NCBI GenBank assembly: GCA_964594245.1
Contig: CAZQML010000220.1
Location: forward strand, 1-37,935
Direction of reading: 5' to 3'
Source: an uncultured Dehalococcoidales bacterium
GTDB lineage: Bacteria > Chloroflexota > Dehalococcoidia > GIF9 > AB-539-J10
DNA: 37,935 nucleotides
Shown piece by piece: positions 1 to 37,935 of this stretch. How positions within the stretch are numbered: position 1 is the first letter of the stretch; the number at the start of each line of letters is the position of its first letter. The position numbers and the translations under genes were made by a program. Below the pieces are notes generated by a model that worked only from the letters and a program-made list of their open reading frames with translations, was not told where the DNA came from and ran no database searches.

Positions 1-1
1 G

Positions 2-415
2 ACTGTTGGGGCTGGAGAGCTAAGTAGCCAGGATAGGAAGCTCATTGAGGTCACGGAAGGCGCGCTGGAGGAGGGGTTGAGTCAGGCCCGTGAGGGAAAC
101 CATGTCGGCGATATCTCGGTGGCCGTCCAGAGCTATGTCGAGTCCAACGGACTGGCTGTTGTGCGCGAGTACACGGGGCACGGTGTAGGGCGCGATTTGC
201 ACGAGGAGCCACAGATTCCGAATTTTGAGTGTGGCAAGGGCCCTCTTCTGCGGAAAGGGATGACGATTGCGGTCGAGCCGATGGTGACGAACGGCGGATG
301 GAGGACAAAGGTGGCGAGCAACAAGTGGACTGTGCTCACGACTGACGGGAGTTCGTCTGCTCACTTCGAGCACAGCATCGGAATCACGGACGGCGCGCCC
401 GAGGTATTCGCGTAG
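2..415 (+). CDS. map: Methionine aminopeptidase type I, C-terminal part (5' end cut by window edge)
   Basis: The frame is open from nt 2 with no upstream stop. The translation ...[22 protein letters not shown]...[10 protein letters not shown]...[11 protein letters not shown] matches the metal-binding C-terminal half of MetAP-I. It sits in the canonical position just before infA. Confidence 0.9.
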
Positions 416-425
416 GTCTTGGGGC

Positions 426-644
426 ATGGTTAAGAAAGAGAAGATTGAAGTAGAGGGTAAGGTGACGGTATGCCTTCCGAATACGATGTTCCGGGTGGAG
501 TTGGCGAACGGTCACCTGGTGGTTGCCCACATTTCGGGCAAGATGCGGAAGCACTATATCAAGATTCTCCCTGGTGACCGCGTGCTTGTGGAGTTGTCAC
601 CCTACGACCTCAGTCGCGGTCGTGTGACCTACCGCCTCAAGTAG
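426..644 (+). CDS. infA: Translation initiation factor IF-1
   Basis: 72 aa with an S1-fold IF-1 sequence ([55 protein letters not shown]). Confidence 0.95.
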
Positions 645-654
645 TCATGCCCTT

Positions 655-683
655 TTGACACGTACGGGCCAATCGTCTATTAT
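655..683 (+). promoter_or_regulatory. Candidate sigma70 promoter for rpmJ-rpsM-rpsK-rpsD-rpoA-rplQ
   Basis: TTGACA (655-660), 17-nt spacer, TATTAT (678-683), read by eye in the infA-rpmJ gap. Confidence 0.45.
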
Positions 684-708
684 AGTAAGGTTTGTGTGGT
701 GAACATCA

Positions 709-822
709 ATGAAAGTAAGTTCGTCTGTTAAGCGGCGCTGCAGCAAGTGCAAGATTATCCGCAGGCGCGGTGTAGTGAGAGTGCTGTGCGAGAACCCCAG
801 ACACAAGCAGAGGCAGGGATAG
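709..822 (+). CDS. rpmJ: 50S ribosomal protein L36
   Basis: Absent from the ORF track because it is under 60 aa. ATG at 709, TAG at 820-822. The 37-aa product [37 protein letters not shown] carries the L36 CxxC..C..H zinc motif. Canonical position between infA and rpsM. Confidence 0.9.
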
Positions 823-862
823 GTCTCTGTATCTCAGTCCATCCTGTCAGAGGAGCTGAACT

Positions 863-1252
863 ATGGCCCGTATCTCCGGTGTAGATTTGCCAAGAGACAA
901 GCACGTTGTCATTGGCCTGCAGTACATCTTTGGCATCGGCCCCGCGTCGAGCAAGAAGATCCTCGAGACGGCTGGTGTCCCGTTGGATGTGAAGGACAAG
1001 GACCTGAGCGAGGAGCAAGTCGGTAGGATCCGCGGTGTGATGGACCGCGATTTCAGAGTTGAAGGTGATCTGCGCCGTGAGGTGCAGTCCAATATCAGAC
1101 GCCTCATCGACATCGGGTCGATGCGTGGCCTCAGACACAAGCGGAATCTACCTGTTCATGGACAGCGCACGAAGACTAATGCTCGAACCCGGCGTGGCAC
1201 GAAGAAGACCGTTGCGGGCAGAGGCCAGAGGCGCGGCATGTCCAAGAAGTAA
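863..1252 (+). CDS. rpsM: 30S ribosomal protein S13
   Basis: 129 aa, [26 protein letters not shown]... is a typical S13 N-terminus, with a basic C-terminal tail. Confidence 0.95.
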
Positions 1253-1275
1253 GCAGTTATTTCGAGTGAGGAAAG

Positions 1276-1671
1276 ATGGCAAAGAAGGCAGCGAAGGGAA
1301 GGACTAGGAAGCGCGCGCGCCGCAATATCGCGGAAGGCAAGGCCTTCATACAGTCGACCTTCAACAACACTATAGTGACCATTACCGACCCCAGCGGCAG
1401 TGTTATTGCGTGGGGCAGTTCGGGCAAGTCCGGATTCAAGGGATCGAGGAAGGGCACGCCGTATGCGGCTCAGCTATCCTCCCAGGATGCGGCGCGCCAG
1501 GCCCTGAATGATGGCATGCGGCGGGTCGAAGTCTACGTCAAGGGACCGGGTAGTGGTCGAGAGGCAGCCATCAGATCTCTTCAGGGGGCCGGGCTCTTCG
1601 TGACCAGCATTAGAGACGTGACCCCCATTCCACATGATGGTTGTCGCCCCAGGGGCAGGAGGAGGGTGTAG
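1276..1671 (+). CDS. rpsK: 30S ribosomal protein S11
   Basis: 131 aa. The stretch ..[44 protein letters not shown].. matches S11. Confidence 0.95.
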
Positions 1672-1674
1672 GCT

Positions 1675-2304
1675 ATGGCGCGGTATACTGGCCCCAAGTG
1701 TTCTCAGTGTCGCTACTTGGGCGACAAGCTCATGCTCAAGGGAGACAAGTGCACCAGCTCGAAGTGTCCCTTCGAGCGGAGAAGCAATGTCCCCCCCGGA
1801 GGTCGCTCCCGGATGCGACGCCGGATATCGGACCGCGGTCTACAGCTGAGAGAGAAACAGAAAGTGCGCTTCATCTACGGAGTGCTTGAGGCGCAGTTCC
1901 GTCGTTTCCTCGCCGAGGCAGAGCGGCTGCCCGGGATGACCGGCGACAATATGCTTATTCTTCTTGAGCGACGCCTTGACAACGTGGTCTATAGGCTTGG
2001 CTTCGGAGATTCGAGACAGCAGGCACGACAGATAGTCCGTCATCGCCATATTCGTGTGAATGGCCGGCGTGTCGATGTACCGTCGTTCCTGGTCAAGGCC
2101 GGTGATGAGATTAGCTGGCGGGACCAGAGTGCCAAGACAGAGTTGTACAAGGCCATTGCCCAACAGGTGCAGAGCCGAAACGTGCCCGCGTGGCTCAGGC
2201 TTGAGGAACAGCAGATGAGGGGTGTGGTGGTTAGCCTGCCGACCAGCGAGGACATCGACAGCAGGCTCAGTGGTAAGGCTGTTGTCGAGTACTACTCGAG
2301 GTAG
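1675..2304 (+). CDS. rpsD: 30S ribosomal protein S4
   Basis: 209 aa, MARYTGPKCSQCRYLG.. is an S4 N-terminus with a zinc-ribbon-like Cys cluster, followed by an S4 RNA-binding domain (LDNVVYRLGF..SRQQARQIVRHRHIRVNG). Confidence 0.95.
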   Translation: MARYTGPKCSQCRYLGDKLMLKGDKCTSSKCPFERRSNVPPGGRSRMRRRISDRGLQLREKQKVRFIYGVLEAQFRRFLAEAERLPGMTGDNMLILLERRLDNVVYRLGFGDSRQQARQIVRHRHIRVNGRRVDVPSFLVKAGDEISWRDQSAKTELYKAIAQQVQSRNVPAWLRLEEQQMRGVVVSLPTSEDIDSRLSGKAVVEYYSR

Positions 2305-2322
2305 TGAGAGGGAGGGTGTGCA

Positions 2323-3270
2323 GTGAGTGAGATTTCCATCCCGGTTGTATCGTGTGCCCACTCCGCAGGAGTGTACGGGAGGTTCTCCGCCGAGCCTTTG
2401 GAGATGGGCTTCGGAGTGACTCTCGGCAACGCGATGCGTCGCGTTCTTCTGAGTTCTCTCCCCGGTGCGGCCGTTACATGGATCAAGATTGAAGGCGTTC
2501 AGCACGAGTTCTCGGTCATCCCTCATGTGAGAGAGGATGTGATGGAACTGCTGTTGAACGTCAAGGAATTGAGATTGCGTCCTGTGACGCACCAGGAAGG
2601 GACGTTGTTCCTCGATGTCGAGGGCGAGGGTGCGGTCTGCGCGGCGGATGTGCAGGCGTCGACGGACTTCGAGGTTGTCAATCCCGACCTGAGCCTGGCC
2701 AACATGGACTCCGCTGAGGCGAAGCTGCATATTGAGTTTCACGTTGAGTTGGGCAAGGGCTACGTCCCGGCTATCTCGGCCGATGGCCTGCCCGTCGGGG
2801 CGTTGCCGGTCGATGCAGTCTATTCTCCTGTGAGGAAGGCCAATTTCGCGGTTGAATCCATCAACCCGGGTGAGGAACGGAGTCCTGAGCGGCTTGTTAT
2901 CGAGATTTGGACGGATGGCGCGGTTACCCCATGGGAAGCTGTGACTCAAAGTGCCGATATCCTCATGAGGGAGTTTGCCGCGTTCAAGGGCGTCGAGGCC
3001 CCGTCGGTCGAGCAGGCGCGTGCAGTGTCCGGGCTCGCGATATCCCCGGAGCAGTACAACACGGCGCTGGCGGATGCCGGCCTGTCGACTCGTGCCCACA
3101 ACAGCCTGCGTCGTGGCGGCGTATTGACCCTCGGGCAGCTGATTGAGAAGACCAGGGAGGGCTTGCCGCCGCTGCCTGGCTTCGGGGAGAAATCCCAGAC
3201 AGAAGTGCAGGAATTGCTCACTGGCTTGGGGTACCCGATTCCGGACAAGAAAAAGGGGAAAGCCAAGTGA
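2323..3270 (+). CDS. rpoA: DNA-directed RNA polymerase alpha subunit
   Basis: 315 aa with a GTG start preceded by GAGGGAGGG. The N-terminal domain motif is ..EPLEMGFGVTLGNAMRRVLLSSLPGAAV.. and the C-terminal domain motif is LSTRAHNSLRRGGVLTLGQL. Confidence 0.95.
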   Translation: MSEISIPVVSCAHSAGVYGRFSAEPLEMGFGVTLGNAMRRVLLSSLPGAAVTWIKIEGVQHEFSVIPHVREDVMELLLNVKELRLRPVTHQEGTLFLDVEGEGAVCAADVQASTDFEVVNPDLSLANMDSAEAKLHIEFHVELGKGYVPAISADGLPVGALPVDAVYSPVRKANFAVESINPGEERSPERLVIEIWTDGAVTPWEAVTQSADILMREFAAFKGVEAPSVEQARAVSGLAISPEQYNTALADAGLSTRAHNSLRRGGVLTLGQLIEKTREGLPPLPGFGEKSQTEVQELLTGLGYPIPDKKKGKAK

Positions 3271-3620
3271 GACACCGGGTTTCAGGAAGAAAGCTGGACA
3301 GGCGGAGCGAACATCGGCTGGCCATGTTCAGAAGTCAGGTGGCCGTACTTCTTGATCGCGAGAAGATGGTTACGACAGTCGCCAAGGCGAAGGAAGTGAA
3401 AGGGCTCGCGGAGCGTGTGATTACGCTCGGCAAGACGGGCGACCTCGCGTCGAGACGCCGCGCATTGCAGTTCGTGACGCAGGACCGGATTGTGAAGAAA
3501 GTGTTCGACGACTTGGCGCGCAGATATGCGAATCGGCCGGGCGGCTACGTGCGTCTGCTTCGGATTGGGATCCGACAAGGCGACGCTGCCGAGATGGCCC
3601 AGCTTGAGCTTGTTGAGTAG
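3267..3620 (+). CDS. rplQ: 50S ribosomal protein L17
   Basis: 117 aa, MRHRVSGRKLDRRSEHRLAMFRS.. is an L17 N-terminus. The GTG start overlaps the rpoA stop. Confidence 0.95.
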   Translation: MRHRVSGRKLDRRSEHRLAMFRSQVAVLLDREKMVTTVAKAKEVKGLAERVITLGKTGDLASRRRALQFVTQDRIVKKVFDDLARRYANRPGGYVRLLRIGIRQGDAAEMAQLELVE

Positions 3621-4387
3621 TGGGGCTGCACAAGGTCGCTGCGCTGATTGAGTACGACGGAGCTTCGTTCCGTGGGTTCCAGTGGCAGAAGAGCGACCGC
3701 ACGGTGCAGTCTGAGTTGGAATGTGCCCTGCAGAAGTTGAGCGGCCCCTGCGGGAGAGTGCAGGGTGCAAGCAGAACGGATGCGGGTGTCCATGCTCGAG
3801 GTCAGGTTGTGGCTTTCTGGGTGCGTGATGACCTGGACGCCGCTACGATTGTGAGAGGAATGAACTATTACTTGCCGAAGGATGTGGCGTTGAAAGGCGC
3901 CTGTGGCATTGACGCGGACTTCGATGTGCGGCGAAGAGCCGTGTCGCGTCAGTATTGCTATACAATCCTGGACAGCGGGACGCGTTCACCTCTGTATGAG
4001 AGGATCGCGCTCAGGGTCAGGGATACGCTGGACGTGAGACGAATGCGTGCGGCCTGCAGATTGTTGCAGGGAGTGCATGACTTCGCCGCTTTTGCGACAT
4101 CGCTCGACGAACCGGAAGCGAGCACCGTGCGATTCGTGCACGAGGCTCGTGTTCTTCGGACCGCCGAACTTGTTGAGTTCTGGATGACCGCGAACGCTTT
4201 CTTGCGGCACCAGGTTCGGAACACGGTGGGACTGCTGGTACGCGTCGGCCTTGGCAAGACCAGCGTTGAGGAGTTTGGGGCGCTGATTGATGGTGGTAGG
4301 CAGGGAGTGGCGGGGCCCGCTGCGGTTGGGAGAGGGCTGTGCCTTGTGGAAGTGAGCTACGAGCCACCATTGGCCTTTGCGGCGTAA
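3620..4387 (+). CDS. truA: tRNA pseudouridine(38-40) synthase TruA
   Basis: 255 aa. Contains ..[14 protein letters not shown].. and the catalytic-Asp motif [15 protein letters not shown]. The GTG start overlaps the rplQ stop. Confidence 0.9.
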
Positions 4388-4415
4388 GATTGTGCTGTTG
4401 TTGGGAGTGAAATCA

Positions 4416-4850
4416 ATGCGAACGTATAGTCCGAAACTCAAGGAAATCAAGAGACAGTGGCATGTCATCGACGCCAATGGGAGGACTCTGGGAGAGATTG
4501 CAACGCAGGCGGCGGTGCTGCTTCGTGGCAAGCACAAGGCCATGTTTGCTCCGCATATCGATACCGGAGACTATGTCGTCGTTGTGAATGCGGCGAAGGT
4601 TGTGGTGACAGGGAAGAAGAGGAAGCAGAAGATGTACTATAGGCACTCCGGGTATCCCGGAGGGCTGAGAACTGAGGCATTTGAAGACGTGATGGCCAAG
4701 GATCCGCGACGTGTTGTTGAGCACGCCGTGAAGGGGATGCTCCCCAAGAACAGCCTTGGACACGCTATGTACAGGAAACTGCGAGTATATGCCGGAGGAG
4801 AGCATCCGCATGGTGGACAGCTGGTGCAGAAAGAGGGTAGCGGCCAATGA
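4416..4850 (+). CDS. rplM: 50S ribosomal protein L13
   Basis: The ORF opens at 4377, but ATG 4416 ([20 protein letters not shown]..) has a GGGAG Shine-Dalgarno upstream and gives the usual ~144-aa L13. Confidence 0.9.
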
Positions 4851-5242
4851 GTGATGCAGTATATGTGTGGGGCACCGGTCGACGGAAGTGTGCTGTGGCG
4901 CAGGTTCGATTGTACGCGGGCGAAGGCGAAATCACGGTGAACGGGAAACCGTACGATGTGTTCTTTCCTCGCGTTGATCACAGGATGATGGTTGAAGCAC
5001 CGCTGCGCGTGACCGACATGGTGGGCAAGTACCGCGTGGAGGTGAAAGTGATCGGTGGTGGCATCAGCGGGCAGGCAGGTGCGATCAGGCATGGGATTGC
5101 AAGAGCTCTTGTTCGTGAGAGCGAATCACGCAAACCCACTCTGCGCAAGGAAGGATTTCTGACTCGTGACCCGAGAGCCAAGGAGCGCAAGAAGTACGGA
5201 CTCCGGCGCGCTCGCAAGGCGAAGCAGTACACGAAGCGCTAA
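4847..5242 (+). CDS. rpsI: 30S ribosomal protein S9
   Basis: 131 aa with ATGA overlap onto rplM. The C-terminus ..[25 protein letters not shown] is typical S9. Confidence 0.95.
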
Positions 5243-5265
5243 CACGGCCATATCAAGGATTCTGT

Positions 5266-5298
5266 GGGGTGGCAGCTACGGTTGCCACCCCTTTTCTT
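5266..5298 (+). terminator. Rho-independent terminator of the ribosomal-protein operon
   Basis: 9-bp GC-rich stem GGGGTGGCA (5266-5274) / TGCCACCCC (5283-5291), 8-nt loop, then TTTTCTT (5292-5298). Confidence 0.7.
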
Positions 5299-5399
5299 GC
5301 TCCGACGGTCGATTGGGCTCCTGACGAAGGGGCGTCGCGCTGACTCTTGACGTGAGAGGGGGGGCATGGTGGTTCAGTGTGTGCGCACAGCGTGATGCG

Positions 5400-5428
5400 T
5401 TGAGCGCAGGGCCTCAATGGCGTAAGAT
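5400..5428 (+). promoter_or_regulatory. Candidate sigma70 promoter for the orphan gene pair
   Basis: TTGAGC (5400-5405), 17-nt spacer, TAAGAT (5423-5428), read by eye. Confidence 0.35.
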
Positions 5429-5431
5429 GAT

Positions 5432-5788
5432 GTGGTAGAAGGGGCTGTCCGCGAATCGCCGGCCATGAGGCGCTGCAAGTACATGACCGCAGAGTCAGGT
5501 AACTCGCTTGAAGTGGTGTTCACCCTGCATCTGGAGGGAGGCCGACTGGCCACTCACAGCTATGACTTGTCCGGCGAACAGGCACACGCAGACGAGTTGG
5601 CGCTTGGCGTAACGAAGATGCTCGTCAGGTCACTCGGGCCGAAAAGTGCCCTGGTGTTCCTGGAGCACCCGGTAGCAGTGTATCGAGCAGACAGGCTGGT
5701 GGGGTTCGACGTCAGTGTCAAGGGGTCGGGTGACCTGGTGGACAGCGCAGCGGAACTCGAGAAGAAACTGTCGTTTGTCAGGAGCTAG
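5432..5788 (+). CDS. Hypothetical protein (start uncertain: GTG 5432, ATG 5465 or ATG 5483)
   Basis: Open frame of 118 codons with no motif I recognise. The codon composition looks native. It lies downstream of the candidate promoter. Confidence 0.4.
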   Translation: MVEGAVRESPAMRRCKYMTAESGNSLEVVFTLHLEGGRLATHSYDLSGEQAHADELALGVTKMLVRSLGPKSALVFLEHPVAVYRADRLVGFDVSVKGSGDLVDSAAELEKKLSFVRS

Positions 5789-5898
5789 CCCGGTTCCAAT
5801 TGTCGGCGTCGACTCGGCACACGGAACGGACCGTGCCAGGCCCGTATCCCGAAAGCGGATGCAACGTCGCCCAAGCATTCGAGGAGGACTCGCGCAGC

Positions 5899-6189
5899 AT
5901 GGGAGTCAAGAAGCCCTGGCTCAGGTTCACCATGGAGAATGCCGAGAAGGCGCCGGACATCAAGGGTATCTATGAGATTGCCTATGTGACATCCGAGGGC
6001 AAGAGACTGTGGCGGCTTGGAACGGTTCCGAACCTGCGCAAGAGGCTTGTCACCCGCATCCATGAACCGCCGCCGCCGGAGAACTGCTACTTCAGGTACT
6101 TCGAGGCCGGGCTATCCGAAGACGTAGACGTGTTGCAGGGAAAGCTGTTTGACAGCTACAACGAACCGACTCGTGAGGCCTGGGAATAG
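5899..6189 (+). CDS. Small GIY-YIG-like domain protein (degenerate motif), 96 aa
   Basis: ATG 5899 is preceded by GAGGAGG (5881-5887); the ORF itself opens at 5800. The product has GIYEI (aa 23-27), LWRLGTVPNLRKRL (aa 37-50, in place of YIGxTxNLRxRL) and a later YFRYFEAG. Confidence 0.5.
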   Translation: MGVKKPWLRFTMENAEKAPDIKGIYEIAYVTSEGKRLWRLGTVPNLRKRLVTRIHEPPPPENCYFRYFEAGLSEDVDVLQGKLFDSYNEPTREAWE

Positions 6190-6289
6190 TAGTCTGAAGT
6201 CAGACACAGGCCGGGCTTCTGCGTGATAGGGCATTCGCCCGGCGATGGATTGACAGGGAAGACATGTGCTGCTCAGATATGAGAAAGAG

Positions 6290-6363
6290 TGGGCCATTGT
6301 GGACTCGAACCACAGACCCCGGTCTTATCAGGACCGTGCTCTAGCCGACTGAGCTAATGGCCC
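6290..6363 (-). tRNA. tRNA-Ile (anticodon GAU)
   Basis: The reverse complement GGGCCATTAGCTCAGTCGGCTAGAGCACGGTCCTGATAAGACCGGGGTCTGTGGTTCGAGTCCACAATGGCCCA folds as a cloverleaf: 7-bp acceptor stem, GCTC/GAGC D stem, CGGTC/GACCG anticodon stem with loop CTGATAA, and a TGTGG-TTCGAGT-CCACA T arm. CCA is not encoded. Confidence 0.9.
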
Positions 6364-6374
6364 AGAACCCCCAT

Positions 6375-6405
6375 ACTATAGCGCGTTCGGGGTACGTGCT
6401 GTCAA
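6375..6405 (-). promoter_or_regulatory. Candidate promoter for tRNA-Ile
   Basis: On the minus strand: TTGACA (6405-6400), a long 19-nt spacer, TATAGT (6380-6375). The -10 element ends 11 nt upstream of the tRNA 5' end. Confidence 0.3.
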
Positions 6406-6429
6406 GCTGACCGGCTCCATGCGGCTCTG

Positions 6430-6654
6430 TCAGCCTTCTTCAATCGAGACCAGGCTGTCGCCTATCTGAACGGTCGTGTCGGGCTTGGCCATTACCTCCG
6501 TCACCGTTCCGTCTATGGTCGCGACAATCTCGTTCTCCATCTTCATGGCCTCAATCGTGAGTAGCAAGTCTCCTTCCTTGACCTTGACCCCTGCGGAGAC
6601 CTTGACGCTTAGGATCTTGCCGGGAAGTGGGGAGGTAATCAGTTCCGTTGCCAT
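6430..6654 (-). CDS. mmdC: Biotin carboxyl-carrier (biotinyl domain only) subunit of the decarboxylase
   Basis: 74 aa with the biotinylation motif EAMKMENEI and the flanking hybrid-barrel pattern (SPLPGKILSVKV..GVKVKEGDLLL..). GGAGGA Shine-Dalgarno upstream. Confidence 0.85.
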   Translation of the reverse strand: MATELITSPLPGKILSVKVSAGVKVKEGDLLLTIEAMKMENEIVATIDGTVTEVMAKPDTTVQIGDSLVSIEEG

Positions 6655-6754
6655 CTGTCTGTGTTCCTCCTAAGTGTGATGTCTGGCTCCTGCTCGGCCA
6701 TGCCGCGTCGCGGACGGTGGACGGCGACCTGCCGCGGTGGCTTCTGCAGGCGCA

Positions 6755-8326
6755 CTAGAGCGGTATGTTCCCGTGCTTCTTGTCAGGATATGGCTCGCGC
6801 TTCGTCTCAAGGAGATCGAATGCCCGGGCCAGCTTGAATCTTGTATCCTTCGGATCAATCACGTCATCGACCGACCCTCGTTCGGCGGCACGGTAGGGAT
6901 TCGAGAACTGTTCCTTGTACTCCTGGATTCTCTGTGCCCTGAGTGCGTCGGGGTCGTCGGCGCTCTTGATTTCTCGAGCGAAGACTATCTCGGCGGCGCC
7001 GCTCGCCCCCATGACGGCAATCTCAGCCGAAGGATATGCCAGGACCATATCCGCACCCAGGTACTTTGAGCACATGCCGACATAGGCTCCGCCGTACGCC
7101 TTTCTGAGTATCAAGGTGACCTTTGGAACAGTCGCCTCGGAGTACACATACAGCAGCTTCGCGCCGTGGCGGATGATTCCTCCGTGCTCCTGGGCAGTCC
7201 CGGGCATGTAGCCCGGCACGTCGACCAGCGTCAGCAGGGGGATGTTGAAGCAATCGCAGAACCTGATGAACCGCGAGGCCTTGTCGGATGCATTGATGTC
7301 GAGGACTCCGGCCATGAACTTCGCCTGGTTCGCGATGATGCCGATGCTGCGTCCGCCGATGCGAGCGAATCCCACCACCATGTTTGGGGCGTACAGACGG
7401 TGCACCTCGAAGAAATGTCCGTCGTCCACGATTTTGGCGATGACATCCTTGACGTCGTAGGGCTTGTTCGCGTCGGCAGGAATCACATCACGCAACGAGA
7501 CGTCCTCCCTGTCCACGGGGTCCTCTGTGAGGACTGGAAGAGCCTCCTCCCTGTAGTTCTGAGGCATGTATGAGAGCAGTTCCTGTGCGGTGGCAATCGC
7601 CGCCTCATCGTCGCCGGCCAGAAAATGGGCAACGCCACTCCTCTGGTTGTGTACAAGACCGCCACCGAGTTGTTCGTGGGTCACTTCTTCCGAGAGGACG
7701 TCCTTCACGACCGCCGGGCCTGTGATGTACATCGTGCTCGACTTGCGCGTCATGATGATGAAGTCGGTGATGGCAGGCGAGTACACGGCGCCCCCGGCGG
7801 TGGGGCCAAGGACAATCGATATCTGTGGGATGACTCCCGACGAGCGAGAGTTGCGGAAGAATATCCGGCCGTAGCCGTCCAGCGAGTCGATGCCTTCTTG
7901 GATACGGGCGCCACCTGAGTCAAGCATGGCGATGCAAGGAATGCCCGCCTGGAGCGCAAGGTCCTGCATCCTCGCTATCTTGAGGGCGTGTATCTCACCC
8001 AGCGAACCGCCAAGCACTGTGAAGTCCTGAGAGTACACGGCAACCTTGCGTCCGGCGATGCGCCCCACTCCGGTGACGACTCCGTCTGCAGGCAGCTCCA
8101 TCTTGTCCAGGCCGTAGTAGACGGAGCGCGTCTTCATGAACTCGTCGTACTCGACGAACGAGCCCTTGTCCAGAAGCACGTCTATCCGTTCACGAGCTGT
8201 CAGTTTGCCTTTGGCATGCTGCGCCTCAATCCTCTGCTCGCCGCCGAGCTTACGAACCGCCGCGCGCTTCGCCTCGAGTTCGAGTTGTCTCTTCTGTCCC
8301 TCGTTGATCTCTTCCATCTCATTCAC
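6755..8326 (-). CDS. mmdA: Acyl-CoA carboxyltransferase subunit (methylmalonyl-CoA decarboxylase alpha / PccB family)
   Basis: 523 aa, the length and sequence style of the carboxyl_trans family (..GKLTARERIDVLLDKGSF.E.., ..AMLDSGGARIQEG.., ..GGAYVGM..). Its neighbours are the Na+-pump beta subunit and the biotin carrier. Confidence 0.85.
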   Translation of the reverse strand: MNEMEEINEGQKRQLELEAKRAAVRKLGGEQRIEAQHAKGKLTARERIDVLLDKGSFVEYDEFMKTRSVYYGLDKMELPADGVVTGVGRIAGRKVAVYSQDFTVLGGSLGEIHALKIARMQDLALQAGIPCIAMLDSGGARIQEGIDSLDGYGRIFFRNSRSSGVIPQISIVLGPTAGGAVYSPAITDFIIMTRKSSTMYITGPAVVKDVLSEEVTHEQLGGGLVHNQRSGVAHFLAGDDEAAIATAQELLSYMPQNYREEALPVLTEDPVDREDVSLRDVIPADANKPYDVKDVIAKIVDDGHFFEVHRLYAPNMVVGFARIGGRSIGIIANQAKFMAGVLDINASDKASRFIRFCDCFNIPLLTLVDVPGYMPGTAQEHGGIIRHGAKLLYVYSEATVPKVTLILRKAYGGAYVGMCSKYLGADMVLAYPSAEIAVMGASGAAEIVFAREIKSADDPDALRAQRIQEYKEQFSNPYRAAERGSVDDVIDPKDTRFKLARAFDLLETKREPYPDKKHGNIPL

Positions 8327-8382
8327 CTCTAGGTTCGTCGCATGTCAGCAGGCGCTGCGCGTAATTGGCTCGTTTGCATCTG

Positions 8383-9726
8383 CTATCCAAGAATGCCGAG
8401 GAATACGCCTCCGGCTATGGCGGCCCCGATTGCCCCTGCCACATTGGGGCCCATCGCGTGCATCAGCAGGAAGTTCCTGGGGTTCTCCTTCTGGCCCATG
8501 ACCTGTACGACCCGCGCGGACATTGGCACTGCGGACACACCCGCCGCGCCAATCATCGGATTTATCTTCTCTTTGGAGAACGCGTTCATGAGTTTCGCCA
8601 GTAGTATGCCGGCCGCGGCTGCGCTCGAAAACGCCACGACGCCGAGCACCAGAATGAGGAGCGTGCGTGGCTGCAGGAAGTTCTCTGCCGGCATGCTGGC
8701 GCCAATCGCAAGGGTAAGGAAGATAGTGAGCATGTCCACGAGTGTTGTCTGTGCCGTGTTGCTCAGGCGTTCGACGACCCCGGACTCGCGGAAGAGGTTG
8801 CCCACCATGAAGCAGCCGATTAGTGGAGCCGAAGAGGGGACGAAGAGGATAACCACCACTGTTGTGATGATGGGGAAGAGGGTCTTCTCGATTCTGCTCA
8901 CGGGTCGCATCTGCGGCTTCATGTAGATACGGCGCTCCTCCCTGGTCGTGAGCAGGCGTATCACGGGCGGCAGTATTACGGGTACCAGTGCCATGTACGA
9001 GTAGCAGGCAACGGCCGTCGCACCTATGATGTGAGGCGCGAGCACAGAGGTCACGTATATCGTGGTTGGGCCCTCCGCGCCACCTATGATACCTATCGAG
9101 CACGCCTCTGGAATGCTGAAACCCGCCAGGAGAGCGAGGAAGAACGCGAAATAGACGCCGAACTGAGCGGCTGCTCCCAGTAGGAGAGTCTTCGGATTCG
9201 CGAGCATCGGCCCGAAGTCCGTGAGGGCACCCAGGCACAAGAACATGAGTGGTGGCAGTATCTGCCACATCACCCCGTACTTGAAGATCCTGGATAGCAG
9301 GCCGATGGGAGTAGTGGGATACTCCTCCTGGTCCGTCTGTTCCTGGGTGAGGAGCCGGGCCACGACGTCGCCCTCTTTCACTTGGTCGCCGGCGGCGACC
9401 ATATACGTGTCCACGCGGCCGAACACAGGGCTCACGATTTCACCTGAGTCCAGAGTGATGAGAACGGCCTCCCTGCCGAATCGTGAGCCCTCCACGGTCT
9501 CAATGCTGACAACGGTGCCCGTTGTGGGCGCCTTGAGCTGCATTTCGTAGTCCATCATGCCGCCAAGGGGGAGGTTGACCAGCAGCATGCCGAATCCGAT
9601 GGGGACGAGCAGCAGGGGCTCCATCTTCTTCGCAATCGCCAGGTAGATGAGGAGCCCTGCTATCAGCAGCATCACGGCGTTGCCCCAGTAGAAGTGCTGA
9701 AACCCGCTTTCTAGTAATCCGAACAA
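8383..9726 (-). CDS. mmdB: Na+-translocating decarboxylase beta subunit (OadB/MmdB/GcdB family) with an inserted loop domain
   Basis: 447 aa. Conserved blocks are LAIAKKMEPLLLVPIGFG, GALTDFGPMLANPKTLLLGAAAQFG, IGIIGGAEGPT, NLFRESGVVERL, NPMIGAAGVSAVPMSARV and LLMHAMGPNVAG. Confidence 0.9.
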   Translation of the reverse strand: MFGLLESGFQHFYWGNAVMLLIAGLLIYLAIAKKMEPLLLVPIGFGMLLVNLPLGGMMDYEMQLKAPTTGTVVSIETVEGSRFGREAVLITLDSGEIVSPVFGRVDTYMVAAGDQVKEGDVVARLLTQEQTDQEEYPTTPIGLLSRIFKYGVMWQILPPLMFLCLGALTDFGPMLANPKTLLLGAAAQFGVYFAFFLALLAGFSIPEACSIGIIGGAEGPTTIYVTSVLAPHIIGATAVACYSYMALVPVILPPVIRLLTTREERRIYMKPQMRPVSRIEKTLFPIITTVVVILFVPSSAPLIGCFMVGNLFRESGVVERLSNTAQTTLVDMLTIFLTLAIGASMPAENFLQPRTLLILVLGVVAFSSAAAAGILLAKLMNAFSKEKINPMIGAAGVSAVPMSARVVQVMGQKENPRNFLLMHAMGPNVAGAIGAAIAGGVFLGILG

Positions 9727-9780
9727 CTCGGGTCCTCCGTGTGTGCAGTGGATGAAGAAGAGGATTGCATCGGAATCTGC

Positions 9781-9921
9781 CTACTCCTTGGGCTTGTCTG
9801 CGGAGAAACGCAGAATGAGTCGCGACACGACATAGACAAGTCCGGACAGCAGTGCAAGGAGAATGAACACCAAGCCGAATCCACCTGCAGCAATTCGGAC
9901 GGCGAAATCCCAGTCAGTCAT
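9781..9921 (-). CDS. Small single-TM subunit, OadG/MmdD-like (46 aa)
   Basis: ATG 9921 has GGGAG upstream. The product MTDWDFAVRIAAGGFGLVFILLALLSGLVYVVSRLILRFSADKPKE has one TM helix. It lies immediately upstream of the beta subunit, as OadG-type genes do. Confidence 0.45.
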   Translation of the reverse strand: MTDWDFAVRIAAGGFGLVFILLALLSGLVYVVSRLILRFSADKPKE

Positions 9922-10017
9922 GTGTGCTGCTCCCGACAGTGGAATCCGTGAGGTTCTCAGGTGGGAGGAGTTTCCACAACACGGCTTCTCGACCCTGCCA
10001 CCCAATCGGGGTTGAGT

Positions 10018-10026
10018 ATTCTAGCA
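10018..10026 (-). promoter_or_regulatory. Candidate extended -10 promoter for the decarboxylase operon
   Basis: The minus strand reads TGCTAGAAT (TGn + TAGAAT) about 95 nt upstream of the OadG-like start. No good -35 element. Confidence 0.3.
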
Positions 10027-10040
10027 TGCCGACATCCTCA

Positions 10041-10514
10041 CTACGAATGGTCGTCATCCATAGAGACCGCCCTGACGGCATGTGCGACCGTACCGTAGTC
10101 GAAGCCGCGGCTTGAGAGGTATCTCGAGAGGCGGCGGATGAAGGACGCCCTGTCCAGTCCCTTCAGCGCGCTCGCGCGTCGTTCGGCGATAGCCAGAGCC
10201 AGGGGTTCGTCGTCGACGTCACTGGTGACGTCGTTGGCAATCTCCTCAGCGACCCCCTTGTCTGTTAGTTCTTTGACGATCAGACGCCGGGCGCGCGGTC
10301 TGAACTCCATGCGGCTCTCGGTCCATGCTCTGGCGAAGGCCCTGTCATCGATGAATCCACGTGCGGTCAGGGTCTGTAGTGCCTCTTCAACAGGGACCTC
10401 TCCGAAGCCCGCCGACCGGAGGTGTCGTCGGATCTCTGCGCGACTCCGTGGGCGATGCTCCAGCAATCGATAGGCTCTCGCGAGGGCCTGCTGAACGTCG
10501 GGTTGAGGACCCAT
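10041..10514 (-). CDS. recX: Recombination regulator RecX
   Basis: 157 aa of helical-repeat protein (..ALARAYRLLEHRPRSRAEIRRHL...) directly downstream of recA. Confidence 0.85.
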   Translation of the reverse strand: MGPQPDVQQALARAYRLLEHRPRSRAEIRRHLRSAGFGEVPVEEALQTLTARGFIDDRAFARAWTESRMEFRPRARRLIVKELTDKGVAEEIANDVTSDVDDEPLALAIAERRASALKGLDRASFIRRLSRYLSSRGFDYGTVAHAVRAVSMDDDHS

Positions 10515-10540
10515 CGGCGGTCGCCTTCACTCTTGGAGGG

Positions 10541-11575
10541 TCATTCGGTTTCGTCGCTCAGGGGCACAGTCTTCGCAGGAGCATGAAGCGGCTCCGCGGC
10601 CGCGCGTATTTCCTGCTCAAGCCGCGATGCAACCTCAGGATTCTGCCTGAGGAAATCGCGGGCATTCTCTCTTCCCTGGCCCAGCTTGTGCTCTTCATAC
10701 GTCAGGAACGAGCCGGCCTTCTTGACGAGGCCTGAGTTGACCCCGAGGTCCAGCAGATCCCCCTCCTTGCTGATGCCCTGGTTGAAGAGAATGTCGAACT
10801 CGGCGGTCCGAAATGGAGGGGCCACCTTGTTCTTGACCACTCGTGCCCTCACGCGCGCGCCCACTACCTCGGAGCCGCGCTTCAGCGTGTCTCCTCTGCG
10901 CAGGTCGATGCGGACCGAGCTGTAGAACTTGAGGGCGCGTCCTCCGGGCGTCACCTCTGGATTGCCGAAGATGATGCCCACCTTCTCCCGCAGCTGGTTG
11001 ATGAAGACGACGGATGTCCTGGAGCGGTTAATGGCGGCGGTCAGCTTTCGAAGTGCCTGAGACATGAGCCGTGCCTGCAAACCTACGTGCGAGTCGCCCA
11101 TGTCTCCCTCAATCTCCGCCTTGGGGACCAGGGCAGCCACACTGTCAATGACGATGACGTCAACGCCGGAACTCCTGACAAGCTGCTCGGCAATCTCAAG
11201 CGCCTGCTCGCCGGTGTCCGGCTGAGATATGTAGAGGTCATCGACGTTGACGCCGCACGATGCGGCGTATTGAGGATCAAGCGCGTGCTCGGCATCTATG
11301 TAGACGGCCTGACCGCCTGCCTTCTGGGCCTCCGCGATGATGTGTTGCGCAAGCGTTGTCTTGCCGGAGGACTCTGAGCCGAATATCTCCGTCACCCTTC
11401 CCCTGGGGATACCGCCGACGCCGAGGGCCAGGTCTAGCGAGAGAGAACCGGTGGAGATGACTCCTATGTCCTGCCTGGCTGCCATCTCACCCAGCCTCAT
11501 CAGCGACCCTTTGCCGAACTGACGTTCGATTTGCTCGATGGCGAGTTCCACAGCCTTCTCTCTGTCAGTAGCCAT
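10541..11575 (-). CDS. recA: Recombinase RecA
   Basis: 344 aa with [15 protein letters not shown], the Walker A motif [11 protein letters not shown], and [47 protein letters not shown] Shine-Dalgarno upstream. Confidence 0.97.
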
Positions 11576-11632
11576 TTTGTCTTCTTGCTCCCTCCTGCGT
11601 TCCGCCGTGCTGCCGCAGGTTGCGGTGGTTTC

Positions 11633-12574
11633 CTATCTGTGCCGGACCTCCTTGCCCACCTTCCACACATGCTCGTCCTCTGGACCGTGAACGTCGCCGC
11701 GTGCCCCGCCTCCCTTGCGCCCCTGCCACACCGGCTTCCTCTTCTCGAGGAACGCGTTCTGTCCCTCGTTCCCGTCACGCGTCAGCGACTGCATGGTGAT
11801 AAGCTCCGTGCCGTATCGAAACGCGTGGCGCTCATCCATGTCCTGAATGTAGTAGAAGAACTGCTTCTCCCATCGTACTACCAGTGGCGCATGTGAGGCG
11901 ATGAGATGGGCCATCTCCCAGGCCTGGCTGTCCACTTCGCCATCAGCATGGACGTAGTTCGCGAGTCCTGACTCTCGGGCCCACTCTGCGGAGTGCGGCC
12001 TTGCGGTCAGCAGGAGCTCGAACATCCTCTTGCGATGAAGCGACTTGTAGGCGCCCACTGTAGGTGTGAAGCACCCGAATCCGACGCCTCCACCGGGCAA
12101 GAAGAAACTCGCAGTGTCTGAGGCGAGCACGATGTCACAATGTCCTGCAAGGGCAACACCGAATGCGCAGCAATTCCCGCGGACGACACCGATGATTGGC
12201 ACCGTGGAACTGGTCATAGCCTGGAGAAGCTTCGGGGGTTCTTCGAAGTACCAGCGCTGCGTGACAAGGTCCTTGTTCGTGAATGCGTTGAAATCGCCAC
12301 CGGTACACCAGTTCTCTCCCGATGGCCGCAGAATGGCACAGCTCATCTCGTCGTTTTCTTCCACCAGCCGCAGTGCATCAATAGTCTCTTCCATCAGGGT
12401 AACGCTGAGGGCATTCTGCACTTCCGGCCTGTTGAGCGTGATTATCGCCACGTGGCTCTGAGTATCCCATTCGAGGACGATGTCGTTGTAGTCGCGGGGT
12501 ACTGCGAACGTCGGCACATATGGCGGATATGTTCCTGAGGATTGCAGTCTCACCACGCCGGGCTTGTAGTCCAT
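11633..12574 (-). CDS. Enoyl-CoA hydratase/isomerase (crotonase) family protein
   Basis: 313 aa with a crotonase-fold pattern (VAIITLNRPEVQNAL.., ..CTGGDF.., ..FLEKRKPVW) and a ~30-aa basic/Gly-rich C-terminal extension. GGAGGAG Shine-Dalgarno upstream. Confidence 0.75.
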   Translation of the reverse strand: MDYKPGVVRLQSSGTYPPYVPTFAVPRDYNDIVLEWDTQSHVAIITLNRPEVQNALSVTLMEETIDALRLVEENDEMSCAILRPSGENWCTGGDFNAFTNKDLVTQRWYFEEPPKLLQAMTSSTVPIIGVVRGNCCAFGVALAGHCDIVLASDTASFFLPGGGVGFGCFTPTVGAYKSLHRKRMFELLLTARPHSAEWARESGLANYVHADGEVDSQAWEMAHLIASHAPLVVRWEKQFFYYIQDMDERHAFRYGTELITMQSLTRDGNEGQNAFLEKRKPVWQGRKGGGARGDVHGPEDEHVWKVGKEVRHR

Positions 12575-12626
12575 GCTTCGTTCTCCTCCGTGTTGTATCC
12601 GGTGCCGGGGGTAAAACCATTATACA

Positions 12627-13382
12627 TCACCCTCTTCTGACGGTAGACGGGTGCTCTGAGTCGTTTCGCCGTTCAACGCGGGCCCAAATCAGCGTTGCCG
12701 CGTACGTCGTGGCGCCAAGTAGTCCTGTCATGATGCCGGCCAGCATGAAAGTGTCCTGCCAGAAGCCCAGCGGGAAGAGCATTACGAGGTAGTCTCTATA
12801 GGGGTCAAGCAGCCAGAAGGGGTTGTCGAACGCCACGAGGTGAAAGCCTACGAACATCCAGTCGAAGTCGGCGGCGAAGAGAATGGCAGCGACCAACAAA
12901 GCCAGAAGGGTCGCCGTGGCTCCGCGCCTGAGCCCGGCAAGAACATCCGTCCTCCAAGTGCGGCACCGGCTCGCATAGGCGGCAGAGAGCAGAACGAAGA
13001 CGAACAGCAGGGATAGCGATTGAAGGCACGAATTGAGTGCGAATAGCCGCTTGACGTCTGTGAGGTGCACGAGTTCGTAGTCGTGGAACAGGGGGAATGA
13101 CACACCGTCGTTTGTGGTGACCTCCATCTGAGGGCTGTCGTGGGTCGAGTTGAAGTAGCCGGTCAGGCGGTGGGCAATGCTGGTCAGTTGAGCCTCGTCC
13201 AGGCGCGTTGTGGCGCTGATTTCGTATTCCTTGAAACCGTGCTCATAGAGGCCCGGGCTGTTCATCTCCAGCCTGACGGCGGTGCTGAGGAAGAGAAGCG
13301 GGAGCAGGCACACGAGGAGTGGTTTGGAGAAGCGGCGGACAAGGCCGGATGGTGTGCGGCCTGCCTGCTCACCGGGGGTCAT
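12627..13382 (-). CDS. Integral membrane protein, DUF1461/TIGR01906 (Lit-like) family (assignment tentative)
   Basis: 251 aa with about 5 TM segments. It begins with an N-terminal TM, then NSPGLYEHGFKEYEISATT..LDEAQL..YF, and has a late FDNPFWLLDP...LFPLGFW block that I recall from DUF1461 proteins. Confidence 0.5.
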   Translation of the reverse strand: MTPGEQAGRTPSGLVRRFSKPLLVCLLPLLFLSTAVRLEMNSPGLYEHGFKEYEISATTRLDEAQLTSIAHRLTGYFNSTHDSPQMEVTTNDGVSFPLFHDYELVHLTDVKRLFALNSCLQSLSLLFVFVLLSAAYASRCRTWRTDVLAGLRRGATATLLALLVAAILFAADFDWMFVGFHLVAFDNPFWLLDPYRDYLVMLFPLGFWQDTFMLAGIMTGLLGATTYAATLIWARVERRNDSEHPSTVRRG

Positions 13383-13391
13383 CTGACCCCA

Positions 13392-13400
13392 TGCTATAAT
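13392..13400 (+). promoter_or_regulatory. Extended -10 promoter implying leaderless dnaE mRNA
   Basis: TGCTATAAT at 13392-13400. The dnaE ATG (13408) lies 7 nt after the -10 hexamer. There is no Shine-Dalgarno, and only 25 bp separate it from the divergent gene. Confidence 0.45.
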
Positions 13401-13407
13401 CGGCGCG

Positions 13408-16400
13408 ATGGCTGCGGCCTTCGTTCATCTTCATGTCCACACCGAGTACAGCCTTCTTGATGGGATGTGCCGCATCCCGACGCTCATCTCCCGTGCGAAA
13501 GAATCCGGCATGGAGGCCATCGCCATTACGGACCACGGGAACATGTACGGAGCCATTGACTTCTACCTGGCTGCCCGGGCCGCCGGGCTGAAACCCATTA
13601 TCGGCTGCGAAGTCTACGTGGCGCCGACAAGCCGCACAAGCCACGAGGCGGGGGACAGGAGTCCGTACCACCTGACACTGCTGGCGAAAGACAGGCAAGG
13701 GTACCATAACCTGCTGCAACTGGTCACCAAGGCGCACACAGAGGGCTTCTACTACAAGCCACGCGTTGACCGAGAGCTGCTGTTCGAGTACCGCGAGGGG
13801 CTGATTGCACTCTCAGGCTGTGCGAACGGGGAGATTGTAAGGCTCATTACAGAGAACCGCATGGCCGACGCTGAGGCCGCGGCGTTGTGGTACCGGGATG
13901 TCTTCCCGGACTACCACATTGAGCTACAGAGATTCCCCATCCCGGAGCTGGAGCAGGCGAACCCCGAGTTGATTGCCCTCTCGCGCAAGCTGAATATCCC
14001 TCTCGTCGCAACGTTCGATGTCCATTACGTGGACAAGGCCGACGCTGAGGCACATGATCTCCTGCTCTGCGTCCAGACGAACGCGTGCGTCCATGACGAG
14101 AAGCGACTGAGGATGGCCGGGGACTACTTCTATCTGCGTACCCCGGACGAGGTGTTGGAGACCTACGCGGACCTGCCTGAGGCTGTTGAGAACAGCGTCC
14201 GAATCGCGGAGCAGTGCGACGTTGAATTGGACTTCAATGAGTTGCATCTTCCCGAAGTCGCCTTGCCTGAGGGTGTCTCGGCCGATGAATACCTGGCTTC
14301 GCTCTGCTGGGAAGGCCTCGGTCAGCGTTATGCCCAGCCTACAGAGGAGCAGAAGGAGAGACTCCGGCACGAACTTGACGTCATTCTGAAGACGCAGTTC
14401 GCGCACTACTTCCTCGTTGTATGGGACATCATCTCGTACGCCAAGCGAAGCGGTGTCTACTATGGGGTGCGCGGGAGTGCCGCTGCCAGCCTGGTCTTGT
14501 ACTGCGTGAATATCACGGACATAGACCCTCTGGAGCACGGGCTCGTGTTCGAGCGCTTTCTCAACATCGAGCGCCGTGAGATGCCGGATATCGACCTCGA
14601 TTTTCAGGATGACCGCCGGGACGAGATGCTGGCGTACGTCAACGCGAAATACGGCACTGATCATGTCGCGCAGATCATCACGTTCGGCACGATGGGGGCG
14701 AGGGGGGCGATACGTGATGCCGGTCGCGCACTCGGCCTGCCCTATAGCCAGGTTGACAGTGCAGCGCGACTGATTCCGCAGGAGTTGACGATAAACCTCG
14801 AGCGGGCTCTTGCGGAAAGCCCCGAGTTGAAGCGGCTCTACGACGATGATGACGACGTCCGGCGCCTTGTCGACTCCGCGCGCAAGCTTGAGGGGCTTGT
14901 GCGGCATGCCAGCACTCATGCCGCGGGAGTGGTCATCTCTCGCGACCCGCTCGTTCGCTATGCGCCGCTTCAGCCTGTCGGCAAGAGTGGCCAGCAGGGC
15001 ATGATGACGCAGTACAACATGTGGAACATCGCCAAGCTCGGACTGCTGAAGATGGACTTCCTCGGATTGTCGAATCTGAGCATACTGGCTAAGGCCAGAG
15101 ACACGATATTCCAGAGATATGGGGTCTCAATTGAATTCGAACGCCTTCCCCTCGACGACGCGAAGACGTTCGCGTTGCTGGCCTCAGGCGAGACGCGAGA
15201 CATATTCCAGCTCGAAAGCAAGGGTATGCGGCGGCACCTCCAGGAGCTCAGGCCCTCCGTATTCGCCGATATCTCCGCCATGGTTGCCCTCTATCGGCCC
15301 GGCCCGATGGAGCAGATAGACACGTTTGTAAGGGCGAAGCAGGGCATTGCCCCAGTCAGCTATCCGCATCCCGCGCTGGAGATGATACTGCACGAGACGT
15401 ACGGCGTCATCGTGTATCAGGAACAGGTGATGTTCATCGCGCGCACTCTGGCCGGATATTCGATGGGGCAGGCGGACATCTTCCGCAAGGCCATGGGAAA
15501 GAAGATCCCTGAGGTGATGAAGCAGGAAGAGGAGACTTTTGTCGCCGGTGCTGTGGAAAACGGGATCGACTCCGGTCTTGCCCGAGAGATATTCGCCCTG
15601 ATAGAGCCTTTCGCGGGATACGCCTTCAACAAGGCGCACAGCGTCAGCTATGCACTCCTGGCCTATCGAGGTGCCTACCTGAAGGCCAACTACCCCATAG
15701 AGTATTTCACGGCATTCCTCAATTCGTACTCGGATAACCCGGACAAAGTCTGTCTTGCGGTGGAAGAGTGCCGCAAGGCGGGCATCAGGATTCTGCCTCC
15801 GGATGTGAACCACAGCTCGCCCGGCTTCGAAATCGAAGAAACGGACGGCGGTCCGGCAATCAGGTTCGGCCTTGCATCGGTGAAGAACGTCGGCCTTGCT
15901 CCGGTCGAGGCAATCGCGGTTGCCCGCAACGAAGGAGGCCAATTCGCCTCTATTGAGGATTTCTGCAGGCGAGTTGGCACGCGCGGGGTCAACAAGAAGG
16001 GCATGGAGAGCCTCATCCGAGTTGGCACGTTTGACTGTCTTGGCTCCAGGGCCGGACTCCTGGCATCCGCCGATCGCATCGTCGCGCTGGCGCAGGCGGA
16101 GCAGCGCAGTCGTGACACGGGGCAGACTTCGATGTTTGGGTGGGCGGAGACCCCGGTGGGACTTGACGTGCGTGTCGACAGCGGAGCGCCTGATGTGCCC
16201 GCCAAGGACAAGATAGCCTGGGAAAAGGAACTCACAGGAGTGTACTTCTCTCCGCACCCAATCGAGAGCATCGCCGCGGAGCTGGCGGATATCGTTTCCG
16301 GGCCCTGTGGAGAGCTGGGTCATGAACTCGTGGGTAAAGAAGTAGTCGTTGCGGGCATGGTTGTCTCCGTCAGGCAATCCTTCACCCGGGAGGGACGGCC

Positions 16401-16854
16401 GTTTGTCGTCGCGGAACTTGAAGACATGTCGGGCAGTATCGAGGTCACCGTCTGGCCCAGGGTTCACGAGAGTACTAAGGGGCTCTGGAACGAAGGAGCC
16501 GTGATTGTCGTGAAAGGACAGCTCAGAAGTCGTGAGGGCCAGCTCCAGATAGGCTGCCAGACTGCTCAGCGCTATGTACAGCCCAATGGCGCCACGCGCC
16601 GCCGCGCCAAGCCACGCGCGCTGGTCGTGGAGGTGAAGGAGACGAATGATGCTGAGGCGGACATCGTCCTTCTCTCGAAGCTTGTCGACCTGCTGAAGGG
16701 CCACCCTGGCGAGAGTCCTGTCTCCCTCGTTGTCGAGACTGCGGGTGGCTCCAAGACTGAACTCGAGATGCCGGATCTACGCGTCTCGTTCGGCCCCGAC
16801 TTGGAGCGCGAACTGGAGACTGTGCTAGCCGGCGCCTGTTTCAGGCTAGGCTGA
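13408..16854 (+). CDS. dnaE: DNA polymerase III alpha subunit
   Basis: 1148 aa with a PHP domain (FVHLHVHTEYSLLDG), palm/fingers blocks (..FERFLNIERREMPDIDLDF.., ..HAAGVVIS.., ..GLLKMDFLGL..) and a C-terminal OB fold. Confidence 0.97.
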   Translation: MAAAFVHLHVHTEYSLLDGMCRIPTLISRAKESGMEAIAITDHGNMYGAIDFYLAARAAGLKPIIGCEVYVAPTSRTSHEAGDRSPYHLTLLAKDRQGYHNLLQLVTKAHTEGFYYKPRVDRELLFEYREGLIALSGCANGEIVRLITENRMADAEAAALWYRDVFPDYHIELQRFPIPELEQANPELIALSRKLNIPLVATFDVHYVDKADAEAHDLLLCVQTNACVHDEKRLRMAGDYFYLRTPDEVLETYADLPEAVENSVRIAEQCDVELDFNELHLPEVALPEGVSADEYLASLCWEGLGQRYAQPTEEQKERLRHELDVILKTQFAHYFLVVWDIISYAKRSGVYYGVRGSAAASLVLYCVNITDIDPLEHGLVFERFLNIERREMPDIDLDFQDDRRDEMLAYVNAKYGTDHVAQIITFGTMGARGAIRDAGRALGLPYSQVDSAARLIPQELTINLERALAESPELKRLYDDDDDVRRLVDSARKLEGLVRHASTHAAGVVISRDPLVRYAPLQPVGKSGQQGMMTQYNMWNIAKLGLLKMDFLGLSNLSILAKARDTIFQRYGVSIEFERLPLDDAKTFALLASGETRDIFQLESKGMRRHLQELRPSVFADISAMVALYRPGPMEQIDTFVRAKQGIAPVSYPHPALEMILHETYGVIVYQEQVMFIARTLAGYSMGQADIFRKAMGKKIPEVMKQEEETFVAGAVENGIDSGLAREIFALIEPFAGYAFNKAHSVSYALLAYRGAYLKANYPIEYFTAFLNSYSDNPDKVCLAVEECRKAGIRILPPDVNHSSPGFEIEETDGGPAIRFGLASVKNVGLAPVEAIAVARNEGGQFASIEDFCRRVGTRGVNKKGMESLIRVGTFDCLGSRAGLLASADRIVALAQAEQRSRDTGQTSMFGWAETPVGLDVRVDSGAPDVPAKDKIAWEKELTGVYFSPHPIESIAAELADIVSGPCGELGHELVGKEVVVAGMVVSVRQSFTREGRPFVVAELEDMSGSIEVTVWPRVHESTKGLWNEGAVIVVKGQLRSREGQLQIGCQTAQRYVQPNGATRRRAKPRALVVEVKETNDAEADIVLLSKLVDLLKGHPGESPVSLVVETAGGSKTELEMPDLRVSFGPDLERELETVLAGACFRLG

Positions 16855-17367
16855 CGCGCGGTCTTGACCACGCTCCAGTGATAGAAGCCGCTCCTTCAGC
16901 CCGAGCCCTCCCCCGAAGCCAGTGAGACTTGAATCGGCGCCTATCACCCTGTGACACGGCACGATGACGGGTACAGGATTCCTGTGGAGAGCCTGGCCGA
17001 CCGCCCGATAGGCCATCGGCTGCCCGATTGCAGCGGCGACCGAGGCATAGCTCCTTGTCTCGCCGTAGGGAATCCAGCGAGTTGCCTCCCAGACACGGGT
17101 ACGAAAGGGTGTCCATGCGCTCGTGTCGACCTCATCGGAGAACTCGACCCGGTCGCCCGCCATGTAGCGAACGAGGCGTTCGGGCAATGTGCCGAGACTG
17201 CCCGGGGCTACCTCCCGCAGTTCGCTCGCCGGCAGTCCCGCCTTCTCTCGTAAAGCGGCCACGCACGACGAGCGGGAAGGGCGTGGGAGAGCAACACGCG
17301 ATACACCCACATCGGTGCGGGACACTGCCATCCAGCCAAGTGCAGTGCGGAAGACCGAGTACTCCAA
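16846..17367 (-). CDS. ogt: Methylated-DNA--protein-cysteine methyltransferase
   Basis: 173 aa with the active-site motif IVPCHRVIG and the helix-turn-helix block YGETRSYASVAAAIG. Its 3' end overlaps the dnaE 3' end by 9 nt (convergent). Confidence 0.9.
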   Translation of the reverse strand: MEYSVFRTALGWMAVSRTDVGVSRVALPRPSRSSCVAALREKAGLPASELREVAPGSLGTLPERLVRYMAGDRVEFSDEVDTSAWTPFRTRVWEATRWIPYGETRSYASVAAAIGQPMAYRAVGQALHRNPVPVIVPCHRVIGADSSLTGFGGGLGLKERLLSLERGQDRASA

Positions 17368-17373
17368 AGCCTT

Positions 17374-17925
17374 CTACCCCATGTCGGGCTCTATCAGCCC
17401 GTAGTCTCCGTCCTTTCGGCGGTAGAGGAGGTTCGCCTTATCGTCGTCGGAGTTGACGAAGAGGAAGAAATCGTGCCCGAGCAATTCCATCTGGTCCGTC
17501 GCCTCGTCCAGTGACATCGGCTTGAGCGTGAACCGCTTGGTCTTCACCAGACGCCTCGGCTCCTCGGGGGTTGCCTCCGCCGGCTCAAGGGTGGAGTCCA
17601 TTGTGCGGACTGTGTCCTTGCCCTTCTCGAAGTGCTTCCCCTTGTAGCGTGAGATGCGACTGGTGAGGGCGTCGACGACGCGGTCAATGGCCGTCCTGAT
17701 ATCTTCGGCTCGTTCCTGCGCACGAATAATCACACCGTTGCTGTCCAGAGTGACCTGAACCACGAATCGCTGCTCCGGCTGCTTTGCCCCCTCCCTGGAT
17801 ATCTCGATTCTTCCTTCATCGATGCTCGGCAGGTAGCGGTCCATCTTGCCGATGCGCTTCGTGGCGTAGTCCTCGATGGTGGGAGATACGGACAGGTTGT
17901 TCTTGGCTACGATCTGAAGTCTCAT
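17374..17925 (-). CDS. hpf: Ribosome hibernation promoting factor (long form)
   Basis: 183 aa. The N-terminal S30AE domain begins MRLQIVAKNNLSVSPTIEDYATKRIGKMDRYL. The C-terminal dimerisation domain reads ..VKTKRFTLKPMSLDEA..MELLGHDFFLFVN... Confidence 0.9.
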   Translation of the reverse strand: MRLQIVAKNNLSVSPTIEDYATKRIGKMDRYLPSIDEGRIEISREGAKQPEQRFVVQVTLDSNGVIIRAQERAEDIRTAIDRVVDALTSRISRYKGKHFEKGKDTVRTMDSTLEPAEATPEEPRRLVKTKRFTLKPMSLDEATDQMELLGHDFFLFVNSDDDKANLLYRRKDGDYGLIEPDMG

Positions 17926-17939
17926 GTTGACCTCCCATT

Positions 17940-18689
17940 CTACACTTCTCTGGCAACCGTGAGTCCTTGTACGTCAATCGCTCCCGCACTCCGAAGGGTC
18001 ACTGCGCAGGACTCCAGAGTGGCCCCGGTGGTGCACACGTCGTCGATCACAAGGATTCGTCTACCTGAGACAGACGCATCACTACTGCAGACGAAGGCTC
18101 CGGAGACATTCTGTCTCCGCTCCTCGACACTTGCCGTATGGACCTGGCTGGTACCCTCTCTCACCCGGCTAAGGGCATCCGCAGAGACTGGCGTACATGT
18201 TTCCCTTCCGACCTCGCGTGCGAGGAGCAACGACTGGTTGTATCCTCGGCGCCTGGCACGTTTGGAATGTAGTGGCACAGGGACGATGATATCGGGCTCG
18301 TATCCTGTATCTCGGAGAGTCCTGACAAGGTACGCGGCCAGGGTCGGGGCAATTGCCCTCAGATTGTGATACTTGAGTTCATGGATTGCCCGCCGTGCGG
18401 CGCCCTCGAAACGAAGAGGTGAGCGGATGACGGAGAGGGCGCTTGCAGTCTGCGCGCAGATTGGACATAGTATCGCGCTGGCCTGCGGGCGTCCGCAGCG
18501 CGGACAGAGCGGGGGGAATATCCAAGGGAGTTGCGTCTCGCAGCGGGCGCAAAAATAGCTGCCTGGTCGGCCACAGCCGATACATGACTGTGGAAACAGA
18601 CAGTCAAGCGTCAACCTGACGGCACTGCCGACGCGAAGCACTCTAGCCTGTGCGAGGGTGTCTCTAGTGCGCGCGGGCGCGCAGTTCAC
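17940..18689 (-). CDS. comF: ComF family phosphoribosyltransferase-like protein
   Basis: 249 aa with an N-terminal Cys4 cluster (CIGCG..CARC...CPRCG..CPIC) and a C-terminal PRT motif ILVIDDVCTTGATL. The start is uncertain (an alternative GTG at 18641). Confidence 0.8.
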   Translation of the reverse strand: MNCAPARTRDTLAQARVLRVGSAVRLTLDCLFPQSCIGCGRPGSYFCARCETQLPWIFPPLCPRCGRPQASAILCPICAQTASALSVIRSPLRFEGAARRAIHELKYHNLRAIAPTLAAYLVRTLRDTGYEPDIIVPVPLHSKRARRRGYNQSLLLAREVGRETCTPVSADALSRVREGTSQVHTASVEERRQNVSGAFVCSSDASVSGRRILVIDDVCTTGATLESCAVTLRSAGAIDVQGLTVAREV

Positions 18690-18873
18690 CGCTCAGTATG
18701 GGCTCGTTGAGGTAAACCTCTCCATTCCTGATCTTGACGTTGTAGCCGCAATCAGGGTTAGTGCATACCCATGCCTTGTACGTAATCGGCGCTCCTTGGC
18801 TACCGAAGTCCGACAGAGGAACAAGGTCGCCGTTGCCGCACTTCAGGCATTTGGGGAATGAAGCGTTGTCCAA
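18664..18873 (-). CDS. Small zinc-ribbon protein (69 aa), function unknown
   Basis: A TTG start at 18873 lies 5 nt after GGAGGAGGA. The product has CLKCGNG...CTNPDCG (CxxC..CxxxxC). The ORF is open up to 18936. Confidence 0.5.
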   Translation of the reverse strand: MDNASFPKCLKCGNGDLVPLSDFGSQGAPITYKAWVCTNPDCGYNVKIRNGEVYLNEPILSGELRARAH

Positions 18874-18965
18874 GGTAGTCCTCCTCCCAAACCAGATATC
18901 TCCCCGAATTATAGCGCAACCCAGATTCACTCGCAAACGAGGCGCGAGTGGCCTTGCCTCGCCTC

Positions 18966-19556
18966 CTACGGGTTGAGAGGTGTGTGCGACAATCGCGTGT
19001 AGAGAGCACCCTGCGGCTGGAGTTGGCTCCTCATGAGACTCACCGCCTCAGCGTTGAACCGGAGCCTCTCCGGCGGCACGGCCGCCAGTATGGCAGCCCC
19101 GAGTTCGCTCTTCGCGGGGCGCGAAGCCTCAGGGCGGACGCGCGCGATTGTGAGGTGAGGCACAAAGGGCCGGCTCTCCCTGGCATGGCCCAGCTCCGCA
19201 AGTGCGAGGTCTATGCGTGCGGCCAGCTTTGACAGCACATCCAGGTCGCCGCCCAGGCCCACCCAGACGACTCGCGGTTGCTCAGTACCGGGGAAGGCTC
19301 CCAGGGAGCCTATCTCCAGGCACACCGGGGGGATCCCGACGCAAGCGGTTGCCAGTGCTCCCTTGACTTCCTCCACCCGGGGGGCGGGTAGCTCACCGAG
19401 GAACTTCAGGGTAAGGTGGACTCCGTTGGCGGATACCCACTTGGCGGGAGCGTGGGACTTGTCCCTCAGCCCATTGATGACTCTGCCCAGCTCTCTCTTC
19501 ACGTTGTCGGGCAGCTCTATTGCCACAAAAGCCCGTATTCCGTCACGCTCGCTCAA
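18966..19556 (-). CDS. thpR: RNA 2',3'-cyclic phosphodiesterase (2H family, ThpR/LigT)
   Basis: 196 aa with two HxT motifs: HLTLKFLG and HLTIARV. Confidence 0.85.
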   Translation of the reverse strand: MSERDGIRAFVAIELPDNVKRELGRVINGLRDKSHAPAKWVSANGVHLTLKFLGELPAPRVEEVKGALATACVGIPPVCLEIGSLGAFPGTEQPRVVWVGLGGDLDVLSKLAARIDLALAELGHARESRPFVPHLTIARVRPEASRPAKSELGAAILAAVPPERLRFNAEAVSLMRSQLQPQGALYTRLSHTPLNP

Positions 19557-20418
19557 ACCGTGTTCCTCCGTTCGACAGGAGCCTGCCGGCGTTTCCGCCT
19601 GCTACTAGCTGCCTGATGTCAGGACTCAGCTCTGCCTTGTCCATTTCCCGGGCCGCGCGACTCTGACTTGTCAGAGGGTAGTCCGACCCGAACAGGATAC
19701 GGTCGGGTCCTGCTATGTCGGCCACCACTGAGAAGATGGCAGGGTCGTACAGGTACTGCGTGGCGGCCGTGTCGTAGTACACGTTGGAGAGCGTCTCTCG
19801 TACCTCCGGCATCAGGCTGTAGAAGGGAAGTCCACCACCCCAGTGGGCGCATACGAGGATTGCCTGAGGGAACTCCGCCGCGAACCTGTACGGCTGCTCG
19901 GGCGTGACACTGCCCTTGCCCGCGTACGTGTGGCCCACCGGCTCGGACACGTGAGTGAGTACTATCATCTGCCGGGCCACGGCGATTTCCACAATAGGCG
20001 AGAGCAATGAACTGTCGGCCAGCGAGAAGCCCTGGATGTCGGGCCGCAGCTCGCCAATGCCCCTTGCCCCTGACTCGGCACAGCGCTGCAGTTCCTCGAC
20101 TGCTCTCGCAGGTGACGCCGGCTGGAGTGCACAGAAGGGTATCAACCGATCGGGGTGAAGGATGGCTGCCTCGAGCAGGTAGTCATTCGTGCGTACGCAC
20201 ATCTCATGACTGGTCCAGCCGATGTTCAATACTACGGAGACATCGACGGATGCTTCGTCCATGCTGGCGAGCAGCTCTTCCGCCGTGGCCAGCTTCGCCT
20301 TGGGGCTTGCGTAGAGCGACGCGAAGCAGGCGTCAATGTTCGCGTAGTGCTCGCGCTCTCTGCGTACCCAGTCGGGCATTATGTGAGTGTGGAAATCGAT
20401 GACCATGGCTCTTCGCAA
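19543..20418 (-). CDS. Amidohydrolase-2 (TIM-barrel metal-dependent hydrolase) family protein
   Basis: 291 aa. The N-terminus MVIDFHTHIMP has the HxH metal motif, and there is a late ..FGSDYP.. Asp motif. Confidence 0.75.
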   Translation of the reverse strand: MRRAMVIDFHTHIMPDWVRREREHYANIDACFASLYASPKAKLATAEELLASMDEASVDVSVVLNIGWTSHEMCVRTNDYLLEAAILHPDRLIPFCALQPASPARAVEELQRCAESGARGIGELRPDIQGFSLADSSLLSPIVEIAVARQMIVLTHVSEPVGHTYAGKGSVTPEQPYRFAAEFPQAILVCAHWGGGLPFYSLMPEVRETLSNVYYDTAATQYLYDPAIFSVVADIAGPDRILFGSDYPLTSQSRAAREMDKAELSPDIRQLVAGGNAGRLLSNGGTRFERA

Positions 20419-20428
20419 ACCTGCCCCT

Positions 20429-20980
20429 TCAAACGACGTGCAGCCTTTCCCTCAATTCCTTCAGGTTCACACAATCCTCTCGATTGTACTCCAGGAGCGT
20501 ACTGAGAGCCTCCTCATCACCCCGGCGAACGTAGCGCCACCAGAGGTCGACCGCCTGACGGCCTGTCACCCCTTGAAGCGTCCTCTCGATGCCCAGAAGC
20601 TGTTCCACTGCCTTGAATCCTCCGTAGAGCCCCTGTCGCCAGCAGTCGTACATCAGGTCTCTATGTAGCAGCAATGACTGTAGCGCGACCTGTAGCCATG
20701 CCTCGATGAATACGAGGTCGAATCGGGCGCCATTGTACGTATACAGTGTGCCGATGCCGTCGAGTGCTCGCAGCAGGCTCTCGCTGCTGATCTCATTCCC
20801 CACAAGCTGAATCAGCTCGAAGCCCTGCGGAAGCACCTGGCGGTAGATGCCCACGACCGTGATGCGGTCCGCAAACGGGCTGAGGCCGGTTGTCTCTATG
20901 TCCAGATAGGCTTCCATCTTCGCTGCCGTGTGCAAGGCGGCGGATTCCCTTCGGACGACGCGCTCAGGCGTGCCTGCCAT
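20429..20980 (-). CDS. RNase H-like (YprB/PolB-exonuclease-like) domain protein
   Basis: Contains AYLDIETTGLSP (DEDD ExoI-like motif) and LEYNREDCVNL. An alternative start at ATG 20917 would give MEAYLDIETTG. Confidence 0.65.
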   Translation of the reverse strand: MAGTPERVVRRESAALHTAAKMEAYLDIETTGLSPFADRITVVGIYRQVLPQGFELIQLVGNEISSESLLRALDGIGTLYTYNGARFDLVFIEAWLQVALQSLLLHRDLMYDCWRQGLYGGFKAVEQLLGIERTLQGVTGRQAVDLWWRYVRRGDEEALSTLLEYNREDCVNLKELRERLHVV

Positions 20981-21497
20981 GAAGTTCAGCCATCAGCCAG
21001 CCAAGAACGAGTGCTCCGACGGCGACAAGTCCTGTAATGGACAGGGTGAACACCCATCCGAAGTAGGCAATCATGGCCGGAAGGAGAAAGGGCTTGATTG
21101 CCCGGCCGTACAGGAATACCGCTATCTGCCCGGCTCCTCCACCGTGACTACGGACGGTCCCCAGCAAAGGGTACCACGCATAGGCGGGGCCCACAGATAG
21201 TATTCCCGCCAGCAGCGACAGAAGAGAGCCTTTCAACCCCGAGTTGCTCCCGACAAGCGAACTGATCTTCTGCGGTTTCAGGAACAGATTGGTCAGCAGC
21301 AGCGCTGCGAACACGAGAGACAGGGGAACTAGCAGTTGTAGTGAGGTCGAGGCGGCGAGAGACAGGGCCTGCAGGCCCGTCGCGGGGAAGAAGACCATGA
21401 TGATTGCGTATGCCACCACGACTGTGCCAAGAAAGATGAGCCCACCCCTCCCGGTCGAGCGGTGTGCGCCGCCTTGCTTCGCGTCGACCTTTGTCAC
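20964..21497 (-). CDS. Permease half-protein (predicted two-component membrane permease, DUF318-like), subunit 2
   Basis: 177 aa with about 5 TM helices. Its start overlaps the stop of the upstream partner by 4 nt. Confidence 0.55.
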   Translation of the reverse strand: MTKVDAKQGGAHRSTGRGGLIFLGTVVVAYAIIMVFFPATGLQALSLAASTSLQLLVPLSLVFAALLLTNLFLKPQKISSLVGSNSGLKGSLLSLLAGILSVGPAYAWYPLLGTVRSHGGGAGQIAVFLYGRAIKPFLLPAMIAYFGWVFTLSITGLVAVGALVLGWLMAELHGRHA

Positions 21498-21934
21498 AGA
21501 GCTCCTCCCGACAGGGCCATGAACAGGGCGGTGAGCAGCGCGATTGGGATTGAAATGAGAAATGAGAGAGAGTTGCGCAGGATAGCGAACCGGGTTCCGA
21601 GCGTCAGTGCCTCTGCCGGCAGTTGGGCGATTCCCACTGTGACCCAGGTGACGATGAAGGCGGCGATGGCAAAGATGCTCACGCCATCGGCGAGCAGTTG
21701 TGCGGAGATAACATAGCTGTTGACAGGGTTGCCCGCGAGGATGCTTCCAAGCCCTGCACCCGCCAGGGAATCGAGAAAGGGATCACCCGGGAACAGGGTT
21801 CCGAGTGCGGATGGCGGAACTGCTGCGCGCAGAAGTCCAATCAGAAGGACTACGCCGCAGAGAATGGGGAGCATATTCGTGAACTGGAATGCTGCCTTGC
21901 GGGCAGCGCGAATCACGTCGCCGCGCCCTGGCAT
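21494..21934 (-). CDS. Permease half-protein, subunit 1 (start uncertain)
   Basis: The hydrophobic part begins after MPGRGDVIRAARKAAFQFTNMLPILCGVVLL. The ORF is open to 22171, but that extension overlaps the divergent NUDIX start. An alternative GTG start is at 21979. Confidence 0.55.
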   Translation of the reverse strand: MPGRGDVIRAARKAAFQFTNMLPILCGVVLLIGLLRAAVPPSALGTLFPGDPFLDSLAGAGLGSILAGNPVNSYVISAQLLADGVSIFAIAAFIVTWVTVGIAQLPAEALTLGTRFAILRNSLSFLISIPIALLTALFMALSGGAL

Positions 21935-21997
21935 GCCGGACCGGGCGACCTGCTTTGCCTCTCCTTCTTGCGTACTCACGTAGTCTCGGCCGTCCGG

Positions 21998-22026
21998 TTG
22001 TGGGCTCCGACGAGTGAGTGTACTAT
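21998..22026 (+). promoter_or_regulatory. Candidate promoter for the NUDIX gene
   Basis: TTGTGG (21998-22003), 17-nt spacer, TACTAT (22021-22026). Confidence 0.3.
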
Positions 22027-22087
22027 AGGCGGACGCTCTTCGCCATGCCGGTGATGGACGATTGCAGTCGATGGTTGGTGGCATGCA

Positions 22088-25699
<3,612 letters not shown>

Positions 25700-26159
25700 C
25701 TCAAGTCTGAAGCATACTATGTCGGACTACCTCTCGCACGTCTGTGTTTGTGCGCCGCTTCGGGCGCCACGGACGAAAGCTCCGGGCCACGTTTCGCGTG
25801 TATCTGTGGCAGTCGAATCAGGGGTAGTGGGGATGGGTGGTGGGTCAGTCTATCTGAGAGGCCCGGAACGATGAGACTCAGGTTCCGTCTTCGGGATGCA
25901 CCTGCCGAAGGACCTTTCGTCCAGAGGGGACAGCACTTGCCAGGTCGTATTCGTCTTGCCTGCTAGTGTTGTGGTTCCTGTTGCATGACGACTCCCTGCT
26001 TGCCTGCGGCGTGCGTGACTTGTGCCATTGTGTCTCGTCGACGCCGCAGCCCCTGGTTCTGGCGCCGTAGTCGCTCCTCAACTGTGTGAGCGAGCCCGGA
26101 CTCGGGTCTGTTGGGGTGGGAGACGCAACGTCGTAGCTGCCTGACTCCAGCTAGCTGAA

Positions 26160-26168
26160 TGCTATACT
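26160..26168 (+). promoter_or_regulatory. Candidate extended -10 promoter for tgt operon
   Basis: TGCTATACT at 26160-26168, with a weak -35 (CTGACT, 26141-26146). Confidence 0.35.
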
Positions 26169-26252
26169 GGTTGCGGAGGAGTCATCGAGAACGGGAGTAG
26201 CTGCTTCACGGTCCTGCACGGTGGCAGTGGTTCGGGGCCGCGAGTAGGCGAG

Positions 26253-27380
26253 TTGGAGACTGCGCACGGCCGGGTGGAGACACCCGTGTTCATGCCGGTT
26301 GGCAGTCAGGCGACGGTCAAGTCACTGGCCCCCGATGATCTGCGTGAGACAGGCTGCGACATAATCCTCTGCAACGCGTATCACCTCTACCTCCGTCCCG
26401 GCGTCGAGACTGTGCGCCGGGCTGGCGGGTTGCACCGATTCATGTCCTGGGACAGGGCGATATTGACCGACAGTGGTGGCTTCCAGGTGTTCAGTCTCGC
26501 TCCACTTCGCAGAATTGACGATGAAGGCGTCACATTCCGCTCTCACATCGATGGAAGCGAGCACCGTCTGACCCCGGAAAAGGCCATCGAGAACCAGGAA
26601 GGGCTCGGAGCCGACATCATCATGGCGCTCGACGATGTGCCCTCCGGAACGGCCGGCAGTGCGAGGGTGACCGAGGCGGTTCACAGGACGCACCGCTGGG
26701 CTGAACGGTGCCTCGCGGCTCAGCGCCGGTCAGACCAGTGGCTCTTCGCCATAGTCCAGGGCGGTGGTGACCTGGCGCTGCGGAGGCTGTCGGCGCGGAC
26801 GCTTGCAGCTATGGACTTCCCCGGCTACGCCGTTGGCGGCTTGAGCGTGGGGGAGCCGAAAGAGCTGATGTACTTGGTTCTTGAAGAGGCGGTGCCGCTC
26901 CTGCCGGCTGGACGGCCACGGTATCTGATGGGAGTGGGGTCTCCTGAAGACCTTGTTGAGGGTGTCAGGTGTGGCGTGGACATGTTCGACTGCGTGTTGC
27001 CGACGCGCGTGGCCCGGAACGGCGCCGTCTATACTCTCCGGGGCCGTCGCAATGTGCGCCGTTCGGAGTTCAAGGTCCAAGACGGTCCACTTGACCCCGA
27101 TTGCGATTGCTACACTTGTCGTACGTTCTCGGCCTCATATGTCCACCACCTCTTCAGATGCGAAGAGCTTCTTGCGTATCGGCTCGCGACTATACACAAC
27201 CTGAGCTTTGTGCAGAGACTCATGAAGCGAATCAGGGAGGCTATCGTACAGGGAACCTTCGATTCATTCAGGGATGATTTTCACAGGCTGTATCAGCCCG
27301 CGGACGAGGTGGTCCGTCTGTCTCAGAGGCGCAGGCACACTGTTGGGAGGAGCAGAGGAGATGGTGACGGCGAACTCTAG
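26253..27380 (+). CDS. tgt: tRNA-guanine transglycosylase (queuine tRNA-ribosyltransferase)
   Basis: Motifs ETPVFMPVGSQATVK, LTDSGGFQVFSL and GLSVGEP, plus the zinc motif CDCYTCRTFSASYVHHL. TTG 26253 is the first canonical start codon, but family-like sequence (FTVLHGGSG..GELETAHG) continues in frame upstream to about 26184. Confidence 0.9.
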   Translation: METAHGRVETPVFMPVGSQATVKSLAPDDLRETGCDIILCNAYHLYLRPGVETVRRAGGLHRFMSWDRAILTDSGGFQVFSLAPLRRIDDEGVTFRSHIDGSEHRLTPEKAIENQEGLGADIIMALDDVPSGTAGSARVTEAVHRTHRWAERCLAAQRRSDQWLFAIVQGGGDLALRRLSARTLAAMDFPGYAVGGLSVGEPKELMYLVLEEAVPLLPAGRPRYLMGVGSPEDLVEGVRCGVDMFDCVLPTRVARNGAVYTLRGRRNVRRSEFKVQDGPLDPDCDCYTCRTFSASYVHHLFRCEELLAYRLATIHNLSFVQRLMKRIREAIVQGTFDSFRDDFHRLYQPADEVVRLSQRRRHTVGRSRGDGDGEL

Positions 27381-27398
27381 CCGAGAGCCAGGGACACC

Positions 27399-28136
27399 GT
27401 GGTGGATACCCTCTTAACGTTCAACAACCTTCTCTGGCCTGCCTTTGTGCTGGCTGACCTCGGCCTCGCAGTGCTCTTGTTCAGGTTCTTTGGCAAAGAT
27501 GGGTTGTACGTCCTCGTTGCCGTGTCTGTGATTGTGGCCAACATACAGGTCACCAAAACGATCGTGCTCTTCGGTCTCACCGCAACGCTCGGCAATGCCC
27601 TGTACGGGTGCACGTTCTTCGCCACCGATGTCCTCAGCGAGGTGTACGGCAAACGAGAGGCTCGACGGAGTGTCTGGCTCGGCTTCGTTGCCATGGCACT
27701 GGTTGTTGTCTGGATGCAGTTCGGCCTTAGATTCGTGCCGGGACCCGAGGACCTGGCGCATGGCTCATTGACAACGGTCTTTGGACTGATGCCACGTGTG
27801 GCGGCCGGAAGCCTCGTTGCGTATCTAGTGTCGCAGCACCACGATATCCTGGCTTTCCATTTCTGGAAGACCAGGACACGGGGTCGTCACCTCTGGCTGC
27901 GCAATTGTGCCTCTACGATGGTGTCTCAAGCCATCGACTCCGTGCTGTTCTGCTTCATCGCGCTGTGGGGTCTCTATGACACAGGCACGTGGTTGGAGAT
28001 ACTCGCAACAACGTACATACTGAAGTGGGTGGTTGCATTGCTGGATACCCCGTTCATCTACCTGGCGGTCCGGCTCAACCCGCCCGGGCGGGCCGAGCCG
28101 TCCGGCGATGGCCCGCTTCTGAGGGAGGTAGCATGA
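27399..28136 (+). CDS. yhhQ: Queuosine-precursor transporter (YhhQ/DUF165, VUT family)
   Basis: 245 aa and polytopic. Blocks typical of DUF165: ..TFFATDVLSEVYGKREARR.., ..SLVAYLVSQHHDILAFHFWK.., ..LWLRNCASTMVSQAIDSVLF... Adjacent to tgt. Confidence 0.8.
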   Translation: MVDTLLTFNNLLWPAFVLADLGLAVLLFRFFGKDGLYVLVAVSVIVANIQVTKTIVLFGLTATLGNALYGCTFFATDVLSEVYGKREARRSVWLGFVAMALVVVWMQFGLRFVPGPEDLAHGSLTTVFGLMPRVAAGSLVAYLVSQHHDILAFHFWKTRTRGRHLWLRNCASTMVSQAIDSVLFCFIALWGLYDTGTWLEILATTYILKWVVALLDTPFIYLAVRLNPPGRAEPSGDGPLLREVA

Positions 28137-29701
28137 GAATCTGCACTGTTCAGGAGATGAGAGAGCTTGATAGGCGTGCGGTTGAGGAGTTTGGCCTTTC
28201 CGAGGATATCCTCATGGAGAACGCCGGACAGGCCGTGTACGAGGTTGCGAAGGCGGAATTCGGCACAGACGGAAGGCGCTTCGTTGTGCTGTGTGGCGGG
28301 GGCAACAACGGCGGCGACGGACTCGTCGTTGCACGGAAGCTGCACTCGGTGGCTGCCGAAGTCAAGGTCTATCTGCTGTCCGATGAGGACGCGCTTCATG
28401 GGGCGGCACGCAGGAATCTGGATGCCGCGATGCGCGCGGGCATTCCTCTGCAGCGACTTCGCATGGTTGAGGACCTCTACCTGGGCAGGCCGCACGATGT
28501 CCTCATTGATGCCATCTTTGGCACGGGACTCTCGCGAAGCCCGGAGGGCCTGAACAGAGAAGTGATTGAACGTGTCAATGAGTTCAATCAGCCGGTTCTG
28601 AGCGTGGATATTCCGTCCGGAGTAAATGGAGACACGGGTGCGGTGGTGGACATCGCAGTTCGGGCAACCTGCACGGTTAGCTTCGGATTGCCCAAGAGAG
28701 GCAACATGTTGCCACCGGGACGGGGGCTGTCCGGGAAGCTGTACGTGTCGCACATCTCGTTCCCGCCGTCACTCTACCGCGCCGAGAGCCAGGTTGTCAC
28801 GAATCGTCTCAGCGTCTTGTCTCCCAGGCTGGCTGAGTGTCACAAGGGTGACTTCGGCGATGTCCTGTTTGTGGCTGGTTCACGCGCCTACCTGGGTGCT
28901 CCGCTCTTCGCCTCGATGTCATTCCTGAAAGCTGGCGGGGGCTACGCACGACTCGCTACGCCTGCGTCAATCGCCCCCTTGCTGGCGGTCCGGGCGAGCG
29001 AGGTGGTCATGGTTCCCCTTCAAGAAACGGCCGACGGAAGTATCGCTCTCTCGAACCTCGATGGGCTGTGTGCCCTCGCAGACAGCGTCGACATGGTCGT
29101 TGTCGGCCCGGGCCTGTCGCTCAACGGGGAGACACAGGAGCTTGTCAGAGGGCTTGTCTCCCAAGTCACGAAGCCCATACTTGTTGATGGTGATGGTCTC
29201 ACTGCCATAGCATCTGATGGAGAGATGGTTCGGCGGCGCGAAGCCCCGATGGTGCTCACTCCCCACGCCGGTGAGATGTCGCGACTGCTCGGTGTTTCCG
29301 TAGCGGAGGTGGCTCACGACAGAATCGCGGCGGTGCAGGAAGCCTCCGGCAGACTCAACTCGGTGGTCCTGCTGAAGGGCTCGAGCTCTCTTGTCGCTGA
29401 GCCGGGTGGCCCTGTGTCTCTCAATCTCAGTGGCAATCCGGGCATGGCAACTGCCGGGAGCGGGGATGTCCTCGCCGGGACGATTGCCGCTCTCTATGGT
29501 CTGGGACTTGGCCTCCGGGAGGCGGCAGAGGTCGGTGCATTCGTACATGGATTGGCGGGTGACCTCGCGGCCGAGGAGAAGGGGCAGGATGGCATTGTCG
29601 CTGGTGACATCATGGAGTTCCTGCCCCGTGCGATGCGATACTACCGGGAGAGATTTCGTGATCTCGAACGAAACCTATACGGGGGGCCGGTCGTTGTATA
29701 G
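28133..29701 (+). CDS. nnr: Bifunctional NAD(P)H-hydrate repair enzyme (epimerase + ADP-dependent dehydratase)
   Basis: ATG 28133 follows GAGGGAGG and overlaps the yhhQ stop (ATGA). The YjeF-N motif is VLCGGGNNGGDG and the C-terminal carbohydrate-kinase motif is GSGDVLAG. 522 aa. Confidence 0.9.
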   Translation: MRICTVQEMRELDRRAVEEFGLSEDILMENAGQAVYEVAKAEFGTDGRRFVVLCGGGNNGGDGLVVARKLHSVAAEVKVYLLSDEDALHGAARRNLDAAMRAGIPLQRLRMVEDLYLGRPHDVLIDAIFGTGLSRSPEGLNREVIERVNEFNQPVLSVDIPSGVNGDTGAVVDIAVRATCTVSFGLPKRGNMLPPGRGLSGKLYVSHISFPPSLYRAESQVVTNRLSVLSPRLAECHKGDFGDVLFVAGSRAYLGAPLFASMSFLKAGGGYARLATPASIAPLLAVRASEVVMVPLQETADGSIALSNLDGLCALADSVDMVVVGPGLSLNGETQELVRGLVSQVTKPILVDGDGLTAIASDGEMVRRREAPMVLTPHAGEMSRLLGVSVAEVAHDRIAAVQEASGRLNSVVLLKGSSSLVAEPGGPVSLNLSGNPGMATAGSGDVLAGTIAALYGLGLGLREAAEVGAFVHGLAGDLAAEEKGQDGIVAGDIMEFLPRAMRYYRERFRDLERNLYGGPVVV

Positions 29702-30003
29702 CAGAGAGCCATTGTTGGTGGGTGTGGGGGTAGAATAGGGGCGCCAGGGCTCCCTGTTGTCGCCAGAGCGTGGATTCGTGGTTGGTCAGATGCGTTCATG
29801 TGGCTGTGGACCAAGGCTTGCCTGGCCCGTGAGCGAAGCAAGCAGTACGGTGCGGGCTGGACAGTGTCTTGGGATTCCGTCTGGTTTCGGGGTGCAACAA
29901 GGACCTTCGCTTCTGTGTCTCGACACAGCCATGTGAGGTGGCTCTCAGAGGCGGACACTGTGATGGAGCCAGAGGGCCTGTCCTGGTGCTTGCCGCACGT
30001 GCG

Positions 30004-30032
30004 TTGACATTCGTGAAGGAGGGAACTAGAAT
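30004..30032 (+). promoter_or_regulatory. Near-consensus sigma70 promoter of the tubulin-like gene
   Basis: TTGACA (30004-30009), exact 17-nt spacer, TAGAAT (30027-30032). The ATG at 30039 lies 6 nt after the -10 element. Confidence 0.55.
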
Positions 30033-30038
30033 AGCGCC

Positions 30039-31211
30039 ATGAAGCTGCTGGTAATAGGACTTGGACAATGTGGCGGGCGGATCGCCGATAGATTCGCTCG
30101 CTTGAACAAGAGAGGGCATGCCCTCCGCGGGATGGACACTCTCGCCGGAGTGTTCGCAGTCAACACGGATGTGACGGACCTCAGCGGACTGCGTACGATC
30201 AAACCTGACTACAAGCATCGCATACTCATCGGTGCGCAACGTACGAACGGCCATGGCGTGGGGAAGATCAGCGAACTGGGTGCCGAGATAGCGAACGAAG
30301 ACGTCGACAAGATAGTCGATGCGATTCGCACGGCCGAAGGATTCTACGAGACTGACGCCTTCCTGCTGTGCGCCGGAGCTGCGGGCGGTACAGGATCTGG
30401 CGCCATAGGGGTGCTGACCAAGCACCTGAAGGAACGGTATATCGGGAAGCCTGTCTATGACGTGGTGGTCCTGCCGTTCCGCCAGGAGGAGACCACTGAG
30501 ACCAGAACCATCTATAACACGGCAACGTGCTTGAAGTCGACGTACCTGGTCGCTGATGCCGTGTTCCTGATTGACAATCAGCGCTATGTGAAGAAAGACG
30601 CCCCCGCCGAGAACAACCTGAACACTATCAATGCCAGAGTGGCGGAGCCGTTCTACAACATGCTGTGCGCGGGCGAGGAGACCAAGAGCCGCTTCGTTGG
30701 CTCCAAGACACTCGATGCTGGAGACATCATCCAGACTCTAACCGGGTGGACAGTTATCGGAGGTGGTATGTCGAGGCTCGAGCGACGACTGCCGTTCTGC
30801 GGCCCGAGGCGTGACTTTCGTGACAAGATGATTGAAACCAGCCGGGCCTCGCACGCGATGGATCAAGCCATAAGCGAGCTGTCAATGACGATTGACCCGA
30901 GCGATGCGGGAAGGGCTCTGTATCTCCTTACGGCCCCTGCCAAAGAGATGAGCATGGACATTCTCAAGCAGCTCGGAGACAACCTCAAGAGCCTTGCGCC
31001 CAACGCCCTCATCCGGAGTGGTGACTACCCGCGGGATAGTCGGCAGGTTGACGTGACTCTTGTCATGTCGGAGATTGGCAGCGTTCGAAAGGTAACGGAC
31101 TACTTCACCAAGGCGATCGACCTCATCTCGGTGATGAAGGCGAAACGCGGGCTCGGCTATCAGACGAGAAAGCTCGAGGAGTCCTTCGATGAGATTCCCG
31201 TGCTGCTATGA
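30039..31211 (+). CDS. Tubulin/FtsZ-superfamily GTPase, CetZ/tubulin-like (not canonical FtsZ)
   Basis: 390 aa beginning MKLLVIGLGQCGGRIA (T1 loop). Other motifs are AVNTDVTDL, GHGVGKISELGAE, the tubulin signature AGGTGSG (aa 115-121), VFLIDNQ and the T7-like LDAGDIIQTL. The C-terminal tail is ..SFDEIPVLL. Confidence 0.8.
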   Translation: MKLLVIGLGQCGGRIADRFARLNKRGHALRGMDTLAGVFAVNTDVTDLSGLRTIKPDYKHRILIGAQRTNGHGVGKISELGAEIANEDVDKIVDAIRTAEGFYETDAFLLCAGAAGGTGSGAIGVLTKHLKERYIGKPVYDVVVLPFRQEETTETRTIYNTATCLKSTYLVADAVFLIDNQRYVKKDAPAENNLNTINARVAEPFYNMLCAGEETKSRFVGSKTLDAGDIIQTLTGWTVIGGGMSRLERRLPFCGPRRDFRDKMIETSRASHAMDQAISELSMTIDPSDAGRALYLLTAPAKEMSMDILKQLGDNLKSLAPNALIRSGDYPRDSRQVDVTLVMSEIGSVRKVTDYFTKAIDLISVMKAKRGLGYQTRKLEESFDEIPVLL

Positions 31212-31246
31212 TTGAACTCGTCTCGTTGCTGTGACGAATGACGCAT

Positions 31247-31279
31247 GAAGTCCCCTGGCTGTACCAGCCAGGGGACTTC
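31247..31279. terminator. Bidirectional hairpin between convergent genes
   Basis: Perfect 15-bp stem GAAGTCCCCTGGCTG / CAGCCAGGGGACTTC with a 3-nt loop. It sits between the stop of the tubulin-like gene (31211) and the stop of the 192-aa repeat gene (31308). There is no strong U-tract on either side. Confidence 0.5.
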
Positions 31280-31307
31280 TGTCTACTTGACCTCTTCGAG
31301 TTTCTGT

Positions 31308-31886
31308 CTACCTGCGGGCCTTGGTGAACACTGTCCATGTGCGCGCCATAGCCTCTCCGTGTACCTGGCGAGCCTTCTTCTCGGCTTCGTCTCTCTCTCT
31401 CAGCGATTGTGAGACGACGTCGTCATACGCCTTCTTGGCTTGGGCAACGTTGTCGTCATATGCTTTGCGAATCTGCGCAGTGCTCGCCTCGAACGCATGC
31501 TGAGCCTGAGCCAGGTCGTCTTCCATCACCTTCTTTGCCTGTGCGAGGGAAGTCTCGTACTGCCCTCGTGCCCGGCCTGTGGCGTCCATAGAGCCCCGCC
31601 GGGCCTTGTCGAGGGCGTCTGAGTACGCCTTCTCGGCTTTCTGCTCCTGGTCTTTGTAGGCGTTCTCCAGCTGGTGCTCCGCCTGGACGTACGCCATATA
31701 GGCCGCTACGGCACGTTGTTGGGTTTCGTCCAGGGCATCAACCATCGCCGAATCTTCCGCCGCTGGAGGCTTCTTCACGTCTTCAGCCTGCGCCTTGGTT
31801 TCTGCCGCTGTTGGAGGCCTCTTCTCGGTGTCAGTCTGCGCCCTGCTTTCCGGCGCTTTCTCGCGCACTTCCTCTACGTTGGCCAT
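31308..31886 (-). CDS. Hendecad-repeat (11-residue period) Ala/Lys/Asp/Gln-rich helical protein, 192 aa
   Basis: ATG 31886 is preceded by AAGGAGGG. About 12 consecutive 11-mers have a conserved aromatic/hydrophobic residue at positions 66, 77, 88, 110, 121, 132, 143, 154, 176 and 187 (for example KKAYDDNVAQA and KKAYDDVVSQS). Confidence 0.7.
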   Translation of the reverse strand: MANVEEVREKAPESRAQTDTEKRPPTAAETKAQAEDVKKPPAAEDSAMVDALDETQQRAVAAYMAYVQAEHQLENAYKDQEQKAEKAYSDALDKARRGSMDATGRARGQYETSLAQAKKVMEDDLAQAQHAFEASTAQIRKAYDDNVAQAKKAYDDVVSQSLRERDEAEKKARQVHGEAMARTWTVFTKARR

Positions 31887-31985
31887 CTATGCCCTCCTTT
31901 GGCAATGTGTTTCGTCAATGTCTCTTGTGGGAGAGTGTATCATGTGCCGCCTCTCTGAGGCCCCCTCAGTGAAGACATCTCGCGG

Positions 31986-33557
31986 CTATCGTTCGCCTTC
32001 CTCGCTGTCATCGGACCTTTCGAACGGCTTGTCCTTCTCTGATGCGTACATTCTGGAGAGGAACTCCAGCCTCGCTCGCATGTCTCGCTTTGCTTCGTGC
32101 GGCGGCGGCTTCAGTCTCGACTCGTCCGGCTCGATTCGGCTGAGGGCCTCCTCGAAGAGCTTTGAGGAGGGGAGTTCGGATGGCTCTTCGACCCCCTGGC
32201 TGGCCTTCTCCGCACCCGCGACGGCTTCTTCAAAGACGCGAGCGGATGCGTGAGCGGCCTTACGTGCGGTCCTGGTGGTCTCCTCAGCCTTCTTGATGGC
32301 CTCCTCGAGAACCTTTGCCGATGCAACTACGGTGTCGCGCGCCGCGGTGATTGATGCCTCGGTGGCTTCTCTCACCACGCGTCTCGACTCCGCTGCTGCC
32401 CGCATAGCTTCGGTGCCGATTTCCTCGGAGCGACGCACTGCCTCCGCTGCCAGCCCCCGCGCTTCCTCCTCCGCCTCGGCGGCGAGCTTCCCGATCTCTT
32501 CAGCTCGGGCTGCCGATGCCTCGGATGCCTTCAGGGCGTCTTCCGCCAGCCTCATGGCTGTCGACGTAACCTCTTCGCTGCGTCTAACGGCCTCGCGAGA
32601 CGAACGCTCCGCTTGCTCGGCCTTCCCCATGGCCTCCTGCGAAGCACGAGTCGCGGACTCGACTGCTTCCCTGCTTGCCCTTACCGTTTCTTCAATGCGG
32701 GCGACCGCCTCGTGAGACGACTTGATTTGCTGGCTGGCCTCACGCTGGCTTAGCTTCCCTGCCTCCTCCGCTCGCCGCAGGGCAGTTTCAAACGCACGGC
32801 TGGACTGCGCGGACGACGCATTCGAGGCAGCAATTGCCTCTTCTGCCCGAGCAAGCGCCTCTTCAAATGCCCCGGAAGACAGAGCGGCTGAATCGGAGGC
32901 CGACTGGAAGACTCTCTCCGCCCTGGCGACAGCCTTCGCGGAGGCCTTCTCAGCGTCTCGTGAGGCCTTCTCGGACGAGCGGGCGAGTCGCTCAAGTGTA
33001 ATCTGGGCCTCACGAGAGGCTTTGATGGCCTCCTCTGAAGCCCGTGTAGCCTTCTGGCCCTCTTCTTCAGCGCGCGCCACCGCTTGCTGGGCCGCGCGCC
33101 GGGCTTCCTCCGCCTTCTCCTGCGCAACCTGCGAAGCCTTCTCGACCCTGCTCAGCAGCTTCTGGGAGGAAGAGACTGACTCCACCACGGAATCCATCGT
33201 CTGATTCGCAATCACCTCAAGCTGCGCAACCGCCTCTTCAAATGAGCGAGCGCTCTCCTCGGCTGCCTCAGTGGACGACCGAACGGCCTGCTCGGCTGCA
33301 GCGATGGTGTCTTGCGCCCTCGAGATGGTCCCATCCACCGACTGGCTGACCTCGGACGCCTTCCTCACAGCGTCCTCGGCCATCTTTCGGGCCTCTTCCG
33401 CCGTGGCAAGCGCCTCGCGGCCGATGTTCTCGATTCTGGTGACGGCCTGTTCTGAGGCTTTGCGAGAATGCTCTCCAGCCTGGCGTGCAGCCAGGTTCAT
33501 CTGCTCGGCTCTTGCTACCGCCTCTTCGAAGGAAGGTGACTCTCTGTCTCTGTCCAT
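31986..33557 (-). CDS. Large Ala/Glu/Ser/Arg-rich repeat protein (about 25-residue period, predicted coiled coil), 523 aa
   Basis: A continuous 523-codon ORF with GGAAGG Shine-Dalgarno and its own promoter. The motif [FLS]-E-E-A-[VLIM]-x-[RK]-A-E-E recurs (FEEAVARAE, FEEALARAEE, FETALRRAEE, LEEAIKKAEE, FEEAVAGAE, FEEALSRIE). Confidence 0.75.
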   Translation of the reverse strand: MDRDRESPSFEEAVARAEQMNLAARQAGEHSRKASEQAVTRIENIGREALATAEEARKMAEDAVRKASEVSQSVDGTISRAQDTIAAAEQAVRSSTEAAEESARSFEEAVAQLEVIANQTMDSVVESVSSSQKLLSRVEKASQVAQEKAEEARRAAQQAVARAEEEGQKATRASEEAIKASREAQITLERLARSSEKASRDAEKASAKAVARAERVFQSASDSAALSSGAFEEALARAEEAIAASNASSAQSSRAFETALRRAEEAGKLSQREASQQIKSSHEAVARIEETVRASREAVESATRASQEAMGKAEQAERSSREAVRRSEEVTSTAMRLAEDALKASEASAARAEEIGKLAAEAEEEARGLAAEAVRRSEEIGTEAMRAAAESRRVVREATEASITAARDTVVASAKVLEEAIKKAEETTRTARKAAHASARVFEEAVAGAEKASQGVEEPSELPSSKLFEEALSRIEPDESRLKPPPHEAKRDMRARLEFLSRMYASEKDKPFERSDDSEEGER

Positions 33558-33621
33558 CTACGGGTTGCCTTCCAGCAGGCGTTCAGCCATCACGGAGATG
33601 CGGCTGAACGTGCGCAACGGT

Positions 33622-33650
33622 ATTGTAGTCACACCACTTGTTATTATCAA
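33622..33650 (-). promoter_or_regulatory. Sigma70 promoter of the repeat-protein operon
   Basis: On the minus strand: TTGATA (33650-33645), 17-nt spacer, TACAAT (33627-33622). The ~58-nt leader contains an 8-bp hairpin (33581-33609). Confidence 0.5.
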
Positions 33651-34474
33651 CGAAAAGCAGGGATTCTTCGATTATGCAGGGCGGGCAGTCGCTTGCGGAC
33701 ATCGGCCAGTTCACGCAGGTCGAGCTGTGCCGAGATGATATGTTCTCCCTCCTGCGGCGCGCGGGCGAGAACTCGACCCCATGGATCGACAATCATGCTA
33801 TTCCCGTACGTCGCTATCCCCCCTGCCCCCATCCCCGCCTGTCCCGGCGCGACTATGAAGCACTGGTTCTCGATAGCGCGCGCCCGAACAAGTATCTCCC
33901 AGTGCGCCTCTCCTGTCGGAGCTGTGAATGAGGACGGGATGAATACGAGCTCTGCTCCAATGTCGGCCAGGCGCCGATATAGCTCCGGGAAACGGACGTC
34001 GTAGCAGATGGTCAGACCTACCTTCATCCCCGAAGCTTCGGCACACACGACATCCGTACCTGCGGTGTAGTGGCTCGATTCGGCCACCGACCTGTCTCCG
34101 ATGGTCATGTCGAAGAGGTGAATCTTGCGGTAGGCTGCCGCGATTCTTCCCCGGGGGTCGATCAAGACCGACGTGTTGTACGGCATGGAAGCGTCCGCGT
34201 CTTGCTCGTGGACGCTTCCAGCCAGGATCCACACTTCGCGTTGGGCGGCAAGACCCATCAGCGGCTCAAGGGCGGTGCCCGGAAGGGGCTCCGCAATGCT
34301 GCTGAGGATGGACGTATCGCCTCTGTAGTCGAAGGTCTCGGGCAGAGCGACCAGTGTGGCTCCATTCTCTGTGGCCTTTTTCACCAGGTCAACGGCACGC
34401 TGGATGTTCTGCTGCTTGTCGGGACCGCTCGCCATCTGGGCGATTGCCACCGTCACTCGTGTGCTGGCTGTCAC
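33647..34474 (-). CDS. Carbon-nitrogen hydrolase (nitrilase superfamily; omega-amidase/Nit-like)
   Basis: Glu-Lys-Cys triad context: LVALPETFDY, YRKIHLFD, GLTICYDVRFPE. The preferred start is GTG 34474 (AAGGAAG Shine-Dalgarno 9 nt upstream, product VTASTRVTVAIAQM..). The ORF is open to GTG 34528. Confidence 0.85.
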   Translation of the reverse strand: MTASTRVTVAIAQMASGPDKQQNIQRAVDLVKKATENGATLVALPETFDYRGDTSILSSIAEPLPGTALEPLMGLAAQREVWILAGSVHEQDADASMPYNTSVLIDPRGRIAAAYRKIHLFDMTIGDRSVAESSHYTAGTDVVCAEASGMKVGLTICYDVRFPELYRRLADIGAELVFIPSSFTAPTGEAHWEILVRARAIENQCFIVAPGQAGMGAGGIATYGNSMIVDPWGRVLARAPQEGEHIISAQLDLRELADVRKRLPALHNRRIPAFR

Positions 34475-34668
34475 GTTAGTCTTCTTCCTTTGCCGGGACG
34501 CCTCAACAGGCGCAACAGCACCCCACACGCGATGACTCTCTCTGCGCGGGGTTAGATCTCAGTAGTCGCGACCTGACAATAATACCACGAGTCGGTGGCT
34601 GACAGACGGTGTGGTGTCAATACGAACCCGGTGTCTGTTCGAGTGGAATGTGAACAAGGTCGATCGTT

Positions 34669-34703
34669 AGAAGAAGAGCAGGCGCGGACACTGCCCGCGC
34701 CTG
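34669..34703 (-). terminator. Rho-independent terminator after dctM
   Basis: 9-bp stem CAGGCGCGG / CCGCGCCTG (34679-34703) with a 7-nt loop, followed on the minus strand by CUCUUCUUCU. Confidence 0.6.
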
Positions 34704-34724
34704 CCGCACTTGAATACGATACGA

Positions 34725-36059
34725 CTACCTGATCATCTGGCCCGGCAGCCATGTGACGATCTCGGGGAAGATTACCATGAGCGTTAGAGCGATGACAATC
34801 ATTCCGATGTACGGGACAGCTCCCCGAATGATATGGCCTGTGTCGATGCCTTGTTCAGTCGTGGTTACCGCCTTGAGGAAGAAGATGGCATAGGCGAATG
34901 GCGGGCTGATGAAAGACATCTGCAGGTTCACGATAATCATCATGGAGAACCACAAGGGGTCGAAGCCAACAGCCGAAGCGATGGGAGTCACGATGGGAAT
35001 CATGATCAATACGATGCCCATCCAGTCGATCAGCATGCCAAGGACGAAGATGATGAACATGATGACCAGCAGTGCTCCCCATTTGCCGCCTGGGGTTGCT
35101 AGGACGAACGAATTGACGACGTCGCCGCACCCGAGGCCGAGGAATATGCTGGTGAAGAAGGTGGCGCCTACCACCACGATGAACACCATGCTGAAAGTGC
35201 CCGCAGTGGCGAAACACGTCTCCTTGATGACGCGGAAATTGAGTCTCCTGTATGCAGCTACCATAATGGTTGCCGCGAGGGCGCCCACGGCGGCCGCCTC
35301 GGTCGGGGCTGCGATGCCCAGGAAAATGCTTCCGAGCACCGCAAGAATCAGAATCATTGTTGGTAGCAGGCCAGTGACCAGCAGGTACAGTTTGTGGCGC
35401 ATAGGGACGTTGCGCTCCTCAGGTGGAAGGACGGGCGCTTCCCGTGGCCTCAGCTTGCACCTGACGAGGATATAGGCCGTGTAGAGAGCGGACAGCAGGA
35501 AGCCCGCAGGGAACGCGGCCATGAACAACTGTCCAACCGAGATGTTGGCCATTGGTCCATAGAAGATAAGCATGATGCTCGGGGGGATAAGAATGCCGAG
35601 TGAGCCACCGGCGCAGCATGCTCCGGTCGATAGTTCCTTCGAGTAGCCGCGTTGTAGCATTGACGGGAGAGCGATGAGACCGAGCATGGTGACCGACGCA
35701 GCGATAACGCCAACGGTCGCCGCCAGAATCGTGCCGAACCAGATGGTGGCAACTGCCAGTCCACCTCGAACACCGCCCAACCACAAATACAGCGTGTCGA
35801 ACAGTTGTTTCGACACCCCTGACTTCTCCACCATGATGCCCATGAATATGAAAAGTGGCACGGCGAGGAAGGTGTAGTTGGACGTAACGCCGAACAGTCG
35901 GTCATAGAAAAGCGAGAAGATGGCCGGCCCAAAGAACAGGGCACCCGCGATGAGAGCGACGCCACCCAGCGCAAGGCCAAGCGGGAAGCCGCTGCCAACA
36001 AGGAGGATCAGGAGAGTGATCATGACGACGGTCACAATTTCGGGACTTGCGTCAATCAC
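34725..36059 (-). CDS. dctM: TRAP transporter large permease
   Basis: 444 aa and polytopic, with DctM-family length and blocks (..GFPLGLALGGVA.., ..GILIPPSI.., ..AAPTEAAAVGA..). It overlaps the stop of dctQ by 4 nt. Confidence 0.9.
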   Translation of the reverse strand: MIDASPEIVTVVMITLLILLVGSGFPLGLALGGVALIAGALFFGPAIFSLFYDRLFGVTSNYTFLAVPLFIFMGIMVEKSGVSKQLFDTLYLWLGGVRGGLAVATIWFGTILAATVGVIAASVTMLGLIALPSMLQRGYSKELSTGACCAGGSLGILIPPSIMLIFYGPMANISVGQLFMAAFPAGFLLSALYTAYILVRCKLRPREAPVLPPEERNVPMRHKLYLLVTGLLPTMILILAVLGSIFLGIAAPTEAAAVGALAATIMVAAYRRLNFRVIKETCFATAGTFSMVFIVVVGATFFTSIFLGLGCGDVVNSFVLATPGGKWGALLVIMFIIFVLGMLIDWMGIVLIMIPIVTPIASAVGFDPLWFSMMIIVNLQMSFISPPFAYAIFFLKAVTTTEQGIDTGHIIRGAVPYIGMIVIALTLMVIFPEIVTWLPGQMIR

Positions 36060-36577
36060 AGCTCCTCTCCTTTCCTGAGGCTGGCCAGGTCCTTAATCAC
36101 CCAGACGAGCGCTGCCAGTACCCACATGATTAGTGCAACAACCATCATCCAGCGGTATGGCCACATGAGAGGCCGCCAGAAACCCACCTCGGAGAATTCC
36201 TTGTTCGTGAATGAGTAGATAGCCCTCGGAATGGCTCTCTGGATAAGCATGATGTAGAGGGGGAAAAACAGGACGATGTTGAGCACAGAGTCGACGATTG
36301 CCTTCAGCTTTCGAGAATAGCGCGTGTAGATGATGTCGACGCGGACCTGATCTCGGCGAACCGTCACCCACGCCATGCCCAGCAGCATGATTGACCCGCC
36401 GATCATGTAGGCCACGTCGAATGCCCACACGGTGGGCTTGCTGAAGAGATAGCGCATGAACGTGTCGAACGTGAGCGCAAGAATAAGACCGAGCAGGAGC
36501 CATGCGACACTCTTGCCGATCCAGATGCTCAACTTGTCCACCAAGTCGAATGCCGGCTTCAATACTTTCACTAGCAT
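36056..36577 (-). CDS. dctQ: TRAP transporter small permease
   Basis: 173 aa with 4 TM helices, positioned between the solute receptor and the large permease. Confidence 0.85.
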   Translation of the reverse strand: MLVKVLKPAFDLVDKLSIWIGKSVAWLLLGLILALTFDTFMRYLFSKPTVWAFDVAYMIGGSIMLLGMAWVTVRRDQVRVDIIYTRYSRKLKAIVDSVLNIVLFFPLYIMLIQRAIPRAIYSFTNKEFSEVGFWRPLMWPYRWMMVVALIMWVLAALVWVIKDLASLRKGEEL

Positions 36578-36616
36578 CTATCCTTAGTCCCGAAAATGTG
36601 GACAGAACAGGTGCAG

Positions 36617-36648
36617 GTGAGGCTCCCCACGCGGGAGGGGAGCCTCAC
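36617..36648 (-). promoter_or_regulatory. Intercistronic stem-loop between dctP and dctQ
   Basis: 12-bp perfect stem GTGAGGCTCCCC / GGGGAGCCTCAC with an 8-nt loop in the 91-nt gap and no U-tract. It is a likely mRNA-stabilising or attenuating element favouring receptor excess. Confidence 0.5.
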
Positions 36649-36668
36649 TCACCTTCGTAGCATTTCTA

Positions 36669-37823
36669 CTAGGGAGTCATCAGGTCGGGATCAGGCTGTG
36701 TGAAATCCTTGTATATGCGGAAATTCTTGTCGAAGTCCGTCTGGGATTGGTAGACCTTGGCAAAGAACTCGTCCTCGACCGCAAGCTCCGCGTACTTCTC
36801 GTGCGCAAGCTTGGTGATGGCTATCTGCACATCATCAGGCAGTTTCACGAATTCGGTGCCGTAGTCCTTGAGGGCTCGAATCGCGATGGTATCAGCACCA
36901 TCAACCAGGGACCATGAGCGGACAAGCGACGCCTCGCAAGAGTGTGCGAAGATCGACTGCAGGTCGGCCGGAAGTGAGTTCCAGACGTCCTTGTTGAGCA
37001 GGACTTCGAACGCGGCCTGTGGTGCATGGATGCCAGGGCCATGGACGTAGGCGCCAAGCTCATGGAATCCTGCGCTGAAGTCGACGCCAGGGGTGCTGAA
37101 CTCGAACGCGTCGATGACGCCGCGCTGCAAGGCCTCGTAGACCTCGCCGCCGGGCATGGTCACGACCGATGCACCGGCCTCATTGAGCATCTCGCCCCAG
37201 ATACCGGCGGTCCTGAACTTCATGCCTTCGAAGCTTTCCATGCCGGTCACAGGCTCTGCGAACCAGCCAAACAGCTCTGCAGAGGTCATGCCGCCCAGGA
37301 ATGCCTTGACGTTGAGACCCTTGCGGTCATACATCTCCTGGTGCAGGGCGGCTCCGCCGCCATCGAAGTACCAGACGATGAACTCCCACGGGTCTGTGCC
37401 GGCAGGATACAGGTTGAACAGGTCGCCGGCGAAACCAATCTCGCTGGTGTGGTAGTGGGAGCCGGTGTAGGTGGCATCGAGTACTCCCTCATGAACCGCG
37501 CGCATTTCCTTCAGTGCGTCCACGACAGCGCCAGCGGCGTTCATGGTGGCGTCGAAGCGGCCGCCGGACATGTCGTTCAAGGACATGGCCCAGTTGTTAC
37601 CAGCCTGGTACATAATGAAGCCGGTCGGGAATGGCGTCTGCATTCTGAGCTCGAAGACCTCACCTTCAGGAGCAGATGGGGCTTCCTCCTCTTCCTCTTC
37701 GGCAGCCGGTGCCTCTTCCTCTTCTTCGGCGGGTACAGCTGCCTCCGGGGCGCAGCCGACAATCACGAGACTCGCAATTGCCATGACCGCCACCATCATC
37801 AAAACAAATCGTCGTCCTTTCAA
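36669..37823 (-). CDS. dctP: TRAP transporter solute receptor, DctP family (COG4663-like), lipoprotein-anchored
   Basis: TTG start at 37823 after AAGGGAGGTGAG. The signal peptide ends in a lipobox (LVIVGC), followed by an acidic linker. The DctP-type core reads ..GEVYEALQRGVIDAFEFSTPGVDFSAGFHE..LLNKDVWNSLPADLQ. Confidence 0.85.
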   Translation of the reverse strand: MKGRRFVLMMVAVMAIASLVIVGCAPEAAVPAEEEEEAPAAEEEEEEAPSAPEGEVFELRMQTPFPTGFIMYQAGNNWAMSLNDMSGGRFDATMNAAGAVVDALKEMRAVHEGVLDATYTGSHYHTSEIGFAGDLFNLYPAGTDPWEFIVWYFDGGGAALHQEMYDRKGLNVKAFLGGMTSAELFGWFAEPVTGMESFEGMKFRTAGIWGEMLNEAGASVVTMPGGEVYEALQRGVIDAFEFSTPGVDFSAGFHELGAYVHGPGIHAPQAAFEVLLNKDVWNSLPADLQSIFAHSCEASLVRSWSLVDGADTIAIRALKDYGTEFVKLPDDVQIAITKLAHEKYAELAVEDEFFAKVYQSQTDFDKNFRIYKDFTQPDPDLMTP

Positions 37824-37891
37824 AGTCTCACCTCCCTTATGGTGTGCGATTGTGGGGAGTCAGGGGGCTCGCGAACCGCACGTATACTTGT

Positions 37892-37920
37892 ATGATAGAC
37901 ACGCTATTGGCATACGTCAA
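37892..37920 (-). promoter_or_regulatory. Candidate sigma70 promoter of the TRAP operon
   Basis: On the minus strand: TTGACG (37920-37915), 17-nt spacer, TATCAT (37897-37892). Confidence 0.45.
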
Positions 37921-37935
37921 GCACGCGCAGTCGTC

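Follow-up and report, generated by a model that had tools for sequence, protein, structure and literature searches.

A CetZ-like GTPase gene and two helical repeat protein genes form a conserved, probably cytoskeletal module in Dehalococcoidia

Introduction

Among described tubulin-superfamily proteins, the closest to the GTPase studied here are the archaeal CetZ proteins, such as CetZ1 and CetZ2 of Haloferax volcanii (PDB entries 4B46 and 4B45), which combine a Tubulin and a CetZ_C domain. Archaeal CetZ1 reportedly acts in shape control, not division. Other GTPases of this superfamily are accompanied by accessory proteins. The coiled-coil partners of FtsZ are well known, and TubZ systems combine a tubulin-like GTPase with small partner proteins, of which TubY is a coiled-coil protein. 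Bacterial CetZ-like proteins are already known but have received only passing mention in the earlier literature, in which we found no description of the two partner proteins reported here (B and C). The Dehalococcoidia sequences have been placed among the "other CetZ-like proteins", sparse paraphyletic groups outside the canonical CetZ (Santana-Molina et al. 2023, PMC9871819).

Here we describe a locus in a window (the whole stretch of DNA that was analysed) of 37,935 nucleotides from an uncultured Dehalococcoidales bacterium, in which a CetZ-like gene (A) converges with two genes for helical repeat proteins (B and C). Protein A has the same two-domain architecture as archaeal CetZ. However, its host is bacterial, its DIPxLL tail is like that of FtsZ, its pI is basic, and it is accompanied by two probably dedicated partner genes, whereas no equivalent conserved partners have been described for archaeal CetZ. 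Like FtsZ with ZapA, ZapB, EzrA, SepF and FtsA, the module pairs a tubulin-superfamily GTPase, here a putative filament former, with helical accessory proteins, and like FtsZ, A carries a conserved C-terminal docking-type peptide of similar sequence. But A fails the FtsZ equivalog model and lacks FtsZ_C, the window's module lies outside any dcw cluster, and B and C show no sequence relationship to the Zap, EzrA and SepF families. As in BtubA/B-BtubC and TubZ-TubR-TubY, a tubulin-like GTPase and accessory genes specific to the lineage are inherited as a unit. In contrast to these systems, A belongs to a different GTPase subfamily, its partners are 25- and 11-residue helical repeat proteins rather than TPR or DNA-binding proteins, the genes are convergent and do not form a single operon, and the module is chromosomal and widespread in the whole class, not sporadic or plasmid-borne. 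The predicted rods of B and C resemble crescentin, FilP, Scy, tropomyosin and the ciliary filamentous MIPs in being long, uninterrupted, periodic and non-heptad α-helices, but share no sequence or significant structural similarity with them (TM ≤0.3, E ≥1e-3), and the 25/7 periodicity is distinctive.

Results

Organization of the locus

The preliminary description of this DNA had reported three adjacent ORFs among unrelated housekeeping genes, which encode a tubulin-like GTPase and two long periodic helical proteins, two near-consensus promoters, and a perfect 15-bp hairpin shared by the convergent units. All of these features were recovered in our analysis, and their positions are given in Table 1. 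Domain matches identified the upstream flank as nnr (YjeF_N and Carb_kinase) and the downstream flank as CN_hydrolase, followed by the TRAP genes DctM, DctQ and DctP. The module of the window is placed among unrelated housekeeping genes and outside any dcw cluster; the chromosomal housekeeping setting of the module includes rpoA, recA, dnaE, ligA and tgt.

Table 1. Features of the A-B-C locus (positions counted from the first nucleotide of the window).
Feature	Position	Strand	Size	Description
A promoter	30004-30032	+		TTGACA-17-TAGAAT; sigma-70 scan, 11/12 matches
Gene A	30039-31211	+	390 aa	CetZ-like tubulin/FtsZ-superfamily GTPase
Hairpin	31247-31279		15-bp stem, 3-nt loop	perfect, G+C-rich; between the convergent A and B stop codons
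Gene B	31308-31886	-	192 aa	acidic disordered N-terminus, then 11-residue repeats
Gene C	31986-33557	-	523 aa	about 18 in-register 25-residue helical repeats
Inverted repeat	33580-33610	-	9-bp arms, 13-nt loop	CGTTCAGCC / GGCTGAACG; 5' leader of C
C-B unit promoter	33650-33622	-		TTGATA-17-TACAAT; sigma-70 scan, 10/12 matches; 64-nt leader

The coding frames are backed by differences from close relatives that fall mostly in third codon positions. Against the related locus L001, the differences at positions 1, 2 and 3 numbered 7, 5 and 76 in A and 35, 36 and 100 in C. In A, 75 of the changed codons were synonymous and 12 nonsynonymous, and this gene is under strong purifying selection.

Gene A encodes a CetZ-like GTPase

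Protein A matched the Pfam Tubulin domain (PF00091, 1.1e-32) and, over residues 193-360, CetZ_C (PF21011, 3.7e-12; 46.5 bits vs a gathering score of 21.6). Its best PDB match was 4B46 (Haloferax CetZ1), which was full length (9.9e-40), followed by 4B45 (CetZ2) and 3ZID. The phmmer scores against PDB sequences were 140 bits for CetZ1, 89 for CetZ2, 59 for 3ZID, at most 50 for FtsZ, 39 for gamma-tubulin and about 28 for TubZ. FtsZ was rejected as an identity for A, which reached 64.1 bits against a cut-off of 295.2 with NCBIfam TIGR00065 and had no FtsZ_C match in Pfam. The Pfam, NCBIfam and PDB matches therefore agree on a tubulin-like GTPase and narrow it to a CetZ-type protein, most like archaeal CetZ by sequence.

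The GGTGSG nucleotide-binding motif (G116-G121) and the T7-loop residues D226 and D229 were invariant in 13 homologues, and in the alignment with 4B46, D229 corresponds to the glutamate in the T7 loop of CetZ1 (...DSSEIIN...). More than 6000 homologues of A were found, those with a named source belonging to Dehalococcoidia or Chloroflexota; PF21011 and PF00091 were both present in all 120 A homologues among the matches listed. The C-terminal peptide of A is ...FDEIPVLL. Of 99 collected CetZ-like sequences, nearly all terminate in (D/N)-I-P-[VST]-L-[LI], in a few cases extended by 1-2 residues; a divergent tandem copy in L045 is the clear exception. This tail resembles in sequence the FtsZ C-terminal peptide (D-I/V-P-x-F/L-L).

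A second CetZ-like paralogue, linked to dnaX (dnaX-ybaB-recR), occurs without B and C, and in a neighbour-joining tree the B/C-linked genes are separate from the dnaX-linked ones. The B/C-linked proteins had a median pI of 8.8 and a charge of +5, vs 7.3 and +0.5 for the dnaX-linked ones, these being sequences that are not phylogenetically independent; the median charges of the C and B orthologues were -19 and -4. In one related locus, L056, a bona fide FtsZ coexists with a CetZ-like paralogue: rsmH-ftsA-ftsZ is followed by a CetZ-like gene without B and C, and the tails of the two proteins are ELDVPSFLRK (FtsZ) and NIPTLL (CetZ-like).

Genes B and C encode periodic helical proteins

The periodic nature of B and C was evident from computed self-similarity offsets and hydrophobic periods. 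C is self-similar at offsets of 25, 50, 75, 100 and 125 residues with a hydrophobic period of 3.57 over 444 residues, and the 25-residue offset ranked best in all 91 C orthologues. The repeats, with the consensus SQEAIxRAEEISxxAxEAAEEAxxA, lie between an N-terminal motif (FEEAVARAEQ) and a flexible linker, after which the C-terminal part consists of a conserved helix (RLEFLSRMY) and an acidic tail. P0121, a short and divergent C-like protein of 373 aa in which RLEFLxRMY is retained, comes from a locus without a CetZ-like neighbour. In B the offsets are 11, 22 and 33 residues and the hydrophobic period is 3.66; both the offset of 11 and a period close to 3.66 are retained in 92 orthologues. Its acidic disordered N-terminus is followed by the motif LDExxQRAxxAYxAYxEAERQ..AYK, the 11-residue repeats and, at the end, a conserved C-terminal segment that includes W184 and K189. 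These periodicities and the terminal motifs of both proteins persist to about 30% identity. Among 1.84 billion representatives, about 104 clusters belong to the B family at E≤1e-10.

AF2 models, built from 2-3 sequences only and of moderate confidence, predicted helices at residues 10-121, 126-266, 271-453, 465-475 and 487-508 of C (pLDDT 63), and a disordered segment (1-45) with helices at 42-100 and 107-191 in B (pLDDT 69). Foldseek searches with both models gave nothing significant (TM ≤0.3, E ≥1e-3); the top matches of C, which were weak, are long helical ciliary proteins. Comparison of B with C by hhalign gave a probability of 4%, so the two are not homologous. Neither had a Pfam, NCBIfam or PDB sequence match below E = 0.01, and on this ground ZapA, ZapB, EzrA, SepF, TubR/Y and BtubC were rejected as identities for them; no DNA-binding domain was found in either with Pfam and NCBIfam. 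One C orthologue, in L031, passed the Pfam Phasin_2 threshold (4.3e-7, 30.5 bits vs 24.9), and weak matches to phasin models (PF09361/PF05597) were found for L047 (0.0049) and P0123 (0.013) but not for the window's C. These matches are probably compositional, given the high A, E and K content of the proteins.

Putative promoters and the intergenic hairpin

A sigma-70 consensus scan of positions 29600-33800 gave exactly two promoter-like sites, compared with 0.5 ± 0.7 in shuffled sequences, and these are the two promoters of the preliminary description. The A promoter block of about 40 nt is nearly invariant in seven relatives, while the remaining intergenic DNA is not conserved. All 28 loci of the window's clade have TTGACA and a TAnAAT hexamer, the latter 6-9 nt (mostly 6-8) upstream of the ATG. 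In the window, 6 nt separate the -10 hexamer from the ATG, so that the A mRNA is probably leaderless, as it appears to be in this clade. Upstream of C, TTGAAA or TTGATA followed after about 17 nt by TAnAAT could be seen by eye in most orthologous loci, although an automatic pattern flagged only three. Both putative promoters are phylogenetically footprinted, with a conserved consensus. The arms of the inverted repeat in the C leader are also present in L001 and L002.

The scan showed no promoter-like or terminator-like site in the 99-nt gap between C and B, so we infer that the two genes are co-transcribed. The hairpin between the convergent units has a free energy of -33.1 kcal/mol (z = -7.5), and none of 200 shuffles folded as well. 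It was not listed by the terminator scan because it has no U-tract. Eight of the nine closest relatives (A identity ≥91%; L007 not evaluated) have a strong hairpin in the same place with a different sequence, and more distant loci often have none between the convergent genes. We regard it as a probable bidirectional terminator that lacks a U-tract.

Conserved linkage of the three genes

The preliminary description had named conserved synteny of the tubulin-like gene with both repeat genes as a check. We found 96 modules in the order A> <B <C in genome and metagenome loci of Dehalococcoidia, B being present in 92 and absent in 4. In 80 genome loci chosen by homology to A, every C homologue (54 loci) was convergent to a CetZ-like gene. 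The reverse test used 80 metagenome loci chosen by homology to C: all 50 with enough flanking DNA carried C> B> <CetZ-like, without a counterexample. Next to A, the outer neighbours of the 96 modules come from at least 32 gene families, and next to C from at least 27. Only 11 of 80 loci share the window's own flanks (nnr and CN-hydrolase). Convergent orientation, earlier held to be weak evidence of linkage, is not weak evidence here, because it is itself the conserved arrangement.

Discussion

The trio is conserved while its flanking genes change, and it is therefore probably a dedicated cytoskeletal module, as judged from comparative sequence data. Its linkage to one CetZ-like clade through more than 30 neighbourhood changes is hard to explain without functional coupling; the functional tie between the tubulin-like GTPase and the two repeat genes that had been proposed is supported by this synteny. 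On balance, we favour as reasonably probable the reading that A-B-C is one conserved module of Dehalococcoidia, made of a polymerising CetZ-like GTPase and two dedicated helical proteins, with a likely role in shape or envelope.

Because the nucleotide-binding and T7 residues are intact, A is expected to assemble with GTP into protofilaments. B and C, transcribed towards A, are predicted to be elongated and all-helical. The acidic C (net charge about -20) would be a rod tens of nanometres long, and together with the smaller acidic B it may bind the unusually basic A polymer, with the C helix RLxFLxxMY and the conserved end motifs of B as candidate docking elements. The C/B pair might then bundle, stabilise, space or anchor A filaments. 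The DIPxLL tail of A probably docks on FtsZ-tail adaptors such as FtsA. A 25-residue helix spans about 3.75 nm, while the subunit spacing of tubulin/FtsZ protofilaments is roughly 4.0-4.4 nm; with this mismatch, a simple model of one repeat bound per subunit is not supported.

The cellular role would most likely lie in cell shape or in the organisation of the envelope, not in division itself, by parallel with CetZ in the wall-less, S-layered haloarchaea. To our knowledge, the hosts of archaeal CetZ and of A both have an S-layer, and the characterised Dehalococcoidia are without peptidoglycan. The sole evidence of co-expression, which is indirect, comes from a proteome of D. mccartyi, in which a GTPase of the tubulin type varies together with a hypothetical protein encoded nearby; the abundance of the GTPase correlates with disc vs barrel morphology (PMC8163811). 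In strain BTF08, the FtsZ/tubulin GTPase btf_0551 and the nearby hypothetical protein btf_0548, at best a possible counterpart of B or C, were abundant in disc-shaped pure-culture cells, and in barrel-shaped cells from co-culture neither protein was quantified (PMC8163811).

That the trio is instead a division accessory seems unlikely to us. A would then be a second ring component sharing the membrane anchors of FtsZ via DIPxLL, with B and C regulating or cross-linking the division ring in the manner of Zap or EzrA-type proteins. The likeness of the tails to the FtsZ C-terminal peptide would fit this, and one CetZ-like paralogue does lie directly after ftsA-ftsZ, but that copy is the one in L056 without B and C. 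A itself is CetZ-like, and archaeal CetZ1 is said to serve shape control; the location of the window's module outside any dcw cluster and the lack of Zap, EzrA or SepF family matches for B and C also argue against a division role. In favour of a division role, FtsZ and the tubulin-type GTPase of D. mccartyi fall together in co-culture (PMC8163811).

We give still less credence to the idea that B and C act independently of A, as an intermediate-filament-like scaffold or as phasin-/LEA-like coat or stress proteins, their adjacency reflecting only shared regulation or a broad process. In its favour, repeats of 11 residues are characteristic of amphipathic helices that bind lipid, one C-like gene (P0121) stands alone, convergent genes share no transcript, and the L031 orthologue of C passes the Phasin_2 threshold, with a weak match in L047. 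The window's C, however, has no phasin match, those elsewhere are likely compositional, and the linkage to a single CetZ-like paralogue clade has outlasted all of those neighbourhood changes. DNA segregation of the TubZ-TubR-TubY type, with a tubulin-like motor moving DNA, is highly improbable: small partners likewise accompany TubZ, and a paralogous CetZ-like gene adjoins dnaX-ybaB-recR, but A scores far higher against CetZ than against TubZ, B and C have no recognised DNA-binding domain, no iterons, tandem DNA repeats or centromere-like site were found around the genes, and the context is one of chromosomal housekeeping genes, not of a plasmid or phage.

Beyond a conserved module for shape or envelope, we tentatively put forward a broader proposal, itself more doubtful than not, that the trio is the principal shape cytoskeleton of Dehalococcoidia, a bacterial CetZ filament lined, bundled or measured by the C rod and a B adaptor, and shared or exchanged between archaea and Chloroflexota. 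If this is true, the module would represent the prokaryotic equivalent of tubulin combined with filament-lining MAPs or tropomyosin, and B and C the first partner proteins to be defined for any filament of the CetZ type.

Conserved linkage of the three genes

Among 80 genome loci gathered by homology to gene A, which encodes the CetZ-like GTPase, homologues of gene C were found in 54 and homologues of gene B in 51 (B and C encode the two helical repeat proteins). Every one of these C and B homologues was convergent to a CetZ-like gene. A reverse test on 80 metagenome loci, gathered by homology to C, gave the order C>, B>, <CetZ-like in all 50 loci with enough downstream DNA; the remaining 30 were too short to score. 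Conserved synteny, which the preliminary description had proposed as a check on a cytoskeletal module made up of a tubulin-like GTPase and a two-gene repeat operon, was thus borne out from both directions (54/54 and 50/50). The total came to 96 modules, with B present in 92 of them. The flanks of the window's module were kept in only 11 of the 80 loci gathered by homology to A, and the genes bordering the modules came from many families, at least 32 next to A and at least 27 next to C. This linkage indicates that functional coupling of A, B, and C is very likely.

A single exception was found, a divergent short C-like gene without a CetZ-like neighbour. Its product, P0121 (L161:8001-9122, 373 aa), keeps the AVARAE and RLEFLxRMY motifs. 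The gene is flanked by those for a peptidase M20 and a carboxylesterase, and no CetZ-like gene is present within 8 kb.

Organization of the locus

All three open reading frames of the preliminary description were found at its coordinates. Its flanking genes were likewise recovered, with nnr (YjeF_N and Carb_kinase domains) upstream of the module and a CN-hydrolase gene followed by the TRAP genes DctM, DctQ, and DctP downstream. Its perfect hairpin is present, and its two promoters are exactly the two sigma-70-like sites that our scan detected in 29600-33800, where 0.5 would be expected from shuffled sequences.

Features of the module in the window
Feature	Position	Strand	Description
Gene A	30039-31211	+	390 aa
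Gene B	31308-31886	-	192 aa
Gene C	31986-33557	-	523 aa
Promoter of A	30004-30032	+	TTGACA-17-TAGAAT, sigma-70 consensus scan
Promoter upstream of C	33650-33622	-	TTGATA-17-TACAAT, sigma-70 consensus scan
Hairpin	31247-31279		15-bp perfect stem, 3-nt loop, no U-tract

Codon differences showed a third-position excess in the coding frames, which confirms these frames. The minus-strand frame is also supported by the promoter position and the terminal motifs. Four long S/A/R-rich antisense ORFs (146-160 aa; 31795-33738, + strand) lie opposite gene C; we rejected them as genes and attribute them to the GCN/GAR-rich codons of C.

Outside the module, the window is ordinary chromosome with an oxaloacetate-decarboxylase-type cluster and the genes rpoA, recA, dnaE, ligA, and tgt. 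The G+C content is even at about 0.58-0.64. The closest homologues came from Dehalococcoidia MAGs. An Rfam search of the window matched nothing besides a tRNA gene at 6290-6363 (- strand). The longest ORF of nnr starts with GTG at 27989, and about 150 nt of it overlap the end of a Vut_1 transporter gene (27399-28136). Since nnr homologues align only from about residue 41-49, translation probably begins near 28130 instead.

Gene A belongs to the CetZ-like GTPases

The product of gene A matched the Pfam families Tubulin (1.1e-32) and CetZ_C (46.5 bits; threshold 21.6), while it fell short of the FtsZ equivalog model (64 bits against a cut-off of 295). Among solved structures, H. volcanii CetZ1 (4B46, 9.9e-40, full length), CetZ2 (4B45), and 3ZID matched it best, and the scores of FtsZ, tubulins, and TubZ were well below these. 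The GGTGSG nucleotide-binding signature and the acidic T7-loop residues D226 and D229 do not vary among A homologues, from which polymerisation-coupled GTPase activity would be expected. Conservation is very strong: the changed codons between A and its homologue in the related locus L001 comprise 75 synonymous and 12 nonsynonymous ones. Nearly every member of the CetZ-like family ends in DIP[VST]L[LI], which resembles the C-terminal docking peptide of FtsZ. CetZ-like sequences of Chloroflexota-Dehalococcoidia have been mentioned only in passing, with no partners named (PMC9871819).

In a neighbour-joining tree, the CetZ-like proteins linked to B and C, including that of the window, were separated from a second paralogue class, whose context is gap-cetZ-dnaX-ybaB-recR without B or C. 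Dehalococcoidia have at least two CetZ-like paralogue classes. In many Dehalococcoidales, members of both classes enclose the pair of C and B, which gives the order gap, A2>, <B, <C, A1>, dnaX, where A1 and A2 are the two CetZ-like copies. About ten forward-test loci that seemed divergent proved to be of this kind, with two CetZ-like paralogues around the pair. The loci concerned include L036, L047 (1631-7078), L049, L052, L053, L055, L058, L067, L071, and L074, and further L033, L041, L043, and others. L045 has a third, very divergent CetZ-like copy in tandem (6764-7939).

Another locus (L056:4242-9986) has the order rsmH-ftsA-ftsZ-CetZ-like-nrdR. Here a bona fide FtsZ (tail ...ELDVPSFLRK) is encoded directly upstream of the CetZ-like gene (tail ...NIPTLL), and no mur, ftsW, or ftsI genes are present between rsmH and ftsA. 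The arrangement is a collapsed dcw cluster, and fits a lineage without peptidoglycan.

Genes B and C encode two helical repeat families

No meaningful match to B or C was found in Pfam, NCBIfam, or the PDB sequences, and homology between the two was rejected on direct comparison. Both are nevertheless real families and not mere low-complexity sequence. C begins with a conserved FExAVARAExLS motif, followed by 25-residue repeats (consensus SQEAIxRAEEISxxAxEAAEEAxxA) whose number varies among orthologues, a linker, a conserved C-terminal helix RLxFLxxMY, and an acidic tail. The C of the window has 18 repeats in register and a hydrophobic periodicity with one sharp peak at 3.57 (= 25/7), and the best self-offset was 25 residues in all 91 C orthologues (501-800 aa). 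B has an acidic, disordered N-terminus, a conserved block LDExxQRAxxAYxAYxEAERQ..AYK, 11-residue repeats with a period of 3.66, and a conserved C-terminus carrying W..F.K. The B family is small, with about 104 clusters at E<=1e-10 in an exhaustive HMM search of 1.84 billion representatives.

AF2 models from shallow alignments predicted three very long helices plus the C-terminal helix for C (pLDDT 63), and a disordered N-terminus with two long helices for B (pLDDT 69). Foldseek searches of both models against the PDB returned nothing significant; the matches were rejected as homology, being generic long helices with E >=1e-3 and, for C, TM <=0.3. In a check for membrane-targeting helices, which proved non-discriminating, the hydrophobic moments of both C-termini fell within each protein's own background.

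With a Dehalococcoidaceae B (from L047) as query, two matches were obtained, one of which, P0122, carries the precomputed accession PF28068. This accession is not in the Pfam version we used, so a newer release may already hold a family over B, probably a DUF. Some C orthologues matched Pfam Phasin_2 (L031:9226-11184, 30.5 bits, above threshold; L047:3467-5644) but the C of the window did not; these matches probably reflect a compositional resemblance of A/E/K-rich amphipathic helices.

Putative expression signals

Upstream of A, conservation among close relatives is limited to the last ~40 nt, which are nearly invariant. All 28 loci of the window's clade keep TTGACA, a 17-18 nt spacer, and TAnAAT, and the TAnAAT ends 6-9 nt (mostly 6-8) before the ATG. 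This distance implies that the A mRNA would be leaderless in this clade. In the sister clade, the promoter is instead followed by a short leader and a ribosome-binding site, AAGGTG. A perfect Shine-Dalgarno-like string, AAGGAGG, lies within the 17-nt spacer of the A promoter (30010-30027), ~14 nt upstream of the ATG. The closest relatives share it unchanged, whereas more distant clade members keep the -35 and -10 elements only and differ in the spacer; the string could serve transcripts started further upstream.

Visual inspection showed a TTGAAA or TTGATA-17-TAnAAT promoter before C in most loci. The 64-nt leader of C has a 9-bp inverted repeat with a 13-nt loop (33580-33610, - strand), also present in the related loci L001 and L002, which may form a stabilising or regulatory hairpin. 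The hairpin between the stop codons of A and B (-33.1 kcal/mol, z = -7.5) recurs with different sequences in 8 of the 9 closest relatives, which is consistent with a role as a structural terminator; it is not universal in distant loci.

Proposed role of the module

An unusually basic character (median pI 8.8, charge +5) marks the CetZ-like proteins linked to B and C, and the dnaX-linked paralogues are close to neutral. C and B are acidic, with median charges of -19 and -4. The charge contrast, which is phylogenetically non-independent, suggests that B and C, as rods, may bind the filament electrostatically. Together with the functional coupling, this contrast favours a cytoskeleton made of a filament and its partners. 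In such a system A would polymerise, and C, a predicted rod tens of nanometres long, would with B bundle, stabilise, space, or anchor the polymer. The conserved terminal motifs of B and C are candidate contact sites, and the DIPxLL tail of A would engage adaptors for the FtsZ tail. A strict ruler of one repeat per subunit is unsupported, because 25 helical residues span ~3.75 nm and the subunit spacing of tubulin/FtsZ-type filaments is about 4.0-4.4 nm.

The archaeal CetZ1 acts in cell shape, and to our knowledge the characterised Dehalococcoidia lack peptidoglycan. In D. mccartyi BTF08, the disc-shaped cells of pure culture are rich in a tubulin-type GTPase and in a hypothetical protein encoded nearby, and both are undetected in the barrel-shaped cells of co-culture (PMC8163811). 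For these reasons a role in cell shape or the envelope is favoured. The rival readings are that the module is a division accessory system, or that B and C function independently of A, against which the linkage of the three genes has to be set. A third rival, a DNA-segregation system, is unlikely, because B and C have no detected DNA-binding domain, no iterons or centromere-like repeats were found around the module, and the context is one of chromosomal housekeeping genes. We are highly confident that A, B, and C form a real module with functional coupling; for the specific mechanism, our confidence is moderate to low.

The GTPase is of a known superfamily, and its occurrence in Dehalococcoidia has already been noted. 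In the literature searched, we found no description of the B and C families, of how strictly they are inherited together with one paralogue class, or of the paralogue split. The two helical repeat families are additions with unusually sharp periodicities (25/7 and 11/3). In archaea, the tubulin-family protein CetZ gives wall-less cells their shape, and hardly anything is known of its binding partners. A bacterial CetZ-like protein with two strictly co-inherited candidate partners provides a three-protein system for in vitro reconstitution, and is relevant to how archaea and bacteria may have exchanged tubulin-family cytoskeletons. Dehalococcoides, a bioremediation organism among the Dehalococcoidia, is disc-shaped and, as far as is known, lacks peptidoglycan, and the module is an obvious candidate for how Dehalococcoidia cells keep their shape and divide.

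Follow-up and report, generated by a model that had tools for sequence, protein, structure and literature searches.

Why would a bacterium carry a CetZ-like tubulin homologue, and what would it do with one? CetZ proteins are described in reviews as archaea-specific. The locus studied here belongs to a Dehalococcoidales bacterium, from a class in which, according to the literature, the cell wall has been lost while FtsZ and FtsA are retained; what shapes such wall-less, S-layer-bounded bacteria is the wider question behind it. A sequence-only reading of this DNA had singled out one gene as a non-FtsZ, CetZ-like GTPase that is strongly promoted, stand-alone and rare. Hereafter, the window denotes the whole stretch analysed, 37,935 nucleotides in length.

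Domain architecture and fold

The product carries the motif set that had been read from its sequence, each motif at the residues given for it: GLGQCGG (7-13), AVNTDVTDL (40-48), GHGVG (71-75), GAE (81-83), AGGTGSG (115-121), VFLIDNQ (175-181) and LDAGDIIQTL (225-234). The set is far beyond chance. A GTPase domain is followed by a CetZ-type C-terminal domain (Table 1), whose match spans positions 7-179 of the 180 in the profile; both domains are present in all of the 120 closest homologues. In Pfam there is no match to Tubulin_C (PF03953), and FtsZ_C (PF12327) is absent even at E-values up to 1. The protein also fails the ftsZ equivalog model TIGR00065, with 64.1 bits against a cutoff of 295.2.

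Table 1 Features of the CetZ-like locus in window coordinates.
Feature	Position	Strand	Details
Sigma-70-type promoter, near-consensus	30004..30032	+	TTGACA-17-TAGAAT, 11/12 consensus match
CetZ-like tubulin-superfamily GTPase gene	30039..31211	+	ATG start, 390 aa product
Tubulin/FtsZ GTPase domain, aa 3-183	30045..30587	+	PF00091, E 1.1e-32, 114.3 bits (cutoff 33)
T1 motif GLGQCGG, aa 7-13	30057..30077	+	
T4 motif AGGTGSG, aa 115-121	30381..30401	+	
CetZ-type C-terminal domain, aa 193-360	30615..31118	+	PF21011 (CetZ_C), E 3.7e-12, 46.5 bits (cutoff 21.6)
T7-loop acidic residues D226 and D229 (aa 224-229)	30708..30725	+	inside the CetZ-type C-terminal domain
Extreme C-terminal peptide F-D-E-I-P-V-L-L, aa 383-390	31185..31208	+	predicted short linear docking motif
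cc-small, helical-repeat protein	31308..31886	-	192 aa, convergent with the CetZ-like gene
cc-large, helical-repeat protein	31986..33557	-	523 aa, full-length orthologues 495-818 aa
Promoter-like site	33622..33650	-	TTGATA-17-TACAAT, 10/12 match, 64 nt upstream of cc-large

Among PDB sequences, the best relative is CetZ1 of H. volcanii (4B46), matched over its full length with an E-value of 1e-39, followed by CetZ2 (4B45, 3e-24) and M. thermophila CetZ (3ZID, 4.5e-15). The best FtsZ comes at 2e-12, and tubulins at about 1e-8 or weaker. Identity to the archaeal CetZ structures is 28-32%.

We obtained an AlphaFold2 model from an alignment of 115 sequences (pTM 0.79, mean pLDDT 76); its loops at residues 40-80 and 245-290 are weak. 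It was used in place of a single-sequence model, discarded at a pLDDT of 36. Searched with Foldseek, it confirms the tubulin/FtsZ fold: three CetZ entries occupy ranks 1-3, with target-normalised TM-scores of 0.81, 0.80 and 0.74. The margin over FtsZ entries (0.72-0.77) is modest; TubZ/PhuZ and BtubA/B score 0.59-0.62, which puts TubZ well below both CetZ and FtsZ. Sequence and fold thus support the first reading: this bacterial chromosome encodes a CetZ-like GTPase of the tubulin superfamily that is not FtsZ.

This protein is not the division FtsZ, nor does it group inside canonical FtsZ. On one related contig, L063, a true FtsZ (TIGR00065, 412 bits; FtsZ_C present) is encoded together with two CetZ-like genes, and the window protein shares 23% identity with it. 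Dehalococcoidales are reported to keep the mraZ-mraW-ftsA-ftsZ genes while peptidoglycan genes have been lost (PMC10608941).

A vertically inherited bacterial family

The archaea-specific description of CetZ would speak for an artefact or a passenger, i.e. an archaeal gene mis-binned, mis-assembled or recently transferred without function. Against this, the gene keeps the same bacterial flanks in independent assemblies. Its neighbours in the window are tgt, a Vut_1 transporter, nnr, two helical-repeat genes, a nitrilase and a TRAP transporter, and the order tgt-vut-nnr-cetZL-cc-cc-nitrilase-dctMQP is kept in 15 independent Dehalococcoidia MAGs; GC is even over the contig. The contig is no archaeal/bacterial chimera, and the bacterial genes named beforehand, RecA, NAD-dependent LigA, DnaE-type Pol III alpha and RpoA with its C-terminal domain, are all there. 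Every one of 79 related loci comes from a Dehalococcoidia or Chloroflexota MAG, and the catalytic residues stay invariant among homologues down to 61% identity.

The family also forms a clade of its own. In a tree built by neighbour-joining only (100 bootstraps, without labelled Thermococcales and without an FtsZ1/2 or tubulin set), the Dehalococcoidia group is monophyletic together with its nearest unnamed relatives; H. volcanii CetZ1/2 fall outside it in 95 of 100 replicates, and the 3ZID protein does so in 93. Brown & Duggin 2023 (PMC9856176) drew the boundary of the CetZ family itself at the CetZ group of Thermococcales. An artefact or passenger is hardly credible in the face of these data: the CetZ-like gene has a bacterial host and is vertically inherited.

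Nor is the gene rare, as had been supposed. It is common within the class: homologues number thousands, and 107 stretches in a one-genome-per-species collection encode a relative. Genomes often hold two or three CetZ-like genes; the window holds one. When Dehalococcoidales and Dehalogenimonas-MAG paralogues were used as queries for orthologues in cultured organisms, no named species appeared among the best 120 matches; those labelled with an organism were Dehalococcoidia or Chloroflexota genomes, mostly flagged as MAGs. The archaeal host expected from the description of CetZ is found neither for the window gene nor for the 79 related loci. A large and strongly conserved CetZ-like family in a bacterial class contradicts the view that this third branch of the tubulin superfamily is specific to archaea.

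Where bacteria encode outlying members of the tubulin superfamily, these are often partition proteins of plasmids or phages. A TubZ/PhuZ-like motor, which would segregate or position DNA or other cargo from an integrated mobile element, could find some encouragement in two relatives: the P0304 sister clade has IS605-type, resolvase and group II intron genes around it, and in the P0272 clade, at 53% identity, a terminase-like gene lies beside the CetZ-like gene. The window gene, however, stands amid housekeeping genes in the conserved order given above. Inspection of its neighbours revealed no TubR/TubZ-type partner, BtubA/B pair or dcw genes, in agreement with the sequence-only reading; the conserved partners are helical-repeat proteins instead of a DNA-binding one. 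Among 50,697 phage records nothing matched the protein, and 72,556 plasmids returned haloarchaeal megaplasmid CetZ paralogues only; on these searches we rejected a mobile-element origin of the window copy. Considering in addition the low rank of TubZ in the fold search, we judge such a motor very unlikely.

Active-site residues and the C-terminal peptide

Residues G7, G9, Q10, C11 and G12, G116-G121, P146 and F147, D179 and N180 (motifs T1, T4, T5, T6) are invariant in 115 homologues. In the T7 loop of the same set, G228 is invariant, and conservation reaches 90% or more at D226 and D229. The latter two align with D215 and E218 of CetZ1; E218 is a T7 residue whose mutation blocks CetZ1 function. 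The GTP-binding motif set is complete, and the protein has the acidic T7 residues with which each subunit would complete the active site of the one after it. Such conservation points to a family of active GTPases under selection.

The extreme C-terminus is conserved as well. A motif F/L-x-x-I-P-x-L-L (rarely L-I) ends all but one of 120 homologues, the exception being a truncated protein, and lies at the C-terminus itself or 1-2 residues from it; I386, P387 and L389 are invariant among the 115. In CetZ1, the tail LESLF is required for rod formation. Judged as a resemblance, the conserved F-x-D-I-P-x-L-L tail is similar to the C-terminal peptide of FtsZ (D-I-P-x-F-L type): FtsZ of L063 has the tail D-M-P-S-F-L-R-R, and the two CetZ-like proteins encoded on that contig end in D-I-P-S-L-L.

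That similarity is a point in favour of an accessory role in division. The protein would then be a second, divergent Z-ring component, co-assembling with FtsZ or following it and docking on the same membrane anchor, FtsA or SepF, through its tail, as archaeal FtsZ2 complements FtsZ1. The ftsZ of L063 lies 5.5 kb from the CetZ-like cluster, and wall-less cells may need additional constriction machinery. But CetZ-like proteins in general, those of the haloarchaeal type included, have a hydrophobic tail of this sort, [DE]-[ILV]-x-x-L-[LF], which hence is not specific evidence for FtsA binding. Moreover, ftsZ is nearby in just one of 79 CetZ-like loci, the window contains neither ftsA nor dcw genes, and CetZ1 and CetZ2, the nearest relatives with a known role, function in shape and motility, not in division. 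We consider an accessory division protein rather unlikely.

A conserved promoter at the start codon

The strong promoter announced for this gene is real as a sequence feature. Only two sites in the window reach an 11/12 match; the second precedes the rpmJ (L36) start at 709 by 26 nt, heads the rpsM-rpsK-rpsD-rpoA row and equals the CetZ-like gene's site in its consensus match. In 12 loci, the 36 nt before the ATG hardly vary, although the rest of their intergenic DNA cannot be aligned. As the -10 hexamer ends 6 nt ahead of the ATG, a leaderless mRNA is implied, with its predicted start at or beside A30039. Loci L015-L030 keep the geometry TTGACA-17-TA[CG/A]AAT-6/7 nt-ATG, with no Shine-Dalgarno sequence; in more distant clades, the promoter is followed by a leader of about 25 nt and a GAGGTG Shine-Dalgarno sequence. 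We rejected the AAGGAGG found in the promoter spacer, 13 nt from the ATG, as the main Shine-Dalgarno signal, because the sister subclade L015-L030 retains the promoter geometry without it.

An Rfam search of the 337-nt upstream spacer gave no RNA element, and one tRNA was the only hit in the whole window. With a promoter conserved across clades and as close to the consensus as the rpmJ site, the CetZ-like gene is probably highly expressed.

Two helical-repeat partner genes

The gene had been taken to be stand-alone; it has, in fact, two conserved partners, cc-small and cc-large, on the opposite strand. No other neighbour family is conserved outside the close clade: a cc-small homologue adjoins the CetZ-like gene in 49 of 79 loci by one count and 47 of 78 by another, a cc-large homologue neighbours it in 54 of 79 and 56 of 78, and 70 of 101 CetZ-like genes lie no more than 600 bp from a cc gene. 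In a clade at 57-60% identity, the two cc genes have one CetZ-like paralogue on either side.

The protein cc-small combines an acidic N-terminal region with 11-residue repeats, and its C-terminal end, W-x-[IV]-[FY]-x-K, is conserved. Its larger companion is rich in Ala, Glu, Ser and Arg and repeats a 25-residue unit about 20 times, a period seen in four orthologues; both of its ends are conserved, with F-E-[EK]-A-V-A-R-A-E at the N-terminus and [IM]-x-x-R-L-[DE]-[FS]-L-x-x-M-Y, then an acidic tail, at the C-terminus. Neither protein has transmembrane segments. Profile searches in Pfam, NCBIfam and PDB assigned them to no family, returning only a designed helical bundle and one sub-threshold match. 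The promoter-like site upstream of cc-large is likely to be the start of a two-gene partner operon.

The linkage does not extend to the entire family. Clades at 53% identity or less have different neighbours and do not keep the helical-repeat genes beside the CetZ-like gene, and some 25 CetZ-like paralogues lack a cc gene nearby although their 10-kb flanks are complete; the partnership is thus clade-specific or works in trans.

A putative cytoskeletal module

With two conserved helical-repeat genes adjoining it, the CetZ-like gene is probably part of an unstudied cytoskeleton. We propose, with a probability of about 0.6, that its product is a GTP-driven cytoskeletal filament which acts with the helical-repeat partners in the organisation of cell shape or envelope rather than in division. 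The leaderless mRNA would yield the protein in large amounts; it would polymerise head-to-tail in a GTP-dependent, dynamic manner; and its F-x-D-I-P-x-L-L tail, the polymer surface or both would work with the 11-mer and 25-mer repeat proteins as one module, which would organise shape or envelope and not division itself. The parallel is CetZ1, which governs the change from disc to rod in H. volcanii and for this requires its T7 loop and C-terminal tail; like Dehalococcoides cells, those of Haloferax are peptidoglycan-free, disc-shaped and bounded by an S-layer.

Published proteomes of D. mccartyi BTF08 offer a literature lead. In disc-shaped pure-culture cells, an 'FtsZ/Tubulin GTPase', btf_0551, and a hypothetical protein encoded nearby, btf_0548, are abundant; in barrel-shaped co-culture cells, they are lowered or undetected (PMC8163811). 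The D. mccartyi proteins btf_0551/btf_0595 (DET0589/DET0636) are candidate members of the CetZ-like family. Since the FtsZ-annotated btf_0595 fell together with the other two (PMC8163811), the correlation does not separate shape from division: the joint decrease of a tubulin-like and an FtsZ-annotated protein, in cells with a persistent ring-shaped septum, also suits the accessory division role discussed above. Neither FtsZ nor tubulin comes up in two proteome papers on CBDB1.

A bolder version of the cytoskeletal proposal is possible, although we would not bet on it. CetZ-type filaments, made of one to three paralogues, and two dedicated helical-repeat proteins might constitute a complete, undescribed cytoskeleton of Dehalococcoidia, perhaps acquired from archaea, which would have taken over the organisation of shape and envelope after the loss of peptidoglycan and the elongasome: a bacterial counterpart of haloarchaeal CetZ. 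If true, it would explain the disc shape of Dehalococcoides-like cells. The three- or four-gene module provides defined candidates for biochemistry, and for cryo-tomography in Dehalococcoides or Dehalogenimonas, which are cultured and important for bioremediation. It also bears on the evolution of tubulin-family C-terminal docking peptides and their partner proteins across the bacteria-archaea divide.

Comparison with known systems

Long, helical proteins with non-heptad periodicities are known from the coiled-coil-rich bacterial cytoskeleton, e.g. crescentin, FilP/Scy and Ccrp. The cc proteins are, by analogy only, like these, and like 11-mer amphipathic repeat proteins, in being Ala/Glu-rich and helical, with no enzymatic domain; their periods, 11 and 25 (25 = 7+7+11), are non-heptad as well. 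They show no detectable sequence relationship to any of these, and we know of no case where linkage to a tubulin homologue is a feature of these proteins or of the 11-mer repeat families.

TubZ/PhuZ and BtubA/B are, like the window protein, bacterial tubulin-superfamily GTPases encoded outside the division cluster. The former differ by their plasmid or phage location, TubR-type adaptor and centromere, the latter by Tubulin_C and paired A/B genes; where the present family has two copies at a locus, both are CetZ-like and flank the helical-repeat genes. With bacterial FtsZ, it has in common the superfamily, the overall fold and a flexible C-terminus bearing a docking peptide of the D-[IM]-P-x-[FL]-L type; unlike FtsZ, it lacks FtsZ_C, lies outside the ftsA/dcw context and coexists with a true FtsZ.

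A single sentence of Santana-Molina et al. 2023 (PMC9871819) mentions a Dehalococcoidia CetZ-like group, evidently the same as ours. In the portions of that survey available to us, the contexts of CetZ-like groups are called unrelated, helical-repeat linkage is not mentioned, and there is no analysis of function, partner genes, tail motif, promoter or copy number. A review of cetZ neighbourhoods gives other gene associations and does not mention this one. The helical-repeat partners, the conserved C-terminal tail and the conserved promoter with its implied leaderless mRNA are apparently undescribed so far.

The closest known system remains archaeal CetZ (4B46, 4B45, 3ZID), the best match by both sequence and fold. 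The two groups share the Tubulin GTPase plus CetZ_C architecture, T4 GGTGSG, the T7 acidic pair, a short hydrophobic C-terminal tail and multiple paralogues per genome; with M. thermophila CetZ, the window protein also shares T1 GQCG. According to the literature, even their hosts are alike: cells without peptidoglycan, S-layer-bounded and disc-shaped (PMC10608941, PMC8163811). What sets the present family apart from archaeal CetZ is its bacterial host, its separate clade, a tail proline (D-I-P-x-L-L) as in bacterial FtsZ, and the conserved linkage to two helical-repeat genes.

A CetZ-like protein within a bacterial clade

In its domains and fold the window protein is CetZ-like, and it belongs to a distinct bacterial clade. 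All seven motifs listed in the sequence-only reading lie at exactly the residues stated when checked in the translated ORF. In Pfam, aa 3-183 match the Tubulin/FtsZ GTPase domain (E 1.1e-32) and aa 193-360 the C-terminal domain of CetZ, PF21011 (E 3.7e-12), each over its curated cutoff; neither FtsZ_C nor Tubulin_C was found there, and the FtsZ equivalog TIGR00065 reaches 64 bits where its cutoff is 295. The best solved relative by sequence, with an alignment over the full length, is H. volcanii CetZ1 (4b46, E 1e-39), then CetZ2 (4b45, E 3e-24) and M. thermophila CetZ (3zid, E 4.5e-15); FtsZ entries (from 2e-12) and gamma-tubulin (from 7e-9) are weaker. An AlphaFold2 model built with 115 homologues (pTM 0.79, mean pLDDT 76) was compared with the PDB by Foldseek: CetZ entries occupy ranks 1-3 (target-normalised TM-score 0.81, 0.80 and 0.74), with FtsZs (0.72-0.77) and TubZ and tubulin (about 0.6) below them. 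Domains, sequence, fold and gene order agree with the earlier core proposal of a non-FtsZ, CetZ-like tubulin-superfamily GTPase on a bacterial chromosome.

Features of the window and of related loci (L, loci with CetZ-like relatives in other genomes)
Feature	Location	Strand	Remarks
CetZ-like gene	30039-31211	+	ATG start, 390 aa
Promoter TTGACA-17-TAGAAT	30004-30032	+	11/12 consensus match
Small helical-repeat ORF	31308-31886	-	192 aa; immediately downstream of CetZ-like gene
Large helical-repeat ORF	31986-33557	-	523 aa; downstream of CetZ-like gene
Promoter TTGACA-17-TATTAT	655-683	+	Sole other 11/12 match in window
rpmJ (L36)	709-822		Heads rpsM-rpsK-rpsD-rpoA row
GC-rich hairpin, T-rich tail	5266-5291	+	11-bp stem after row with rpoA and pseudouridine synthase
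tRNA gene	6290-6363	-	65 bits; only Rfam match in window
Carboxyltransferase and OAD_beta genes	6755-9726	-	Adjoining
ligA, longest ORF	22588-24930	-	Adenylation domain begins near aa 119-182
nnr, longest ORF	27989-29701	+	Overlaps Vut_1 gene by ~150 nt
GC-rich hairpin, T-rich tail	34677-34705	-	13-bp stem just past dctM stop
Four-gene block A-small-large-B	L034:4786-10234, L037, L038, L040-L044, L048-L051, L054, L055, L063:6849-12646		
Tandem or triple CetZ-like copies	L053:8926-11395, L058:10001-12551, L067:8751-11176, L047		Three copies in L047
P0304 region	L080:6001-8305, L081:6001-8305		418 aa, tail L-L-P-D-L
Convergent CetZ-like and terminase-like genes	L082:842-3623, L083:2264-4996		P0121/P0272 clade
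CetZ-like gene with in-frame stop	L076:410-1573		Codon 58 (Tyr in relatives)

Among genomes scanned at one per GTDB species, 107 stretches encode relatives; the 79 loci kept all belong to Dehalococcoidia, Dehalococcoidales or Chloroflexota MAGs. The gene, described earlier as rare, is so outside Dehalococcoidia and is common within them. Fifteen independent assemblies share the order of the window (tgt, Vut_1 transporter, nnr, CetZ-like gene, two helical-repeat genes, nitrilase, dctMQP): L001-L007, L009-L014, L031 and, in truncated form, L008. With this recurrence, the bacterial S4, RpoA, RecA, DnaE and NAD-dependent LigA in the rest of the window and an even GC of 0.57-0.63, an archaeal-bacterial chimera is excluded.

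Each of the best 120 database matches is about 390 aa long and carries both domains, and their named sources are Dehalococcoidia or Chloroflexota MAGs. NCBI labels them 'cell division protein FtsZ' or 'tubulin/FtsZ family protein', JGI sometimes 'tubulin-like protein CetZ'. In a 50%-identity clustered library, 65 clusters match with E <= 1e-30; the number rises to 246 when the limit is E <= 1e-10. Phage genomes gave no match to the protein; in plasmids, only CetZ paralogues on haloarchaeal megaplasmids matched, at 30-33% identity. In a neighbour-joining tree (100 bootstraps, rooted on a Dehalococcoidales FtsZ), all Dehalococcoidia sequences and their nearest unnamed relatives form one clade. 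H. volcanii CetZ1/2 fall outside it in 95/100 bootstraps, and M. thermophila CetZ does so in 93/100. Identity of the window protein is 32% to CetZ1, 28% to CetZ2, 30% to the 3zid protein and 23% to FtsZ.

Active site and C-terminal peptide

Among 115 homologues (61-97% identity), T1 residues G7, G9, Q10, C11 and G12, T4 residues G116-G121, and P146, F147, D179, N180 and G228 are invariant; D226 and D229 are conserved in at least 90%, and align with CetZ1 D215 and E218. CetZ1 loses its function when E218, in T7, is mutated (bioRxiv 10.1101/2024.04.08.588506). With these residues conserved, the window protein has all requirements for polymerisation-coupled GTP hydrolysis, an activity predicted from its sequence.

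The same alignment shows I386, P387 and L389 as invariant. They belong to a peptide, F/L-x-x-I-P-x-L-L (rarely L-I), that stands at the C-terminus, or 1-2 residues short of it, in all of the best 120 homologues except one truncated protein; stand-alone paralogues retain a [IVL]-P-x-[LIV]-[LF] tail. In the related contig L063, FtsZ ends in D-E-L-D-M-P-S-F-L-R-R and both CetZ-like proteins in K-D-I-P-S-L-L. Tails such as D-I-D-S-L-L and I-E-P-L-F occur in more distant CetZ-like representatives, and the CetZ1 tail L-E-S-L-F is needed for rod formation (bioRxiv 10.1101/2024.04.08.588506). Since related tails are found in L063 FtsZ, distant CetZ-like proteins and CetZ1, we regard the peptide as an ancestral, putative docking motif. 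Candidate binders are FtsA, SepF, the helical-repeat proteins or a neighbouring subunit.

Conserved helical-repeat partners

Below about 77% identity, the two helical-repeat ORFs are the only window genes that stay beside the CetZ-like gene, which had wrongly been called stand-alone. By tblastn, homologues of the small one are adjacent in 49/79 loci and of the large one in 54/79. Unsupervised neighbour clustering agrees (large family in 56 of 78 loci, small in 47), the next families being GAPDH (27), dnaX (25) and recR (19). Altogether, 70/101 CetZ-like genes lie 600 bp or less from a helical-repeat gene. Some 25 paralogues with full flanks have none nearby, and in clades at <=53% identity the CetZ-like gene instead stands beside rlmN, a terminase-like gene, or a membrane-protein gene surrounded by IS elements.

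Searches of Pfam, NCBIfam and the PDB gave no family or meaningful relative for either helical-repeat protein, and no transmembrane segment is predicted in them. The large protein (full-length orthologues of 495-818 aa) is Ala/Glu/Ser/Arg-rich with a 25-residue period, a conserved N-terminus F-E-[EK]-A-V-A-R-A-E and a conserved C-terminus R-L-[DE]-[FS]-L-x-x-M-Y followed by an acidic tail. The small protein has an 11-residue period, a variable repeat number and conserved blocks at both ends.

A clade at 57-60% identity carries CetZ-like A (+), small (-), large (-) and CetZ-like B (+). This block is fixed in Dehalococcoidaceae-type MAGs; its paralogues share about 58-60% identity with the window protein, and each is served by a separate TTGACA/TAAAAT promoter and Shine-Dalgarno sequence GAGGTG.

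Divergent copies were also observed. In the L067 tandem, the upstream copy has diverged much further (292 bits); it groups with cluster P0133. Around the sister-clade P0304 gene lie resolvases, a group II intron reverse transcriptase and genes of the IS605 OrfB/TnpB type. Next after it comes a 327-aa protein that belongs to no known family and has a transmembrane helix at its N-terminus. A separate module linked to mobile elements may be present here. In the 53%-identity P0121/P0272 clade (269-member cluster), the CetZ-like gene converges on a terminase large-subunit-like gene, not on helical-repeat genes, and the junction may be a prophage border. The in-frame stop in L076, from a MAG labelled 'uncultured Dehalogenimonas sp.', reflects either a pseudogene or an error in sequencing.

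Promoter and other window features

The -10 hexamer of the CetZ-like gene lies at -12 to -7, counting the A of ATG as +1. In 12 loci, the 36 nt upstream of the ATG are near-invariant and the remaining spacer is unalignable. L015-L030 have TTGACA, a 17-nt spacer, TA[CG/A]AAT and 6-7 nt to the ATG, with no Shine-Dalgarno sequence; more distant clades have the same promoter type, then a leader of about 25 nt and GAGGTG as Shine-Dalgarno sequence. In the window's clade, the mRNA is probably leaderless and strongly transcribed. The other 11/12 promoter stands 26 nt upstream of rpmJ.

Both hairpins are long and are likely intrinsic terminators. The longest ORFs of nnr and ligA have N-terminal extensions past their Pfam domains, and the real starts are probably further downstream, e.g. 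ATG 28133 for nnr. As the carboxyltransferase and OAD_beta (Na+-transporting decarboxylase beta subunit) genes are adjacent, they suggest a membrane decarboxylase sodium pump.

Function and known systems

The CetZ-like protein is not the division FtsZ. L063 encodes a canonical FtsZ (Tubulin and FtsZ_C; TIGR00065 412 bits) 5.5 kb upstream of its cluster with two CetZ-like genes. A survey of >5000 Chloroflexota genomes, with two high-quality genomes per order examined on this point, reports that D. mccartyi and the examined Dehalococcoidales and SAR202 genomes retain mraZ-mraW-ftsA-ftsZ and have lost peptidoglycan genes (PMC10608941). An accessory division role is the main rival explanation. The best-supported reading is that the protein would form a dynamic GTP-dependent filament and, with the helical-repeat proteins as partners, organise the cell's shape or envelope.

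CetZ is still called archaea-specific in reviews and recent papers, and the published family boundary is Thermococcales (PMC9856176). The window gene is a further member of a bacterial CetZ-like clade already noticed in the literature (Santana-Molina et al. 2023, PMC9871819) but uncharacterised. Added here are the tail motif, the arrangement of the paralogues, the module of conserved partners and a putative leaderless consensus promoter, of which we found no mention in the parts of the CetZ and Dehalococcoides literature available to us.

D. mccartyi 195 has ftsZ DET0343 beside ftsA DET0342, and two more genes annotated FtsZ, DET0589 and DET0636 (PMC5102406). In D. mccartyi BTF08, disc-shaped cells from pure culture are rich in the 'FtsZ/Tubulin GTPase' btf_0551, the nearby hypothetical btf_0548 and the 'FtsZ' btf_0595; in barrel-shaped cells from co-culture, these proteins are lowered or were not quantified (PMC8163811). 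As a lead, DET0589, DET0636, btf_0551, btf_0548 and btf_0595 are candidate counterparts of the CetZ-like module.

Follow-up and report, generated by a model that had tools for sequence, protein, structure and literature searches.

A rod-like protein of 523 residues, encoded beside a CetZ-like tubulin gene, is probably an undescribed structural partner of a bacterial tubulin cytoskeleton, since it is kept next to one particular CetZ-like gene in the wall-less Dehalococcoidia. Its gene (P0001) lies in a 37,935 nt stretch of DNA, referred to here as the window. Four features were found both in this locus and in its relatives: a rod with a 25-residue period, an FEEAVARAE head, an RLxFLxxMY helix followed by an acidic tail, and a CetZ-like neighbour (Table 1). 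No description of the protein family was found in the papers searched.

Table 1. Features of the rod protein locus, in window coordinates
Feature	Position	Strand	Description and basis
Promoter-like site of CetZ-like gene	30004-30032		Consensus scan
CetZ-like tubulin/FtsZ-family GTPase (P0003)	30039..31211	plus	390 aa, pI 8.45; convergent with both coiled-coil genes
Perfect 12-bp hairpin	31250..31276	.	Between converging stop codons of P0002 and the CetZ-like gene; sequence read
Partner gene (P0002)	31308..31886	minus	192 aa; downstream of the rod gene
Rod protein gene (P0001)	31986..33557	minus	523 aa, 56.5 kDa, pI 5.1, net charge -21; ORF and translation
Acidic tail, residues 506-523	31989..32042	minus	Sequence
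C-terminal amphipathic helix, residues 490-505, KRDMRARLEFLSRMYA	32043..32090	minus	AlphaFold, invariant columns, helical wheel
Pro-rich acidic linker, residues 456-489	32091..32192	minus	AlphaFold coil, pLDDT 37-47; net charge -5
Rod domain, residues 6-455	32193..33542	minus	18 in-register 25-residue repeats (11+14, i.e. 7+7+11)
N-terminal head, residues 10-31, FEEAVARAEQMNLAARQAGEHS	33465..33530	minus	Column conservation, 75 full-length orthologues
Promoter-like site TTGATA-17-TACAAT	33622..33650	minus	~65 nt upstream of rod gene ATG; consensus scan, 10/12 matches

The rod gene and its 25-residue period

The rod gene is real, conserved and under purifying selection. Orthologues were present in all 15 of the 15 genomes of the source genus, with no internal stops save one TAG in G011, and further orthologues occurred in other genera; dN/dS against the two closest orthologues was 0.22-0.23. 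Long plus-strand ORFs also cross the region as by-products of the GCN/GAR-rich coding frame, and a reading of the rod gene as a spurious ORF was rejected, both conservation and dN/dS favouring the minus-strand frame. An earlier sequence-only reading of this DNA had placed the protein at 32133-33536, which falls inside the gene, and its description of the product was borne out: the residues are mostly A (115), E (89), S (63), R (57) and K (26 of the 523), there is no transmembrane (TM) segment or signal peptide (maximum 19-residue hydropathy mean 0.70), and the tail is Pro-rich and acidic, ending in SDDSEEGER. A GGAAGG Shine-Dalgarno-like element was read about 10 nt 5' of the start codon; the TTGATA-17-TACAAT site is a pattern match whose promoter function is putative.

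P0001 matched no family in Pfam, NCBIfam or the PDB sequences, in agreement with the earlier reading, which had assigned it to none. The PDB search returned only designed helical repeat proteins, with E values of 0.01 or worse, and these matches are attributable to composition. The word-indexed protein search, which gave one weak match for P0001 and three for the family alignment, was of little use here because low-complexity words saturate the candidate list. An HMMER scan of 1.84 billion representatives yielded 141 matches, mainly short C-terminal metagenome fragments, and no informative fusions except the sensor kinase P0018, in which the same 25-residue rod joins PAS and HisKA domains.

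About 18 degenerate 25-residue (11+14) repeats had been proposed from the sequence alone. BLOSUM62 autocorrelation of residues 1-470 against 500 shuffles gave a clear signal at lag 25 (z = 12.4), with further peaks at lags 50 (z = 8.3), 75 (z = 8.0) and 100 (z = 8.05) and sub-peaks at lags 7, 11, 14 and 18 (z = 4.3-6.6). Stacking in 25-residue rows from residue 6 gave 18 consecutive rows with zero indels through residue 455, the register being weakest over residues 63-105. The Kyte-Doolittle power spectrum of residues 6-455 contained a sole dominant peak at 3.565 residues (25/7.01), with a power of 557 compared with a maximum of 96 among 200 shuffles; power was 20 at 3.50 and 6 at 3.667. The 11+14 substructure is real, because spacings of 11 (1022 times), 14 (768 times) and 25 (384 times) made up 96 % of all unit-profile spacings over 75 orthologues. 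The repeat number, the 11- and 14-residue sub-spacings and the mixed heptad/hendecad register of 25 residues per seven turns were thus all upheld. The 25-residue spacing proposed for the A-[VLIM] dipeptide also stood, although residue 184, listed among its positions, reads A-Q.

The 25-residue periodicity is a trait of the whole rod family, 25 being the best autocorrelation lag in 78 of the 80 orthologues; many orthologues also contain 11-11-11 unit runs or steps of 18, 22 or 36 residues, which break the strict register. In P0001, unit positions 4, 5, 8, 12 and 19 are apolar in 12-16 of the 18 units, forming a strong seam that rules out a single alpha-helix (ER/K) domain. Positions A4, A8 and E9 are conserved at 76-83 % across the family. 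Alanine predominates in this seam, which spans about 160 degrees. The apolar face carries two neighbouring stripes (Ala at 4, 8, 11, 15 and 22; bulkier residues at 5, 12, 19 and 23), and charge alternation within the unit is regular.

Predicted structure and conserved ends

The AlphaFold monomer of P0001, of low confidence (mean pLDDT 59, pTM 0.20), comprised helices over residues 16-259 and 263-452, a coil linker and a helix over residues 490-505; pLDDT fell below 50 in two stretches, 63-82 and 256-267. On this model, about 437 residues form one continuous amphipathic alpha-helix with an apolar stripe every 25 residues, or seven turns. Its length is estimated at about 65 nm, 25 residues spanning 3.7 nm, and the rod domain has a net charge of -15. 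Both the predicted helices and the 3.565-residue peak are those of a coiled coil or long amphipathic rod, for which a sustained apolar period of 3.5-3.67 is characteristic. The long, weakly supercoiled helical rod suggested by the sequence-only reading fits these helices. The comparison with spectrin/EzrA-like scaffolds was rejected: no sign of three-helix bundles was seen, the repeat is of 25 residues and no super-repeat of 100 residues exceeds it in strength, there is neither a TM anchor nor a Pfam match, and a continuous helix with a coherent 3.565-residue stripe is predicted. An Ala seam of about 160 degrees is unusual for a simple two-stranded coil; it is equally compatible with a helix that packs in a bundle or binds to a surface.

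Conservation in the rod protein peaks towards both termini, in residues 10-31 and in the C-terminal IESRLxFLAxMY helix; this observation, like the extension of the 25-residue period to the whole family, is absent from the earlier reading. The family consensus of the head is FEEAVARAExLSxAARxAAExS, with the majority of positions conserved at 80-90 % in the 75 full-length orthologues and A17, E18 and A24 invariant in alignment A1. A final LFEEALSRIE unit lies inside the Pro-rich linker, where AlphaFold predicts a short helix (residues 465-473). In the C-terminal helix (family consensus IESRLxFLAxMYA; RLEFLSRMY in P0001), residues R496, L497, L500, M503 and Y504 are invariant in the same alignment, and residues 491-500 are among the 10-residue blocks of highest pLDDT (68). 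Nearly all orthologues carry the acidic tail. An ESCRT-III-type C-terminal MIM peptide, considered on account of RLxxL after a Pro-rich linker, was rejected as no MIT domain (PF04212) was present in the genome; the RLxxL-type motif presumably also differs from MIM1.

Linkage of the rod to one CetZ paralogue

P0003 matched PF00091 (1.1e-32) and PF21011 (CetZ_C; 3.7e-12), and its C-terminal tail is FDEIPVLL. With Tubulin and CetZ_C domains and 4b46 as the best PDB match (1e-39), it resembles archaeal CetZ proteins such as CetZ1 and CetZ2 of Haloferax volcanii. CetZ has so far been treated as archaea-specific. Haloferax CetZ1 controls a rod-to-disc shape change (PMC10869688), and no coiled-coil partner of the rod's family was described for archaeal CetZ in the papers searched. 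A paper that does not mention the rod protein notes that Dehalococcoidia have CetZ-like genes and that other archaeal tubulin-like genes have coiled-coil neighbours (PMC9871819).

Synteny with the tubulin-like gene, which the sequence-only reading had proposed to look for in homologues, proved strongly conserved: a CetZ-like gene adjoined the rod gene in 79 of 80 Dehalococcoidia loci, the sole exception beginning at a contig end. The flanking nitrilase and nnr genes were retained in only 17-18 of the 80 loci, and in about 10 loci the CetZ gene was relocated to the opposite side of the rod gene with adjacency kept. Within the source order, contig breaks aside, the rod occurred only where a source-type CetZ (at least 59 % identity) was present; in genus g23 (21 of 31 genomes with a CetZ match) there was only a second CetZ paralogue and the rod was absent. 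Unlinked paralogues all fell in one clade of the CetZ tree (100 % SH-aLRT support). The rod gene has shared the fate of one specific CetZ paralogue, being passed on, moved and lost with it.

The two genes differ in their rates of change. The rod evolves much faster than CetZ (dN/dS 0.22 versus 0.03; range 0.03-0.04 for the CetZ-like gene), and its length varies from 441 aa, in the Dehalococcoides orthologue, to about 960 aa across relatives, whereas that of CetZ is constant. Rod-linked CetZs are basic (mean pI 8.5, net charge +4.5) and rods acidic (mean net charge -21.5).

A P0002-type gene followed the rod gene in 73 of the 80 loci. P0002, preceded by a strong RBS (AAGGAGGG), has a disordered N-terminus and then a 147-residue helix of 12 hendecads (lag-11 autocorrelation z = 8.5; AlphaFold helix 45-191, pLDDT 95-97), ending in TWTVFTKARR. 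The hairpin between P0002 and the CetZ-like gene is, from its sequence, a likely bidirectional terminator, and is absent from the terminator scan list because no T-run follows it.

A search for Dehalococcoides by a 16S primer pattern gave no match within the source's own order, so that the source belongs to a different GTDB order; at class level, Dehalococcoides was found. In complete genomes of the Dehalococcoides type, a divergent rod is paired with CetZ and the 192-aa gene is absent; rods of the same 25-residue kind also occur in tail-anchored membrane proteins of a Dehalococcoides genome. In D. mccartyi BTF08, the tubulin btf_0551 and the nearby hypothetical protein btf_0548 were abundant only in disc-shaped pure cultures (PMC8163811). 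These data were rejected as evidence on the rod, because the position of btf_0551, 44 locus tags from FtsZ (btf_0595), resembles that of an unlinked CetZ paralogue in a Dehalococcoides genome, which lies at a similar distance (about 49 kb) from an ftsZ copy and has no rod gene within the roughly 8 kb read on each side.

Possible roles of the rod

No match to MreB, a SEDS wall synthase or SepF was found in the source genome (91 % complete), in which FtsA and FtsZ are present, the division FtsZ sitting elsewhere, with FtsA. The explanation towards which we lean is that the rod is a parallel coiled coil acting on CetZ filaments as a cross-linker, spacer or anchor, in cells without detected MreB or SEDS; both the binding to CetZ and the role in cell shape are what we infer for it. 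The rod would be a cytoplasmic structural part of a CetZ-type tubulin cytoskeleton in Dehalococcoidia. The linker between PAS and HisKA in histidine kinases is a parallel dimeric coiled coil, and the occurrence of the same rod at this position in P0018 suggests that two rod chains pair in parallel; aligned in register, they would form a nearly straight coiled coil of about 65 nm with a weak left-handed twist. Both conserved ends, the FEEAVARAE head and the RLxFLxxMY helix on its flexible Pro-rich linker, may be docking sites for CetZ filaments and also for the 192-aa hendecad protein in loci that have it. The rod could then cross-link, space or anchor the filaments under the membrane and so help to set cell shape. 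The linkage to one CetZ paralogue and the opposite charges of rod and CetZ speak for this reading. The low confidence of an AlphaFold model confined to the monomer, the wide Ala seam, the mismatch between the 3.7-nm unit and the subunit spacing of tubulin/FtsZ filaments, and the fast evolution and variable length of the rod count against it.

Like EzrA, ZapB and ZapA, the rod is a coiled-coil protein whose gene accompanies that of its presumed target, a polymer of the tubulin/FtsZ family, and by analogy cross-linking, spacing or anchoring is a likely shared mode of action. EzrA, however, has an N-terminal TM anchor and spectrin-like three-helix repeats, neither of which the rod possesses. The rod is also far longer than ZapA or ZapB, has no sequence match to FtsZ-associated coiled-coil proteins, and would have a CetZ-like paralogue as its partner in place of the division FtsZ.

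Rather unlikely, in our view, is that the rod is itself an IF-like filament former in the manner of crescentin, FilP and Scy, building a cortical lattice through side-to-side and end-to-end contacts; CetZ would then act in the same pathway, perhaps placing or reshaping this lattice, instead of being decorated by the rod. The two adjacent stripes on the 160-degree face could act as two packing interfaces, charge alternation within the unit is regular, conserved ends would be expected for head-to-tail joining, and the tail-anchored rod proteins of Dehalococcoides would suit a membrane-attached lattice; self-assembly of the rod is nevertheless hypothetical. All three known proteins are, like the rod, long and cytoplasmic and made almost entirely of coiled-coil-type helix; a role of the rod in cell shape is plausible, and Scy and FilP of Streptomyces share with the rod a strictly kept non-heptad period. 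This period is 51 residues in Scy and FilP and 7 in Caulobacter crescentin, compared with 25 (7+7+11; 3.571 per turn) in the rod; no 51-residue repeat was found, the best lag being 25 in P0001 as in nearly all orthologues. Sequence similarity between the rod and any of the three was not detected (Pfam, PDB), and none of them is, as the rod is, tied to a tubulin-family gene. The strict link to, and loss with, one CetZ paralogue would be unexpected for an independent filament system, and the C-terminal helix, being short, invariant and flexibly tethered, resembles a partner-docking peptide, not an IF-type tail.

It is improbable that the rod is a tropomyosin- or stathmin-like regulator or ruler along the CetZ protofilament, one unit per subunit, imposing length or curvature. 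The same low likelihood attaches to its more specific form, a register-keeping template that would contact a curved protofilament from its inner side, with one CetZ subunit per 25-residue unit (3.7 nm). The rod shares with tropomyosin and stathmin an exactly periodic long helix of many copies of one unit, phased over 450 residues, and is encoded beside a polymer-forming protein; the family-wide conservation of A4, A8 and E9, the pairing of an acidic rod with a basic CetZ, and the combination of variable rod length with constant CetZ length also agree with a ruler. The subunit spacing of tubulin/FtsZ filaments is 4.0-4.4 nm. A simple one-repeat-per-subunit lateral binder is not favoured because 25 residues rise only 3.7 nm, and such binding would require the filament to bend toward the rod. 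In addition, the 11-11-11 runs and the 18-, 22- and 36-residue steps of many orthologues break the register, i/i+4 salt bridges with R/K13 explain the conserved E9 equally well, there is no homology to tropomyosin or stathmin, and binding is hypothetical.

A phasin- or apolipoprotein-like amphipathic coat, lying flat on a hydrophobic or lipid surface (a granule or the inner leaflet of the membrane), is very improbable and leaves the CetZ linkage unexplained. Its apolar face is Ala-rich, phasins likewise consist of Ala/Glu/Lys-rich amphipathic helices, and Phasin_2 (PF09361) matched five stretches of a distant orthologue, L089 (8.1e-15, 55 bits; cut-off 24.9 bits), a match not due to composition alone because reversed and shuffled L089 gave no Pfam match at E <= 1; L046 (22.7 bits) and L067 (20.2 bits) scored below the cut-off, and the Dehalococcoides-type member P0022 weakly matched ApoLp-III. 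But Phasin_2 matched neither P0001 at E <= 1 nor anything else in the source genome, a search for PHA synthases by their N-terminal domain PF07167 (PhaC_N) found none in this 91 % complete genome, the net charge of -15 would be unfavourable on anionic membranes, and the rod is five times longer than phasins, with a period of 25/7 versus the 11/3 of known surface-lying helices.

As a predicted 450-residue helix with a single coherent 25/7 stripe, the rod offers coiled-coil structural biology a clean natural case of a rare periodicity, and the 25-residue module recurs in other proteins, namely a histidine kinase and tail-anchored membrane proteins. Were the template reading true, the unit number (about 16 to 35 across lineages) would set the arc length and curvature of cortical CetZ, and wall-less Dehalococcoidia would owe their disc geometry to a tropomyosin-/stathmin-like ruler instead of a wall. 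We know of no established partner protein for any CetZ-family tubulin, archaea included. In the Dehalococcoidia lineages sampled, Dehalococcoides included, the conserved rod gene accompanies one CetZ paralogue. The Dehalococcoides species D. mccartyi is cultured, relevant to bioremediation, devoid of peptidoglycan and disc-shaped. The rod is a concrete, testable candidate for shape maintenance in Dehalococcoidia and a first handle on CetZ-associated proteins.

The rod gene and its periodicity

The repeat region picked out in the sequence-only reading lies within an ORF encoding a 523-aa protein, termed the rod, which is composed chiefly of Ala (22 %), Glu (17 %), Ser (12 %) and Arg (11 %) and has a computed pI of 5.1 and net charge of −21. 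Long opposite-strand ORFs over the same stretch were rejected as by-products of its GCN/GAR-rich frame. All 15 genomes that represent the genus have an orthologue, as do several further genera of the same family. Measured against its nearest orthologues, the rod had a dN/dS of 0.22; the values were 0.03–0.04 for the tubulin-like neighbour and 0.34 for the small neighbour. Judged from these sequences, the ORF is a genuine conserved gene.

Features of the rod locus
Feature	Position	Strand	Details
Rod ORF	31986..33557	minus	523 aa; contains the repeat region of the sequence-only reading
192-aa gene	downstream of rod gene	same as rod	disordered head, 147-residue helix, TWTVFTKARR end
390-aa tubulin-family GTPase (CetZ-like) gene	converges on 192-aa gene		Pfam Tubulin and CetZ_C domains
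Perfect 12-bp inverted repeat/hairpin	31250-31276		GTCCCCTGGCTG..CAGCCAGGGGAC; between converging stops of the 192-aa and CetZ-like genes
Promoter-like site	~65 nt upstream of rod ATG	minus	sequence pattern

The 25-residue periodicity of the rod is real. A BLOSUM62 autocorrelation with 500 shuffles reached z = 12.4 for lag 25 and 8.3, 8.0 and 8.05 for its multiples 50, 75 and 100, with sub-peaks at lags 7, 11, 14 and 18, and slicing into 25-residue rows from residue 6 produced 18 in-register rows, free of indels through residue 455. Apolar residues occupied positions 1, 4, 5, 8, 11, 12, 15, 19, 22 and 25 of each unit, in steps of 3-4-3-4-4-3-4 (7+7+11). The hydropathy power spectrum of residues 6–455 had a single sharp peak at 3.565 residues (25/7.01; power 557 versus a shuffle maximum of 96, with 20 at 3.50 and 6 at 3.667), so the apolar stripe holds a single phase across 450 residues. 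Of 80 orthologues, 78 had their highest autocorrelation at lag 25, and in the unit profile over 75 orthologues 96 % of spacings were 11, 14 or 25.

The sequence-only reading had thus described the repeat and its 11+14 substructure correctly, although the A-[VLIM] dipeptide that it placed at residue 184 reads A-Q. It had also found no signal peptide or TM segment, and none is present in the rod, since the highest 19-residue hydropathy mean was only 0.70. Its interpretation, a long helical bundle or a spectrin/EzrA-like scaffold, is supported in part.

The 80 orthologues were 505 to 758 aa long, and a relative in a different family of the window's order had 925–964 aa. Across the 75 orthologues compared, the best-conserved parts were the two ends: residues 10–31 (FEEAVARAExLSxAARxAAExS) and a C-terminal helix, IESRLxFLAxMYA, that precedes an acidic tail.

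Predicted shape and oligomer state

An AlphaFold2 model built with 12 orthologues placed helices at residues 16–259 and 263–452, followed by a coil linker that includes a short helix (465–473) and by a further helix at 490–505. The mean pLDDT was only 59, such low confidence being usual for a single chain of a coiled coil. By calculation, a 437-residue helix would be ~65 nm long, with 3.7 nm per 25-residue unit, and the 25/7 stripe would wind into a left-handed supercoil of ~33 nm pitch (taking a free helix to have 3.63 residues per turn), roughly twice the pitch of a heptad coil. The apolar face was ~160 degrees wide, more than a plain two-stranded coil needs. Ala forms one stripe on it (positions 4, 8, 11, 15 and 22), next to a stripe of bulkier residues (positions 5, 12, 19 and 23).

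Scanning 1.84 billion proteins in full with HMMER returned chiefly fragments, and also an 876-aa sensor kinase from a representative library (P0018), with the architecture REC (weak)–PAS–[~10 25-residue units]–HisKA–HATPase_c and z = 17.7 at lag 25. The repeat in this kinase serves as a signalling-helix spacer. The segment between PAS and HisKA in histidine kinases is a parallel dimeric coiled coil, and the occurrence of the 25-residue rod at this position therefore favours a parallel dimer for the rod as well.

The 192-aa protein had a single helix, 147 residues long and made up of 12 hendecads (z = 8.5 at lag 11; pLDDT 95–97), and the closest PDB entry to the 390-aa GTPase was 4b46. The hairpin between their genes is likely to be a bidirectional terminator, though no T-run follows it.

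Linkage and co-loss with one CetZ paralogue

The related loci of the rod family fall in the Dehalococcoidia, phylum Chloroflexota. Conserved synteny with the tubulin-like gene, proposed earlier as a check, was found: a CetZ-like gene adjoined the rod in 79 of 80 loci, the lone exception starting at a contig end. Of the 80, 73 had the 192-aa gene, and the nitrilase and nnr neighbours were retained in just 17–18. Adjacency was kept even in the ~10 loci where the CetZ gene had moved to the opposite side of the rod gene.

CetZ-like genes were nearly universal in the window's order (138 of 151 genomes). Allowing for contig breaks, the rod occurred in these 151 genomes only where the window-type CetZ (at least 59 % identity) was present; the genomes of genus g23 and isolated ones from other genera, which are related and do not represent independent events, had the second paralogue alone (52–55 % identity) and no rod. 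On a CetZ tree, all paralogues without a rod neighbour formed one clade (100 % SH-aLRT) nested among the linked CetZs, the direction of change being unsure because FtsZ roots the tree through a long branch. Linked CetZs were basic on average (pI 8.5, net +4.5) and unlinked paralogues near neutral; the rods were acidic, with a mean net charge of −21.5. This charge trend is suggestive, not decisive.

Within the class as a whole, three complete genomes of 1.4–1.5 Mb contain a Dehalococcoides-specific 16S primer site. One of them was read around the rod: there the genes for a rod of 441 aa and for a CetZ-like protein of 382 aa (58 % identity to the window's CetZ) are arranged tail to tail. In the other two, rod and CetZ hits were spaced correspondingly. 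The 441-aa rod had an RLEYLAKMYA tail, 24 % identity to the window's rod and a lag-25 peak, measured on the near-identical library representative P0022. No 192-aa homologue was found between rod and CetZ or elsewhere in these genomes, and the core pair is therefore rod and CetZ. Rods of 758–900 aa with a variant tail (NRMEILEQMF) adjoined CetZ in a sister genus.

Several further loci were noted. The window's genome encodes a second CetZ-like paralogue (C123:708-1883, plus strand; 391 aa, with 53 % identity to the window's CetZ and an ELPLL tail). It has genes for a membrane protein and for a PiT-like transporter on either side, and no coiled-coil neighbour. A short rod paralogue (P0004, 373 aa, L104:5001-6122, RLEFLDRMY tail), in the same genome as locus L094, adjoined a peptidase and a carboxylesterase, not a CetZ-like gene. 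The complete Dehalococcoidales chromosome CP070842.1 carried the rod–small protein–CetZ trio at 0.89 Mb and 2.26 Mb (L082 and L083); the copies were nearly identical, indicating recent duplication. The same trio on a contig of 3.6 kb that was binned as Candidatus Woesearchaeota (L077, CAZWNN010000058.1; CetZ 55 % identical to the window's) is probably a misbinned Dehalococcoidia contig, not an archaeal occurrence. Tandem genes in the Dehalococcoides-type genome G241 (L126:4555-7116 and L126:7227-8690, both minus) encoded 25-residue periodic rods of 853 and 487 aa (lag-25 z = 14.4 and 6.6) with a hydrophobic C-terminal segment (SWEWISILVIINLSIVFAAVLLATAFGALI), and resemble tail-anchored membrane forms of the module. 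A third, divergent tubulin-like gene (367–372 aa) in families f2 and f3 of the order (L120-L123) directly followed three genes whose sequences suggest an AmmeMemoRadiSam trio (radical SAM enzyme, MEMO-like, AMMECR1), and preceded a RarA-like gene in three of four loci, a conserved context unrelated to the rod.

Family assignment and proposed role

As in the sequence-only reading, the window's rod could be assigned to no named family, with nothing significant in Pfam, NCBIfam or PDB sequence searches. Literature searches turned up nothing on the rod itself. Dehalococcoidia have been described as having CetZ-like proteins, and other archaeal tubulin-like genes as having coiled-coil neighbours, without mention of the rod family (PMC9871819). 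In D. mccartyi BTF08 a tubulin and a nearby hypothetical protein fall in abundance as cells become barrel-shaped (PMC8163811); this tubulin was rejected as a rod partner, as gene spacing identifies it as the unlinked paralogue, and the paper therefore has no bearing on the rod.

We propose that the rod is a coiled-coil cytoskeletal partner of unusual 25/7 register and companion of a CetZ-type tubulin. Self-assembly of the rod into an IF-like lattice is possible but unlikely, and a tropomyosin/stathmin-like ruler is improbable. A phasin-like coat, a minor rival, is slightly less credible still: some distant orthologues show similarity to Pfam Phasin_2, one of which, L089, exceeds the cut-off (55 bits against 24.9; its reversed and shuffled sequences score nothing), but neither the window's rod nor its genome gave a Phasin_2 match, and a search of that genome for a PHA synthase domain was negative.

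The window's genome (91 % complete) carries FtsA and FtsZ together on a different contig, and no MreB, FtsW/RodA-type protein or SepF was found in it. As a CetZ companion, the rod would be a parallel, weakly supercoiled 65-nm structure whose conserved head and C-terminal helix, the latter on a flexible linker, may dock to CetZ filaments and, where present, to the hendecad protein. Docked in this way, it would cross-link, space or anchor CetZ filaments beneath the membrane of a wall-less cell, and may so contribute to cell shape.
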